Source: Auanema rhodensis
Taxonomy: Eukaryota; Animalia; Nematoda
DNA: 64,000 bases
NCBI GenBank assembly: GCA_964057225.1
Contig: OZ059894.1
Coordinates: 17,794,001-17,858,000, forward strand
Direction of reading: 5' to 3'
In this document: piece by piece, positions 1 to 64,000 of the stretch
How positions within the stretch are numbered: the first letter of the stretch is position 1
How the letters are laid out: every line of letters begins with the position of its first letter
Notes under the pieces: generated by a model
What the model was told of the DNA's origin: nothing
Database searches by the model: none
Seen by the model: the letters and a program-made list of their open reading frames with translations, nothing else
Made by a program: the position numbers and the translations under genes

Positions 1-485
1 AACTATAGATGAAGTGAGGAAGAGTAGTAGATTCATTTTATATGTCCTTTTACTGCAACATAAATAGAAAAACCAACAAAACGAATGAGAGTGAAACACT
101 TTGAATGTGAGAAGTTTTATGCTCGACAAAAATTTTAAAATCTTCAAAATGTATAAAGAAACTTATACTTAGTTATAAGAACAAACATCTGACTAATAGA
201 AAATCTTTAGCATACTGAGGTTTATTGATTGATTGACAAAGACTATTTATGGTGTAAAATAAATATCTCTTCCAAGGGTTCGAGAACAGTTCAAAAAAGG
301 CGCCAGTTGGTTAAATTATTTAAGATATATCTATTCTCAATTCAACAAAATGAAAAATAAAAACAAGGCTTTCACTAAAAGAAAAACTAGTGGTAAGGAA
401 AAAAAAGGTGAATCAACAGTTTGGATATTAAATATTTTGAGAGGCTAATACTATTTTTCATGTATGGAAATTGGCTTTATTTTTT

Positions 486-502
486 GGCAGCGAACGGGTT
501 AA
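486..502 (-). mobile_element. Possible single terminus of a piggyBac-like (TTAA) non-autonomous DNA element
   Basis: The minus strand reads TTAA-CCCGTTCGCTGCC, a TTAA target site followed by a CCC-initiated end. No partner end was seen in the window. Confidence 0.25.
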
Positions 503-2101
503 AGAGAAAACTCAATCATGCTAGTATTACTATGTTAATATTATGAAAAAAATAGTTGATGTTATACTCTATGTAACATCAAACCTTCCAACAAAATAAA
601 TGAAAAATGATATTAAAAGCTATCTTGGTTTTTATATGAAGACGAACGTTCCTCTTTACCTGAAATAGTCAATAAGGTTGTGCAGATGGACATACATCAA
701 TAGAGGGAAGCCGAGTCGAAGAAAACCGCGGGTAAGATGAAGGTTGACCAGAATAGGGATAGAGTATTTAAAGAATATAGTGTGTACACTTTAGAGGGAG
801 AGAGAGAGAAAGAGAGAGAGTTGCGAAACACCTGGTTGTCCTTAGTAGAATAATTGCCTTATACATGGATATTCTTTAAAAATAATGATTGAAAGAATAA
901 TAATTGAGGATGTTTCATAGAGTTCCTGACATACAAGTAAATCTGGGGAAAGTAATTAAAATACTGAACCGGTTTCAAATTCTTTCTTTCTTTTTTTGGA
1001 GGGAAAAATGGGCCATATAAAGATATTTATAAGAATCAATAACATTTATTTGTATTTGAAAACAAAAAGAAAACATTAAAAAAAATAAATATGACTAAGA
1101 ACAGTATTTTTATTGATTATTTTGTTATTGAACATCATTACACTTGATAATGCTTAATGATAGTTCAAGATTGATTTGATACTGGATATAATAGATATAC
1201 TATACTGTAAAGAATATAAACAATCAAAACAAAAAGAAAAACTGGAATAACCATATAATCATTGTGAATATGAATATTTTTAATAATTGACAAAACCGTT
1301 TAATAATTGTATGATTGACGGTTTTTGAGGAGAATATGACTTTGAGTATTTTCCAGTTAAATCGAAATCAATTTTAACGAAAGAAATTGAATATTCTTTT
1401 CGTTTTATGAAACATTTTTTTGAATTTGAAGGTGACAATTTCACATTTTGAATTTTAAATCGCTGGTCATTAAGAAGTTATCAGATATGTCCGGCTTTTC
1501 CAAGGATGTCTGCGAACTGAGAACAAACCGGTTTCATCAGGACTTTGTACTTATTTCTGATTTTTTTTATAAAACTGCTTTACTACAAAGGTTATATGTA
1601 TTGGAAATATATATTTGAAAGAATACAATATATATATGAATATATCTACGTAGATACATAATATATGTATAATCTTTAAAAGTATAATTATCTTTTTTAT
1701 CAAATGCTTTTCTGATTTTTCATGTTTTAATAGAATTGAAGTAATTTATAAAAATAAATGAATATATTATGATACATATAGTATAGTATATATATAACCA
1801 ATCTACTTACTTATATACTGTATAATCAATCAATATCAGAAAAATTTCTTTTTATAATAAAAATATTTATTTAATAAAAAAAAACATAAAAAACATACAA
1901 ATAATACAATACTAAAGAATGATATACATGTATATGTATATTTTAAGCTTAAACATTAAAGATTACAATAATTTATGGAATATAAAAGTATTTGAATCAC
2001 AAATAATTAATGAATATCAAAATATTACAATTGATTTAAGGAAAGATTTGCAAATTTAAAGTTATTATTTCTTTAAATACGGTACTATAAATAGTATTTA
2101 T

Positions 2102-3748
2102 TCAAATTTTTGTACTCAAAGATATCGAAGAAAATGTTAAACGAGTCTAAATCTTTTTTTTTTTCAATTATATAGATAATATATTATTTTTGATTTTTAC
2201 CTTTCGCATTCCTTTTAATAAAATATCATAAACATCTTTTCGTAGAGAAATATTTAATATTAAATAAAGATAACAAGGTAAACCTATTTATTAATTTTAT
2301 ATATAAATATAAATATAAATAAACAAACCAGTTACAAGTACATAAAGTATTTGAGCTGCTAAAAATACTGGAAATGGAAGTTTTGTTATATTTTGTATGA
2401 TAACATAGCAAAATGCTGTACTAAAATAGAATATAGATAGAATTGTTATTTGAAGAATCATCTTAAAAAAATAATAATTAACATATATATATATATATAT
2501 ATATAATTCTATTTACAGCTCTGTTTTGAAAATGACACAATTTATTGGCTTTTTGAAAAGCTTCATGTAGTCGTCGTGCGAATCCTAAGTATAAAATACT
2601 TGTAATACCAACAATACCATAATTATTAATCATTAACATATAGTTAGTGTACTGAAATTATTAGAAAAGTTAAGGTTTTCAGTTAATTTAGGTAAAACTT
2701 CATTATGGCGATCTGGATAAATCATTGGATCGCTTGAGCCAGCACCGTAAAATGAGGATGGTATTGGTGGTGGAAAAAACATACATCCTATTGTACCATA
2801 TAAACAACAACAAAATATTAAAAAATATATTTTCGATGTAGAAAATATATTTTTCAAGAATATTATACTAAAATTAATTATAAAATTAATATATACATAC
2901 AGTCATGGGCGATGACAATCGGACACCCCTATCTTAGAGGTTCCAGAACACACTATTCAAATTACAAAAAAAAGGTTTTGTAGTTTATGTGAAAAGATAA
3001 AAAGGCTTCCAGTGGGTGTCCGAGGTTTTGTTAGAAAGAATTATATAAAACATACTCTGATAATTCAACAATTCGTTGTATAACTAATAATAAGCATACG
3101 GTTGATGAAGTTATATAACTAGCTGAAATTTATTCATTCATATTTAAATTTAAATTTAAGGATATTCACTATACTTGATTAGTTATTATAGAAACATTTT
3201 TCTTACATTATGCAAAATCTATATAAATATTAATTGTAAACAACTTACTAAATCCACCTGCTCCAGTTAAATAGAAAATATTAGGAAAATCACAGAATGT
3301 AACTCCTGTTACAAAAATAGTTCCTAAAGTTTATATATAATGTATGTATATATCTGTATATATATATATATAAATCAGTTACCATAAATTATAGATCCAA
3401 ATATTATAGAACCTGTATCAAAAAAAGTTAAAAAAGCCATTAGTTTATAACATGATTGCATCCAATGTTTTGGTAAAAGCATAGCTCTTATACATAAAAT
3501 ATTTAAAATCTACATATACATTAATATAAATTAAAAATTGAAAAAAAAATTACAAGAGATACAAATCCAAATATAATTGAAAACCATCCCCATATAGGTC
3601 TTCGATATCGTGGATTCACCAGTTGTTGCTCAGGTGTTAAAGCACTAAAATGATTGAAAATTGTTCGAATTAATCAAAAATAAAAGAATAACCTGCAGTT
3701 ATATAGTTCATGATCAGTAATAGTAAAAGTTGAAATATATTTATTCAT
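2102..3748 (-). CDS. Serpentine chemoreceptor, class T (Srt family 7TM GPCR), about 10 exons, apparently intact
   Basis: Spliced translation: MNKYISTFTITDHELYNCSALTPEQ...RRPIWGWFSIIFG...KHWMQSCYKLMAFL...GVTFCDFPNIFYLTG...QRIVEL...DPMIY...NNYGIVG...ILQIT...LYLILNISLRKDV. The LYNCS, SCYK.M, FC.(Y/F)P and YL.LN..(I/L)R motifs are Srt hallmarks. GT-AG introns keep the frame. Confidence 0.9.
2898..3030. mobile_element. Degenerate Tc1/mariner-type MITE remnant in an srt intron
   Basis: Starts TA-CAGTCATGGGC. Inverted repeat TCGGACACCC (2919-2928) / GGGTGTCCGA (3014-3023). It is a GC-richer island in an AT-rich intron, and the right end is truncated. Confidence 0.45.
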
Positions 3749-4592
3749 TATCTATAAAAATAATTTTAAAAATTACTGGAATAGCAATGAAAATAGAGAT
3801 AAGTTATCTGTATTATTGAAGAAATAATATGTAGTAGTTTAAGTAAAGAGGAGGGATTTAATGTTTATGAAAGTAATCGTTGATATTCTATCTTTTGTAC
3901 TTTTATTGTAAAATCAGTAGATATATATAAAATATAATTATATATTTAATTATATAGATAATAATTATATTAAATAATTATAAAAAAAATGATATAAATG
4001 TATTTATTTGTAAAATAAATAAGATATTATACTGAAAATGTTTTTGGCATAGCTTTTGGTTATAAGGAACGAATGATAAATGTTGTAATTATGTTGAAAA
4101 TGAATGAAAAAGAAAGAAAAAAGTTGGAAAAAGTTGGAAAAAGAAAAAAGAAAAGTTGATGTTCTAATTATGAATTTTATATATAAAAAGATAAATTATA
4201 TCGTTATAGATATAGATAATTGAATCATAAGAGTTTCCTATCTTTCTTCTCATTTTGTATATTGTATGTGTGCATTTGAAAGTGGAATGTTTAACCGGGG
4301 CACTCATCGCTTCTTAGTTCACCTCTCTGTATCTGTATTTCTTCTGTTGTACACCAATCAACTTTCTCATACACCACAATATCTCATCAGTTTCTCTCTA
4401 TCCTTCCTCTTTGCATTAACTCCTTCGTATGTTTCAGATATACCGTCTGTAACCTCCTCCCTTTCGTATTTTCTATCACGACGTTCTCCCAAGTATGTTC
4501 AGCATTTTCTAGTTTATTCTAAGCTTCTGTCTGAAACGTATCTAGCATATTCTATATAAGCTAATTGTTATATTTATATTTTAATATTTGAA

Positions 4593-7500
4593 ATGGCAGA
4601 AGATAACTATGTAAGTTTATTGGTTTAATGAACTCTTACCTACCCACATGTTCTCAATTCTATAAAACTATTCTATAATTCTAGTTAATTTATGAAAATC
4701 TACGCATATTCCGAGAGATTTCTAAAAATAGGAGTTTCATGTTGCAACATAAACAATGAAATCATTTGAAAGTACAAAAATCGTATGTTAATATGAATAT
4801 ACATATGATGAATGTACAATCTGAATCAAAAATGTGTTTGATGTGTAATGACGATATATGATAATTAATATATAAATAATTATATTTTAACTTAAATTAA
4901 AGGAAAGATCTTCATAATCTTCAAAAACTATCTAGTTTCAACTAATTGTGTTTTGTGTTTCTCTTACACTTTTTGTCAAAAACTTTGCTGATTGGACGAA
5001 AACTTCTTGAGCTGTCCGACGAAGGGATGCGACCGTCTGAAGAGTGTCAATAGCCACTGACGTTGCATCATTATAAGAAGATTCTTTTTTTCTTTCTTTG
5101 GATTAAGTAAACTTTCGTTTAATTGAAAAAAAAAACATAGTATGAGATTGAATGAATGTGTGAAGGAAGGATGGAGCAGCTGAATTGAAGTTAAATTTGG
5201 TTTATTCAGGCCCTTGTAGTAGATCCACCAGATGATGCCTTATCTATAGGAGATTATGATATTGAAACTGGACTACGTTCATCTACGAGACGTTTGATTC
5301 ATAACTTTGAAGAAGAACCTCAAAGATCTACCGCAGCAGCTTCAATAAAGAAAAGTATTCGAAGTTCTATTCGAAAAACGTAGGGTCATAGGTTATTTCT
5401 AACCCATTTTCAACGATGATTTTCACAATCTATTTCATATTTTAGAAAATATTATTGTGATCCATTAGTAAAGGCAATCAAGTATGTATTGAATAAATCA
5501 AAATTACTTATAGTTATAACTATTTATTCTGTTTTTGGGGCTTGGTTGTTTACAACATTAGAGGTATTTCAATGATATATTTCATTTTCTTTTAAATTCT
5601 TTTTAGGTTCCACATGATTTAGCTATGAAAGAAGAACAATATCATGCTAGATTAATAGCAAGAGAAGTTATGATTCTTAAGTAAATTAAATATTTTTCAA
5701 TATATTTCAACCTATTCTCAATATTTTCAGTCTTAGAGCTATTTTTTATTCTCAAAAAGAAGATCGTGAAGAAAGATGGAAAGATGCTATAAAGCAATTT
5801 GAGAAAGATTTAAGCTTAGATGAACCAAGTCTAGATACTGATTGGACGTTTTGGATGGCATTTCTGTATGCTGGAACTATTTACACGACAATTGGTTAGA
5901 TTATTCTTAAACTTATAGTAAAACTTGATATCTTTATTAAGGTTATGGTAACATTGCATGTAAAACTAAAGCAGGTCAAATAGCAACATTACTTTATGCT
6001 TTTATTGGAATACCAATTATGATTATTATTCTTAATGACTTAGGAGATTTTTTATTACATATATTGGAATGGTTAGCAAATACAACAAGTGATGGTTTAC
6101 TCTTTTTAGGTTTTTTTAAATTTTTCAATAAATAATTTTATTCAAATAAAATATAATTTAGGAGTTAGATGGGGAATGCTTACATTAGAAGAAAATTCTA
6201 AAAGAAGAAAACGTTTCTTAGCTTTTCGAGCTAAATTAGTTAAGAAAGGAATTATAAGTTCATCATCATCATTTTCAATTGAAACTGTATATTATATTAT
6301 TTATTATAATTATTATAATTATTTTTTATTTAAAGAGATCTATAACAGATTTTCAAGCAGGAAATAAACAAAATGATGAAGTGAAACCAGATCCACCAGT
6401 GTTTTCAGCTGTTTTTGGTAATTATTTTGTAATTTATTAATTAAAGTTTGAACTCAATTTTGTATTTATTTTTTCAGAAAGTAAAAGAAAAAAAGTTAAA
6501 ATACAGTAATTCATATTAAAATATTCAATAATTATTTTAATTTTTAGCAACTTTTGGTTGGATTTTCTTAGCTGCTCGTGTATTTTGTATTTGGGAAGAA
6601 TGGTCGTACTTTACTAGTATTTATTTCATTTTCATATCTTGTAGTACAATAGGTATAACATTCATTATAATTATTGATATTTATTGATTCATCATCAGGC
6701 TTGGGTGATGTTGTACCTGCACATCCAGAATACATGATTCTAGCATTTGGTGTTGTAATGGTTGGATTGTCATTGGTTACAGTATGTATCAATGTTGTTC
6801 AAGCTAAAATTGAACTCATGTATATGGAGTTGCTGCAAAAAATTTTAAAAGTAATCAAACTACTCTTCAATTTGACTAGTCTTTACAACCTTAGGATTAC
6901 ATCGCTGCAATGGAAAATGGAGATGCTAATGCTGCACAGGATATGATGGCAGGCTTCTCAGGAGCTGCCAAGTTTTTACTTCCGTTCATCAGCAAAAACC
7001 AAGGAGCTAAGGTGATGACACAGTTCAGAGAAGATTGTGTAGCTCAGGTAAAATTTTTTTTTGAGTTTTTCGACAACTATTTTCCTTTTTCTTAAGGGTA
7101 TTGAACCTCCAGCTGTATTAGTTGATATCAATCCAAATACCGGTAAACCAGCATTTGCTAGTGCTCCAAAAGAAGATTATAAAGATTATATTGAACATGT
7201 AACTATATTGTCTATATTATATATAAATTAATATATATAATTTAGGCTGATGAAAGAAGACAAGAGGAAAGAAAGGTTGAAGAATCAAGGTTATTATCAA
7301 GAGTTCCTCAATCAGAAGAACCACGCCGTCATATTACAACTCAAAGTTTAGGAATTCAAGTGAATCAATTGATAATCTTTATTTGAATAATATTTTCTTA
7401 TTCAGGCAATGATGGATTCATCACCGTTACAAGAAGTAAAGAAAGTTTCCTTGGATTTTGGACTTCAAGTTACTCCAGAATATTCTGATGAGGAATGTCA

Positions 7501-9263
7501 AACATCTGATTGTGAAAGTGTAGATGAAGGAATACAAGTATATTCATATATTATATTAATAATAAATAAAATAATTTAAGACATGGCCATCAATGGAATC
7601 TATTTCTGTACAATACGATGCAATTGAAACGATTGTAATCACTTATCTAAACTATTTATATCTTATTCATTACAATTTTTATTTTAGGATTCTGTTGCTC
7701 AATATGATATCATAGAAGAGAAACCTATTCTGTGTGATACAGCAGTTCAACCAGATGTTTCAAGCATATATCTATTTGATGAAGACTATGGATCAGATGA
7801 ATCATCAGATGATTCTCATACTGATTTCGAAGACACTGATATTGAACCACATTCCGATCATTTAACTGTAGCTGTAAGATTGTTTTAGATTATAACTTCA
7901 ACATATATCTTACTATAGGTACCGACATTCCATTCTCTTCGAAAATCAATCTCTATAGATTCTCAAGAGACTGTTATTCATGTAAGCCCTACTGGATCAC
8001 CTACGACATCGAGGAAAAAAGCTTTACAAAAACGATTATTATTAAGAAATGAAAGAAGAAAGAAACGTGAATTACGATTAGAGCATTCAAAACAAAATCT
8101 AAGATACATGAGATGTTCAGCTGTTCAAGTAAGTTGCTTGTGTGTATATTATCAAAGCTTTCTTAATAAACGGTTTTAGACCGAGATACAAACAGAAGAT
8201 TCAAACGTACAAGTGGAATATTCCACACAATCTACTGAAAGCCAGTATGACTTGATTACTAGTTGTGAGGTATTTACACAACACTTCACTGAAACAAGAG
8301 GACGGCGATGCCAAACAAAGCTAACATGGTGAATCATTTCAATGATAATTATTACCTTCATGAGGATGTACTTTCAGTCTTAGTGCATCGAATAGAACAT
8401 CCGAAAGTCATCCAAGACGTGTAAGTGCTCGACGACGCCAAGGAATTCGAAACAGTCAACAGAGATCAATTACTTCATCAACAGATGCCGTGGAATCAGT
8501 TTCATCTATGGAAGGTTTGAATCAGCAGTCATCATACTCAATCAATATTTCATTTAGATCGTTTATTCCGATCTGTATCTACAGACATCTCGAATAGAAA
8601 TTCATCAGAATCTCAATCACCTCTGTATCAAGCAATTCCTGAAGAGCATGCATATCAACATAGTTCACATCAGATGAGTCCTGATGATTACATGAATTGG
8701 GAAAACTCACAGCAGGCTGTTGTTCCATATAGTCCAGGAATTCATTTAACACAAGCAGCAGCAGGAAATATTCAAAGTCCTACTACAATGAATACTGAAA
8801 CCGGAGAAGTAGCTGAGGTTTCATTAATTTAAAATATAATTTATGAAACAAAAATATTTTTATAATTCAGATTAGTTTGAATATATCACTTGTTAGTAGA
8901 GCAGTTGATGAAAATGGTCGTTATATAGATGATTTCGATCTTGAATATGATGATGATGATGTGTTTGAATCTGACGATGATATAGCTCATGTATTTTAAT
9001 TTCAAAAATCTTTTTTTTTTAAATACAAATGTTCTATTTATAGGAAGATCTAGAAGAATTTACTGTATCCATGTCAACTCAAACAGAGTTAACACATGAA
9101 GAAATGTATAATTCAGAATTAGAAGTATTACGAAAATCATTGGAAATTGAAATAAGAGAACAGATAGAAGAACAATTAGCTGAAGAAGCTTTAAATAGTC
9201 AAGCTGATAGAATTGAATGTTCAATTCAAACTAATAGTTCATCATTTTACGCTATACAATATG

Positions 9264-9310
<47 letters not shown>

Positions 9311-12122
9311 TTATATTAAATATTTAGGCCGGATTGCCAACTATATTGGAAAGATCAATTGAAGATAATTCATCATTGTGCTCAACTCCTGATCCAACCA
9401 ATTATCATTTCTTAGCTGATAGTATATGTCAAACAAATGCTATTGATATTTCAACAAATACATGTCAGGTAATATAATATAATATAATTATATTATATTA
9501 ATTATAAATTAAAGACTGAATCTGTTTTCATTCTCGATTCTTGTCCAACTTTTGGTGATCGAGATATTCAAACTTCCTTTGATGCCGTAGATGCTGAAAT
9601 TCAAACGAATCGAGACGAAACAATCGATGATGAAACTCAAACACTTCGAGAAGAAGCTGATAATGAAACTCAGACAATCGATACAACTATGTCCGAATGT
9701 TATTGTCAAACTGATGAGGATTTGAATGTTGTTGAAACATTCAATGTTGATGTACAAACCTTTATTTCATCTTCTGATATACCAACACAAACTATTATAA
9801 CTTCATTAAATGAACAAATGGATAATGGAACTCAAGCAAATATGCTTGATTTCTCATCAAATGCTCAAATACAGACATTACTAACATATTCTGGAAATGC
9901 AACAGATATTGAGATTCAAACTGTTATATCAAATGTTTTAGGTTTTGTGACTAGAATTAGACCTTATTTTCAAAAAATATAATTGCAGATAATTCGAAAA
10001 ATATTGAAACTCAAACTTCTACTCCAGGGATTAAAGCAACATCCTCTCAAACTCCTCGTATAACACCCTTAGATAGACAAATTCAAACGGAACATCCAAG
10101 AAGAGATCAAAAACGATGTCAAACTGACGTGGTATCTTCTAATTTTTTTCATAAAAATGAGATTACAATGTTGAAATTTCAGTTTCCTCCGATTGTTGAT
10201 TGTAGAAGTTTTGCTGTTGATGCTACACCATCAGTACAAGATTCAGAAAGTCAGCCAGAAGTCAGCATGTTGACTATTTCAGAAGAAGTACAGTTGATTA
10301 TTCGAAATTCTTCTAATATTACGAATTACAGGATATTCCATGTTCACAGTTGCCACCTGATATGAGATTCAACATTGAAAGAGGAACATGCATGGAAGAA
10401 AAGCGTTTGAAATCAGTTGAATCACAAGTGTGAACATTATTGATTAAATTTTATAAAAATTGCTATTAAGAGTCCTATATTGGAAACAGAAGTTGTTGGA
10501 ATTCAAGTAATGCCTAGTCTAACTACATCTCATACTCAGTATACATATGTATCTTTGAGTGATGATTTTACTCAAACTGATATTTATATGAAATCAAAAA
10601 GTACACAGGTACCTTTCAAAGTTTTAAATTTATTTTAAAAATATTCTTAAAAACTTACAAGATAAGATATATGTATCAAAGAAAACTATTCAAATTTTGA
10701 ACCATAGGGCATATTGGCTGTTTGTGAAATGTCAGATCACGAAGCTCAAACGATGATTGAACAGCAAGACAGATATCTTGATTGTGATGATTTGAACGAT
10801 TCCGTTGGAAATATCACGAGTTCAACAGTTAATCTATGGAGTGATTTCGATAGAATAGCTGAAGGTTTACTTTGTCAAACAGATAAGGTTAATGCTGAAA
10901 GTCAAACGTATCTGGATAAAGAACAGATCGAAAAGCTTATCACCTTGCAAGTCTTGGCATCCAAGGAGATTGAAGACAGAACGGTATCAGATCTGACATA
11001 TGCAGAAAAGGATGATTCGGCTTGCAAAAGCACTCCTACAGCTTTGAAAGAAAGAAAAAAGAAACCCTCCTCTGTAACATGTGATGCCACATTAAAGGAA
11101 GTCGATGAAGCTGAGGGAGAGAAGGCAAAAACATTGCCACTTCGCAAAAAGAAGAAGAAAATAGTAAATGTTAAAAAGGAAGAAGCAGAAGTTCAAGCTG
11201 TCGTAGATACACGAACACTTGGAGTAGGTCAAGAAGGACGGGATAATTGGAGAGAGGTAGTCTATATTCCATACATGCATAGCACAGAATGAGCACAATC
11301 AGCAACTGTTAAGCACTTGCACTATATGGATGTTTCATGTACAACCACCACCACGTACATTACTTTTAGAAATTTCACCACAGAGCATGACTTCTACATC
11401 TTTTCTTTTTCTTTGGCTTGTATGGGTTAATCTATAATCCAATTATCTTTACATTTCTTATGCACAACAACTATTTCAATTTGTCATTTCATATCTTAAA
11501 TCTTGATTTAGGTTTATTTGGCTGAATTAGATCAAGAACGTCGTCAACGTATGCTTGATATTGGCATTCAAACAGGTGTTTTGGCACGGGTTCAGCATAT
11601 GTACGGAAGGCGTGATCATGGAAGTACAGAATCTGAAGTGGGAAGCAATAGACTGTTAGTAACTGATATTCGTTGTTCAGGTCTCAACAAGTGATAATCC
11701 TCGGGTGAATCTCAGAAAAACTGAATCTTCAGAGTATTTACGGTAGCTAAACAACACCATTATCGTATTATTTTGTGAATTTCAGTAGCCAAGAATCATT
11801 AGCACGCACCAATTCCGTGATGTCTATAGCGGAATCTTTTGGTGGAGATGAAAGCTCTCCAGGACCTTCTAAGCCAACATCAAGGTACATACAATATACA
11901 CATATGAATATCATAATTCAAACTAAACCTATAGATCATCATCATTCAAACGAACAAAAAGAACCCGTGATCTTCATCAAGATGCTCGAGAGCAAACTGT
12001 AGATATGAGGGATACGATCAAGATATTGAAATAATTATTTTCAGGTTGCTGATTTAAGGTCAAGATTTGAAGAATCAGATAGAAGGCCCCGACGAAACCG
12101 TTCATCTTCAAATGAAAGATGA
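4593..12122 (+). CDS. TWK-family two-pore-domain (K2P) potassium channel with a very long acidic S/T/Q-rich C-terminal tail (>30 exons)
   Basis: P1 WTFWMAFLYAGTIYTTIG|YGNIACKT and P2 WSYFTSIYFIFISCSTI|GLGDVVP, with 4 TM segments. In-frame exons continue to ...VADLRSRFEESDRRPRRNRSSSNER* (stop 12120-12122). The first mini-exon MAEDNY at 4593 is inferred. Confidence 0.88.
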
Positions 12123-12431
12123 GTTATTTCTACGACGAATAGAATACAATTTTCACGAATTTTTTATAAGAAAAATTAATAAAAAAAGGAAAAACGCTTT
12201 CAATTACTTCATATGTAAACGTATTTCCTGTGGAAATAAATCTGTTTGATTTAAATTAAACAGAGATTAAATAAAGAATTATTATTATTATTATATAAAT
12301 AAAATTATAATTATATTTACATGAGCAGAAAAAAAAATTAATAATAATATAAAATATAATAAATAGCTATATATAGATAATAGCTAAGAATAATAAAAAA
12401 TAAAAAATAATAATTTTGATTTAAACTTATT

Positions 12432-12810
12432 TCATTCGGATATGACAACGCTGTTATCATTGATATCCTTTTCTTTATCTCTGAATGATGATTGTTTTCG
12501 AATTGATGAACGGAATCCTCGTTTAGAACGACGTAAAGATCTATAAATAAAATATAAATTATATTATAATAATTAATAAATTTAATTAAAAGAAAAGAAA
12601 AGAAAAATTAAATTATTATTCTTTTTTTAAAATTAAGATCATGCTGTAATATTAGGTAAAATAATAGAAGAAAGGATAGGGGAAAATAGAAGAAAATGTT
12701 ATATGATTGGACCTTCTGGTAAATGGGATATAAGTTCCTTCATTATCCGAATCTTTTTCTTTTTCTACAACTGGTTGGTCTGTCATTGTTCTGTTGATTA
12801 AATATATATA

Positions 12811-12845
<35 letters not shown>

Positions 12846-14887
12846 GAATTTAAAAATATTTTTTATAAATTATTGAAAATGGTAAAAATATGAAAAATCT
12901 TACTTTCGAGCATATATGGCTTGTCGCATAATTCCTGTTCGATTGGCTTCCAATTTTGCTTCTTCTGCACATTGCTCAAAGAATTCTGAATATCTATGTA
13001 AATGATGTGAACAATTGTAATTTATAAAGTAAACCTCTGAGTTTATGTACATCAGGCATTATATGCTCTTGAAGTTCTGTCATCTGGGCTCCTGTCATCT
13101 TGAGAGCCATTTCTAAATGTTCTAATGCTTTCTCAGCTGCCTGCAAGATGATTTTCATTATAATTAATATTAAAGTTGATTTACTTGTAGTTGTCGTTCT
13201 GCACCCATACGAGCAATTACTTGTTCACGTAATTCAGTCTCTGTTAATTCTTTTTGTTCATTTACTTCCTAATAAAATTATTTTTTTTTATAAATTTGAA
13301 AGAAAAAACCTTTAAATTTATTAGTAAATCTTTTGTTTGTTGTGTATAATATTGTCTTTCTTTCTCTAAATCATCAGTTTTCGTTTCATTTAATCGAAGT
13401 CTAAATGATTTTCGTTGACAGAAAAAAACTTTTTGTTTCCAAACTTACAAATGCTCAATCTTATCTTTTTCCGTTTGAATACAGTTGGTTTTCGTTTCAA
13501 TTTCAAGCAAACGATTCTTAAGTTGACATGTAGTTGTCGATAGATTCTGCTTTTCCAGTAGAAACTGTTCCCTTTCTCTCAAAATGGATTGCATTTGTTC
13601 TTGAATTTTTTCTTTTTCAATATTCAAAGACTAAAAAAATAAATTAATAATAGTATTATTAACTATAACAAAAAAAAACCTCCATATTAGCTTGAAGAAA
13701 CTCTGTTTTAGAATTTAATGATAACTTTTCTTGTTCTAATGTCTTTTTCATTTCACTTGTTAATTTTAATTCACTATAATTATTATTTTTAATTTGTAAA
13801 TAATATATTTAAACATACTTTTTAACATTTTGAAGATCATCACGTAATTTCTTTAATGTTTTTATAAGTTTTTCACGTTCTTCTTCAAGTTCTTCTTTAA
13901 CTCTAGATAATTCCTAAAGATTACTTTAATTATCATAATTATATGTTATATTCATGTAATCATCTAAAAACAAGAAAAAGATTTCGTACATCTGCTCGAT
14001 CATGTTCCTTTTGACGTTCTCTGGCCTCTTTCTCAAGTCGTTCTTCATATCCTTTCTTCTCTTCATTCAACATAACTCCTCTAGTTTCCAATTCGCGAAT
14101 CATTGTCTCACCATTTATAGTATTCTTATATGATCTATAAATATATAATTTATATAATTAATAATAAAATATCTTAAAACATACACTTTTGTGGCTGTAC
14201 GTAAAGCTTTCAACCACATTTCTTGGCTTTTAGCATCACTGGCAGCAACAATGATTGCTGATGGAAGTTGAGGATGTGCAATCAGAAGGCAATGCTTCTT
14301 ACCAACATCACCACCACAAACAATAGAACATCCAATTAAAGGAATTATTCCCTAAAATTAAAAATAAGCCATCTTGATTCAACAAGTTTGTTAGAATTCA
14401 CCTTAGGATGCAAATCAATTCGACGAGTTTTCTCAAAGCTTTTCTTGAAACGAGAAGCATAATAAATCAAAAAGCATTCTTTAAGTAAGAAAAATCTACA
14501 AAAACAAAGAAATGAAGTTATTGAAAGAAATAATTTTCTGTTTAAAAACCTTTTAGTCCATTTTGCTGGACGATTTTTCTTCTTATATTTCTTCAATAAC
14601 TGTCCATAGCATTGCACACCAAGAACTGGTCCAAGCTCTTCATAATGGCCTTCTTCAGGAGTCAAATCATAAGGATTATCTTTTTTTCGACTAACACCAA
14701 GATTTGAAAACTAAATATTTGAGTTATAATAAAAATATTTAAATATTTATATAATTACTTGAAATGATAAACTTCTTAAAATTCCTTTTTTTTCTTTTTG
14801 ATTAGCAGGTGGTGGAGGTCCAATTTTTTTATCTTTAACAGTTGATACTGGAGCAACTTTTTTGGAATCCACTTTGCCTGTGGTCAT
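12432..14887 (-). CDS. PH-domain plus coiled-coil protein, PLEKHD1-like
   Basis: PH domain GQLLKKYKKKNRPAKWTKR|FFLLKECFLIYY...RIDLHPK|GIIPLIGC...QEMWLKALRTA, followed by a long E/K/Q/R coiled coil. The FF..KE.FL.YY and HPKG.IPL.GC pattern is what I recall for PLEKHD1. Confidence 0.85.
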
Positions 14888-17398
14888 CCTGTTCTAGGAA
14901 TTTTATAATAAAATTTAACAAAAAAAAGAAAACAAAAACTATGAAAATTATAAAAAATAAATAAAATTTAATAGAAAATGTTATAAATATAAATAATTCT
15001 TAAAATATATTCAATATAAATGACTAAATCACATATGATGATGAAGGATAAGATATGTCTGAACGGACACATTGGAGGTTGGCCGCTGGCCCACTCTCTC
15101 ATACCATTGTGACAGTCTCAAAACACGACAACACTAGAAGCTTGATGTTGAGCGCATTCCGGAACGGATTTCCGGCTTTTTTCGATGCAGAAACCTTTTT
15201 TTAGCTCCGAAATTCAAGCTCAGGATTGGTTTAAATAGGAAAAACGAATCTACAAATCTAGAATGTAAGCTGTCATGAGACAATCTTTGATTATGGATCC
15301 AATAGAAGAAATGAATTTTAAATGAGTGGAGTAGAGGGGATGGAAGAACCCAGATTAAAATGGAAATTAAGGGGAATAGAGGAACGGAGAATATAAAAGA
15401 TAAAGATAAAGCAAATGAAAGAGAATGTAAAGGTGAAATGACAATAATCAGCAAATGGCTAGAAGTGAAATAACCTGTGAATATTAGAATGACCTAATAT
15501 ATAGAATTTAGAAATGTTTATGTCCTTTTCCTTATAAGGGATACTGAAACATGACTTGCCTCTGTCTCCTCTCTTCGATATGGAGAAGGGTTGGGAGGGT
15601 AAGGGTAGAGTGAAGGAGAAAAGATAACCCGAAAAGAGAAACTATTACGATCTGCATAGAATTAGTCAAAATTTCGTGAATCAAAGACAACGAGCAAGAC
15701 AGATATGATGAAGAAGATGAAGAAGAATAAGTGAGAAGTGATGAAATAGAGATAAAGATGTTAATAACGATATTGAGACATCTTCTTATCCATTTGTTAG
15801 AAAATATAAATTTCTCATTCCATAACATAATCCTCTTCATTTCATATATTCTTTTTCATATCTCTTGTCTATTCTATATGAACCTATCAAACTCAGACAA
15901 TAAATTTTGAAATTTCAATAATTTTCTATATATGATCAGCATTCTTTAATGGATTTAATATGAAGAGCCAAGTCATTTGACATGAATGAAAAGACAATTT
16001 CAAGAAGATTTTAATATTTTAAAATAAAAGATTAAAAGAGATCAATATATACATCAATCAATACATATAATAATTTAAATTATTTCATAAAAATTATAAT
16101 AAATCATATCATATAAATCATATTATACACATATCGAGGTATGAAATGAGTAACTGCTTTTTTTTTAATTTCATTTCATTTTCAAATATTTAACAAAGAA
16201 AAAAAGAAAATATTATATAATATATGTCTTGATGTGTATATATAATATATTAAGAATAGGTTGTATAAATCTTCTATTTATTTCTTTAAGATCAACAAAG
16301 TTTTGACATTTTGACACCAAGATCTCGCGGAGCTCTGCTTGACTTCCACAACCGCAACTTTCACTAATGAATCAGCTTTAAATTTGGAAAATTACAATTG
16401 AAAGAAAGAAAATATAATATAGATAGATATAGATTTTTATATAAATTCTAAATATATAAGTTATTATCATTGATAATAGTTTATAATAAAGTTTTTGTTA
16501 ATCTAAGCTTACTTTGTAAATCACTTATCGATGGTATATTACTTAGGTCATGACACTTGTTTTTTGTTTTAAAAGCAGATGTTATGAAGCCCCAACAGCA
16601 AGATATTAACCTAGGAAACGTGACATTCACACGTGAGACTAATACTATTTCATTCTAAGTAGACATGTAATGCGGTTGTTTCTTTATCTTCCTCTACAAC
16701 ATTTTCTTTATCTCTCTTTCTCTCTCTCCCTCACTCCTTTTATTTCTCTCATTCTTTCTATATCTATATATTATACCTTTCAAACTCTCTATATTTCATA
16801 TGACACTATGTAATCTCTAATCGACCTCTGTATTCGTCTGAAACGATAGAGGTCACTTATAGTCCTCCTTCTTTCACTTATTCCATACTTACTTCATCCA
16901 TTCCAAGCAGCATACTATGCAATTTTCTGACCCTATCAACTATAACTATATAATTATTTGTTTTTATTATTATTATTCTTAATTATTTATATTATTTTTT
17001 TCAAAAAATATTTTAAATTTATAATCTTTTTCATATCTTTATTATCATTTTTAACTATATTTAACTATATGTATCATACTTTTTCTAATATACATATTCA
17101 TATTTTATTTTCCTTTTCCTTTTTTTCTTCAAAATCTATAATATTTTTTTATTTTTCAAACCTATGCCCTTCTTATATTGATTAAACATAAAGAAAAATA
17201 GAAGAAAGTATTGTTCTATATATCCTCCATATGTTACGTTATAATGACTTTTCTCCTTTAGATTCAGTTTAAACTGAATGAAATACTTTTTTTTCTTCAT
17301 AAATTATTTTCTTCTTTCATCTTCTTATTGGTTTTTTTTTCATTTTAACATTTGAAATAATCATTTTCAGGGGTATATTGAATCATTTCACTTAGAGC

Positions 17399-18904
17399 AT
17401 GATGATGACAAGAAGACGACGAAAGGTAAAACTTCTTTTCTTATCGTATTCTAAACATTTCTTCAGGCGGCTTGTGCTGAATCTGGTAGTCCAGTAACAA
17501 ATGAAACTCAGGAAATCAAATCGAAGAAAGCACGTGAAGAGTCTGCTGTAGAGAGAACTTCTGACTCTTCACCTATATCAGATGCTTCGGATTTGATGGA
17601 ACGCATGAGCTTAAGCAATGAATCAGTCCGGTCGAAACCAACTTCACCTCCACCGGAGCTAGAATTTCAAGGACACGAGCCTACAACACCCCATATTCCA
17701 CAGCCAAATCACCAATTCATTCATCAAGTTATAAACTTTCATGACATTGATATTGATCAGTTCTTGCACGGCTCGGAGCTAAATTTTCTGGACAATATTG
17801 AGTCATCAGCAGAGCTTGCCGCTCCAGTGTTATCGCCTGTAGTTGATCCAATCAACGTCAGTCCAAATAGCTCTCGATGTATTACACCTCCACCAAGATT
17901 AGATTCACCTAATATTAAAGCCGAAGAAGTTTTTGAAACTCCTGAAAAGATAAATATAACTGAAGTTACTACAAAGGTGTCTAATGAATCTCCATTGTCT
18001 TCATCATCATCTCATAATGATCAAAGTCCTCCTCCGTTACTTCCATACGCTCTAACATACGCAGCAAGCTCAAAAAATCCAACTTCATCATCAGATGATG
18101 ACGATCATAATCCGAAATCATTTGAAAAAACGTCGAAAACATCTTGGAAAGCTTTGAAGGATCTCGGTAAAACCGTAGCAAAAACCTTAACATCGAAATT
18201 ATCAACAACATCTGATCCACTAACACCTCCACAACCAATATCAATAAAGGTCTATCTTCTTTTTTTCATATCTATTTATGAAATTTTTGTTTCAGATTTC
18301 AAAGAAAAAAGGAAGAAAACCAAAAACTTTTCGAGGACGAAATGCTAAGTTGAAAGAAGAATCAAGAAAAAAAGATGTTGAGATTGAAAATGAAGAGAAG
18401 AAAGTTCGTCAAGGGGTTAGTTGAAAAGAAAATTTATAATTTGCATATAATTTATTACGTTTAAGTATATGCCAATGCTAGAATATCATGGCCGAAGTAT
18501 GCGGAGAGTAAGTTTTGCCGAGAAATTGAAGGTGAATAATTTGTTTTTAGAAATGTTTCATGCTGGGACTAACGCCCAGTGACGTTAATGATATTCGATT
18601 AACCATTATTGATTTAATGCAAAAAGTTGTAGATCTGCCACCTATTCAAGTAAAAAAGGTTATTAGAGTTTTAGAAACTAATTTAAATATCAAAATTATT
18701 AATTTAAAAATAATTTTTATAAGGCAATCTATACGTATATCTTTAAATTATTTCTATTTACAGCAACGAGCTAGAAAGGTTGTAGATACAACTCGAGACT
18801 TCTTCCTTCGTTCTCGTCCGGGTCGTAACAATCTTTCGGATATGACACAGAAAGAAATTGAAGAAACAACTACAGAACAAAGCATAAAGAAGGAGGATTG
18901 TTAA
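17399..18904 (+). CDS. Uncharacterised S/P/T-rich, probably nuclear protein with basic stretches and a small folded C-terminal region
   Basis: Six exons assemble in frame: MMMTRRRRK|AACAESGSP...(includes the 251-aa ORF)...ISIK|ISKKKGRKPK...|YMPMLEYHGRSMRR|KCFMLGLTPSDVNDIRL...|QRARKVVDTTRDFFLRSR...EDC*. A TTTTCAG acceptor lies just upstream of the ATG. Confidence 0.75.
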
Positions 18905-19614
18905 AGAATTTTTGCTCAAATAGAATAATATGGGTTTTTAACTGTTAAATGATACTCAATTTGTATTTTTTTTATAAAAAAAACATCTTTTTTCATATAT
19001 TTGTATATAATTATAATAAAATATATTATATCTTTTACTTTTATAATAATATTAATGATATAATAAACAGGATAGGATTATAAGAATTAGGTTGTATATC
19101 AGGCAATTCCTTAATTGATTAGAAAAAACTGGTATAACTTTCCAAAAACATGAAAAAGCTCATTTATCATTAAACATCTTTAGAAGTAAACATCTTTTAG
19201 TTTTTATTTTCTGTTATTTAAATGTAATAACATTCTAACCTTTTCTATATCTTTTATACAAAAACATTTTTTTTTCATTAGATTACTTGAAAATTTTCAT
19301 AAAATTTTATAAAATTCTTCATACATTATTTTAAAATTATTTTTATTTGAAATAAATTTTTTATAAAGAAATACTATCTTTTTTTTCCTTTACGGTAAAA
19401 AAATAATCGTTAGGTTTAGTTGGTCGCGTACTCTCTTAATCTCATCCTCTCTATCCTGACCCATTTTCAGACTTGGCCTTGTTCCTGTAACGCTCGTAAC
19501 CACAAACTATTCACGTTTCTTCTCTTCTTATTATTAATCTACATCTTTTTTTTAAATAAAACTATTCATATAGTTTAGAATTATTTTTTATTTTATTTAA
19601 TTTTTAGAATTATC

Positions 19615-22383
19615 ATGCCCATTTCACCAGAAGATCTGGAGAGAATCAAACAATTGCGTGAATTGGTCAAGGACCAGGTAGGATTCAAAGATTATATTCC
19701 AATCGATATTCCATTCTAAATTATCTTGAATCTAGATTTTTGAATATAAAAATAATGAAATTTCAACCTTTTTTATTTTAAAATTAAAGATTTTCATTTA
19801 AGATTACCCCATATTATGATACGGATTTCAACCTTCTCAGATGGTTAAAGGTTATTAAAGCTAAAATATTTAAATATTTGAATTTTTTATTTTTCAGGGT
19901 CATGATAATGATTTGAAAGTCATTGTTCCAAAACTTGTAAGCCATTTGAAATTAAGAAGTTCTGACTGGCAATTGGATAAAGTTGCTGATGCTCCTCGTG
20001 ATCACCAAGTTCATGATCACTGGAAAGTAGGTTTAAAACTTTTTTTATCATGTATTATATTAATTATATTATATTTACATAAATATTTACTATATTATAG
20101 TCAGGACTAACTGGACCAGCTGTTTTAACTAAAAATGTTATTGTAAATATTGAACAATCAGGAAATAATGATTATTGGGGATTACTTAAAACATATCCAA
20201 TCAATGATGTTTTAAGGTAATTATAATTTAAAAATTAAAATTAATTTATATGATTTTTAAAAAATATTTGATTTAGAGCACGTGTGTATGATTTGGAAAG
20301 TATGCTTAGAGCTGTAATGAAAATGGAAGAAGAAACAGGTAGATCTATATAGAATTATGCTAATTATGCTAATTATATAAGAAAAAATTTACAAAAATAT
20401 AAATTTAAGGAGAACAATGTTCAATTTTATATATAATGGATTTATCTGGAATAGTTATGGATCGTCATACAATTACCTTGATGACTGGTGGCTTATCTGC
20501 TATTAGTGCTTTCATGTCTGAGCATTATGTTGAATTGGTTCATTCATTTGTTTTAGTGAATGTTCCAACCTTCATATCAGCAATTTGGTAAGTTTTTTCA
20601 TCAAATTCAATTTCTATAATCAGAATAATACGCATAAATAAAAAAAGTTTGGCAGAAAAGTTGTTGCAAAAAATCAAAATTCTTAAATATTGATGATTTT
20701 TTGAATATAATATACATAGTATTAAAATAAAAATCCTTTTTCTTTTTCATATTCATTATAACTACTTATTCATTTATATATTTTAAATTATTATTCTTAC
20801 ATTCTATAAGTATATTATATATAATTAAAGTTTTAATATATAAATTATATAATTTTTGATTATTAAAAAATTCAAACTATTAGAAAATAAATGATACATA
20901 ATTAGCATAATTTAACACGTCGTACGTCGTACAAGTTCTCATTTATTTTTTAAGAATTCTAAATAAACGGTTGTTTTTGAATTTCTTATAAAATAATTTT
21001 CTAAATAAATTTGTTTGAAGTATTTATTTACTATATTTTAGGTCAATTGCTAAGCCTTTACTTCCGGAAAGAACTCGTCTGAAGGTTAACATCCTAGGTG
21101 GTAGCTGGCGTGAAGATATTCAGAAGATTGCAGTTCCCTCTACTTTACCTTCATATTGGAATTTAGAAGGAGAAAAAGGGGTATATTATACATTACTGAT
21201 ACAGATAATTTATTTGTCTTATTACTATTTTTCAGCCATTTACTGCCAATGTTGAAATTGGATTACCATTTCCGGAATCGGAATATTACAAGAATGGTGT
21301 TGCACAAGGATCTCAAGTGCTTTCGGTACCAGCAGGAAAAACTGGATACTTTGATATTGCAGTGAAAAAGGTATAATTGTAATTTGAAAAAAGTTTAAAA
21401 TATCAGGGAATGGAGAGATTTTGGATATGACTGAATTGATCTTTAATCAGTTAATCAGCTATCTATGTATTCGTTTGTTCACGTTTTCTACTGAATATAA
21501 GCGTTTCTCATATGATATATTATATTAAATGTTCATTGTGATTCAATGAATTTGAAAAAAAAAGAAGGAGGACGGACATCAGAATATGAAAACGATCTTG
21601 ATATTCATAACAACGTATGAAATATATAAAACTACATATGTATAAAAGTACCAAAAGTTTATCCAGAAGTACTGTTTCGAAAAAAAGCTGAAATTGAATA
21701 ATAAACATTGAATATATTACTTAAAAATCTAAAAATAAAAATGTTCTTTATGAAAACATCAAACTTTTTACATTTTAAATTAATATATTAAACGATAATT
21801 TGATAATTAATATATTTCTTTTATTATAAATTAACATATAAATATAGCTACTTATACATTTAATTTTCAGAATTCAAAGCTTCGTTGGGAAATTCATGCC
21901 AGTGGTCATTTTGCATTCTGCATCTACAAACTTGACGCAGCCATAGGAGATGATTACTCCAAACTTGAACGAGCTTATCCATTGTTTAGTGTGAGATTTT
22001 TAATCATTTTTCAATTTCTCACTAGTTTCTATGTTAAAATTCAATTTTTTATACTAAAAAATATTCTAAATTCTAATAGCGCTCACATAAATCTATATGT
22101 GAAATTCTCGGAAACATATTTGAAAATTCTGATAACCTGAAACAGATTCGCTTGAATTGAAGCCAATTTATTAGAGAATATAGATTATCTATTATATATA
22201 TAAATTTAAATTTAAATAATAGACATGATAGCATTTTGCTTTCAGAAGGTACCAGGACCAACTTTTGTGCCATGTATTGATGAGATTCCATGTATGGAAG
22301 ATGCAAACTATCGGTTTTGGTTTGGAAATGAACATGCATGGTTACATACACTCAAAATTTCTCATTTAATTACAAATACTTAA
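19615..22383 (+). CDS. SEC14-like CRAL-TRIO plus GOLD domain lipid-binding protein (ctg-type)
   Basis: YYDTDFNLLRWLK|GH, ILYIMDLSG, EHYVELVHSFVLVNVPTFISAIW|SIAKPLLPERTRLKVNILG, and a GOLD-like C-terminus VPAGK...YRFWFGNEHAWLHTLKI. Confidence 0.92.
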
Positions 22384-23074
22384 CCATGTATTTTATATAA
22401 TTTTATGTGTTTTTTTTATAAAAAATGAAGAAAGAACAATATGAAGAATAAATTTATTCTTTACGAGTTTGCTGACTACCCGTCATATACAACATTGACT
22501 ATAAAGTATTTAACTATAATATATAATCAAATCGGACACATAATAAAGAAATTTTTGAGTAAAATGAAAAAAAAAAAGTTTTCTATATTATTGAAATAAA
22601 ATAAAAAAGAAATTCTTAAATGTTTTCATAAGTGAATATTCATAACACATTTGATATATTAGTATATATATTATATGTATAATATATATATTTAATGATA
22701 AAATAAGTCAACAAAAGAAAATGAAAACAAATATGAATTGATATAGTTAAAGATACTAATAATCTTCTTCTTCTTTTTTTTAATTGTAAAAGAGAGAGAG
22801 AGAGAGAAAAAGAGAGAGAGAGAAAGAGAGAAAGAAAAATCTCTTCGTTTTATTTCTTTTGGCAACTCTTTTCATCAAGAAAATTTTAAAAAATAACACA
22901 AAACATAGTGAGCAATACAGTATATGGCGTTGGATTAGATACAAATAAATTTCTTAAAACATTACATAAATTTTAATTTTTCTTTTTGATAAAATGAAAT
23001 ATCCTTTCTTAAAAAATAAAAATCTTAAAATTGCCATGATTTCCCGATGTGAAGCATTTTCAAATTTACTAAGG

Positions 23075-24389
23075 TTATTCTATAGGCGCAATGACGTCAT
23101 CGCCTTTTTTTGTACATCTATTTGGACTAGCTTGTGTATCTAGTCTATTAGCTGATGTACTAGTTGGTAGTTCCGGATAATTTGTTATTTGGCTGTAACT
23201 TGGAGGTGAAGGGTATGGAGGTGGTGCTGCTATTCCGGGTATTCCCTGAAACGAAAGTAGAAAAATGTTCAATCAATGTGAAAGCATGACAAACCTGAAA
23301 CCGGCGTGGATCTCGCATAGAGGCTAGAGGTGATCCGTTATTAACTGAATAGGGAGGTACATATACAGGGTAACTGAAGTCTGTTACCGACATAACTTCT
23401 GAATAATAACCTGAAATATATCAAATAAGAGAGGAAATTTGAAAATTATAATGTTTGAAATGAGATTTCGTATAGATAAAGTTGAGAAAAGTGCTATATA
23501 TTGATAAATAAGTTAATAAAAGTACAAACTTGGTGGTGGAATGTATGGCTCTGTACTGGCAGTATTATTTCCACAACTTGCTTGACTACTATGTTGAGCT
23601 TCACTCGAGTGATTTACTATAGCAGGTATAGTTACACTAGTTGTACTTGGATTTGATCTTTGTCGAATGGTTGACCAATGATTATGTGAAGATCTGGAAA
23701 AAAAATAATTCGGAAATTGAAGTAATTATATATAAATATAATAAAATATAATTGAATTTTATGAAAAATAAATGAGAAATTGCTTATATATTTTACAGAA
23801 ATTTTACATATTATTTAATAGAATTCAATTTAATTTTAGAGAAAGAAAAAAAACAAATTTATTGATTATATTCTTTAGAATATAAAAGGAATATAGAAAT
23901 TTGTACTATTAACTATATAATCTATTTTATCTTTTATCTTTTCAAATAGGTTAATTCTATTGAAATTTATAGATCATATAGTTCTAATGTATTGATGTAA
24001 AACTTCTTTTGAATCAAAACGATATGACGTATATTCATTTATTTTTATTTTCAGATATCTCATTCTCAATCTAAAATTAGATAATTAAGTAGGAGTTAGA
24101 AATAAAAAAAGAAAAGGCTTCAATTTTTGAATTCCAAAATCTTGTTTTGTTCTCTATCTCTCTATGTTTATAACTATTTCTCATTTTTACCTCTCAACCT
24201 CTATCTCATCTTCAGATTCTAAATCTTAAAATTATAAAAATAAATAAAGTTGCAAACGATTTTGTGTGAGTTATAAACTTACTTTGCAAGAAAACAAGAT
24301 CGAAGAATTATAATTAATATAAAAACAGCAGCAAAGAGAATAAAGGGCACAATGACGAAAAGAGAGTTTGCTATTCCAAGTTCCAACAT
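23075..24389 (-). CDS. Small single-pass (type III-like) membrane protein with three cytoplasmic PPxY motifs
   Basis: Four exons: MLELGIANSLFVIVPFILFAAVFILIIILRSCFLAK|SSHNHW...YIPPP|SYYSE...VPPYS...RFQ|GIPGIAAPPPYPSPPSYSQ...APIE*. There is an in-frame stop upstream of the ATG, and splice phases are consistent. Confidence 0.8.
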
Positions 24390-27300
24390 ACCCACATCAT
24401 CTAACAATTCACCAATCTGTATCTGTCGTATGTTTTATTTACAAACAGACCAAATAAACTGAAAAGGAAAATAACGTTTATTATAGATAAAAACAATGAA
24501 AATCAACAAAAACTACAAGCTATATGACGCACATAAACATGTTGAAATGATAGCTGTTGCTATAACTAGATATTTAAGTTGAAAAAGTTCTAAGAAACAT
24601 GAAAAATGCTCCGCATTGTCAACAACGTCAACGATGTGTGAAAGCTGACGCTTTTTGCCATATTTTCATGATTTTTGGAGGAAATAAACTTATTACTTGA
24701 ATGAAATCATAAATGACAAGGTTAGTACATTATGAACTAGTTCACAATGAGATAGTTGAGGAAGCAGGTAATTGAATTGAATGGTCAAATAGCTTAATAG
24801 AATAATTGAAAATAGAATATACTGTTGATATGTATGTATGTACATGTGGATATACTATACTATATATTATGTAAATATAGATAAAAGAATGAGTCATAAT
24901 CAAGAGAAAAGTAAGAATATGAGATAATTGAAAAAGTAAAATAATTTGAAAAGAAAATTAGCTCAAAAGAAATAGAAAGTTAAATTGAAATTTTTAAAAA
25001 AATGTTTAAGATTAAGACATTCTTATTATTCTTGTAATGAATATACATATTATATTAAAAAATAGTAATTACTAATTGTAAAATGGATTTGAAAATATAA
25101 AAATTTAAAAAATACATATAGACCTGTGTACGTGTGCATAAACCGGCCACAAATCGTATTCAGAAGAGAACGAACATAAATTTTTTGCTCAAAAACTGTT
25201 TTGTCTTCATCAACTTCTAGTCAATATCATCTAATTTTTTTTCTTTTTCTCTCTTTCGACTTCTAATTTTTTGCTGAAAAAAAGGAAAAAATTAGCAACA
25301 TTTTGATTTTAAAATCTTTGAACAACAATAGAATGAAATGAATTATATGAGTTATAAAAATAAAATGATGTACATTTATATGAAGACAGACAAAATAATT
25401 TTAGATTTATTAATATTTAATAATATAATTTTTATAAATTTATATAAAAAATAGAATATCTATCTATATACATATAAATAATTTTAAATAAATACAAATA
25501 TTACCTAGAACTACTATTGAAATACGACAGACAGTTAGAGTAGTACTGTCATTAAAAATAAAAAAAATATATATATTTCAAAACATAAAGATCATTATAA
25601 TATTGTAATAAGTTCATTAATATTATATATATATATATATATTCTTATTTATATACAATGTTATTTTTTGTTTCTCTCTCTCTCTCTATCTCATAAGACA
25701 AGCCAACTATTAACTATAAATTAATAATAAGTATTATTGATATGAACTATTCCATAAGAACAGAAAAAAACTGTACATATAGAAATATAGAAATTATAGA
25801 AAATTTGAATTTTTTTTTGAATAAAATAAAGATTTGATGGTGGTAGTAGTGTACGAACTAAACTAATTGAATACTGTAGCTAATACGAATGATGATTTCA
25901 CTCATTTTAACAGAAAATATAGTAACAACAGCAACATAGCTGATATAGAATATCATAAAAAAAAAGTTCAAACGTAATTCAGTCTTTTCATATTGCTCGT
26001 TCACACTTTTTTCATTCATTTTGACTGCTTATTGCTTCTGTGTGAGCTTACCGGGTGCTCTCAACGCCCCAGCAATCAGGCTCTTTTCGCCATCTCCAAG
26101 GAAACGCCAGCCAATTGTCACAATAATAATGGCAGTCTGAGTGAAAATCAGTGATATTTTACTTATTCACATGCACATATTGTATTAGAATTTTAGAAAA
26201 AAATATATAGAAAATATAATTCTTATATTAAAGTTATAGCCACAACTATGTATATTGAATAGTATAATGAAAAGAAAATATGTTCAAATGAAAGATAAAG
26301 AGGTAAAGGGTAAAAGAGAAAATGATAGAAACAGTATTTCTTTGATTATTGGGTATAACAATTCAAATGGAATTGATTATATACAAAAGTTAGAAGAAAA
26401 GAGCAATAGTTGGTGAATGAAAAACAAAATCTTGCAGATAGAATGGCTACTTTCAAGGCATCTGGTAAATACTTCGATGGAGTTACAACATCTCTTGCTA
26501 CGTAACACATGTGATTAGCAAGCTTTCACAACTTTTTTTTTCTTTTGAAATGAGATGAAATTTCTAATTGTGAGATTTCGAACTAATGTTTTTCGTATAA
26601 ATATTTCTATTTTATTGAAAAGAAATGATTCAAAAATACAAAAGAATGAGTAGTAATGCGATAAAGAAGGTTCAAATGGTATTTTCTTTCTTGTTTTTTG
26701 TTGGAAAAATTTTATTAAAATAGGGAATAATTATAATAAATTGTAATTAAAACAATAAATATTCTATAAAGTTTATATTATGAAAATAACCGGATTAAAC
26801 ATATTGCATTAGAATAATGAATGATGTGAATAGATTAGACCAGATGGGTCTTCCTCCTTTTCTGACAACAAATACGAAAATAGATGTAGATATGCTATAA
26901 ACGGAAATCAGTATATTTCTTACGTCAATTCATAAATATATTTATACATATAGATATATATATATATAGATAGATAGATAGATAGATGTATATGTGTGTA
27001 TGAGTTACTAATCATCAGAATAATAATTTAAAAGAAAATACAAAAGAAAGAATAAAAGAATCCATAAAACAAGAAAAACAATAGTAAAAGAACATCATAA
27101 GATAATGAAAAAAGTATTTTGATGATTATATTCAAACAAATACTTTGATTAACAATGGATAATGTCAATTATTTTATACGTAAAAAGCATAAACATTTGA
27201 AAAATGAATGATTTCAGTTTACGTCAGTAGAATTCAGAGTTCAATTTCGTGTATGTAAAGATAAAAATAGATATATACATACATGTTTATTTCTATTTAT

Positions 27301-27749
27301 ATATAATCATTATTTTTATTTTTGATGAATTATAAAGAAAAATTTGAAATTTATAAGAGAAAAGTTGAAAAAAAAGAAAAACGTTCAACCGAATGCTTCT
27401 GATAAAGTTTGGTGGAAAAATAATGTTAAAGCTAGAATGTACTTGACGGACGATTGAAACATCTTTCGTTGATAAATCTAATTTGAGAGTTAATGTGTAT
27501 CTAGAAAGATATATATCCACAGATTAGAAAAGGAGGTTGTAGTTCTAAGAAAATGAAATGAAATCTGGAATTGTCTTAAAAAACTTTTTTCTTTGCTATT
27601 GAACATGAAGATTGAAAATAAAGTTTTTTGAAATGTTATACAGAACATATGATAAGCAAGTTTTGATTTTAAACATAATTGCATAGTTTGATATCTGTTT
27701 ACAATATTCATTATAAAATAATAGTTTGAAGCACGAAAAAATTATATCA

Positions 27750-27752
<3 letters not shown>

Positions 27753-27832
<80 letters not shown>

Positions 27833-27995
27833 TCCCTCCCTCTCTCTCTCTCCCTCCCCCTCTCTCTCTCTCTCTCTCTCTCACTCTCTCTCTCTCTCTC
27901 TCCCTCCCCCTCTCTATCTCTCTCTCTCTCTCTCTCTCTCAATCTCAATCTCTCTCTCTCTCAATCTCAATCTCTCTCTCTGGCTTTCTCTCTTT
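27753..27995. repeat. Long imperfect (CT)n microsatellite
   Basis: About 240 bp of CT dinucleotide repeat with CCCT and CAATCT interruptions. It explains the spurious SLSL and RERE ORFs. Confidence 0.97.
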
Positions 27996-30900
27996 CCGTC
28001 ACTTTGCTCTGATTATTATCATTTTTTTCTGATAATAACAGAATTGAAGTTTCAGAAGAAATTTTGTTTCTTAAAATTGCTTATAGAAAAATATATAGAA
28101 AAGCAATTGAATATATTGAAATGTAAAGCTAATGATGAAGCATATTTTATATTGAAAATTATATAATAATATGATCAAGTCTGAAATGATGTAATATATA
28201 GGAAGAACACTTCAAACAACTTAAATTTTCTATTAATCTTTAGCGCTGACGTCATTAAAAGTTAGAGGTTCATCATCTATATCTTATAAATAATGATTAA
28301 GTAAGGCTATGTATATCAATTATATCATATAATTAATTGTTAAAATAAAAGAAGAAGGCAACGTTAATAATAGTTTTAACTTGAAATTTAAAAAAAAATT
28401 TAGTTTTAGTTGATCTTTCAATGATCTCATTTTATCATATCTCAATTTTGATTTCAAAATAGGAAAATTATAATAAACTGTTAATAACTACAATAAGTAT
28501 GTGATGAAAAGAACACAATAATCAACTGTGCAAAGTAACTTCAGAATACTTCAGAATCTTCAACTTCAGAATCACATGAAATTTTTAAAAATATTTAATG
28601 TAATAGATCAAATAAAAGAAATAGGAGATGATCGATTATTTTATTAATAGAATAATTGAAAGAATAGGCTGATTTTGATGTTTGGGACTGAAAACTGAAA
28701 AAAATCTGTTTCTTCTTGTTCAACAATACAGCCGTTGTGTATATCATGTCTGAAAAACAGAGAGGAAATATTTCTGTCTTCTTTCCATAATGGCTACAAA
28801 CAATGAAAATTAGTTGGCTAAACGTAATGAGCATGTGATACTTTCAGTTATTTATTCAATAATATTCTATATAAATACATATATATTATATATAATAAAT
28901 TTTTGTTAATTATAATATTGGATATATGATCATCAATCACATTGAAAAGTAATTGATATTAATGATAATGAAGAATATCATTTATTCAAAATATTATAAT
29001 TTTATAAAATATTTGTATATTATAAATCAATATTAGAATTTATTTATTTATTTTTCATGAATTGCTCGGATAAATGAACATACATGATTTTGAAATTTCG
29101 TTTCAACCTTAAATTCATATTAACTTGTGCCTTATGATTTTGACATTTCAAGAAATAAAATGATTTTAATGTACTAAAGATTAAAATATAAAATATTTCA
29201 AAGTTTTTTTTATAAAAAATAATAAAAATTTATATTTATAAACTAGAAATGATTTATAGATTGAACTTTTGTACAAAATAATTTTTATGTTATTAAACAT
29301 TTTTATATTTTCTTAATTATTTATTATAAACTACATACTTATATATATATATATATACATTCTATTATATAAAAATGATAATAAATATTCCAAGAAAAAT
29401 TAAAAACTACAAAAATTGAAAAAAAAATTTTTGTATTGCCTCTGCAAATGTGTTAATTTGCTACAGAACTTGGAAAATCTCATGAAAAAACGATGTTATT
29501 ATGTCTATTACTACTAGATGACCATGGAACATGTATGTATAATTCACAAATTATTATTATTAATATAAATTATATTTATAAAATATTAAACTATATACTA
29601 TGTGTGTATTTGTATATTCTATTCAAATATAGACCCATTAATTTAACCAAAAAATAAATTAATAAACCACGCACATCTTTTTTTTTTTTTAGATATATTT
29701 AAAATAATTTTATATTTCTATTCATAGTATATTAATAATATATTTATATATATATATATATATATAATTATTTATATAATTTTATAAATTATATCAAATT
29801 CATTTTTATTAACGATTTATGTATATAAGATATATTATATAAATCTCAAATTCTATGAATTATATTCTAAAGTTAATATATATATATATATATATATATA
29901 GATATAGATATAATAGTTAATAAACCTATTTCAATTTTGAATCTTATTTCAATCAACGTATTACATACATTGTATATGCTAATATCACGTGAAACGTGGA
30001 AACGTTATTACATATACTTACTTACTATTATTATATGAAAGTAAGCACAAATAATAATGTTGCATTCAATTTCATTTATTATTTAAAAACAAAAAACTTT
30101 ATTTATTATATTTATTTTTATTTATATACATAACAGATAAAATATTATTAATTTTAATTAGAAAGTACATATAACATCCATTACTACATGCTTATAACCT
30201 TTTTTTTTTGTTCTTAAAACTAAAAGTTATACTAATTAAGTCATGCTTAAGAAGTAAATAGCTATTGTCGTAAATATTTTTTGTATTCATGGTCACATCA
30301 CATATAAAAAAAGATGAATGTCCAATTTTGACCAACGACTTCATCTACAAATAGGGGAAACTAAGCGTTTAACGAAAAAAAAACACAATTGCTCTATAGG
30401 TTTTCTTCTTTTCTATTTTCAGCAAGCTACTAACTTGATGTTAAGCTTTCTTCTATCCACAAGAACCATCTTAATTAAGTCTCCTCTAGTCAATCTCCTG
30501 TCCAAAATGACCTATTTCTCTCTCTCTCTCATCCCCCTCTCACTCCGTTACTTACTTCCAAGTTGCGCTCTAGCCATACACATATACATATACACACCCT
30601 TCTTTAACTTTTCCATTTCCAGCATCTTTCTCACATTTTCGTCATTCGAAAGGAAATAACAAAGTCTGATACTCGAGTCCTGAGCAGAATTTTCCTAGAA
30701 ATGCCGGCAAAAAGCTCTTGTATTGTATAGGCCCGTCCGTTCAGTTGTCCTTGTACAAACATATATATATATATATATTATATGTAATATATATATATAT
30801 ATATATATACAATACAAAAACCATAATTTTATTTCTTTTTATTCCATAATTTTTAATTTTAAAAAAATAATATTTTAATATGAAACTATTAATATACTTT

Positions 30901-31001
30901 ATAGAAGTAATAATATTATATATTGACTTAACTATATGAATATACATTGGTCATGTTATTTTTTTTTATTTTTTACAGCTTTCTCTGTCTTCAAATAATG
31001 A

Positions 31002-31078
31002 CTGATGTTTAGATAGGGTGAGATTTGAATAGCAAACTCCCTAAGGTATCGTGCATCTCATTTAGCTTTAAGCATCAG
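31002..31078 (+). ncRNA. Candidate structured RNA hairpin (pre-miRNA-like or H/ACA-like)
   Basis: CTGATGTTTAGATAGGGTGAGAT pairs with ATCTCATTTAGCTTTAAGCATCAG (22 of 23 positions, including G-U pairs that work only on the + strand). It lies ~24 nt after a strong TTTTTACAG acceptor and has no ORF. Confidence 0.35.
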
Positions 31079-34000
31079 AAGATCAACAGGGTAGTTGTTC
31101 TTTCTACTTATACTAAGACTCATTTATAACAAAAAAAAACTAAAATATAAAAATTAAATTTTACATTTAATGATTTCGTTGAATCTTTAATCCTAATTGT
31201 AGTTGAATGGTTAAAAAACTTTTTACTGAATATGAGTTCGCCTTGAGTTCAGTCATTAATCTTTGGAATAAGAGCCTTCTGAAGAATTGGTTTCTGAATA
31301 TTTTCATATGTGCCGCTGTATCTTTATTTTTTTTTTGAAATTTTCAATTCTTGATCGAATTTTCTCATAATTGTCCTTGAAGAAAATCACTTTAAACAAG
31401 GATTTAACACAAAAAACACAACATATTCTCTTCCCTTACTGCCACTTTTCGTTGATTTTTCATTTGACATCTTGAAAGTTAATTTCAAAATACCAAATTC
31501 TTAGTAAACAATGAATGTTTATTTTTGAAAAAAAAAGAAAAAAGATCTTCAGTTTCCCTTTTTTTCCATTTTTGGTTTATTTTAAAATATTTCAGTTAGA
31601 TATAAGTTAGTTTTTAGTTTCTTTCAGCATATAACTCTCCAATATAAATATTCTTCAACCTTGTTTTCCGTTTCGTAATTGAATATCATCAGATGTAGAG
31701 TGGCTTTCAGTCTTGTTGCAACATGGAACCTTCTTTTTCATGTCCAGCTTCATATTCTTCTACTTCTTGCTCTGCTACAAAGTATTTTTATAAATCATAT
31801 GCTTATACATCTATAGATATAGAGAAACCTGAATATAGTTAAAAATACAATTAACTATGCTTTATCCAAACAATAAATTTAATTTTTTTCAATCTTTGTG
31901 ACATCTTATTTCATCCAATTTCTTCTTCATACTTAATTTTTCATAAATTTTACCTATTTAAATATAATATATTTAACATAATATTAATATTTTATTCTTA
32001 AAAATAACCTTTAAATCATTTTTTTTGCAAAATTTCTCATGTTATATTAGAAATATTAACCATATAAGCAAAATATTTAAAACATATTTGATATATTAAC
32101 TATTCGACACTACTTCTTATATGAAAATGTTTTATTCTTTTCTCAATTTATATGAATATTAATTCAAAAAACCTTCATAAAAAGATATTTTATCACATGT
32201 CTTAATCATTTTTCAATTTATGGCTTTGTTAAAGTACCACTAGACTATAGACGATTGAAAGAAATATTTTGTATAATAACCTTCTTTCAATTTTATTTAT
32301 AAGAAATCATTTAATTTATTTTATATGAATAGAAATTTTGTTCTTTTTTCCAAATAGTTCTTTTCCATATAAACTACAACCAGAAAATGTTTAAACTCAC
32401 AAATCAGAAACCAACTTGAGCTTATGTTCAATGTCGATGCTTTAAATCTGACAAAAGTTGCAACTTTCAGTAAAGATGGTAAAGCATCTCATTTTTCGTA
32501 TTTTAGTGTCACATAACCTCTATAAATCATATTTTTCATATTCAATAATAGTCAAACTTTACATATCTCCCTAAGGAAACGTTCTTTGTGAGTTTTTTTT
32601 TAAATATATACATATAATATATTGGAATATTCATGTTAAATATTCATTTTATAATATTATATATACAACATACTTATATTCAATTTTTTTTACTTTCTTA
32701 GTTGAAATAACCAACCAGAATTGCTAGTCTATATCTCTCCATATGTGCTTTCCAGTAGTTGTGTTGAGTGTATCAGTATATTTACGATTCTGATGAAGAT
32801 TGATGGAGTGGACGTGAAATAACTAAGAAAAGAGCAGAAGATGATTCAAAAGAAAAAATTAAAATTTAGAAATTGTTAAAATGAATGAGAAATATATTGA
32901 TATTTACATGAGAATATGGATATCTATGTAGTATATCTCATAGTAAATCTTAAGTATTACAAAGTCTTCTAATCTTCTGTTTCAAACATAGTATGATCTT
33001 CAAGCAAACATTACTAAATATATTCTGGAACTCAAGCAGATGTTGTACGAAATGCAAAAATGAAATGAGCAAAGAGGTCAAAAGTTTGATTAGCAGGAAC
33101 GAAGAAGCCCACCAACTCATTTTCTCCCACGCGTCTTCTGTTTAACTCTTCAGTCTATGAGCTATAGGATATAGCTTCTGAACAAGACAAAAACTTCTTT
33201 TCCACAGTTTACCCTATTTTTTTACTTTTTTTTGGTCAAAAAAATTTTTTTTTTGAAAATTTGTCTTCATTCAACGACAGATATACTTTGAATTGAAAAT
33301 GGAGACAGGAAAGAAAGAAAAAGTAAGGAGGGAAAAGATATTATATATTCTAACCAATTTCCGATTATTCACACTTACCTTATACTTACATCCTTTCGTG
33401 AACTTTTCATTCATTTTCTTTTATTTTTTGAGAAAAAAATGTCATTGATGTATGTATATGTATGTACTTTACTATAATAATAATAATAATAATAAATATA
33501 ATCAAAAATCATTGATTAACAATGATTTATACGAAAACTTACATTTGGACAATCTTTTGAAGCCTTACAAGCATGATAAAGATCATTTCTGCATATACGA
33601 ATAGCAATGTTGTATGTATTATTTCAACATTATATTCTTTTATTTTTGGTTGTATAAAATCAAATAAAATACATCAATTAAACTATTTAAATAAGAATAA
33701 TTATCTAATTATTCGTATATATTATATACATTTATCTTATATTTGTTTATACAATATTATTTTATTTATTGTTTTGTTTTGTTTTATTTAATTCTAAACT
33801 TTCTTAGTTAGTACTTTAATCCAAGAATAATAAAGTTTAAGCTTCAGTAAATGTCAAAAAGCTGTCAAAATAGAGAAAGATTCATATACATATGAAGTAT
33901 CTTAAACATTTATTTTCAATACTTTTCTTTATCCCATCTATCCATCAGTTTAACCAATTATTTCTATACTTAGAATAGAAATATTAAACCAGTTGAATAT

Positions 34001-35128
34001 TTTTTTTTCAAAAAAAAAAACGAAGAAATATTGAACAGAAGAAGAAGAAAAAAACAAAAAAAACTTTTTACTCTTCTTAGTCATGCACAGCAATCCTCCC
34101 ATTTTTCTGATTTCAGCTGAGCATGCTAAAGTTGGCTTTTTGCTATTTTCATGACAACTATGAAACCATTGAAGACGAAGATTTCGTGCGCAAGAACGGA
34201 ATCTGAAGACATAGTATAGTATTTGAGCTAATGTATGTAGATGTATAGATGTATTTAAAGAAAAAAAAGGAAAAATTGTATTACATCGTAAAGAAAAATA
34301 GTTATTTCACTTTCATCGATCTATCTATCTATCCATTATCTCTTATATGTATTTCTATATTCATATTTCCCTCTTCTTTGTATTTCTTCTTCTCCTTGTC
34401 TTTCATTCTATTTCCTACTATCTCTTTCACCTTCTCGCCCAGTTTCTAATTCAATTTTTCTGCTTGGATCCTCTAAATTGTCCCCAGAGAACATAACCAT
34501 CTAATTTCATTTGCTCACTTTACCACCAAATGAACCTACTTTTCATTCTTTCCTTTTCTTCTTTCTTTCATATTCTTTACTCTATTACTCTATCTATGTT
34601 CATAAAATGGTTTTCAACTTTAGAAACCAAAATTTGTCCGAGAACGGCTTAAAGAACAACTGAACAGTCATTGTTCTCTTAAGTATTTTACATGATTAAG
34701 GACAAATTACATAAACTCAAGCCTAAAATTTGGAATATTATTGAGGTTCTCCAAAACTAAAAGCATTTCTTCCAGTTTTCAACTTAACTTTGTGTTCTTT
34801 TCCAAATAAAACTTTGAACATCCATTATAGAAATGGAAATAAAAATTAATAAACAATCATAATTTCTCTTTATTCCAATTTCTCTTCTTCTTTGATGTTG
34901 AGAAGATTATATTTTTTTCTTCAGCCAATAAATCAAAAAACAAGATAAGCCACCCATTCCATGCATTTCCAATTCTCATTTTTCTCTTTTAATCGTTTAG
35001 CTCATAGTTTTTCATAAAAATGTTGTCGTTGTTTAGAGAAATATTGAATAATTTCTTTAATTTATTTGTAAATCGAACGTATATATTAAATATTTTAAAG
35101 AATTTGAATTAATTCTTTTAGAAGAATA

Positions 35129-35599
35129 ATGCTGAAGAAAATAATCTATTGTTTTCTGTTCATAACTCATTCTACTTTATCATCTAGAATACTTGACAGT
35201 CCAATAATTATTGAGAGACCATCATCATCTCATATTGAATGGAATGAATTAATACTTGAATATAATCCAGATTCATCGCCAATTCCTAATATTACTGTAA
35301 GTTTTTATTCTTTTTTCATCTTAACTATATGTTATGGTTTATTCCACTTTTTAGATTTCGTTGCAAATCTCAATGACTGCTTTCAAATATAATCCAAATG
35401 ATCATACTATGCATGTTATTATGGAAATCAATCAAAATTGGATTGATCATCGTTTAGTTTTTCATGGAGAAAAGCAAATCCCGGTAAGCTATTATCTCAA
35501 GTTTTTATAATAAAATGAACTTCGTTCCTTGTCTATGCAACACATTCGGTTGGGATTAGATCTTGATCCTAGTATGACGTAACAAGAAATGACATAGCT

Positions 35600-35630
<31 letters not shown>

Positions 35631-36394
35631 GAAGCTAAAATATAATTTTATTGTTTTTAATAACTATAATCTTCATTTCATTCATATATATCATATAATT
35701 TCTCTTAAAATTTTTTATGAAAATGAAATAAAAGTTCAATTGAACTGTTATGAAGAAATATACTTTTTTCACTTTGTTTTTGCACAATTTTTTGATTATT
35801 ATTACGATTTACAAGAGTTATGTGAAAAAATATATATTAAGATATATAATTATAATAATAATAATTATTATTATTATTTAAAATATTCATTTATAGATTC
35901 CTGAAAGTATACGAATTTGGCAACCAGATACAATAATACATAATTCTGTAACTGATATAATTCGCAAGAAATCTCTATTTCTCAGTCCTAATGGTTCTGT
36001 ACAAATGGTGGAACGACGTGATGCTGATGTAATATGTGAAACAAAGGTTCTAACATATTTTGAAAAAAAACTAATTTTAATTTGAAATTTATTTCTTCAG
36101 TGCTTACTAGCCTTCAGAAGCTTTGCTCATCGTGGTGCTGATTCAATTAGCTATCAGTTAGAATCTTTCATTCCATCAACTAATGATACTAAACAATCAA
36201 TTTCTAAGAAGATTAACAGTGAAATTTTAAATCGTTCATATTCCATATTAGTATATGAATTACATAATAAGAAAGAAACACAATATAGTTTTATAAACCC
36301 ATCTATACAAACTATTACAGAAGATTTAATGAAAATGGAAATTAATCTAAATAATAGTAATAATAGTAATAGTAATAATAACACCATATCTTGA
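35129..36394 (+). CDS. Secreted Cys-loop receptor ligand-binding-domain-only protein (Neur_chan_LBD-like, no transmembrane domain)
   Basis: Signal-peptide-like MLKKIIYCFLFITHSTLSS. pLGIC motifs YNPDSSP, INQNWIDHRL, IWQPDTIIHNS, LSPNGSV and C...CLLAFRSF. Four exons, ~246 aa, stop at 36392-36394, then AATAAA. Confidence 0.8.
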
Positions 36395-37014
36395 TTATCA
36401 GCCTTTTTAACCGATATTTATTGCTCAATTTTTGTATTTAATATGTTAAAATAAATAAATAATAATATTGAAATTCTTTAATAAACAAAACAAAAATGAA
36501 TTTTATATATTGACAACCAAAGAGATCAAAGAGAAAATTTATAATTATATAAGAATGACTTAATGAAATTGAGCAGAATTCGAAGAAAAAACAGATTGAT
36601 AAATACAAAATTTTTTTTTAAAAAATTTAAAAATAATTATACGACCCAGTTTTGTGAAGAAGACCAGTCATAAGGCAATAAGATTTGTTTTATTGAAAAA
36701 AACATATTTTTCTACGAAGACACGACTGTGAATAAACCCGCATTTTTTTGTGTTTTTTTTTGTTTCGAATGGCTTTAGAGAGAAAGAGGGAGAGAGAAAG
36801 AAGGAGGAAGGGAGAAAGAAGGAGGGAGAGAGAAAGAGGGAGAGAGAAAGAGGGAGAGACAGAGAAAACAAATTTAGCTGAGATTATTCAACAAATAACT
36901 TGATCCTAGGTTGTTACTATATGAATATGGCAATTATTCGAATCAGAGTTTTCTTGAAATTTGTCTGTTTCTTTGAAATATTCATGTTGCTTAGCCTATG
37001 TTATTCATATATTC

Positions 37015-38130
37015 TTATACTTCTACTGAGAGATAGTCAGCCGAATAGCATATCGAGGGTGTACTAGACGGTGTCGTTGATACTGTTGTTGCTGCGGATG
37101 CAGCTGCAGCTGAAGAAGTGGATGACGATAATGTTGGAGTATTTGGTATCATCGCTGAGTTGAAGGATGATGACGATGTTGAGCTAGAAGAAGAGATTCC
37201 TCCAGTTAATCCGGCTGGAGGGCTGATTGGCATCTTAATAGCTATCTCATAAGGTGGTGGAGGATTGCGGGGAATCCCACAAATCCACATATCTTCCGCG
37301 ATTGATTCACTCAACATATTTTCTGAAAGAATAAATATAAAGAATGATTAATGTATATATATATTCTCTAGAAATTTTTTTTACAGATTGATAAATGAAT
37401 AAGAACATTGTAAAATACATTTGTTCAAACAGAAATTTAATACAATTGTAAGAACATCACAAGAATTTTAATGCCCTTGTACAGACTTTTGACTATTTTT
37501 TCCATAAAAATGTTATAAACGTTTCAAAATGGTATTTGATCTTTTAAATTTAACGATTTAGAGAAACCGTAAAAACATGTTTCAAAAGCAATTCATAACT
37601 TCTATTTAGGTGTCTCTTCAAACTTGTGTAATGCTAAATCTTATATATTCAAAATAAAAATTTTTTCTTCTATTTGATAAAGACTCAAGTAACAAGTTTT
37701 TCATAAATTACAACTATAAATATATATAATTAAGTAAAAGTAAAATTATTTTGCCCTTCCATATATGTTAATCCTATCACTAATTTGTTAAATTTATTTT
37801 GTTTTTTTGGTAAATTTATTTGAAAGTTAAGCTTTTAAAAGGTTAAAACACTTACCAGCGTTATTGCTTTGTTGTTGTTGTGCCCTATCTACATATTGAC
37901 TATAAATTCGGCACCCAAAGGTGAATATGAAAACCATAAAGAAAATGCCAATAGTTAGACCGGCAGCAACACCTCCACTAACTGATGTTGAAGCTGGTTC
38001 TGAAATAGAAAATTATATAAAAGAAAATATAAAAGAAACATCTTAGAAACATACTTTCATGATAATCATTAACATAGTAACGATCCCATGTTACTGGACG
38101 AAATGAATGATATGGCCATAGTGATTGCAT
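37015..38130 (-). CDS. Small single-pass membrane protein with a PPPPY motif and S/T-rich tail
   Basis: Three exons: MQSLWPYHSFRPVTWDRYYVNDYHE|KPASTSVSGGVAAGLTIGIFFMVFIFTFGCRIYSQY...NNA|ENMLSE...CGIPRNPPPPYEIAIKMP...SVEV*. The ATG directly follows TTTCAG, so upstream exons are possible. Confidence 0.8.
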
Positions 38131-38377
38131 CTGAAAACAAAAATATAATTTAAAGACAACTGAATAAAATAATATAAATATCAAATCAGAAATAGTAAAG
38201 AATTTCTAAGTAAAATAGTAAATTATACAAATAAAAAATTGTAAAAAGGATCACTTTTACATTGTCTTTGTCTCTTGCATTGAACAAAAATACAAAAAAG
38301 ACTAGTTCAGGTAACGAATTAAAGATTTGAAAGAACAAAGTTCAATGAGAATAGTCAATGTTACTTTTATAATATAT

Positions 38378-38412
<35 letters not shown>

Positions 38413-40947
38413 ACTATATATATATAATATATAAGAAATGAAATCAGAAGATAAGGTTATAATATAGATTTTTGAGAAATATTCCAATAGAAGTAAGTAA
38501 AACCATCATAATATTATATAATTCGTTTACATATTTTAATTATATTAATCTAAACTAGGACAGAATAAGTTCAATTACTTTAGATATAGGATATGAATTT
38601 GGATTGACTGTAAACAATACTAGAATAAAGTTTTTAGGACATTGAAGGAGATAGAAGAATGAATACATACACATCTACTATAGTATATGGTATTACATAT
38701 GTAGAAATGTACATGTACATGTATTCTTTGGTGTAAAAAATATGATATTACAAAGTTTAATTATATATATATATATATAGTTATAAAGTATTAACATTAA
38801 TTTTATATAAAATATTAATTAATAGAATTGAGGAAAATATTAATTATAATTAGTTATATGTCCAGATTTATAGAATAGCAGTACTTTTATAATATTAACG
38901 GAGAGGACATAATGTGCAGAATCAAGCATTTTATTGTGTCGATGTTGAGTGCAAAGTTCGGACTAGGCAAGTTCATCAAGATACCCTATACAGTTGGAAT
39001 ATTGGTTTCAGATGAGATCAAACTATTATGATCTTTGTTTTCAGTCCAGATTATTATTATAAGTTGTATGATATTAGTGTAATTACACGAAAAAGAATTA
39101 GTTAATGAGAGAGGTAATAGTTGTTCCGATGATGATGATGTTGATGATGATGATGGTATAACATGTTGTCGTTTTAGTTTTCATCAAAAATGGCAGTTGA
39201 CACATCTTTTCGCTTTTCAACTAACCAAATACAGGCCCAAGGAAGATGACAACAAAAAGCTGGTGCCGAGGACAAGATGTGGAAGTAGTTGCTTTCAAAA
39301 TGAAAGATGAAATGCTAATGAAATTTTTTTTCAAATTTCACTTTAATGGATAGACTGGGTGGTAATATTGGAGAACGACATGGTGGGTAAGTAGCAACAG
39401 GGCAATGGACCAGGTAGATTAAAATATTAAGAAAAGGGGAAGAAGGAAGAGAAGAAGCAACAATAGCTATCATGAATCATGTTGGGGGTCAGACATTCTC
39501 TTCTCTATTACGGCATGGTCGTCCGATAAGCATCGAAGGCGTCTGCCACACTGTCACATCATGCCCAACGATGACAGTTTGTTCCCCGAGGTCATGTAAA
39601 ACTTTTCATTTCGAGAATAAGACAAGAGGTGAAGAATAAGAATAGCTTATGAATGAGATAGTGTTATGACGTAGTTCGAATGAGAAGAATAAGGTAACGG
39701 TCAAACTGAAATGTGACAATGTGGATGTATTGATGTGCAAGAAAGGGACAAATTCATTTGAAGATTAAGCATTGATTATAAAATTTTGTGAATTCAATGA
39801 ATGCAAAAGAAAGGAAATGAAGAATTAAATGAAATTTTTCTGAGAAAGGCCAAGAAAGGAAGATGCTAAGATGATACATGAAGAAAACTTGAGTTGAGTT
39901 GAAATTAGTAGAGAAGCGATGGATGGAATGAACACATGTTCCATTGAAAGGTCGACTGAGGTCATGAAGGATATCCTTCAATGAGAATATGAGGCAAGAA
40001 AAGAATAAAGAAAACCTTGCTTAAGAGAGAGGAAGAGGGGCGAAATCGCGATTTAAGAATAACGAAGAGAACTGTCGCCTTCACTGACGAAGAAGCGGTG
40101 AACGACCATGATGACGCCTCCTCATCTGGTTAGAGTAGTTATAGGGTCTGTGGTAGACGGAGGGAAAGCACTGCCAGAACAAAGACAAAGCATCAGCGTG
40201 TAGCGACCTTGGGCACACGCACGAAAGCAGAGGTGACTCGAGAAAGGTTACAACCAACAAAATGAATTATTACACAAAATATAATAGACAAAAGAACGAC
40301 AAAATTTGTATTGAATTGTCAACCGATCCTGAACTGCCAAATTCACAGGATAAAGAGACAATACATAGAAATAAACACAAAAAAAAACAAAATGAAGCTT
40401 GAAGTTGCAACGCGAAAGCAAAGTTTTTAGATTTGAATCGAATGTCATGAAATGAAGATCATACAGGCGTAAAAGGAATAATCTATCATTTGCGGATGAA
40501 TGGTGATAAAGCTTTAAAGCTTATATAAAATGTGCAATTTCAAATATTTTTTCTGAATATTAGCCAAGTTAGACAACGAAATTAAATATTCTAAACAATT
40601 ATTTATTTGCCAACTGATTATTCTTTCTTTTTTATAGAATTGTTTTAAGGTTTCTTTACTAAAAAAGAAAGGTGCAATGTTTGAACGATAATGCTGATGT
40701 GATATACGGAGACGCCAATGACGACATGGTCTAAAACGTTAAGAATAGAAAAACAGGAACATCAACGAGGCCCAGGTATGACACTATTGTTGGTGTTTTG
40801 TCAATATATTATGTAATTATAGCCTGAACTATGGGGAATACATATATGTAGATTCAGGAAGAAACATAGACACAATAAAAAAAGAAACCAAAGTTGCTTT
40901 CTTCTAACTAGAAACGATAAGAAGCCGAGAATGACAAGAAAGCGGAA

Positions 40948-41091
<144 letters not shown>

Positions 41092-44000
41092 GAAGAAATA
41101 GGCGTCAAAAAAGCAATAGAAAGCGAGTTTAGATTATCGCACAACCGTTTGATCCTGTCAAGAAATGAAAAAATGACAATGTATTTGAATACGTGTATTT
41201 TCACGTATTACATATGTAAATATATAGAAATAAACAAGAATATACACACATATATACAGAAAGGTCTAAAGAAAAAAGGAAAAGAGGAAAACGAACGATG
41301 TTAAAATAATTTTTTTCTTTGATATTTAGAAAATATTTGATTGAATAAAGTTGTTTAATTAAATATTTCTTTTATATTAGTTAAAAGCAATGTGATTGCC
41401 TTAAGAAACAGTTAGAAAACATTAAAGCATTTCTCACTGGGATGATCCGAATATTTTTCCTACAGATGAAAAGCTCAAATTCGGAGATCATACATCAATT
41501 GTGCAATAAGAGTTTTTGTGAATAAAAGTAGATAAAGACCACATAGCAAATCAATGTAAAAGCAAAAGTGAGATTGAGCAAGGAAATGAAATTCAAATTT
41601 ATTATCAATTTTCAAAGTCTATGCATAGATGAAGAATCATTTTTTAGATTCTACGAATTCTATGAAAATTTTATAGATTTTCATAAGAAATGGTAATGAT
41701 ATACATATACTTAATAGTTCTTTGTGAAGATGTTTAAGGTTTTGATAATAAGAGTATCGACAGAGTAGAAACAAGAAAGCGCATAATGAACAACGACATG
41801 TTTAAGAAAACAAGAACAAACATTAGAAAATGAAACTGAAAATGGCAAATGAATGAAAGAAAGGAGCAAAAATAGAAGAAAAAGAAGAATTAAAAGGTTT
41901 GAATATTGAAGAGCCGCCTGAGCTAGGAATGTTTATTGGAAGCTTATATAGGATGATGATAAAGTATGTAGGGAAATTATGGGAAAACGGGGTACTAATT
42001 CAAATGAGAGGAAGTTCTTGAGACGACATTCCTCTTTTCTCTATCTTCTCAATGTCATATATATGTACCTTTATGAGTTGTTTCTTCCAACCTTTGAAGT
42101 TGTTAGTTAGGAAAGAGATGAAAAACAAGTAAAACATATCAAATTTTCTGCCATAATGTCTTATTTACTGTCTGCTTCGCCGCACAGACTGACGAAGTTC
42201 CCACTCCAGTAGCCTTTACTTCTCTTACAAACTGCCTATAGCATTCTCTTTCGTTGTTACTTCCTATTACTTGCTCTTTCTCTCTAAATACCCTTGTTCT
42301 GTCCTTTTATATATCAAAGTAATTCTTTAATTTTCAATCATTTTAATACGCTATGATCCAGGTAACTGATCTGTTCATCAAAATGAACCATTTTAAAGAT
42401 CACAACTGCAGTATAGCGTAATAAACGATCAAAGTTTTCCTAGGAGGTTACCGGATTATTTTGAAAATAATAACATGTGAGGCAATAGTTCCGATAAACG
42501 TTCATCTGCTCTTAAATGGTACTATCATCATGTTATAACAGGATAGTAATCAAGTATTAAAACGAATTAACTAGATTATAGAAAAAACATAGAAAGATGT
42601 TTGATTTTTGACAAAAATCATCTACATTTAAAAAAAAACCTTAAGAACTCAAAATTTCAAAATGTAGAAAGATAAAATTCAAATTTATATCAAAATAAAT
42701 ATTTTTGAAAAAATGAACATAATCTGAGCACCGAGTGTTCAACAATGATCAGACAATATACAACAATATTTTTTTACAAAAAAAATTGCCCAAAGTACTG
42801 CTTGAACTTTGACAAGAGGAATTGTGCGTTTGAGAGTAATCATACGTTCATAACAATGCTACAGAAATAAACTCAATATTTCCAAATAATACGAAAAAAT
42901 CATAACAAGGGAATAGACTAGAAATCCTTGGCATACAATAAACACATGATGCCTTCGATTTGATGGGAAAAAAATTGAACGGAGACTTATAGAACAAAAG
43001 GAAATTTTAGGCATTTTGCAGTCGAAAGTATGCTAGAGACGAACATGTTCCCATTTGATGTAGCCTGCGAGACAGAAATTAGAAGAGAGAAAAACTGAGA
43101 AACAATAGCATAAACAACAGATAATTGATTTCATTGTGAAACTACCAGGCAGAAGAATTAACAGCAGAATCCGTCGATTTAAATTTAAGTTCCTTTTCTG
43201 AATGCGTCTTAAGCCGATATTTCCATTAAGGAACGAATTTTCTGACCTTCGCGTGCTCTCCTGGAGCCAACTATAATTCGTATTATTCGTGCTGTTGGTT
43301 GTTTTTTTCTCGAATTTGAAACAAAGAAAAATACAACATCTGTTTAGAAAATGTTTGTGGAAGTTTCAGTTGGTACTAAATACAAGGAGAAACAATTCGA
43401 GATACAATTGCTGTGAATTTCGTATCAAATTCATGACTAACACTGTTCTTGATTTGTGTAAACTTACGTAAACAAAATACATAAACAAAATAATATCATT
43501 TTGTATAATTCAATATCAAGAAACTATTTACAAATAAATATTCACAAGTTTTTTTCTAGTAGTTCTAGCAATGTATACTACAATTGGCGCATAAGTTTAT
43601 GTGACAGTTATGTGATAAGTCAGGTGATCTACATGGTATTTCATTTCTTCATGTGTAAGAGGCAATATCGGTTGCATTTCATCTACGTATTCATTATCAT
43701 TCTTACATCATGATCAATGATAAATTTCATAATATTGATTTTCCATAGTACAAATAAAACTTTTGTTCATTTTTCAAGTAGAAAAGGATAGCTGACGGTA
43801 ATTTGGACAAAAATATTGATGAAGTTGAAAAAAGTAGTTGAAACCAGGCAGAAAATTTAATAGTAATTTCTCTCATTTATATAATAATTTTTGCTTTGTA
43901 CGTATGATTCGTTCTCCAGACATGAGATTTCGTCTTGCAGATTTGAAATAAATTATATTCAGAATCTGTGAAATCCGTTCAGAACCTTGATTAAGTAACC

Positions 44001-44147
44001 GAATTTTAGCTGTAAGGGTTTTACGGTCCAACTACCGGAATCGTCATTATTGATATCGGAGCGCACAGTGTACTGCAAGCAGACCGGTTGTAGTCTTTTT
44101 ATTTTTACAATTTCTTCATTTGGATCGTCTTTGAAACACCATTTTCA

Positions 44148-44974
44148 ATGGAAGCAGAAGCTTTGTACGATTTCGAAAATACAGACGAGGAGGAACTACG
44201 ATTTTCTAAAGGAGCTATACTGAAGGTAGGTCCATTTTAGTAGTTTTCAGATTTCACTTATATTATTGTTTATTATGGTTATATTTCTTTGATGTTCTCT
44301 CAGATTTTAAATACTGATGACAGTAATTGGTATTTTGCTGAAATTAAAGGCCGGGAAGGGTTTGTACCAGTTAATTATATAAAGTAATCCTTTCCTTCTT
44401 TTCAAATCCATAATAAAAATTTAATTGATCATTTTCATGTATGAAAAACCTTCGTGGTATGTAGATAAAGTCGATGGTCAAACTGTTTTTGAGCAACTTT
44501 TACGATATCAAACAGGAACTTTTCTTTGTAGGTATTTTCTGGAGCTAGACAGAGAATTAACCAAAGTGGGTTGTTCCATTTAGGCCCTCACGTTCGTTTC
44601 CCGGAGAATTTGCTCTCTCGGTCGTAAATTCCGAATTAAAAATCACTCATTTCCGCATTTTTAAAAACGCAGGTTCTTTATAATTTTTTCAAGTTTCTCA
44701 AAAAAAAGAGATTATAGGCTATTACAACATATGGAAAGAGAAATTCACTTCTTTAAATCAATTAGTAGCTTATTACAAACGTCATGCTCTGATTAAATGT
44801 GATGTTCCCCTTATATTGACTAAAGCTATGGAGTCAGGTGAACCAAGTGCCTCAACATCATTCAGTTCAACAAGAAATCAAGTATCAAAAAAATTATACT
44901 AGAATTAGTTTTTTTTTCGAATATTGCAGGCAAATGAGGAAAACGAAGATGATGACGAAGTATTTGAAAAATAA
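44148..44974 (+). CDS. GRB2/SEM-5-like adaptor with SH3-SH2 only and an acidic tail (no C-terminal SH3)
   Basis: MEAEALYDFENTDEEELRFSKGAILK|ILNTDDSNWYFAEIKGREGFVPVNYIK closely parallels the GRB2 N-SH3. SH2: PSWY...GTFLCRPSRSFPGEFALSV...ITHFRI...FTSLNQLVAYY. The protein ends ANEENEDDDEVFEK*. The model needs a non-AG acceptor in intron 2. Confidence 0.8.
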
Positions 44975-45553
44975 TAATAGAGATTTGTGTAGATATAAAA
45001 TTGAATGTTTCCATGAAATGTATAATAATTTTAATTCGAATGTTTTCCACGTGAGCAGCCAGGTAATCAGCGTAGCTCTCATATCTTGTTGTGTTCATTG
45101 CCAGAACGGTTGCTTTTTGAATATTCAATCTTCTTTTATTCTTTTTATAGAGAAAAAATATATGTGTTTAATGTAATTAAAAGATTTTTTTCTCGAAAAC
45201 ATGTACTTGATTTTTAAATTCGAAAAACTTAACTAAATAAATTTATCTTTTCCATTCAAAACTATTTTAAACCAAAAAAAGAAGATTAACTGAAAATCTG
45301 CTATATTCACATTACAAATGGCAGGAACGCAAGCATTGAAAGCTAGAGTCAGACAGCCAGCGTGTTTCTTTTTCACTCACGATGTCAATGTACAACATAT
45401 TCGTTAATCTTCTTTGCGTTTTCGGATTTCTTTCTTTTAACGTCCAATATTTATATTTTGTATTGGTACTAAATTACCTCTTACAGTTTTAATTTATTTG
45501 GCTAGTTTGATGGCTTTCTGAATTAGAACAATTTTGGGTTAGAAACCAAAGTC

Positions 45554-48500
45554 ATGGTTCCCAAGGAAAAAAAGGAGAAGAAAAGAAGTGAAAAAGAGAA
45601 CAGTGACGAGAAAACAAAGGTAGACCGTAAATGTTGGATCTTTTCATAAATATATATATAATTTGTTTTTAGAGAAGAAGTTCGCTAGTAGATAGTTCTT
45701 CGCCCTCAACTTCTTCCACTAGTAGCAGTGTTGATAGTGACGAAAATAGCTCAGGTACTGCTGAGAGCAAAAGCACCATGACTTCCATTGATTTGCCTAG
45801 TTGCCCAACTTTGCCTACAGACCCCAGTTTGGTATGTTTAAATTTTGATAATTTTGATAATTTCCTTCTTGTTTTTCGCTTAAACCTTATACCGTGCTTC
45901 TTTCAGTATCGAACAGTGTGTACTGACATCCCTCCTAACATAGGCCAAGATATTGGATTCACAAGTCTCTCAAATCAATTTCCTGTAAGTTTATAGTTTA
46001 TATCGATTTTTCAATGTTGTACTATTGATTTAAGTTGAATAATACGCAACCCTCTCCTCCCATTTCCGATGATTCAAAAAAGAATAAATCCTCGAACAAA
46101 AAGAAGCAAGACAAAAGAGATAAAAAGGAAAAGAAGGAAAACACTTCTTTGCGAAATTCATTAGAAACTTCAAAAATGGTAATCTGTGCAAAATTTCCTT
46201 AACATACATGGGCTTTGTTCAGCGTACACAAGATCAGCATGCTATGAGACGTGAAGTAGCAGAGCTTTTAAAGCTAAATCCACAACAACCCACATCTCCA
46301 TCAAGTTATTCTAAAGGTTTTCCGTGAGTTTATTGATGTATTTCAAGCATTCCTATCATGATTTGTTTTTAGAAATACGAAAAAATCTGATAATCAAGAT
46401 AAACTCGCTGCCACAATTGGATTTGGCATTGCCGCTACGGGTATTTATGACAGAATCCCAGAAATGACTGGATGTAGACAGGATAAAAGCGTAGTATTTC
46501 GAGGAGTTACTTATTCAGAATATGTTGGAGAGAAACGCGTTAATTGGAGATCAGCTTATGAAGAAGTTTAGCTATTACTTTTTACAAATTTGATCCTATT
46601 CTACTTAGACATATATCAAAGAGAAAGAACAGTATGGTCAAATGAAAGTTGATTGGGAAGCTGTGGGAGCTCAACGTAAAAAGTTGAAAGCTGTATGTTA
46701 AGATATCCATTTTATTTCTTTTAATTTTTGTTATGTCAGATAGTCAATAGACTTGCCAAAAACAAATGGATTCGTGATTTCCTTCATCTAGTTTTGGATG
46801 GAAAAATTAAAAAGGTATTTTTTTATATTTTATTTATTTCGGCATTGATATCTAAAATTATATTTTTAATCAATAATTTTAAATTATTCTTTCCTTCTTT
46901 ATATAAATTTCTCACCTGCTGCACCATGAGAACAACATAAATTATCATTAATTAATTATATGAAATTTAATAATATGTTTCTTAAGGTATGGAAAAGAAT
47001 AGAAATTGTTCAACGTGTATTGAAAGAACATGAAGGTGAACATCCTTATCGTAGCATGGGAAGTACTGCCATGCTTGAATTAGTTATGCAGGTATGAATC
47101 AATTAATTTATGCCTAAGTTAGGTTTCTTTTCTAGGTATTAGTGCAAATGTTAATTGAGCCCGACGACGGTTTTAATTTGCTCATGTATTTGGTTACACA
47201 TTCATTCCCTGAATGTATTCTTAATGATAAAAAAGAGCCTCCTACGGCTCCTTGTTTTCATAGAAATCATAGTGATTGCATGTAAATATTGCCATAATTA
47301 ATATTATTTTATTACTCTATAATAGGCTGGCTGAGCTTATTTTGTCTTCCCTACCTCCTTTATCTCAACGCCGTCTACTAGCTCATTGTACCACTACTAC
47401 GAGAAGAAGAGCCATTCATTTCGCAGCTAGTGCAGGAAATCCATGTCAACTAGATGTATTGCTCAAATTTGGTAAGTTTCTTTGTTATCAAAAAATTATA
47501 ATTAACTTCCCATTTTCAGATGTTAATACAAATTACATCGATGCTACTGGTAGAGCTCCCATACACTACGGTTTAGCTCGCAATAATGTTCTTATGGTTT
47601 GGTTTTTCAATTTGTTTCTTTTCACACATGTTTACTTGTTAAGTTGCGTCAATTGATGTGGCATGGAACTGATTTATCTCTGTTTGATCCCGTTCGAAAG
47701 AAGATGCCAGTCGATGATGTTTTAGATAATTATGATGTGAGTTCTTTTATAACAATACTGCTCATCTTATTTCTTCTACAGGTTAATTACTTCCTAACGG
47801 ACCGTTTGAAAGCTTTGGAGCGAGCAATGTCTGCTTGGTTGAAGGCCCTATGTGCAGGTGAGTAAAATTAATATACTTATACTTTAAGTCTTCACATTTT
47901 CAGGCAAATGGAAGCTTGGAAGTGCCGTAACAGCTTTACATTGTACCAGAATAGCTATGTATGGTGATTCTGTGAATCAATGTCTCGGAATGGGTGCAGC
48001 ATATACACGGTTTGGTTATGGAACTAAAACAAATAGTCGACCTGTTAGTTTTTTTTTATGTTTTTCCAAATTATTTGAATTGTTTTACAGAGAATTGTAA
48101 ACTTAGCAATGAGAGATGAACAATTAGCCAATATTTCGAAAAATCCTGAGCATTCAGTTGTATGTATTCCTTGGAATTAATCGTTTAGCATTAAAAACTA
48201 TTTCAGATGTTATTCGCCTTGCCTGTTATGTTCACCCCTTATGATCCTATAATGCCTGCTATTGTAAGTTTTTGTGATTTATTTCAATTTATCATTCTTT
48301 TTCTTTCGCACGGTACCAGTTGATTATTTCTTTTTTTTCAGTATCCTCATGTTGTTAGAACGAAATTAGTTGTTGACAATGATTATCTCGGTACGCCTGC
48401 ACATGTTATGTGCCTAGATCCTCAGTACGTTGTCTGTTATATTCAAAACTATCTTTTACTTTAGACTCAAATATACTGCCGGAGGTGTAGAGCAAACTCA

Positions 48501-48750
48501 TGATTTACCTTCCGCATTTCATGAAATGCATAATGGTTACATTTATGCTTGGCAATTTCCTAAAAATGTCGATGAGCAAAGTTTGTTACTTAATTTTTTC
48601 TTTGAGTAATTCGTTTCTGTTTAAGCATCACCTACCCTCACTCTTCCTATTGATCCTTCTCAATTGGGAGGAGCTATGGCTAGACATTCGTTGTTCTTCA
48701 TTCAGGCATATTCAGTGACAAATCTATTTGCCAAGCAGAAATGCGAATAA
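45554..48750 (+). CDS. Ankyrin-repeat-containing protein with a low-complexity K/S-rich N-terminus (about 20 exons)
   Basis: Ankyrin repeats RRAIHFAASAGNPCQLDVLLKF|DVNTNYIDATGRAPIHYGLARNNVLM|LRQLMWHGTD. Contiguous in-frame short exons run from MVPKEKKEKK to ...AKQKCE*. Confidence 0.8.
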
Positions 48751-49861
48751 GTCAGAATGTAATCTAGTTTATACAGTTTCCGAATGTTTTATCCCAGTGA
48801 CTGTTCCAATCATTATATTCGGAAGCCCTTTATACACCTGGCGGGTTTGAATGACAGAGGTGATGATACTGAGATCATAACCTGCTTCCTCCAGAAATAC
48901 GTAACATTAGTTTTAGGTTTGCGAGATAAAGGAAGGTTAGTCTTGAGCTCAGTACTTTCACTTCATCGTTTTGATTGTTATTTATTTCCTTTTCGTCCTA
49001 AATCCATAATGTTTAATAAATCTCGTACTTATTTAAATTGTCTGATTTTTTTGTTTAATAAAAAAACACCGTAAGCTATTTATTTATTGCATGACTGGCC
49101 AGCGAAATCTCGAAGTGAATTTTAAACACTCAGCCATCGTTTAGTATATCTATAGTATATTAAAGTGATTACGAAGATTATTTTCTGCTTAAAGCTAAAA
49201 TTGAAAATCAAATGCGCTTTACAATTTTTACACTTGTTCTATAGTCATCAATCCCACTCATTTGAAATTAAATCCTAGAACTTCTAATAGTAACGCTTTT
49301 TCAATTCCTTATAATAAACGAATATTATTTTTTTTATATAAATAAAAGTGTCAACAATGATTTTCATATCGCAGTTACAATAAAGGAGCAATTTTACTTT
49401 TTGATTACTAAAATGAAATATTACACAAAAGAAAGCAATAAAAACCACTCACATCCCAGAGCAATAAAAAAAATTAATCGCACTTCTTTCATTACAAAAT
49501 CGCTCTTGATGAACTCATGAAGTGTTCGCAAACTCATTCGACTTAAAAAACGATTATTTTTCATAAAATTGTACACAATATTTGAATGGAATCTATAATA
49601 ATATGAATTTTGCGTAGAAATTTCATATCGTACGTCTATATTAAATATTAAAACATTAATAAGCACAACAGTTGAGAACTGTGAAAAGGCAAGCAAGTAT
49701 ATTACTTATTAGTATATTAGAACTTCCAGGTTGAAATTGAATATATATTTCATTCATTTGAGCCTTTAACTTCTAATTCTATAAAAAATTAAAATTTCAT
49801 TACCGCTCGGGTCACTTTGTTAAAATACAGTACGCAAAATACCGTGAATAAAAAATTGAAC

Positions 49862-49877
49862 TGGCGCGTCTTTTAAA
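49862..49877 (+). promoter_or_regulatory. CDE-CHR (DREAM/E2F-MuvB) cell-cycle promoter element upstream of Zwilch
   Basis: TGGCGC-GTCT-TTTAAA fits BSSSSS-N4-TTYRAA exactly and lies ~50 bp upstream of the ATG of a kinetochore gene. Confidence 0.55.
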
Positions 49878-49925
49878 TTTACAAAATAATAAAATGATCA
49901 TTTCACTATAAGCATCACAAACAAA

Positions 49926-52402
49926 ATGTCGGCTAAAGTAACTAGATGTATGCTGGAAGCTTTTAATACTAATTCTGCTAATGATCTATCAGAACAGATT
50001 TCACTGGTATGTTAGGGTTTTTCTGCTTCGTTTTCATATACTATAATTTCTAGTTAGAAAAATACCGTATACGCTTATGTCACAGTACTTTGTTACCAAT
50101 ATGGTCTAATTCATCTGCTCCTGCTTCCGATATCATTTTGATTGATCTTTTAAGTCATGAGGTAGATATTCTGAAGTTCTCAATAGTTGAAACCTTAATT
50201 AGAAAAAAGAAGAGCAGAGCGAAGAATGCAGATATACAGACAATGTGAGATCACGCCCATTTGAATATGAGATGGACGTAGATGAAGCTAATGGAGGTTG
50301 CCCACTAACTTTTCAGTTTTTGACTTTAGCTTCTATGAAATCAAATGAGACTTGGAAAGGTATATATATATACATATATGCATAGGGATTAATTTTTTTT
50401 CATATTTTTAGCTCCACGAAGAACAGTCGGATCAGTTAGTATTGAATATTTCAATTGCAATCCTATTCCTACTCGCGAAGCTTTGGAGCTTCGTGATATG
50501 TATGATAAATATGCTTTTCATTTTCTTTCTTAATTTCTTAATTTAAGCTTTGTCTCCAATGATTACTTGGAAACAACTTTGAGTGGTCTCCCTGTTGTTT
50601 TCATTACTGATGGAAGCGACAAAGAAGTTATTGCTCTAGCATCTATGCAATTATGTAAAAATAAAATAAATTCTTCATTAACTCGTTTCTTTGGTATGTT
50701 TTAATATTGCTTATATTTTATTCTTTATTTATACAGGCAGAGCTACTGATTCCGTTAAGCAACAACTTTGTCAGCTAACAAAACGTTTCGGTGCTTTAGA
50801 AAAAAGAAGCAAAGCTTCTGCTGTATATAGTGTTAGTTTTTCTGTGTTAATAATGTTGTATGTTCTAACTGTTTTTAGATTGTATCTGAAAAGGCTTCTG
50901 GTATTGCTGCATCTGCAGCTGTAATGGCCAAAATGAATCTCACATTCAAATGGCAAGAAGGAATTAAGGTGAGTTTCACTTTGTTGTATGAGTTATCTTA
51001 ATATTTATTCCAGGATAACACATTTTTAGCCCCACCTTCTCCTTCTGCTAGTGCAATTTTACATGTATCACCTGGTTGGAAAGATGTTAGAATCAGTCTC
51101 TACGAAAATAGTAAAGAATTAGAGTTTATTTTGGTTAGTTATTCAATAAAACTGCACATAAAGTCCTATACGTTATAGGCTCTGGCAAAAACTTTATCTG
51201 ACGATACGACTATGATGTTCCCTAAATCGGAGAAACGTCCCGAAGAAATTCTTAAGAAAGTTTCTGATTTAGTTGATAGCTGCAGAGGAATCCAAAGAGA
51301 TACCGCATCTCAAAATAACAGGTATTATTACTAATACTATTCTTATTTCATATATTTAACTTGCAGATTCTTTGATTTTACAGAACATCTTTGGTCATGC
51401 ATCAAAGATTGCGATAGCTATGAAACTTTAGTATCAGCTTTCAAAATTGTCTTTGGTGCTTTGAAGGAATTGAAAATCAACACGATCGTAAGATTATTTC
51501 TTTATTATTGTACATCTCGTGATTGTTTTAGCTCCATCACGACAACAAATCTACTGTTGCTCGATTGGTGCGTGACTCCTTATCTGGCGAGTTGTTGCTT
51601 CCTAGATTAGAGGCGTTGACCCCAATTCAACTTTTGTTAGAAATTGGAATAGAGAGATTCAGAAGGTATATTAAATAAAGTTCTGTCATGAGACGTTGTA
51701 ACACATACAGAGATATGGTCCATATGTTTGTGAGTGAGTCTTTAGCTACTTCTGAGAAAGAGATTATGGATGCGAAGTTTGTTGGAACCAATCCAGAGCA
51801 GAGAGCATATTCTCTTTTACCTATGCATCTTGCTCTCCAAACAATGCTTGAGGTAATAATATCCTCTGTTTTGTGCAATATTTTCTTTTTTCTGTAGATT
51901 AAAAAAAATCTTCAAATTAGCACTCATCAGATCGTGAATATGACAAGGTATTTATTTTAAAAAAAGTTGTGTTGTATGCTCTTAATTGTGTTTTTCAGAA
52001 TTGTTCTTCACCAGTTCTCTGATGCTCCTATTACAGACATTTCTAAAGTTTTCTTTGAAACTGAAGTTTCGTTTGTCGATATTAAGCCTGAAATTATGGA
52101 AAAGTGAGCAAATTGGCCTCCTTCATCGAAATACTTATTGTTTAGTGTTCAACCTCTGCTTTGGACTAATGAAACTCTATATATGCACAAAAACCCTATA
52201 GCTTCAACAGTAGTGAGCTTTTCTCGTGAAAGTAATTTCAAGCACTTGGATAGGTTTATTCACACAAAATCAAAGGTAATATTTTATTTTTACGGCTAAC
52301 AATACAATATTCTAGGATTGTGATGAGCCCGCAGATCCTTCTGAACAATATTTATGTTCCTTGACTACCTCAACATTCGTCAACAGAGATATTCTTCCCT
52401 AG
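49926..52402 (+). CDS. zwl-1: Zwilch, RZZ kinetochore complex subunit
   Basis: LEKYRIRL, GCPLTFQFLT, NPIP, and DFTEHLWSCIKDCDSYETLVSAFKIVFGAL...HHDNKSTVARLVRDS...LPRLEALTPIQLLLEIGIERFRRD, matching the Zwilch pattern (DFT..LW, H..N.S..A.L, P...L.EIG). Confidence 0.85.
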
Positions 52403-52561
52403 ATCCTTTTTTTGTTTTAAAATATTAATTTTATCTGTGTTTTATCTTGATCTAAAGCTTTTTTCCCAGTGTTCTTTAAAATATTTTATATCTGACGCTT
52501 TATTAGAAAGGTCATTGGTTTTAACCAATCACGTATTTTCACTTCAAATCATTTAAAGGAT

Positions 52562-53302
52562 ATGGCTTCTTTATTCAGATGGGAGACACCGGTCGTCTCG
52601 TTAATGAATTTGAATCTTATTTTTATGATTTTTCTCCTCGCGGATTCACTGATGGAGGTGTGAGTTTTTCATGTATTAGTCTAATTTATCTCTTTAGTTT
52701 ATAATGCCGTAATCGATAGTTGGGGAGAAGCTGTCACTATTTTTCTGAACAAAACTGACTTTCCCAACGTAAAAATTATAAATTCATACTTATGTAAATT
52801 ACATTATTTTAGTTGAAAGATCGAAAAAAATTTGAACGAGATTTGTTGGGACTTTTATTCAGGACTAAATGTAATTTCAAAGGCATTCTTCACAAATTCA
52901 CAGTAATTATTTAGTTTCTTTTCTTTTTAAAATAAAATTATATTAGGAATTTGCTATGCGCTATATTTTCCGTATTCCTACTGCCGTAACTCTACCTGAA
53001 CACAAAATGTCTCAAATTCTTGCTGTTGAGCAAGTTAAATCTCAAACGTATTATGATCCTGGAAAAATTGAAAAAAGTTTTAAGAAAAAGGAAAATCAAA
53101 TAATCGAAGTAGGGAATGGTGTAAACTTTATTTTACTTTTTACTTTTTTTAGCTAAGATACAGATTAGCTGAAAGGGAAAGTATGATGAAGGAAATCGAT
53201 GATGTCCTGAAGATTGTAGAAGCGATTGAGAGAGCATCAGAGAGAAAGGAACTTGAACTTTCACAATTGAACTCGACTCATTCATCTGCAATGTCAACCT
53301 AA
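52562..53302 (+). CDS. mis-12: Mis12 kinetochore protein
   Basis: FESYFYDFSPRGFTDG|VYNAVID...EFAMRYIFRIPTAVTLPEH followed by a coiled coil. These are the Mis12 (F.F.P..F.D..YN and IF.IP..V.LPE) motifs. Five exons. Confidence 0.8.
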
Positions 53303-53462
53303 GTGATCTAACCTGTCTCATGAATAATTGTATTTTCATTATCCAATAACTCCACTTGTATTAATCAATGAAATTGATTCCATGTAAAGTTTTTAATTTT
53401 CATAGTGGCGAGCCCTTCAGTGTTTATTTTCCATCCAAGTTTTTTTTTAATCAGTTGCATAG

Positions 53463-54196
53463 ATGGCTGCAGTGAAAATTTTTGAGCTGCTTGATGTTTT
53501 GGATTCTTTGAAACATTTGAAACGCACAGGATGGGTTAAGATGGGGGTTGGTTACATCGAAGTTATATCTTATAGTTGTTAATATTTAGGTTCCTGAACC
53601 TGAAACTGTCGCTTGTCATATGTATCGTATGGCTGTACTGGCAATGTCCTTGGAAGGACAATTAGGCAAGTATTTATCTTGTACATAATATTTTTAATTG
53701 AAATTACTTACAGATATAGATATATTCCGAACGGTTAGAATGTGTTTAGTACATGATATTGCTGAAGCTATTGTCGGCGATATTACACCGTACTGCGGAG
53801 TCTCAGAAGATCTTAAACATACCATGGAGCATGATGTAGCGAAGCATGCTGTTGTTTAAAATTCAAAACAATCTTGTAGGGTATTAAGAAAATCGCTTCG
53901 TTTGCACCAGCTGTCGGAGAGGATTGGCTTGATCTTTGGATGGAATACGAAAAGCAAGAAACACTAATTGCTAAAGTAGTGAAGCATTTGGACAAGTTTG
54001 ATATGACATCTCAAGCTCTTACTTACGAGCGCAAATATGGTACGCTGTGTATATAGAAGTAACTGAATCAAATATTTATTATATTGCAGGTATCGACCTT
54101 TCCCAATTTTTCGAAACAACGAAAAACGTCTTCACAATTGAACCATTCATGCAGTGGGACAAAGAAATGAGAGAAAATAGAGATAAGAAAATGTAG
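53463..54196 (+). CDS. HD-domain 5'-deoxynucleotidase, HDDC2-like
   Basis: LKHLKRTGWV, ETVACHMYRMA, MCLVHDIAEAIVGDITP, LWMEYE, VKHLDKFDM, DLSQFF. Confidence 0.93.
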
Positions 54197-54256
54197 AATG
54201 GCATTTTTGATTAATAAAGTGAAGTATTAAGTTATATTATACATTTGATGAGACGT

Positions 54257-54473
54257 TTATGAAGGGCTGACGAACTGCTCGATACGGACACCGTCGCCGT
54301 TATTCGGTCCATTCATTATTTTCTTGACAAAATCTAGAAATATATATATATATAGTACAATTAAAACTAATAGTTAACATACCTTTGCCTTTATTGTGAT
54401 CCTCTTTTCTGGCGAAAACAGTATCAAACAAGTATAAGAAGAAAATGAATATACGTAGGAATCGTTCAAGCAT
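54257..54473 (-). CDS. Putative 55-aa secreted peptide (two exons)
   Basis: TTTTCAG immediately precedes the ATG. MLERFLRIFIFFLYLFDTVFARKEDHNKGK|DFVKKIMNGPNNGDGVRIEQFVSPS*. The intron is a canonical short GTATGT...TTTCTAG, and the N-terminus is hydrophobic, ending V-F-A. Confidence 0.6.
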
Positions 54474-55177
54474 TCTGAAAAAGCAAAATTGCTGACTGAT
54501 AGCAGCTAAAAATGGGCCAAAAACATTCAGAAGAGGGGAGGAGGGAAGACGTGGACATTACACAGAGGTCTAAGTGGTTAATAAGAGACTGTAAGATAGA
54601 TTGATAGATGGAACTGTCGGTATAAGAAGAGACGGACGACAATCGTTAGAAATGTTCAAAACATTAATACTGTTTATTGATTGTATTCGCAGTATTACAG
54701 CGAATCGGTGTGACCTTGTTTGGCGCGAAAAGAAAACAGAAGGCCCCAGCTATTGGCACACACGTGCTTACTACTCAACATACATATGCTTCATCTAAGT
54801 TAAGTACCTGATAACAGTGAAGACGCGGGAAAGACGGGAAGACCCGAAAGAATGTGGGGACCTGCTAGCCCGGCTGGTAAGAGACGGGCTGGTGTGTAAT
54901 CTTGTGACTGAATCTCTGAACAAGACAGACTCTCTCGTATTTGTCTTGATAATGGCCTGATATTCTGGTAGGCACGTGAATAAAATATGTTCTTAGATCA
55001 TCTTTTTCTCTGTTCCTTGACTAATGCCTGCATTCAACAAGTAAAAAAAAACTGAATGGATAAAAAAAATTTATATTTCACAGAATCACAAATGATGAGT
55101 ACCCATAGTCAGATGATGTTAATAGAGAAAAGGCATAATATCATTGAGGTTAGAACATTAATTACAGTCTTTGAAAA

Positions 55178-56305
55178 TCAATGATTAATAGTTTTAGTGC
55201 GAGATGTTCCCGTTCCTCTTCTGTTGGGATTTCTGTTGCGAGCATCTGATAAAGGCTTTTCCTTTTTTGCTGATGAACGGGCAGATCTTCTAAGAGTAGG
55301 AGGTCGCAGAGACACTGAAACGTGAAAGAAACTCTAATCAAAGAAACGATCTATTAGATATATTACCATCATCCTCACTAGTGGTCTCATCAGCAGTGGT
55401 TTCTACTAGATCCGAGATGTCGCCCTATAATATTCAGAGATTACTCATATCAATGTATACAGATATGATAATGAAGGATTTTTATCATACATACCCTTGA
55501 GGAGTTAAAAGGAGATCTCATAGAACCAGATTCATATAAAAAATTATCTTCACCGTGTGAATACTCTTGCAGAGATTCTTGCTTAACTAATCTAGGATCT
55601 AAAAACTTAAGATGAATTTACATTTCTCCATATACACATGCCATATACAAGAGGAGGTGGCGAATTGACAAAAGACTTTCTTCTCGGAATACAATTTGGT
55701 GTGTCATCATTATCACTCTAAAAGTATTTTATATGTGCTTTCTTAAGAAATGAAACCTCAACTTCAGAAGCTTCTTCCCTTCCTTGATAAAATGGTGACG
55801 GATTCTTAATGCGACCATTTATTTATAATAAAAAAAACAAATTTATAGCTACCTGACTAAAAAACAGTGGAGTCCAATCCATGATTGAAGAAATAAATAC
55901 AGCTATTTGTTTTCCGGCTCGTCTTTCATAGCGACTAATCATAGAACGTAATACCTCAAAAAACAGAATTCAACTGAACACCTTAAATAATTCATACTTT
56001 ATCATACATAAATTGAGCTCCTGAAGTATATGGATTCACACACCATATTAAAAACATGGTTTTGAACATTCCATAAAAAGGAATGAAGTGTGATAATAAT
56101 AATAGCTCTAAGAAAAAAGTAACTACATGAAAAGCAGCATATACAACCCAATATTTGAGCCAGCGAACCTAAACTTAGTAATTGCTAGAGGCAGAAAGTA
56201 GTTGTACCCTACCAAACTACCTTTAGTTCCTCGCTTAATGGCTTTGTAAGAATAAAACAAAGGGATAAATCCTCCCATAAACCCCTCGATAAGTTGAGAA
56301 AACAT
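55178..56305 (-). CDS. REEP/TB2-DP1/HVA22 family ER-shaping protein, divergent, with a low-complexity C-terminus
   Basis: IPLFYSYKAIK...|VRWLKYWVVYAAF...SHFIPFYGMFKTMFLIWCVNPYTSGAQFMYDK matches the TB2/DP1 domain. In-frame exons continue to ...GTSRTKTINH*. Internal exon boundaries are only partly verified. Confidence 0.8.
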
Positions 56306-56430
56306 TTTCCAATAAAGTGATTATCTCCTGCTATATAATAATGTAGCAAAACTGTTCTGATAAATATTACAAGGTACTCATGAAATCATGCATATATATA
56401 TGATTTCATTAATCTATTCGAATTCCTATA

Positions 56431-56521
56431 TTTTCCCGCGAAGTGAACTTAAAATTAAAGGGCGGCTACAAAGGGTCTCAACACTCATTGTAATTGGCAG
56501 TAAGCCAAACTTCTGACGTCA
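56431..56521. promoter_or_regulatory. E2F-type site and CRE palindrome in the divergent REEP-like / gsp-1 intergenic region
   Basis: TTTTCCCGCGAA at 56431-56442 and TGACGTCA at 56514-56521, inside a CpG-richer island between head-to-head genes. Confidence 0.35.
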
Positions 56522-57523
56522 GCGAAGGACGTTACGTGATGCGAAAATAATATGGCGACCGGATTACTATACGATGTTGCTCATATCTTTATCGTAATCT
56601 GTTTATCGTAGATTGTTAGCAGGGCCAGGTATCCTTCTTTAGTAATATGAAGTCGGTTTTCTTACACTACCAACAGTAAAAGAGTTGTACTTTTCACCTT
56701 TGTTCACATTTTCACCTTATCTTCACTTTCAAATTTTATATCGCATGTAATGGCTTGTTTCGAAGCTTAGTTTTATGCCTGAATTCTTATTATCTTCTAA
56801 TTTTTTTTTGGTTGACAACCTTAGGTAGGAAAGTTCCTTGCTTCATGTCTTCGATACATGTATCTTGTTATGTTTTTCGAAACAAATTTCTTGCACGTTT
56901 GTGAAATGTTTATGCCATACTAGGAATGAAACATCCTTGTGGCGTGAAATTTTTGCTTAAGTTTCTATTCACTATATTCGGTTTATTTAATCAATGCTTC
57001 ACCAAGTACCTCTCCATTCAGTCCTCAGTTATATTCGTGAATTAAAAAGCGAAAATTAAAAAAAAAATTATGGCATTAAAGTTATATATAACGTGGAACA
57101 TTACTTCTTTTTTCCAATGAATATTTGTTTCCATAGAATTTTTAATCAAAATGTAAAATATACTTTAATTTGCTGAATTTCAACTATTCCTTGACATCAT
57201 TTAAATTTGTCATTTCGTAATTTATTAATTATAATTCTATTAATAGTTCTTAAGAGTGATTCATGCTTTTTAAAACTCTGTATTGGAGTTATTACCACTG
57301 TAGAGGACGTGTGTCGCAACCTAATGTTGCGCCATATCGATCGTGCGTGTTTTGTGGCCGCTTCGCCTATTTTCGGCGCCACTATTATTTGAACAAAAAA
57401 TACTTTTTTTTTCTGGATTCTTTGAACTTATCTTGTTTTTCGTATTACCTTTACTTTTAATTTTAGCTAGTTTTTCCTAGCTTCTTCGGATCCTCACCTC
57501 CTGTTTGACGACAGTCCAGAGTT

Positions 57524-59004
<1,481 letters not shown>

Positions 59005-62000
59005 AAGATTGTCTTCCTATTGCTCTTATATAGACATCGTCAATGTTTTTCTTTGACGATGATGTTAAAACCATCTGCATTACGACTTACGACATTTTAT
59101 GTTTGGCTTATTTCGGCACTAAGTAGGGGACTCACTGGCTTTTTACCCTGAAAGCATATTTATTGTTTAATCCCTTCTTCATATGGCTCATAAGAAAGTT
59201 GGTGTCAAATTCTTAGGCCTATAATGAGAGTAGAGCCCTCACGGTATATTTGTTCGAAAATTGTCAAACTGTAAATTTATGAACGTTCTATACTATAAGC
59301 TGTTTTTGTGTTTTTAGTTCTTTGAAAGATAGCACTGCTATTTAGTTATATTTAAAAAAATACAATATTCTATGGATTCAATTTCAATGATGTATTTCAA
59401 TTCATTTTGTCAGAAAAAAGATCTTGTTTTCTTAAGTGATTTCTTTGATGAGAAGCTTTATTGAAGTTAGTGCACCTCTTGTCTTGTTTCCGACGTTAAA
59501 ATGACGATGAAGAAGGATACATTTGAGATTGATTCTACATATCATTCAAACGCCTATCTTTTCGTTATCAAAAGAAGAAGGAAAAAAAGCATGGGAAAAT
59601 TGTTGTTTGTGATAAGAGACATATGTCCACAATGTGATGGCAGAAGAATAATTGTGCTCTTAAATTCGTTAGGCTTTTTCAACTATTAGAAAATGGTTTA
59701 TAATCCTGAAAAGAGGAAAGTACTGATGTATTCGAATGTTTTATGATGATTGCAAAGCACTAGAAATAGTCTTCATCATTTATAGAAAAAGAACAACTTA
59801 ACCTAAAGAGCCTTCTATACTTTTAATTTCCGAAATCTTTATTTTCTGCAGTTTTATCAAATAAGTTTTTTCAGTAATTTTGAATAAAAATTTTGTTAGA
59901 AAATAAAGTAAGAGTTGCTATTCGTTAGGCAATTCGAAAAATTTTTGAAGCTTAAAGCAACTGCTGAACTCTCTAGATGTTCCATTTGTCAGAATACTAC
60001 TAGAGCAAATTATTAGATTATATTAATATATACATATACATATGTGTGTGTGTGTATGCGTAGTAAGATAATATCTTCAACTTTGAAAAAAAAATATTTT
60101 TAATAGGATTAAATAAATTTTTATTAAAATAATAAATCAATCATAGGTTAGATCTTAGAAAGTTGTTCCATTATGTTTTTTATTCGTCATTTATAGTTGC
60201 CTTTTTCATTGTGAGAAATAACTCAGATTAGTGCCATTAATGAGATTTAGCTGTCTATATGCCCCGAGGAGTTGTGAAGGTTTATTGGCTCTTGAAAGTT
60301 TTTCTTGCTTGATTAGTTTTGCTCCTACACATACACAACTTCAAAAATCATTCCTTGTCTCTCAATATCAATTCCTCTTCTACAACTTGCTGTTCTAGTT
60401 CTCTAAACGTTTCTTACAAGGCTGTGTGCCGATTATATTAACACGGATATTCTATTCCGAGAAACAACTACTGCCATCGCAGAGGCTGTCTTCCTATTCT
60501 TTCTCTTCTCCAAATTCTTTTCACATCCCTTTGATGTCAGTCACCGTGTTCGTCCATTCTGTTCTAGTGTGAATCATGAAAAGCTGATTTTAGCATCGCA
60601 TTCATCGGCTAGTGCAGTTGCTCTATAACTAGAAGAGAAGTGATGTCAAAAGTAGTAGTAGATCACAGAGAGTAAAGCATACGCGAACGAATAACGGAAG
60701 TTGAATAACGAGACGACGATTAGCAGCATGAGCAATAGCAAATGTCTGTTTTAAAACTTGCTTTTGCAACTGAATGTTATTGAAAAAAAATGGCTTAGGG
60801 CCGCTGTATAAGCAGACAGGTGGATAAGAAATATTTTCGAGAAGAAGCTGTACTTCATTCTTTTAATGGAATAAATAATATCTGAAGCTTTTGCCATTCT
60901 TCAACTGTTTATATCGAAATTTAAAATATTCCCTTTCTTCATTTGTCGATCATAGTCACTATATTCTTTCGAAGTTACGAGAAAAATGTTTTTGATATGC
61001 GGTGTAAACAAACAATTAGATGATTTTTAAAAGATTATTTTAAAGATTTCGTCCAGTAGAATGATTAACAAAAACACCAAATTGTCTAAAAAGAAAAATT
61101 TACAAAGAATTGGGAAGTAAAAGTAGAACAATTGAAAAAAACATTTTATATTCAGAAAAAGCTTCTTAGACTGTTTAGAAAATGTGTGGGGTATACGGAT
61201 GACTGACTGATGAGAAAAATGATTTAAACTCGATGACGGCGAAGCGACAGCACTCACCTCGTTTTTCCTTCGAATTCAATGAGATAGGAATTTTGATAAA
61301 TTTCTTCGCTCACTCCCATGATCGTTTTTATTTCTCTGCGAAAATTTTCAAAAGGGCGATTCTATGTACATATTGCTATAACAGAAAAATCATTGTAGAA
61401 AAGTCGTTAGATTATTGAAAATAATAAACTGAACAGTATTGGTAGAAATAGCATAACGAATGTAAATGATTTATATAATCAACATAGTTAAAAATTTATT
61501 TATTAAATGATTATTAGGCAGACAGTATGAATTAAGTACTAAATAAAGTCTTAAACTCAGAAAAATTTAGACATTTTTTCGATTTTCAATAAATTCTCCA
61601 GTGATTTTTGACTAATTTTCAGAAACTTTATAGCTTATTCTATTAATTCCAATTTTTCTTTTTCTTTTATTTGATATAAATGAAATGATTCATCTATGAA
61701 CAGTGCAACATTTGTGTTCATAACGTAAAAACTACGTGAGAGCAGTCTCCTCATTCTCCAAAGGCCAGACTTCAGAAACGGTTGTTTCTTGTTCATTCAT
61801 TCACATCTTCTTACTATCTGTATCTCGTACTTTCATTCCATATCTCTCTCTTCATTTCCCTCTATATTTCTCTTTTATCTTCCAAAATTTCTTTTATTTT
61901 CTATTATTTTCTAGTTTTGTACTTGTATTGTTAGCCACAACTGTGTGACGACAAACCGGCAATAAGGTCTATGCAGCATGTGACCGATCTACTAACAGAT

Positions 62001-62544
62001 TGTTATGGTCTCTATCAGAGATTTTTACTTATATCTTACATAATTTATTTTATCCTTTCTCACTTTCATTATTATTATTATTATTATATGAAACATATCT
62101 ATCATTTTAAAGGGATTCATACTATTTCATATAATATAAACGTTTACATCTGAAATAAAAAAGAAGTTTATATTCGAAATTATATGTTTGTTATTATTGA
62201 AATTTATTATAAATATTAATAAAATGAATTATTCTCAATATCTCAATATGATAAATATACAACTTCTTCATTTATAACATACTTATATGATATTGAATAT
62301 CATACCATATCTAACTTCAATCACATTTTAGAAAACTATAATTTATATCTTTTGAACTTTTTTTATTTTATCTTACAAATACAAAATATCTTATACTATA
62401 ATCTGTATATAATATTACGATTACATTCAAAATCTTTATAATCTCCTACTGTTATCCAAATTATCTTCTTAGACTGTGAAAGAATTTTGACTGCTCTACT
62501 AGTTTCTTCATTCAGCTCAACTTAATCCATCCTCTACTATTAAA

Positions 62545-62547
<3 letters not shown>

Positions 62548-62615
<68 letters not shown>
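62548..62615. repeat. Compound (CT)n(AT)n microsatellite
   Basis: Directly visible tandem repeats. Confidence 0.95.
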
Positions 62616-62618
<3 letters not shown>

Positions 62619-64000
62619 TCTTTCTATCTCCCTCTATCTCTCTCCATCTATCTCTATCTGTAGATATTTCTTTTTTTGTTGCCATTTTGACTTATCCCAC
62701 TGTATAAATGTAACAAGAACAGTTCAACAACTAGTTAACCAAATATGATTTTCTGACAAAATTTTTTTAAAAAAATCCATACTATTAATCATCCATTTCA
62801 GATATAACAACAATAGCATACAACCATATTTTATAAAATTCAGAAATATATTTTGTAAATACAGCTGATCACCATGATTCTGCTGTCGTCCGTCCGATTT
62901 ATTTTCATCGTCATCTTTTTTTTTTCAGCACGTTGTCTATATTTCGAATAAAAGAAAGAAATAGCTAAATAGTCAAAAGGAAAGATTCTTTGAATATTGA
63001 CTATAACTTTTATATTTTTTTGTTTTATTTTGAAAATAAAAAAATTATTACGTTGTATGCAGATTTTTCTCATCCATTCTCTTCTTGATAGCTTTTTTCT
63101 TTTTGTTTTCCGATATATTCACAACTTTAATCATTACTAATGATGTAAATATATTCAAAACTTGTTTGAGTTTTCTGTCTTACAGCAATTTTTCCGGAAA
63201 ATATGCTCGAGCAGTTTCAATTGAAGTCATTCAGATCTTTTTTAAAAGTTATATAAACAACCTTTAAGTTGCAACGATTCTCTTTTTTCCTTCTTCATAA
63301 CTTGTTGCATTTTCTTTTCTTATTTTCCTGCTCCAGTATATGTGTGCATATCTACAACTTCATTTTTCGGCTAAATTAAACTTCGAATAATGCTTCCAAG
63401 TTTGCTTGAAATTTCCTCTTTTTCTATAATTCAAAATCATTTTGGTCAATTTCGGAAATTCCTGGTCCAGGAAGCAAATAAACGCTAGATCAAATTTACT
63501 TCTATCATTATTTAAAAATTAATTTAAGGGAAATTAAATAAAATTTATTTTTCAATCACGTATTGCATGCTCATTCAAATTTCTAATTCATGATCATCTA
63601 TCAGTTTGATTGACTTTCTCTCTTATCAGGAAAAGTGAGCAGCTGTGATCCTTTCTTCCTCTCAATATTTCCTTTTCTTCTTTTCTGCTGTAAATTTTTC
63701 AAGGGGTCGTGAAGTGTACATGAAGTTTTGAGCCAAAATATGGTGGTTTTTGATGAAGAAGAGAATCGAGTACTCATCCATCAAAACCACAGAAATTTGA
63801 ACATTTTTCTGCAGACGAATGACAGAGGGGGGTAATTTTCAATAATTTCTTATAAATTTGTTTTCATAAGAAAAAATAATAATAGTTTGCAAAATCATAG
63901 AAATTGGTCACTAAATCGAAGGCGATTTCTCAGATTCTGACTAAACAACAACTGGTTAAATCAGTTTTGCGATCTCTTCTTACCTCATACACTTTCACAT

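What the first reader, a model, noticed from the sequence alone, without database searches (positions are those of the whole stretch)
7330..11580. K2P channel tail carrying about 30 TQT-like motifs: candidate multivalent LC8/DLC-1 scaffold on an ion channel
Seen: after TM4 the channel continues for roughly 1000 or more acidic, low-complexity residues with a regularly recurring x-x-[T/I/C/V/S]-Q-T motif. Examples are EECQTS, DEGIQT, SAVQTEIQTE, SMSTQTE, ECSIQTN, DSICQTN, AEIQTN, DETQTL, NETQTI, CYCQTD, VDVQTF, DIPTQTI, DNGTQAN, AQIQTL, DIEIQTV, NIETQTS, ATSSQTP, DRQIQTE, DDFTQTD, HEAQTM, LLCQTD, AESQTY and DIGIQTG. Several exon ends fall exactly at the Q. Established: TQT/IQT/GIQV motifs in disordered regions bind the LC8 dynein light chain hub, and multivalent arrays occur in ASCIZ, Nup159 and Chica/FAM83D. 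Inference: K2P channels are dimers, so LC8 could zip the two tails into a rigid ladder that acts as a ruler, tether or LC8-dose sensor. I do not know of such an array described on a K+ channel.
Basis: partly seen in the sequence, partly recalled or inferred. Interest (0 to 1): 0.8.

Follow-up and report, generated by a model that had tools for sequence, protein, structure and literature searches.

The report
K+ leak channel with periodic LC8-like tail
A nematode potassium leak channel (the counterpart of the unstudied C. elegans gene twk-11) has a 1,300-residue disordered tail with about 28 conserved "x-Q-T" motifs, many exactly 12 residues apart, that look like docking sites for the dimeric hub protein LC8, which could zip the channel's two tails into a long rod; binding itself has not been tested.

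Summary

**Gene model.** Spliced transcript contigs and an open 33-exon model (5210-12122, + strand) show one gene. It has a two-pore K+ channel core followed by a 1,287-residue acidic tail (net charge -101).

**Motif count.** The tail has 28 QT dipeptides against 7.5 expected. Of these, 27 have T/I/V/C/S/A before the Q, against 3 expected (z about 14).

**Orthology.** The gene belongs to the TWK-11 group of nematode K2P channels. I found no functional study of it in the held open-access library.

**Conservation of the enrichment.**
- It recurs in every orthologue I examined from Caenorhabditis, Necator, Panagrellus, Panagrolaimus, Halicephalobus, Steinernema, Strongyloides and Parastrongyloides.
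- Within Caenorhabditis the motif Q and T are conserved at 0.93 and 0.87, while the flanks score 0.4-0.75.
- The gap between successive motifs peaks sharply at 12 residues. That equals an 8-residue motif plus a 4-residue linker, as in the LC8 rod-formers Nup159 and KANK1.

**Fit to LC8.** The flanks fit published LC8 rules: D/N at -4, D/E at +2, no proline before the anchor. Many sites resemble ASCIZ/ATMIN sites.

**Against.**
- There are no binding data, and LC8Pred was not run.
- C-Q-T, the most enriched anchor type, has no validated precedent.
- There is no preference for large residues at -3.
- The most conserved block (GIQTGVLARVQH) is predicted to be a helix.

**Verdict.** It is probably (about 0.6) a very large multivalent LC8 client on an ion channel, a new variant of a known kind. 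The scan's earlier notes hold no finding like it.

The parts
5210..6850 (+). K2P channel core, exons 1-9 of my model (residues 1-386). The 5' end with the start codon was not found. Selectivity filters: TIGYG at 5888-5894 plus 5942-5949, and TIGLGD at 6646-6652 plus 6699-6709.
   Evidence: Pfam Ion_trans_2 matches the P1 exon (37.4 bits, cut-off 22.5) and the P2 exon (18.9 bits, below the cut-off for this 50-residue fragment). The core is 54-61% identical to TWK-11-group orthologues. Splice sites were read by eye and checked for GT/AG.
6895..7198 (+). Conserved proximal cytoplasmic region just after TM4 (exons 10-11, residues 387-471). It carries no QT motif.
   Evidence: Joints 6850|6895 and 7047|7097 are seen in transcript contigs. 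The region aligns with all orthologues. It has no Pfam match.
7246..12122 (+). Disordered acidic tail, exons 12-33 (residues 472-1673), carrying all 28 QT motifs. The stop codon is at 12120-12122.
   Evidence: The frame is open across all exons. Transcript contigs carry GT..AG joints with introns of 43-55 nt and one of 255 nt. Charge and hydropathy place it on the disordered side. No Pfam match on the six tail exons scanned.
9328..10131 (+). Dense periodic array, exons 22-24. It has 15 QT anchors plus one TQA variant between residues 1033 and 1232. Gaps between QT anchors are 12, 19, 11, 12, 11, 12, 16, 11, 28, 15, 16, 12, 12 and 12; the TQA site splits the 28 into 15 and 13.
   Evidence: One transcript contig spans exons 22-27 (X4 record 19). 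Flanks of the units are only 9% identical to one another against 7.6% for random 12-mers. AlphaFold2 without an alignment gives no confident fold (mean pLDDT 47).
9590..9681 (+). The only residual DNA tandem repeat in the array: period 36 nt (12 residues), 2.7 copies, 77% matches.
7520..7592 (+). Motif DEGIQ|TW split by a 43-nt intron (7538-7580). Two other Q|T split junctions lie at 8128|8180 and 9468|9515.
   Evidence: The 8128|8180 junction is contiguous within one transcript contig (X1 record 2). The 9468|9515 junction fits the 8 unplaced letters in X4 record 19. The 7537|7581 junction is inferred.
8303..8326 (+). Positionally conserved single site of basic type, RGRRCQTK (residues 745-752). 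The family pattern is [KR][KR][CS]-Q-T-[KR]-L.
   Evidence: It sits at the same relative place in Caenorhabditis, Necator, Diploscapter, Steinernema, Strongyloides and Parastrongyloides.
10708..11256 (+). Exon 28 (183 residues, 3 QT motifs, conserved WSDFD island). It is probably a cassette exon.
   Evidence: The equivalent 228-residue segment is present only in the 1,720-residue C. elegans isoform and absent from the 1,492-residue one and from the Necator protein. Transcript contigs here include it and join it to exon 29 (joint 11256|11512). Its upstream junction 10608|10708 is inferred.
11512..11637 (+). Distal conserved block (exon 29). GIQTG lies at 11563-11577 and GIQTGVLARVQH is nearly invariant in the family.
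   Evidence: Ten invariant and three nearly invariant columns in 18 sequences. AlphaFold2 with that alignment predicts one helix over residues 2-31 with pLDDT about 90. The 8-mer LDIGIQTG resembles validated LC8 sites of 53BP1, DLGAP1 and nNOS.

Best explanation
The gene encodes the orthologue of the nematode two-pore-domain K+ channel TWK-11. Its long cytoplasmic C-terminal tail is an intrinsically disordered, multivalent client of the dimeric hub protein LC8 (DLC-1 in worms).

How it would work. K2P channels are obligate dimers (established knowledge), so two identical tails leave the membrane side by side and in register. Each x-[T/I/V/S/C]-Q-T-x site would lie as a beta-strand in one groove of an LC8 dimer, and the same site on the sister tail would fill the other groove. 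In the dense stretch (residues 1033-1232 here) the sites are 11-16 residues apart, most often 12. That is an 8-residue motif plus a linker of about 4 residues. Neighbouring LC8 dimers would therefore stack into a stiff duplex ladder. By analogy with KANK1-L2 (220 residues, at least 15 LC8 dimers, more than 50 nm) this stretch would reach about 50 nm. The rod would hold the conserved distal modules (WSDFD, the GIQTGVLARVQH helix) at a set distance from the pore. The likely purpose is to tether or cluster the channel rather than to gate it.

Shown here: the gene model and its transcription, the enrichment, the conservation, the flank preferences and the spacing.

Inferred: LC8 binding, rod formation and any cellular role.
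For: One transcript.
- Spliced contigs link the TM4 exon to the tail and run through exons 16-21, 22-27 and 28-33.
- The open 33-exon model is collinear with full-length orthologues.

Enrichment.
- 27 [TIVCSA]QT against 3.0 +/- 1.7 expected.
- The same holds in 13 other orthologues, with z from 5.5 to 15.8.

Conservation.
- In seven Caenorhabditis proteins the motif Q and T are conserved at 0.93 and 0.87. Flanks score 0.38-0.75 and other tail Q or T residues 0.63.
- 21-27 of 29 C. elegans sites are retained.

Not a young repeat.
- Unit flanks are 9% identical against 7.6% at random.
- There is one decayed 36-nt repeat.

Flanks. In 218 instances from 10 species, chosen only by 'QT':
- D is 3.8x and N 3.2x enriched at -4, and K, R and L are depleted there.
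- D is 3.0x and E 2.4x enriched at +2.
- Position -1 takes C, I, M, V, T or S, and charged residues are depleted.
- Proline is nearly absent from -5 to -1.
- Against background positions: -4 polar 78% vs 47%, +2 D/E/P 46% vs 23%, no pre-anchor proline 97% vs 79% (P from 1e-12 to 1e-20).
- These are the preferences published for LC8 (PMC6607443 section 9; consensus in PMC3078936).

Resemblance to validated sites.
- 21 of the window's 29 anchors (QT and QV) use a triplet found among the 79 validated binders: TQT, IQT, VQT, SQT, IQV or VQV.
- Several 8-mers match ATMIN/ASCIZ, RSP3, Mokola virus P or 53BP1 sites at 5-6 of 8 positions.

Spacing.
- 51 gaps of exactly 12 and 16 of 11, with smaller peaks at 23-25, 27 and 36, and few gaps below 11, across 11 proteins.
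- Nup159 has 4-5-residue linkers and KANK1 3-4-residue linkers, and both form LC8 rods.

Disorder. Charge and hydropathy and low-confidence AlphaFold2.

Precedent. LC8 is an auxiliary subunit of Kir4.1 through one TQT site.
Against: - There is no binding evidence of any kind. LC8Pred and AlphaFold-multimer could not be run here.
- The most enriched -1 residue is Cys (10x). C-Q-T (7 sites in the window), M-Q-T and A-Q-T do not occur among the 79 validated binders.
- Position -3 shows no preference for large or basic residues (53% vs 55%), unlike many strong binders. ASCIZ/ATMIN sites share this feature.
- Under my strictest reading of the published rules only 16 of 29 window anchors pass, mostly because +2 is hydrophobic.
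- Several sites have three acidic residues before the anchor. Peptides of that kind are among the published non-binders.
- Some published non-binders look much like these motifs, so resemblance alone has limited predictive value.
- The most conserved block, GIQTGVLARVQH, is predicted as a continuous helix with a G-x-x-x-G spacing. That fits helix packing better than a beta-strand site.
- The array lies about 650 residues from TM4, so an effect on gating is not obvious.
Confidence: 0.6

Rival explanations
1. The periodic [D/N]-x-x-hydrophobic-Q-T-[D/E] motif is a real short linear motif, but for something other than LC8. Candidates are a nematode-specific scaffold protein or a modifying enzyme acting on the Thr, or on the frequent Cys at -1.
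For: C-Q-T and M-Q-T anchors are common in the family but absent from the validated LC8 binders. There is no -3 preference for large residues. The related conserved island G-I-Q-P-E-V-S has Pro at +1, which LC8 should not accept, yet it is among the most conserved tail elements. That hints at a reader of 'G-I-Q' that is not LC8.
Against: I know of no other hub with a Q-T-centred motif. The independent agreement at -4, -1, +1, +2 and in proline avoidance with LC8 rules would then be coincidence. A 12-residue period is what stacked LC8 dimers need. There is no acidic enrichment three residues after the Thr, so a CK2-type site is not supported.
Confidence: 0.2
2. The tail acts by its bulk properties, as a long acidic entropic spacer or a self-associating repeat. 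The Q-T periodicity would then be a structural repeat of the tail itself, with no partner.
For: The tail has net charge -101 and is disordered along most of its length. Single-sequence AlphaFold2 draws low-confidence helices through the array. The distal block is confidently helical.
Against: A pure spacer does not need two invariant residues every 12 positions with free flanks. A 12-residue period is not an integral number of helical turns and is not the 11-residue period of lipid-binding amphipathic helices (my knowledge). No confident fold is predicted for the array.
Confidence: 0.1
3. The motifs are a neutral by-product of tandem duplication and biased composition in a fast-evolving low-complexity tail.
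For: A decayed 36-nt repeat is present at 9590-9681. Obvious longer repeats exist in some orthologues, such as 24-residue units in C. nigoni and 27-residue units in Panagrolaimus.
Against: Anchors are conserved well above their flanks and above other Q and T residues. The enrichment is present in lineages as distant as Strongyloides and Caenorhabditis. Flanks in the window are no more alike than random. Shuffles that keep composition never approach the observed counts: the maximum is 10 against 27 observed.
Confidence: 0.04

Closest known systems
ASCIZ/ATMIN (transcription factor with 7-11 LC8 sites)
   Same: A disordered region carries many Q-T-anchored sites. The site class is the same, x-D-[I/V/T]-E-T-Q-T-[D/E], with E or G at -2 and non-basic -3. 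Window 8-mers such as KNIETQTS, TDIEIQTV and ADNETQTI match ATMIN sites at 5 of 8 positions.
   Different: ASCIZ is a nuclear zinc-finger protein. Its sites are 20-36 or more residues apart (Q positions) and bind heterogeneously. Here the array sits on a membrane channel, has two to three times as many anchors, and has a strict 12-residue period.
Nup159 DID and KANK1-L2 (LC8 'beads on a string' rods)
   Same: Linkers between sites are short and uniform: 4-5 residues in Nup159, 3-4 in KANK1, and about 3-4 here, inferred from 11-12-residue anchor gaps. KANK1-L2 is also anchored at the cell cortex, and with at least 15 LC8 dimers it turns 220 disordered residues into a rod of more than 50 nm.
   Different: KANK1 sites are non-canonical and individually too weak to detect. 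Here about two thirds of anchors use validated triplets. Rod formation is demonstrated for those proteins and only inferred here. The carrier here is an ion channel that is already a dimer.
Kir4.1 N-terminal TQT site (LC8 as an auxiliary subunit of a K+ channel)
   Same: A K+ channel has an LC8 site in an unstructured cytoplasmic extension, and the site is conserved among orthologues.
   Different: Kir4.1 has one site on the N-terminus of a tetrameric inward rectifier. Here there are about 28 sites on the C-terminal tail of a dimeric K2P. Binding is demonstrated for Kir4.1 and not here.
C. elegans TWK-11 and its orthologues (nematode K2P subfamily)
   Same: They share the core, the proximal domain, the conserved tail islands, the QT array and the alternatively spliced cassette.
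   Different: The window's protein is only 41-61% identical in the core region and about 30-45% in the alignable tail pieces. Its +2 positions are more often hydrophobic than the D/E of Caenorhabditis.

Membership tests
Two-pore-domain K+ channel (K2P/TWK) | Two pore-loop domains per subunit, each with a K+ selectivity filter sequence. | tested here: met
   TIGYG and TIGLGD are present in the model. Pfam Ion_trans_2 matches both pore exons. P1 is above the cut-off. P2, a 50-residue fragment, scores 18.9 against 22.5 bits.
Two-pore-domain K+ channel (K2P/TWK) | Four transmembrane segments and assembly as a dimer. | not tested
   The hydrophobic stretches are visible in the model and align with K2P orthologues. 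Topology and dimerisation are taken from established knowledge of the family.
TWK-11 orthogroup | Best matches are TWK-11-group proteins over the core and over collinear tail islands. | tested here: met
   The top local BLAST hits are Necator, Caenorhabditis (including CRE-TWK-11) and Diploscapter proteins, with matches in the core, mid-tail and C-terminus. The islands are listed. No tree was built and no reciprocal search against a whole proteome was run.
LC8 (DYNLL/DLC-1) client | An 8-residue motif anchored by [T/V/I]-Q-[T/V], with no charged residue at -1 or +1. | tested here: met
   21 of 29 window anchors use triplets found in validated binders. 7 are C-Q-T and 1 is A-Q-T, which have no precedent. 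Charged residues are depleted at -1.
LC8 (DYNLL/DLC-1) client | Flank preferences: a polar residue or D at -4, P/D/E at +2, no internal proline, no aromatic at -2. | tested here: met
   All are enriched over background in 214 family sites, following the rules. Within the window alone, +2 is hydrophobic in 11 of 29 anchors.
LC8 (DYNLL/DLC-1) client | A large, often basic, side chain at -3. | tested here: not met
   53% at anchors against 55% in the background. The paper calls a small -3 residue less favourable, not excluding. ASCIZ/ATMIN sites also lack K/R at -3.
LC8 (DYNLL/DLC-1) client | The motif lies in an intrinsically disordered region. | tested here: inconclusive
   Charge and hydropathy put most of the tail on the disordered side. 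The array has mean pLDDT 47, but a single-sequence prediction is weak evidence. The distal GIQTG block is predicted helical.
LC8 (DYNLL/DLC-1) client | Physical, motif-dependent binding to LC8. | not testable with these tools
   No multimer prediction and no experiment is available here. No paper in the held library links DLC-1 with any TWK channel.
LC8 rod-forming multivalent client (Nup159/KANK1 type) | Several adjacent sites separated by short, uniform linkers of about 3-5 residues. | tested here: met
   Anchor gaps peak at 12 (51 cases) and 11 (16 cases) across 11 proteins. The window has eight gaps of 11-12 in the array.

The most novel reading that the evidence does not exclude
The paired tails of the TWK-11 channel dimer recruit 15-30 LC8 dimers and become a duplex rod of 50 nm or more. 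That would be the largest LC8 assembly known and the first built on an ion channel. The rod would act as a membrane-anchored ruler or tether, placing the invariant distal helix (GIQTGVLARVQH) and the WSDFD island at a fixed distance from the pore. Its length would be tunable through the alternatively spliced cassette and through LC8 availability.
Probability: 0.35. Interest if true: 0.85.

Novelty: new variant of a known kind. Interest (0 to 1): 0.72.

Why it matters
- K2P leak channels set resting potential, yet how most of the 46 or so worm K2Ps are positioned in the membrane is unknown. I found no functional study of twk-11 in the held open-access library.
- If the prediction holds, TWK-11 would be the most multivalent LC8 client known. 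It has 28-36 anchors, against at least 15 in KANK1 and 11 in ATMIN.
- It would also be the first case where a protein that is already a dimer in the membrane presents two in-register tails to LC8.
- It would offer a genetically tractable system (C. elegans twk-11 and dlc-1) for open questions about LC8: how linker length and site strength set cooperativity, and whether cells use LC8 rods as spacers.
- The strict 12-residue period, kept across distant nematodes while the linker sequences drift, is a natural experiment on the minimal spacing of stacked LC8 dimers.
- Strongylid and Strongyloides parasites carry the gene, so a nematode-specific channel accessory structure may also interest anthelmintic research.

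Tried and rejected
- **Pfam on six tail exons and one post-TM4 exon.** No credible family.
- **PDB sequence searches.** The array exon gave nothing. The profile of the distal block gave only a chance 10-residue match to a plant isochorismate synthase.
- **ESM Atlas look-alikes of the array exon.** No usable hit.
- **LC8Pred-like scoring matrix.** I did not build one from the 111 peptides of Table S4, because that meant typing much sequence text into a script. I applied the paper's written positional rules instead and compared by eye with the table.
- **My 'hard' rule against hydrophobic +2.** It proved too strict: 7 validated binders have L, I, F, M or V there. Relaxing it, and accepting C at -4 (two binders have it), about 18 of 29 window anchors pass by my hand count.
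- **Recent tandem duplication as the source of the periodicity.** Rejected.
- **CK2-type or S/T-Q kinase sites.** Rejected. The conserved pair is Q-T rather than [S/T]-Q, and there is no acidic enrichment three residues after the Thr.
- **Start codon.** Not found. By comparison with orthologues a few N-terminal residues are missing upstream of 5210.
- **Earlier scan notes.** Nothing bears on this locus.

Full report
**1. What is in the sequence**

The region is an AT-rich animal gene with very short introns. I translated the three + strand frames, read the DNA and assembled exons by GT/AG sites and frame.

Four public runs from one study hold the stretch as contigs that skip GT..AG introns of 43-55 nt and one of 255 nt, so they are transcript assemblies. 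Their joints fix most tail junctions:
- The joint 6850|6895 links the TM4 exon to the first tail exon.
- Single contigs run through exons 16-21 (7919-9257), 22-27 (9328-10601) and 28-33 (about 11100-12150).

The resulting 33-exon model (5210-12122) is open for 1,673 residues and ends in a stop. Junctions 11>12>13>14>15, 21>22 (a TA microsatellite in the intron cut the contigs) and 27>28 are not bridged by the contigs shown. They rest on frame, splice sites and collinearity with orthologues. The start codon was not found. By comparison with orthologues a few N-terminal residues are missing.

**2. The channel**

Residues 1-386 hold two pore loops (TIGYG, TIGLGD) that match Pfam Ion_trans_2.

An exhaustive search with the 55-residue P1/TM2 exon found K2P proteins. 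Several were 1,100-2,300 residues long. A follow-up search named them:
- CRE-TWK-11 in C. remanei.
- A C. elegans 'TWiK family of potassium channels' protein with isoforms of 1,492, 1,720 and 1,375 residues.
- Orthologues in Necator, Diploscapter, Panagrellus, Panagrolaimus, Halicephalobus, Steinernema, Strongyloides and Parastrongyloides.

The window's protein matches these in the core (41-61% identity), in mid-tail islands and at the C-terminus. I therefore call it the TWK-11 orthologue of an unnamed nematode. No tree was built.

Only two papers in the held library mention twk-11, both in passing.

**3.

- The tail is 1,287 residues with net charge -101.
- It has 28 QT against 7.5 +/- 2.5 in composition-preserving shuffles.
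- It has 27 [TIVCSA]QT against 3.0 +/- 1.7, and the maximum in 5,000 shuffles was 10.
- One third of all tail glutamines are followed by Thr.
- In a six-frame scan of the 64-kb window, half of all matches to [DNSTEQ]-x-x-[TIVCSM]-Q-T fall in this gene.
- Seven of 19 phase-0 tail exon ends are Q, and three introns split a motif between Q and T. CAG|GT fits the usual donor context, but four of the seven are CAA, so this stays a curiosity.

**4. The array is under selection**

- The enrichment is present in all 13 other orthologues examined from clades IV and V, with z from 5.5 to 15.8 for [TIVCSAM]QT.
- It is weak in Heterodera and absent in a Gnathostoma protein of uncertain orthology.
- TWK-31-like paralogues show only a mild excess.
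- In an alignment of seven Caenorhabditis proteins, the Q and T of the 29 C. elegans motifs are conserved at 0.93 and 0.87. Positions -8 to +7 around them score 0.38-0.75, and other tail Q and T residues score 0.63.
- In the window the 15 array units share only 9% identity outside the anchor, against 7.6% for random 12-mers.
- Only one decayed 36-nt repeat survives at the DNA level.

What is preserved is therefore the anchor and its spacing, not a repeat unit.

**5. The spacing**

Across 11 proteins the gap between successive anchors is exactly 12 residues in 51 cases and 11 in 16. Smaller peaks lie at 23-25, 27 and 36, and few gaps fall below 11.

The period recurs in Caenorhabditis, Panagrellus, Strongyloides, Parastrongyloides, Steinernema and the window, although the linker sequences are unrelated.

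An LC8 site occupies 8 residues, so a 12-residue period leaves a 4-residue linker. The KANK1 preprint states that Nup159 has 4-5-residue linkers and KANK1-L2 has 3-4-residue linkers. It also states that such short, uniform linkers drive cooperative rod formation, with at least 15 LC8 dimers on 220 residues spanning more than 50 nm. ASCIZ/ATMIN sites are 20-36 or more residues apart (Q positions).

**6. Do the sites look like LC8 sites?**

I collected 218 instances from 10 species using only 'QT' as the criterion and looked at the flanks.

| Position | Finding |
|---|---|
| -4 | D 3.8x and N 3.2x enriched; K, R and L depleted |
| -2 | G 3.4x and E 1.9x enriched |
| -1 | C, I, M, V, T, S; charged residues, G, P and L depleted |
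| +2 | D 3.0x and E 2.4x enriched |
| -5 to -1 | proline almost absent |

The published rules are: a mid-sized uncharged residue at -1 and +1, Q at 0, P/D/E at +2, a polar residue (often D) at -4 with nothing hydrophobic larger than Ala, no aromatic at -2, a large residue at -3, and no internal proline (PMC6607443 section 9). The earlier consensus is [D/S]-K-x-[T/V/I]-Q-[T/V]-[D/E] (PMC3078936).

Against background positions of the same tails:

| Rule | At anchors | Background | P |
|---|---|---|---|
| -4 polar | 78% | 47% | 3e-20 |
| +2 D/E/P | 46% | 23% | 6e-13 |
| no pre-anchor proline | 97% | 79% | 1e-13 |
| -3 large | 53% | 55% | not significant |

The -3 rule is not met.

The table of 79 validated binders shows that TQT, IQT, VQT, SQT, IQV and VQV anchors all bind. 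It also shows that ASCIZ/ATMIN sites have the same non-basic -3 and E-rich -2 as this family. Window sites such as KNIETQTS, TDIEIQTV, ADNETQTI, LDRQIQTE, VSMSTQTE and LDIGIQTG match validated sites at 5-6 of 8 positions.

Cautions:
- C-Q-T (seven window sites; Cys is 10x enriched at -1 in the family), M-Q-T and A-Q-T have no validated precedent.
- Published non-binders include peptides that look similar.
- Highly acidic pre-anchor stretches are unfavourable.
- In this species +2 is often hydrophobic.
- By my strict rules 16 of 29 window anchors pass. With +2 relaxed, since seven binders have a hydrophobic +2, and with C accepted at -4 as in two binders, about 18 pass by my hand count.

**7. 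Disorder and other tail elements**

Most 100-residue windows of the tail fall on the disordered side of the charge-hydropathy line. AlphaFold2 gives the array exon a mean pLDDT of 47. This is weak evidence, because the prediction used a single sequence.

Collinear conserved islands exist:
- G-[IV]-Q-P-[ED]-V-S. Pro at +1 makes it unlikely to be an LC8 site.
- LRF[LM]K..G.Q[TAV].
- A basic site [KR][KR][CS]-Q-T-[KR]-L.
- WSDFD.
- The distal D-[IV]-GIQTGVLARVQH, which has ten invariant columns in 18 sequences.

With that alignment AlphaFold2 predicts the distal block as one helix, residues 2-31 of exon 29, with pLDDT about 90. The two invariant glycines are four residues apart. For this block a packing helix is at least as likely as an LC8 site, even though its 8-mer resembles the sites of 53BP1, DLGAP1 and nNOS.

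Exon 28 corresponds to a 228-residue cassette present only in the longest C. elegans isoform. Part of the tail is therefore alternatively spliced. The main array is constitutive in the three worm isoforms.

**8. Mechanism proposed**

K2P channels are dimers with cytoplasmic C-termini (established knowledge). Two identical tails therefore start side by side and in register, which is the geometry LC8 dimers use when they bridge two client chains.

I propose that DLC-1/LC8 dimers bind the paired sites. In the 12-residue-period stretch (15 QT anchors plus one TQA variant within 200 residues here) they would stack into a stiff ladder of roughly 50 nm, by analogy with KANK1. This would convert a floppy acidic tail into a spacer that presents the distal conserved modules away from the membrane.

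The gene, transcript, enrichment, conservation, flanks and spacing are shown. Binding, rod formation and role are inferred. I put the LC8-client reading at about 0.6 and full rod formation at about 0.35.

**9. Rivals**

- Another reader of the motif, about 0.2. It is favoured by the Cys-rich -1 position and the G-I-Q-P island.
- A partner-free structural or entropic role, about 0.1.
- A neutral repeat relic, about 0.04. It is contradicted.

**10. Novelty**

Multivalent LC8 clients are known: ASCIZ, Nup159, Chica, RSP3 and KANK1. One K+ channel, Kir4.1, has a single validated site.

I found no paper that links LC8/DLC-1 with a K2P channel or describes an array on any channel. This is a new variant of a known kind.

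Noticed in passing
window 7537|7581, 8128|8180, 9468|9515, and exon ends at 7047, 7359, 10427, 10608: Seven of 19 phase-0 exon ends in the tail are glutamine codons (binomial P = 1.5e-4), and three introns sit exactly between the Q and the T of a motif. Four of the seven are CAA, so the usual CAG|GT donor context explains only part of it.
   Followed up: partly
window 10708-11256 (exon 28): This exon corresponds to a 228-residue cassette found only in the 1,720-residue C. elegans isoform and missing from the Necator protein. Here it is included in the transcript contigs.
   Followed up: partly
P0197, P0185, P0176 (TWK-31-like paralogues from C. elegans, C. briggsae, S. papillosus): A second long-tailed K2P subfamily also has a mild QT excess (z 3-5). 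It carries a conserved distal element, I-V-Q-T-D-D-S-Y-L-K-I-A-R-R-L, that resembles the TWK-11 block I-Q-T-G-V-L-A-R-V. It may be a shared 'Q-T then L-A-R' module.
   Followed up: no
window 7757-7777 (residues 595-601, V-Q-P-D-V-S-S): The island [GA]-[IV]-Q-P-[ED]-V-S-[SY]-I, followed by an acidic Ser-rich run, is conserved in nearly every orthologue, including Heterodera. Pro at +1 makes it an unlikely LC8 site. Its function is unknown.
   Followed up: no
window 11257-11511: This intron is 255 nt, while almost all others in the gene are 43-66 nt (one is 130 nt at 6418-6547). The reading frame of exon 28 runs on for 11 codons into it before a stop, so intron retention would give a truncated tail lacking the distal helix.
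   Followed up: no
window 9268-9316: A (TA)n microsatellite of about 24 copies fills most of the intron between exons 21 and 22. It is where the transcript contigs were cut.
   Followed up: no
window 36000-38000, + strand: Three matches to [DNSTEQ]-x-x-[TIVCSM]-Q-T in the six-frame scan fall in this 2-kb bin, the only bin outside the channel gene with more than two. I did not examine it.
   Followed up: no

Follow-up and report, generated by a model that had tools for sequence, protein, structure and literature searches.

The window analysed here, a 64,000-nucleotide stretch of contig OZ059894.1 (positions 17,794,001-17,858,000) of the nematode Auanema rhodensis (GC ~27%; genome size 181 Mb), contains a channel-less receptor-domain gene of four exons and 246 codons. 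Its gene model comprises the front half of a pLGIC extracellular domain, carries neither pore exons nor a Cys-loop core, and is spliced with its frame intact, as an earlier note made from the letters of this DNA had proposed. We see about an even chance that this is a maintained, single-copy and lineage-restricted gene for a secreted receptor-derived protein, descended from a GABA-A/glycine-type subunit gene whose pore exons disappeared in the distant past. The argument for function is indirect and consists of an old, clean truncation combined with an intact 246-codon frame.

Direct reading of the letters gave four phase-0 exons and an uninterrupted open reading frame (Table 1). The hydrophobic N-terminus taken for a signal peptide in the earlier note is present, the three pLGIC extracellular motifs that it named were all found, and the AATAAA that it placed after the frame occurs three times. 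The encoded protein has one cysteine in the signal peptide and two in the mature part; the first of these is followed by the last three residues of exon 3, and the second opens exon 4. A (TC)15 run lies within intron 2 at 35600-35630.

Table 1 The channel-less receptor-domain gene and its immediate signals, in window coordinates
Feature	Position	Strand	Description
Channel-less gene	35129..36394	+	four exons
Acceptor-like TTTTAG	35116..35121	+	7 nt upstream of the ATG; candidate trans-splice site
Exon 1	35129..35296	+	start codon; signal-peptide-like MLKK followed by 9 hydrophobic residues; NIT sequon
Intron 1	35297..35354	+	58 nt, GTAAGT...TTTTTAG
Exon 2	35355..35483	+	strands β1-β2; NWIDHRL motif; PF02931 match
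Intron 2	35484..35896	+	413 nt, GTAAGC...TTTATAG, phase 0
Exon 3	35897..36046	+	IWQPD..HN and PNGSV; ends C-E-T-K; PF02931 match
Alternative phase-0 donor gat/GTAATAT	36029..36030	+	use would remove V-I-C-E-T-K
Intron 3	36047..36100	+	54 nt, GTTCTA...TTCTTCAG, GC 17%; in frame, one TGA; stands in place of the Cys-loop core
Exon 4	36101..36394	+	second Cys and β7-like C-L-L-A-F-R-S-F-A-H, then ~85 residues without detectable relatives; stop TGA 36392-36394
(AAT)n-type microsatellite	36350..36381	+	codes for Asn/Ser tail
AATAAA, three copies	36450, 36454, 36480 (span 36450..36485)	+	56, 60 and 86 nt past the stop

Kinship with the receptor family was assessed by searching Pfam exon by exon (24,736 families). 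Exon 2 matched PF02931 (Neur_chan_LBD) with 13.1 bits (E = 0.063, profile positions 31-67) and exon 3 with 20.5 bits (E = 3.5e-4, profile positions 79-127). The earlier note had pointed to this profile as a check, and the outcome was mixed: the two matches are collinear, but each is weak and lies under the gathering score of 26 bits in the exon-wise search, and exon 1 matched no Pfam family. The probability that both exons hit one family by chance is ~1e-9; collinear matches to one family of 24,736 thus make the relationship to PF02931 other than accidental. The front-half motifs of the family are present with their spacing (WxDxRL, WxPD..N and NG-x13-Cys), and exons 2 and 3 together span roughly strands β1 to β6 of the extracellular domain. 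Judged by eye, a segment of exon 1 corresponds in position to the N-terminal helix of the family. Against the PDB, exon 2 gave weak matches to GABA-A pi and AChR delta and exon 3 gave none; an exon-sized search with exon 3 found no short relatives.

We next consider the branch of the family from which the gene came. The genome holds 183 exon-level matches for PF02931 and 151 for PF02932. The best paralogue is L030 (G000:C7:5.92 Mb), a GABA-A-beta/GlyR-type subunit of the GABA-A beta/GlyR/GluCl group whose best PDB matches reach E ~3e-9. Exon 3 is 35% identical to an exon of L030 over 48 aa (E = 8e-7), its cysteine aligns with the first Cys-loop cysteine of L030, and the NG-to-Cys spacing is the same in both. 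The two genes also share an intron a few codons before WxP(D/N), a further intron within the Cys-loop, and the pattern C-x-L-x-(F/L)-x-S-F from the second cysteine. In contrast to L030, the channel-less gene lacks the FPxD loop core, recognisable β8 to β10 and M1-M4, and its β4-β5 region is 5 residues shorter. Intron 2 is in phase 0 and lies 21 nt upstream of the Trp of WxPD; among ~55 loci sampled in the same genome, an intron 5-9 codons before this Trp occurs only in GABA-like loci and never in nicotinic-like ones. Because of this intron position and of L030 as best paralogue, the gene, judged from its sequence, is a descendant of the GABA/glycine-type branch and not of the nicotinic/AChBP branch. 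Its independence from the molluscan and annelid AChBPs, suggested in the earlier note, follows from the same descent. The vicinal CC of loop C, reported missing there, is indeed found nowhere in the protein; its absence is expected of a GABA-type descendant and is therefore uninformative.

Exon-sized searches with exons 3 and 4 found no close parent copy in the genome, and exon-sized searches of limited reach found no orthologue or transcript-derived protein. A look-up with the exon 1 ORF returned no record. The word searches covered proteins between 0.55 and 1.75 times as long as the query, so these blanks are no sign that annotation or expression is lacking. A full-text literature search returned no described nematode pLGIC protein made of the extracellular domain only. 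Two loci taken at one point for paralogues (L032 and L033) were rejected as unrelated, their matches being due to chance.

In every paralogue examined, the Cys-loop retains the C-x13-C spacing and an FPxD core; the channel-less gene has neither, and reads C-x3-C with the intron 3 donor at 36047 or loses the first cysteine with a donor at 36029. Intron 3 contains no internal AG and therefore leaves no room for a micro-exon, which upholds the view that no exon is missing between the two cysteines. Donors were scored against 28 homology-anchored introns of the same genome; mining of unanchored short introns proved too noisy and was dropped. On this scale, aag/GTTCTAA at 36047 scores -1.4 bits and its rival gat/GTAATAT at 36029 scores -1.7 bits, with true donors ranging from -2.1 to 6.8. 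Since the two donors are equally weak and the second removes the first cysteine, the collapsed loop is model-dependent: C-x3-C would be one of two equally likely products, according to the donor used. The motif described in the earlier note thus holds with the former donor and is lost with the latter.

Donors are loose in this genome: 9 of the 28 anchored introns start with GTT, so GTTCTAA is less aberrant than it had looked. GTAAG opens only 7 of the 28, and short introns cluster at 40-54 nt. The loose 5' splice sites come from pLGIC loci of the same genome (L008-L074, for example L011, L014, L022, L047, L057, L066 and L069).

Six pLGIC genes of this genome (L002, L008, L009, L010, L012 and L030) have an intron within the stretch coding for the Cys-loop, at no fewer than four different positions and phases, which suggests repeated gain or sliding of introns within this short segment. 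The loop intron of L030 follows the first cysteine by 4 residues and 2 nt, and its next exon supplies 1 nt and 8 residues before the second cysteine. In the channel-less gene, the corresponding intron follows the first cysteine by 3 residues and coding resumes at the second. The loop core may therefore have been lost because an intron already lay within the loop and both of its splice sites slid, by ~30 nt in total and in frame.

Exon 4 shows little likeness to the family. Its first ~10 residues (C-L-L-A-F-R-S-F-A-H) align weakly with the second cysteine and β7 of L030 (E = 0.065), and BLASTP aligned the remaining ~85 residues with neither of the β8-β10 exons of L030. Searches with exon 4 matched no Pfam family, leaving the second half of PF02931 (β8 to β10, profile positions ~142-216) without a counterpart, and found nothing in the PDB, by word search, in the ESM Atlas or in the same genome; HMMER found no relatives among 1.84 billion representative proteins. 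The GC content of exon 4 (26%; GC1 0.27) equals that of the flanks and non-coding background, and its last 11 codons are the (AAT)n microsatellite. Its codon score falls between the coding and null distributions, the first 60 codons being null-like. Folded alone and without an alignment, it gave three helices with a pLDDT of 62, a low-confidence result and weak evidence. Since exon 4 is unlike the family beyond ~10 residues and its low-confidence fold is helical, a complete binding domain is not established; of the pLGIC domain proposed in the earlier note, the front half is recognisable and the part after β7 is not.

The absence of a pore was borne out. No exon has a hydrophobic stretch of membrane grade, and a search of the window with PF02932 (the four-helix pore domain) gave nothing at E-values up to 10, the closest hit on this contig lying at a distance of 1.5 Mb. 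A tblastx comparison of the whole window with 70 pLGIC loci revealed no further exon of the family, and the downstream plus-strand ORFs, hydrophobic ones included, match no family. We therefore regard it as very improbable that the four exons are the 5' portion of a complete channel gene whose pore exons are distant, too divergent or missing from the assembly. GTAATA donor-like sites in the microsatellite tail would suit such a gene; against it stand, besides the blank searches for a pore, the stop that ends the frame with its three AATAAA, and a putative convergent minus-strand gene that begins 620 bp past the stop. It is also decidedly unlikely that the product is a true AChBP-like protein, in which exon 4 would form β8 to β10 and complete a domain that is secreted as a pentamer and binds a small-molecule transmitter. 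The architecture of a secreted protein in the gene model speaks for this, as do the ~81 residues between the second cysteine and the microsatellite tail (69 in L030), which are enough for β7 to β10, and the aromatic or His residues at what we take, by eye, to be the positions of loops A, B and D. Nevertheless, homology to β8 to β10 was not detectable, exon 4 on its own was folded, with low confidence, into helices, and the residues known to bind GABA/Gly are not recognisably retained.

A stronger alternative, quite possible though short of probable, is that the locus is a relic which makes nothing functional, left behind when a clean and fairly recent deletion removed the 3' half of an orphan GABA-type subunit gene. 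The β7 exon would then read on through former intron or intergenic DNA, in a frame kept open by recency or luck. Such an origin is consistent with the point at which similarity ends, which roughly coincides with the next intron of L030, and with the properties of exon 4, namely its background composition, microsatellite end, null-like first 60 codons and want of relatives; the loss of both hallmark elements and the weak donor of intron 3 fit it as well. Conversely, ~80 codons would stay open by chance with a probability of only ~0.3-1% in DNA with ~7-8% stop codons. In a young relic it would be an odd coincidence for the 246 codons to have taken just one further lesion, the collapse of the loop, and for that lesion to be in frame with its splice signals still working. 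Moreover, intron 3, with its low GC, resembles an old intron rather than decayed loop-coding sequence, and no remnants of pore exons lie nearby. In favour of a maintained gene, the start, all four exons, the splice signals and both cysteines are intact, with the cysteines at homologous places. The frames of exons 1 to 3 are each open in 1-3% of shuffles and the 97-codon frame of exon 4 in 1 of 10,000; because intact-looking windows are the ones that get flagged, this argument is weaker than the p-values. Codon usage of exons 2 and 3 is coding-like (top 1.5-4.5% of null ORFs), and that of exon 1 is null-like. The pore is absent together with its coupling loop, which we count as a coherent joint loss, and with neither a close parent copy nor pore remnants the truncation must be old or very clean. 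Counting against maintenance are the blank outcome of the limited, exon-sized searches for orthologues, paralogues and transcript-derived proteins, an exon 4 without relatives, of background composition and with a helical low-confidence fold, and a weak intron 3 donor with an equal rival.

If the gene is maintained, its protein would have kept the signal-peptide-like start, with β1 to β6 encoded in exons 2 and 3 and a weak likeness to β7 where exon 4 begins. Past β7, the frame would run on through ~85 unrecognisable polar residues and the microsatellite to the stop, probably held open by selection. The predicted product is secreted or ER-luminal, N-glycosylated, ~25 kDa in size and unable to conduct ions. 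The 'complementary' face (loops D and E) belongs to the part that can still be recognised, and loops F and C do not, which favours a docking modulator or decoy over a transmitter sponge. Our best guess is that it would dock either onto full-length GABA-type subunits, at their extracellular domains, or onto its own copies, and that it might serve as a modulator acting in assembly or at the surface, or as a decoy, rather than as a sponge of the AChBP type.

The nearest known counterparts are the AChBPs of molluscs and annelids. Like them, the predicted protein is a homologue of the pLGIC extracellular domain that, in the gene model, carries a signal peptide and lacks a transmembrane domain, and its size is similar (~220 mature residues versus ~210). 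AChBPs belong to the nicotinic branch and keep a Cys-loop of 12-13 residues, the vicinal cysteine pair of loop C and a recognisable full β-sandwich, whereas the channel-less gene is of GABA/Gly type and has C-x3-C at best, no CC and an unrecognisable second half. Truncated subunits can act as dominant negatives, as in human CHRFAM7A/dup-alpha7, which keeps the transmembrane domain and has lost part of the extracellular domain. The product described here would likewise be an incomplete subunit that might join or block the assembly of full-length ones; its truncation is the reverse, the pore being gone and part of the extracellular domain kept. The prokaryotic pLGICs GLIC and ELIC illustrate that the disulfide is dispensable in the superfamily, and they retain a full-length β6-β7 loop with its Pro, as well as the pore. 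Unlike them, the channel-less gene has lost the β6-β7 loop itself.

If the protein is expressed and folded, soluble receptor-domain proteins would have arisen a second time and independently, here within the anion-channel branch. The gene would further amount to a natural experiment in which the β6-β7 'Cys-loop' proves deletable when no pore is left for it to couple to, and its product to a possible small soluble scaffold for structures of nematode GABA/GluCl-type sites, which are anthelmintic targets. A bolder and rather unlikely version is that it is a natural secreted binding protein, pore-less and Cys-loop-less, that evolved independently within the GABA/glycine-type branch in a nematode and that pentamerises or caps native receptors and tunes inhibitory transmission; it would then be the first of its sort outside the nicotinic branch. 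Should the locus be a relic, it would simply be one of the usual leftovers of turnover in the large nematode channel family.

The surroundings of the gene offered some further observations. The hydrophobic plus-strand ORF at 36882-37064 was considered as a decayed M1 helix and rejected, as it matches no family. The convergent neighbour, at 37018-38012 on the minus strand, is a putative gene for a small single-pass membrane protein, with a TM exon at 37830-38012 and a Ser/Thr/Ala-rich tail exon at 37018-37347 that contains a PPPPY motif. It matched no Pfam family and had no homologues in the size range searched, so it offers no synteny route to orthologues. Between this neighbour and the channel-less gene, at 36777-36867, there is a GA-rich array of ~90 bp whose units measure 14-32 nt. 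The segment 38000-42000, in which no gene was recognised, is strongly strand-asymmetric (GC skew +0.28 to +0.30, AT skew +0.14 to +0.26), and long tracts of (CT)n/(GA)n occur in it around 40900-41200. Upstream on the plus strand, at 20409-22380, there are exons that by eye resemble those of a CRAL-TRIO/GOLD (SEC14-like) protein.
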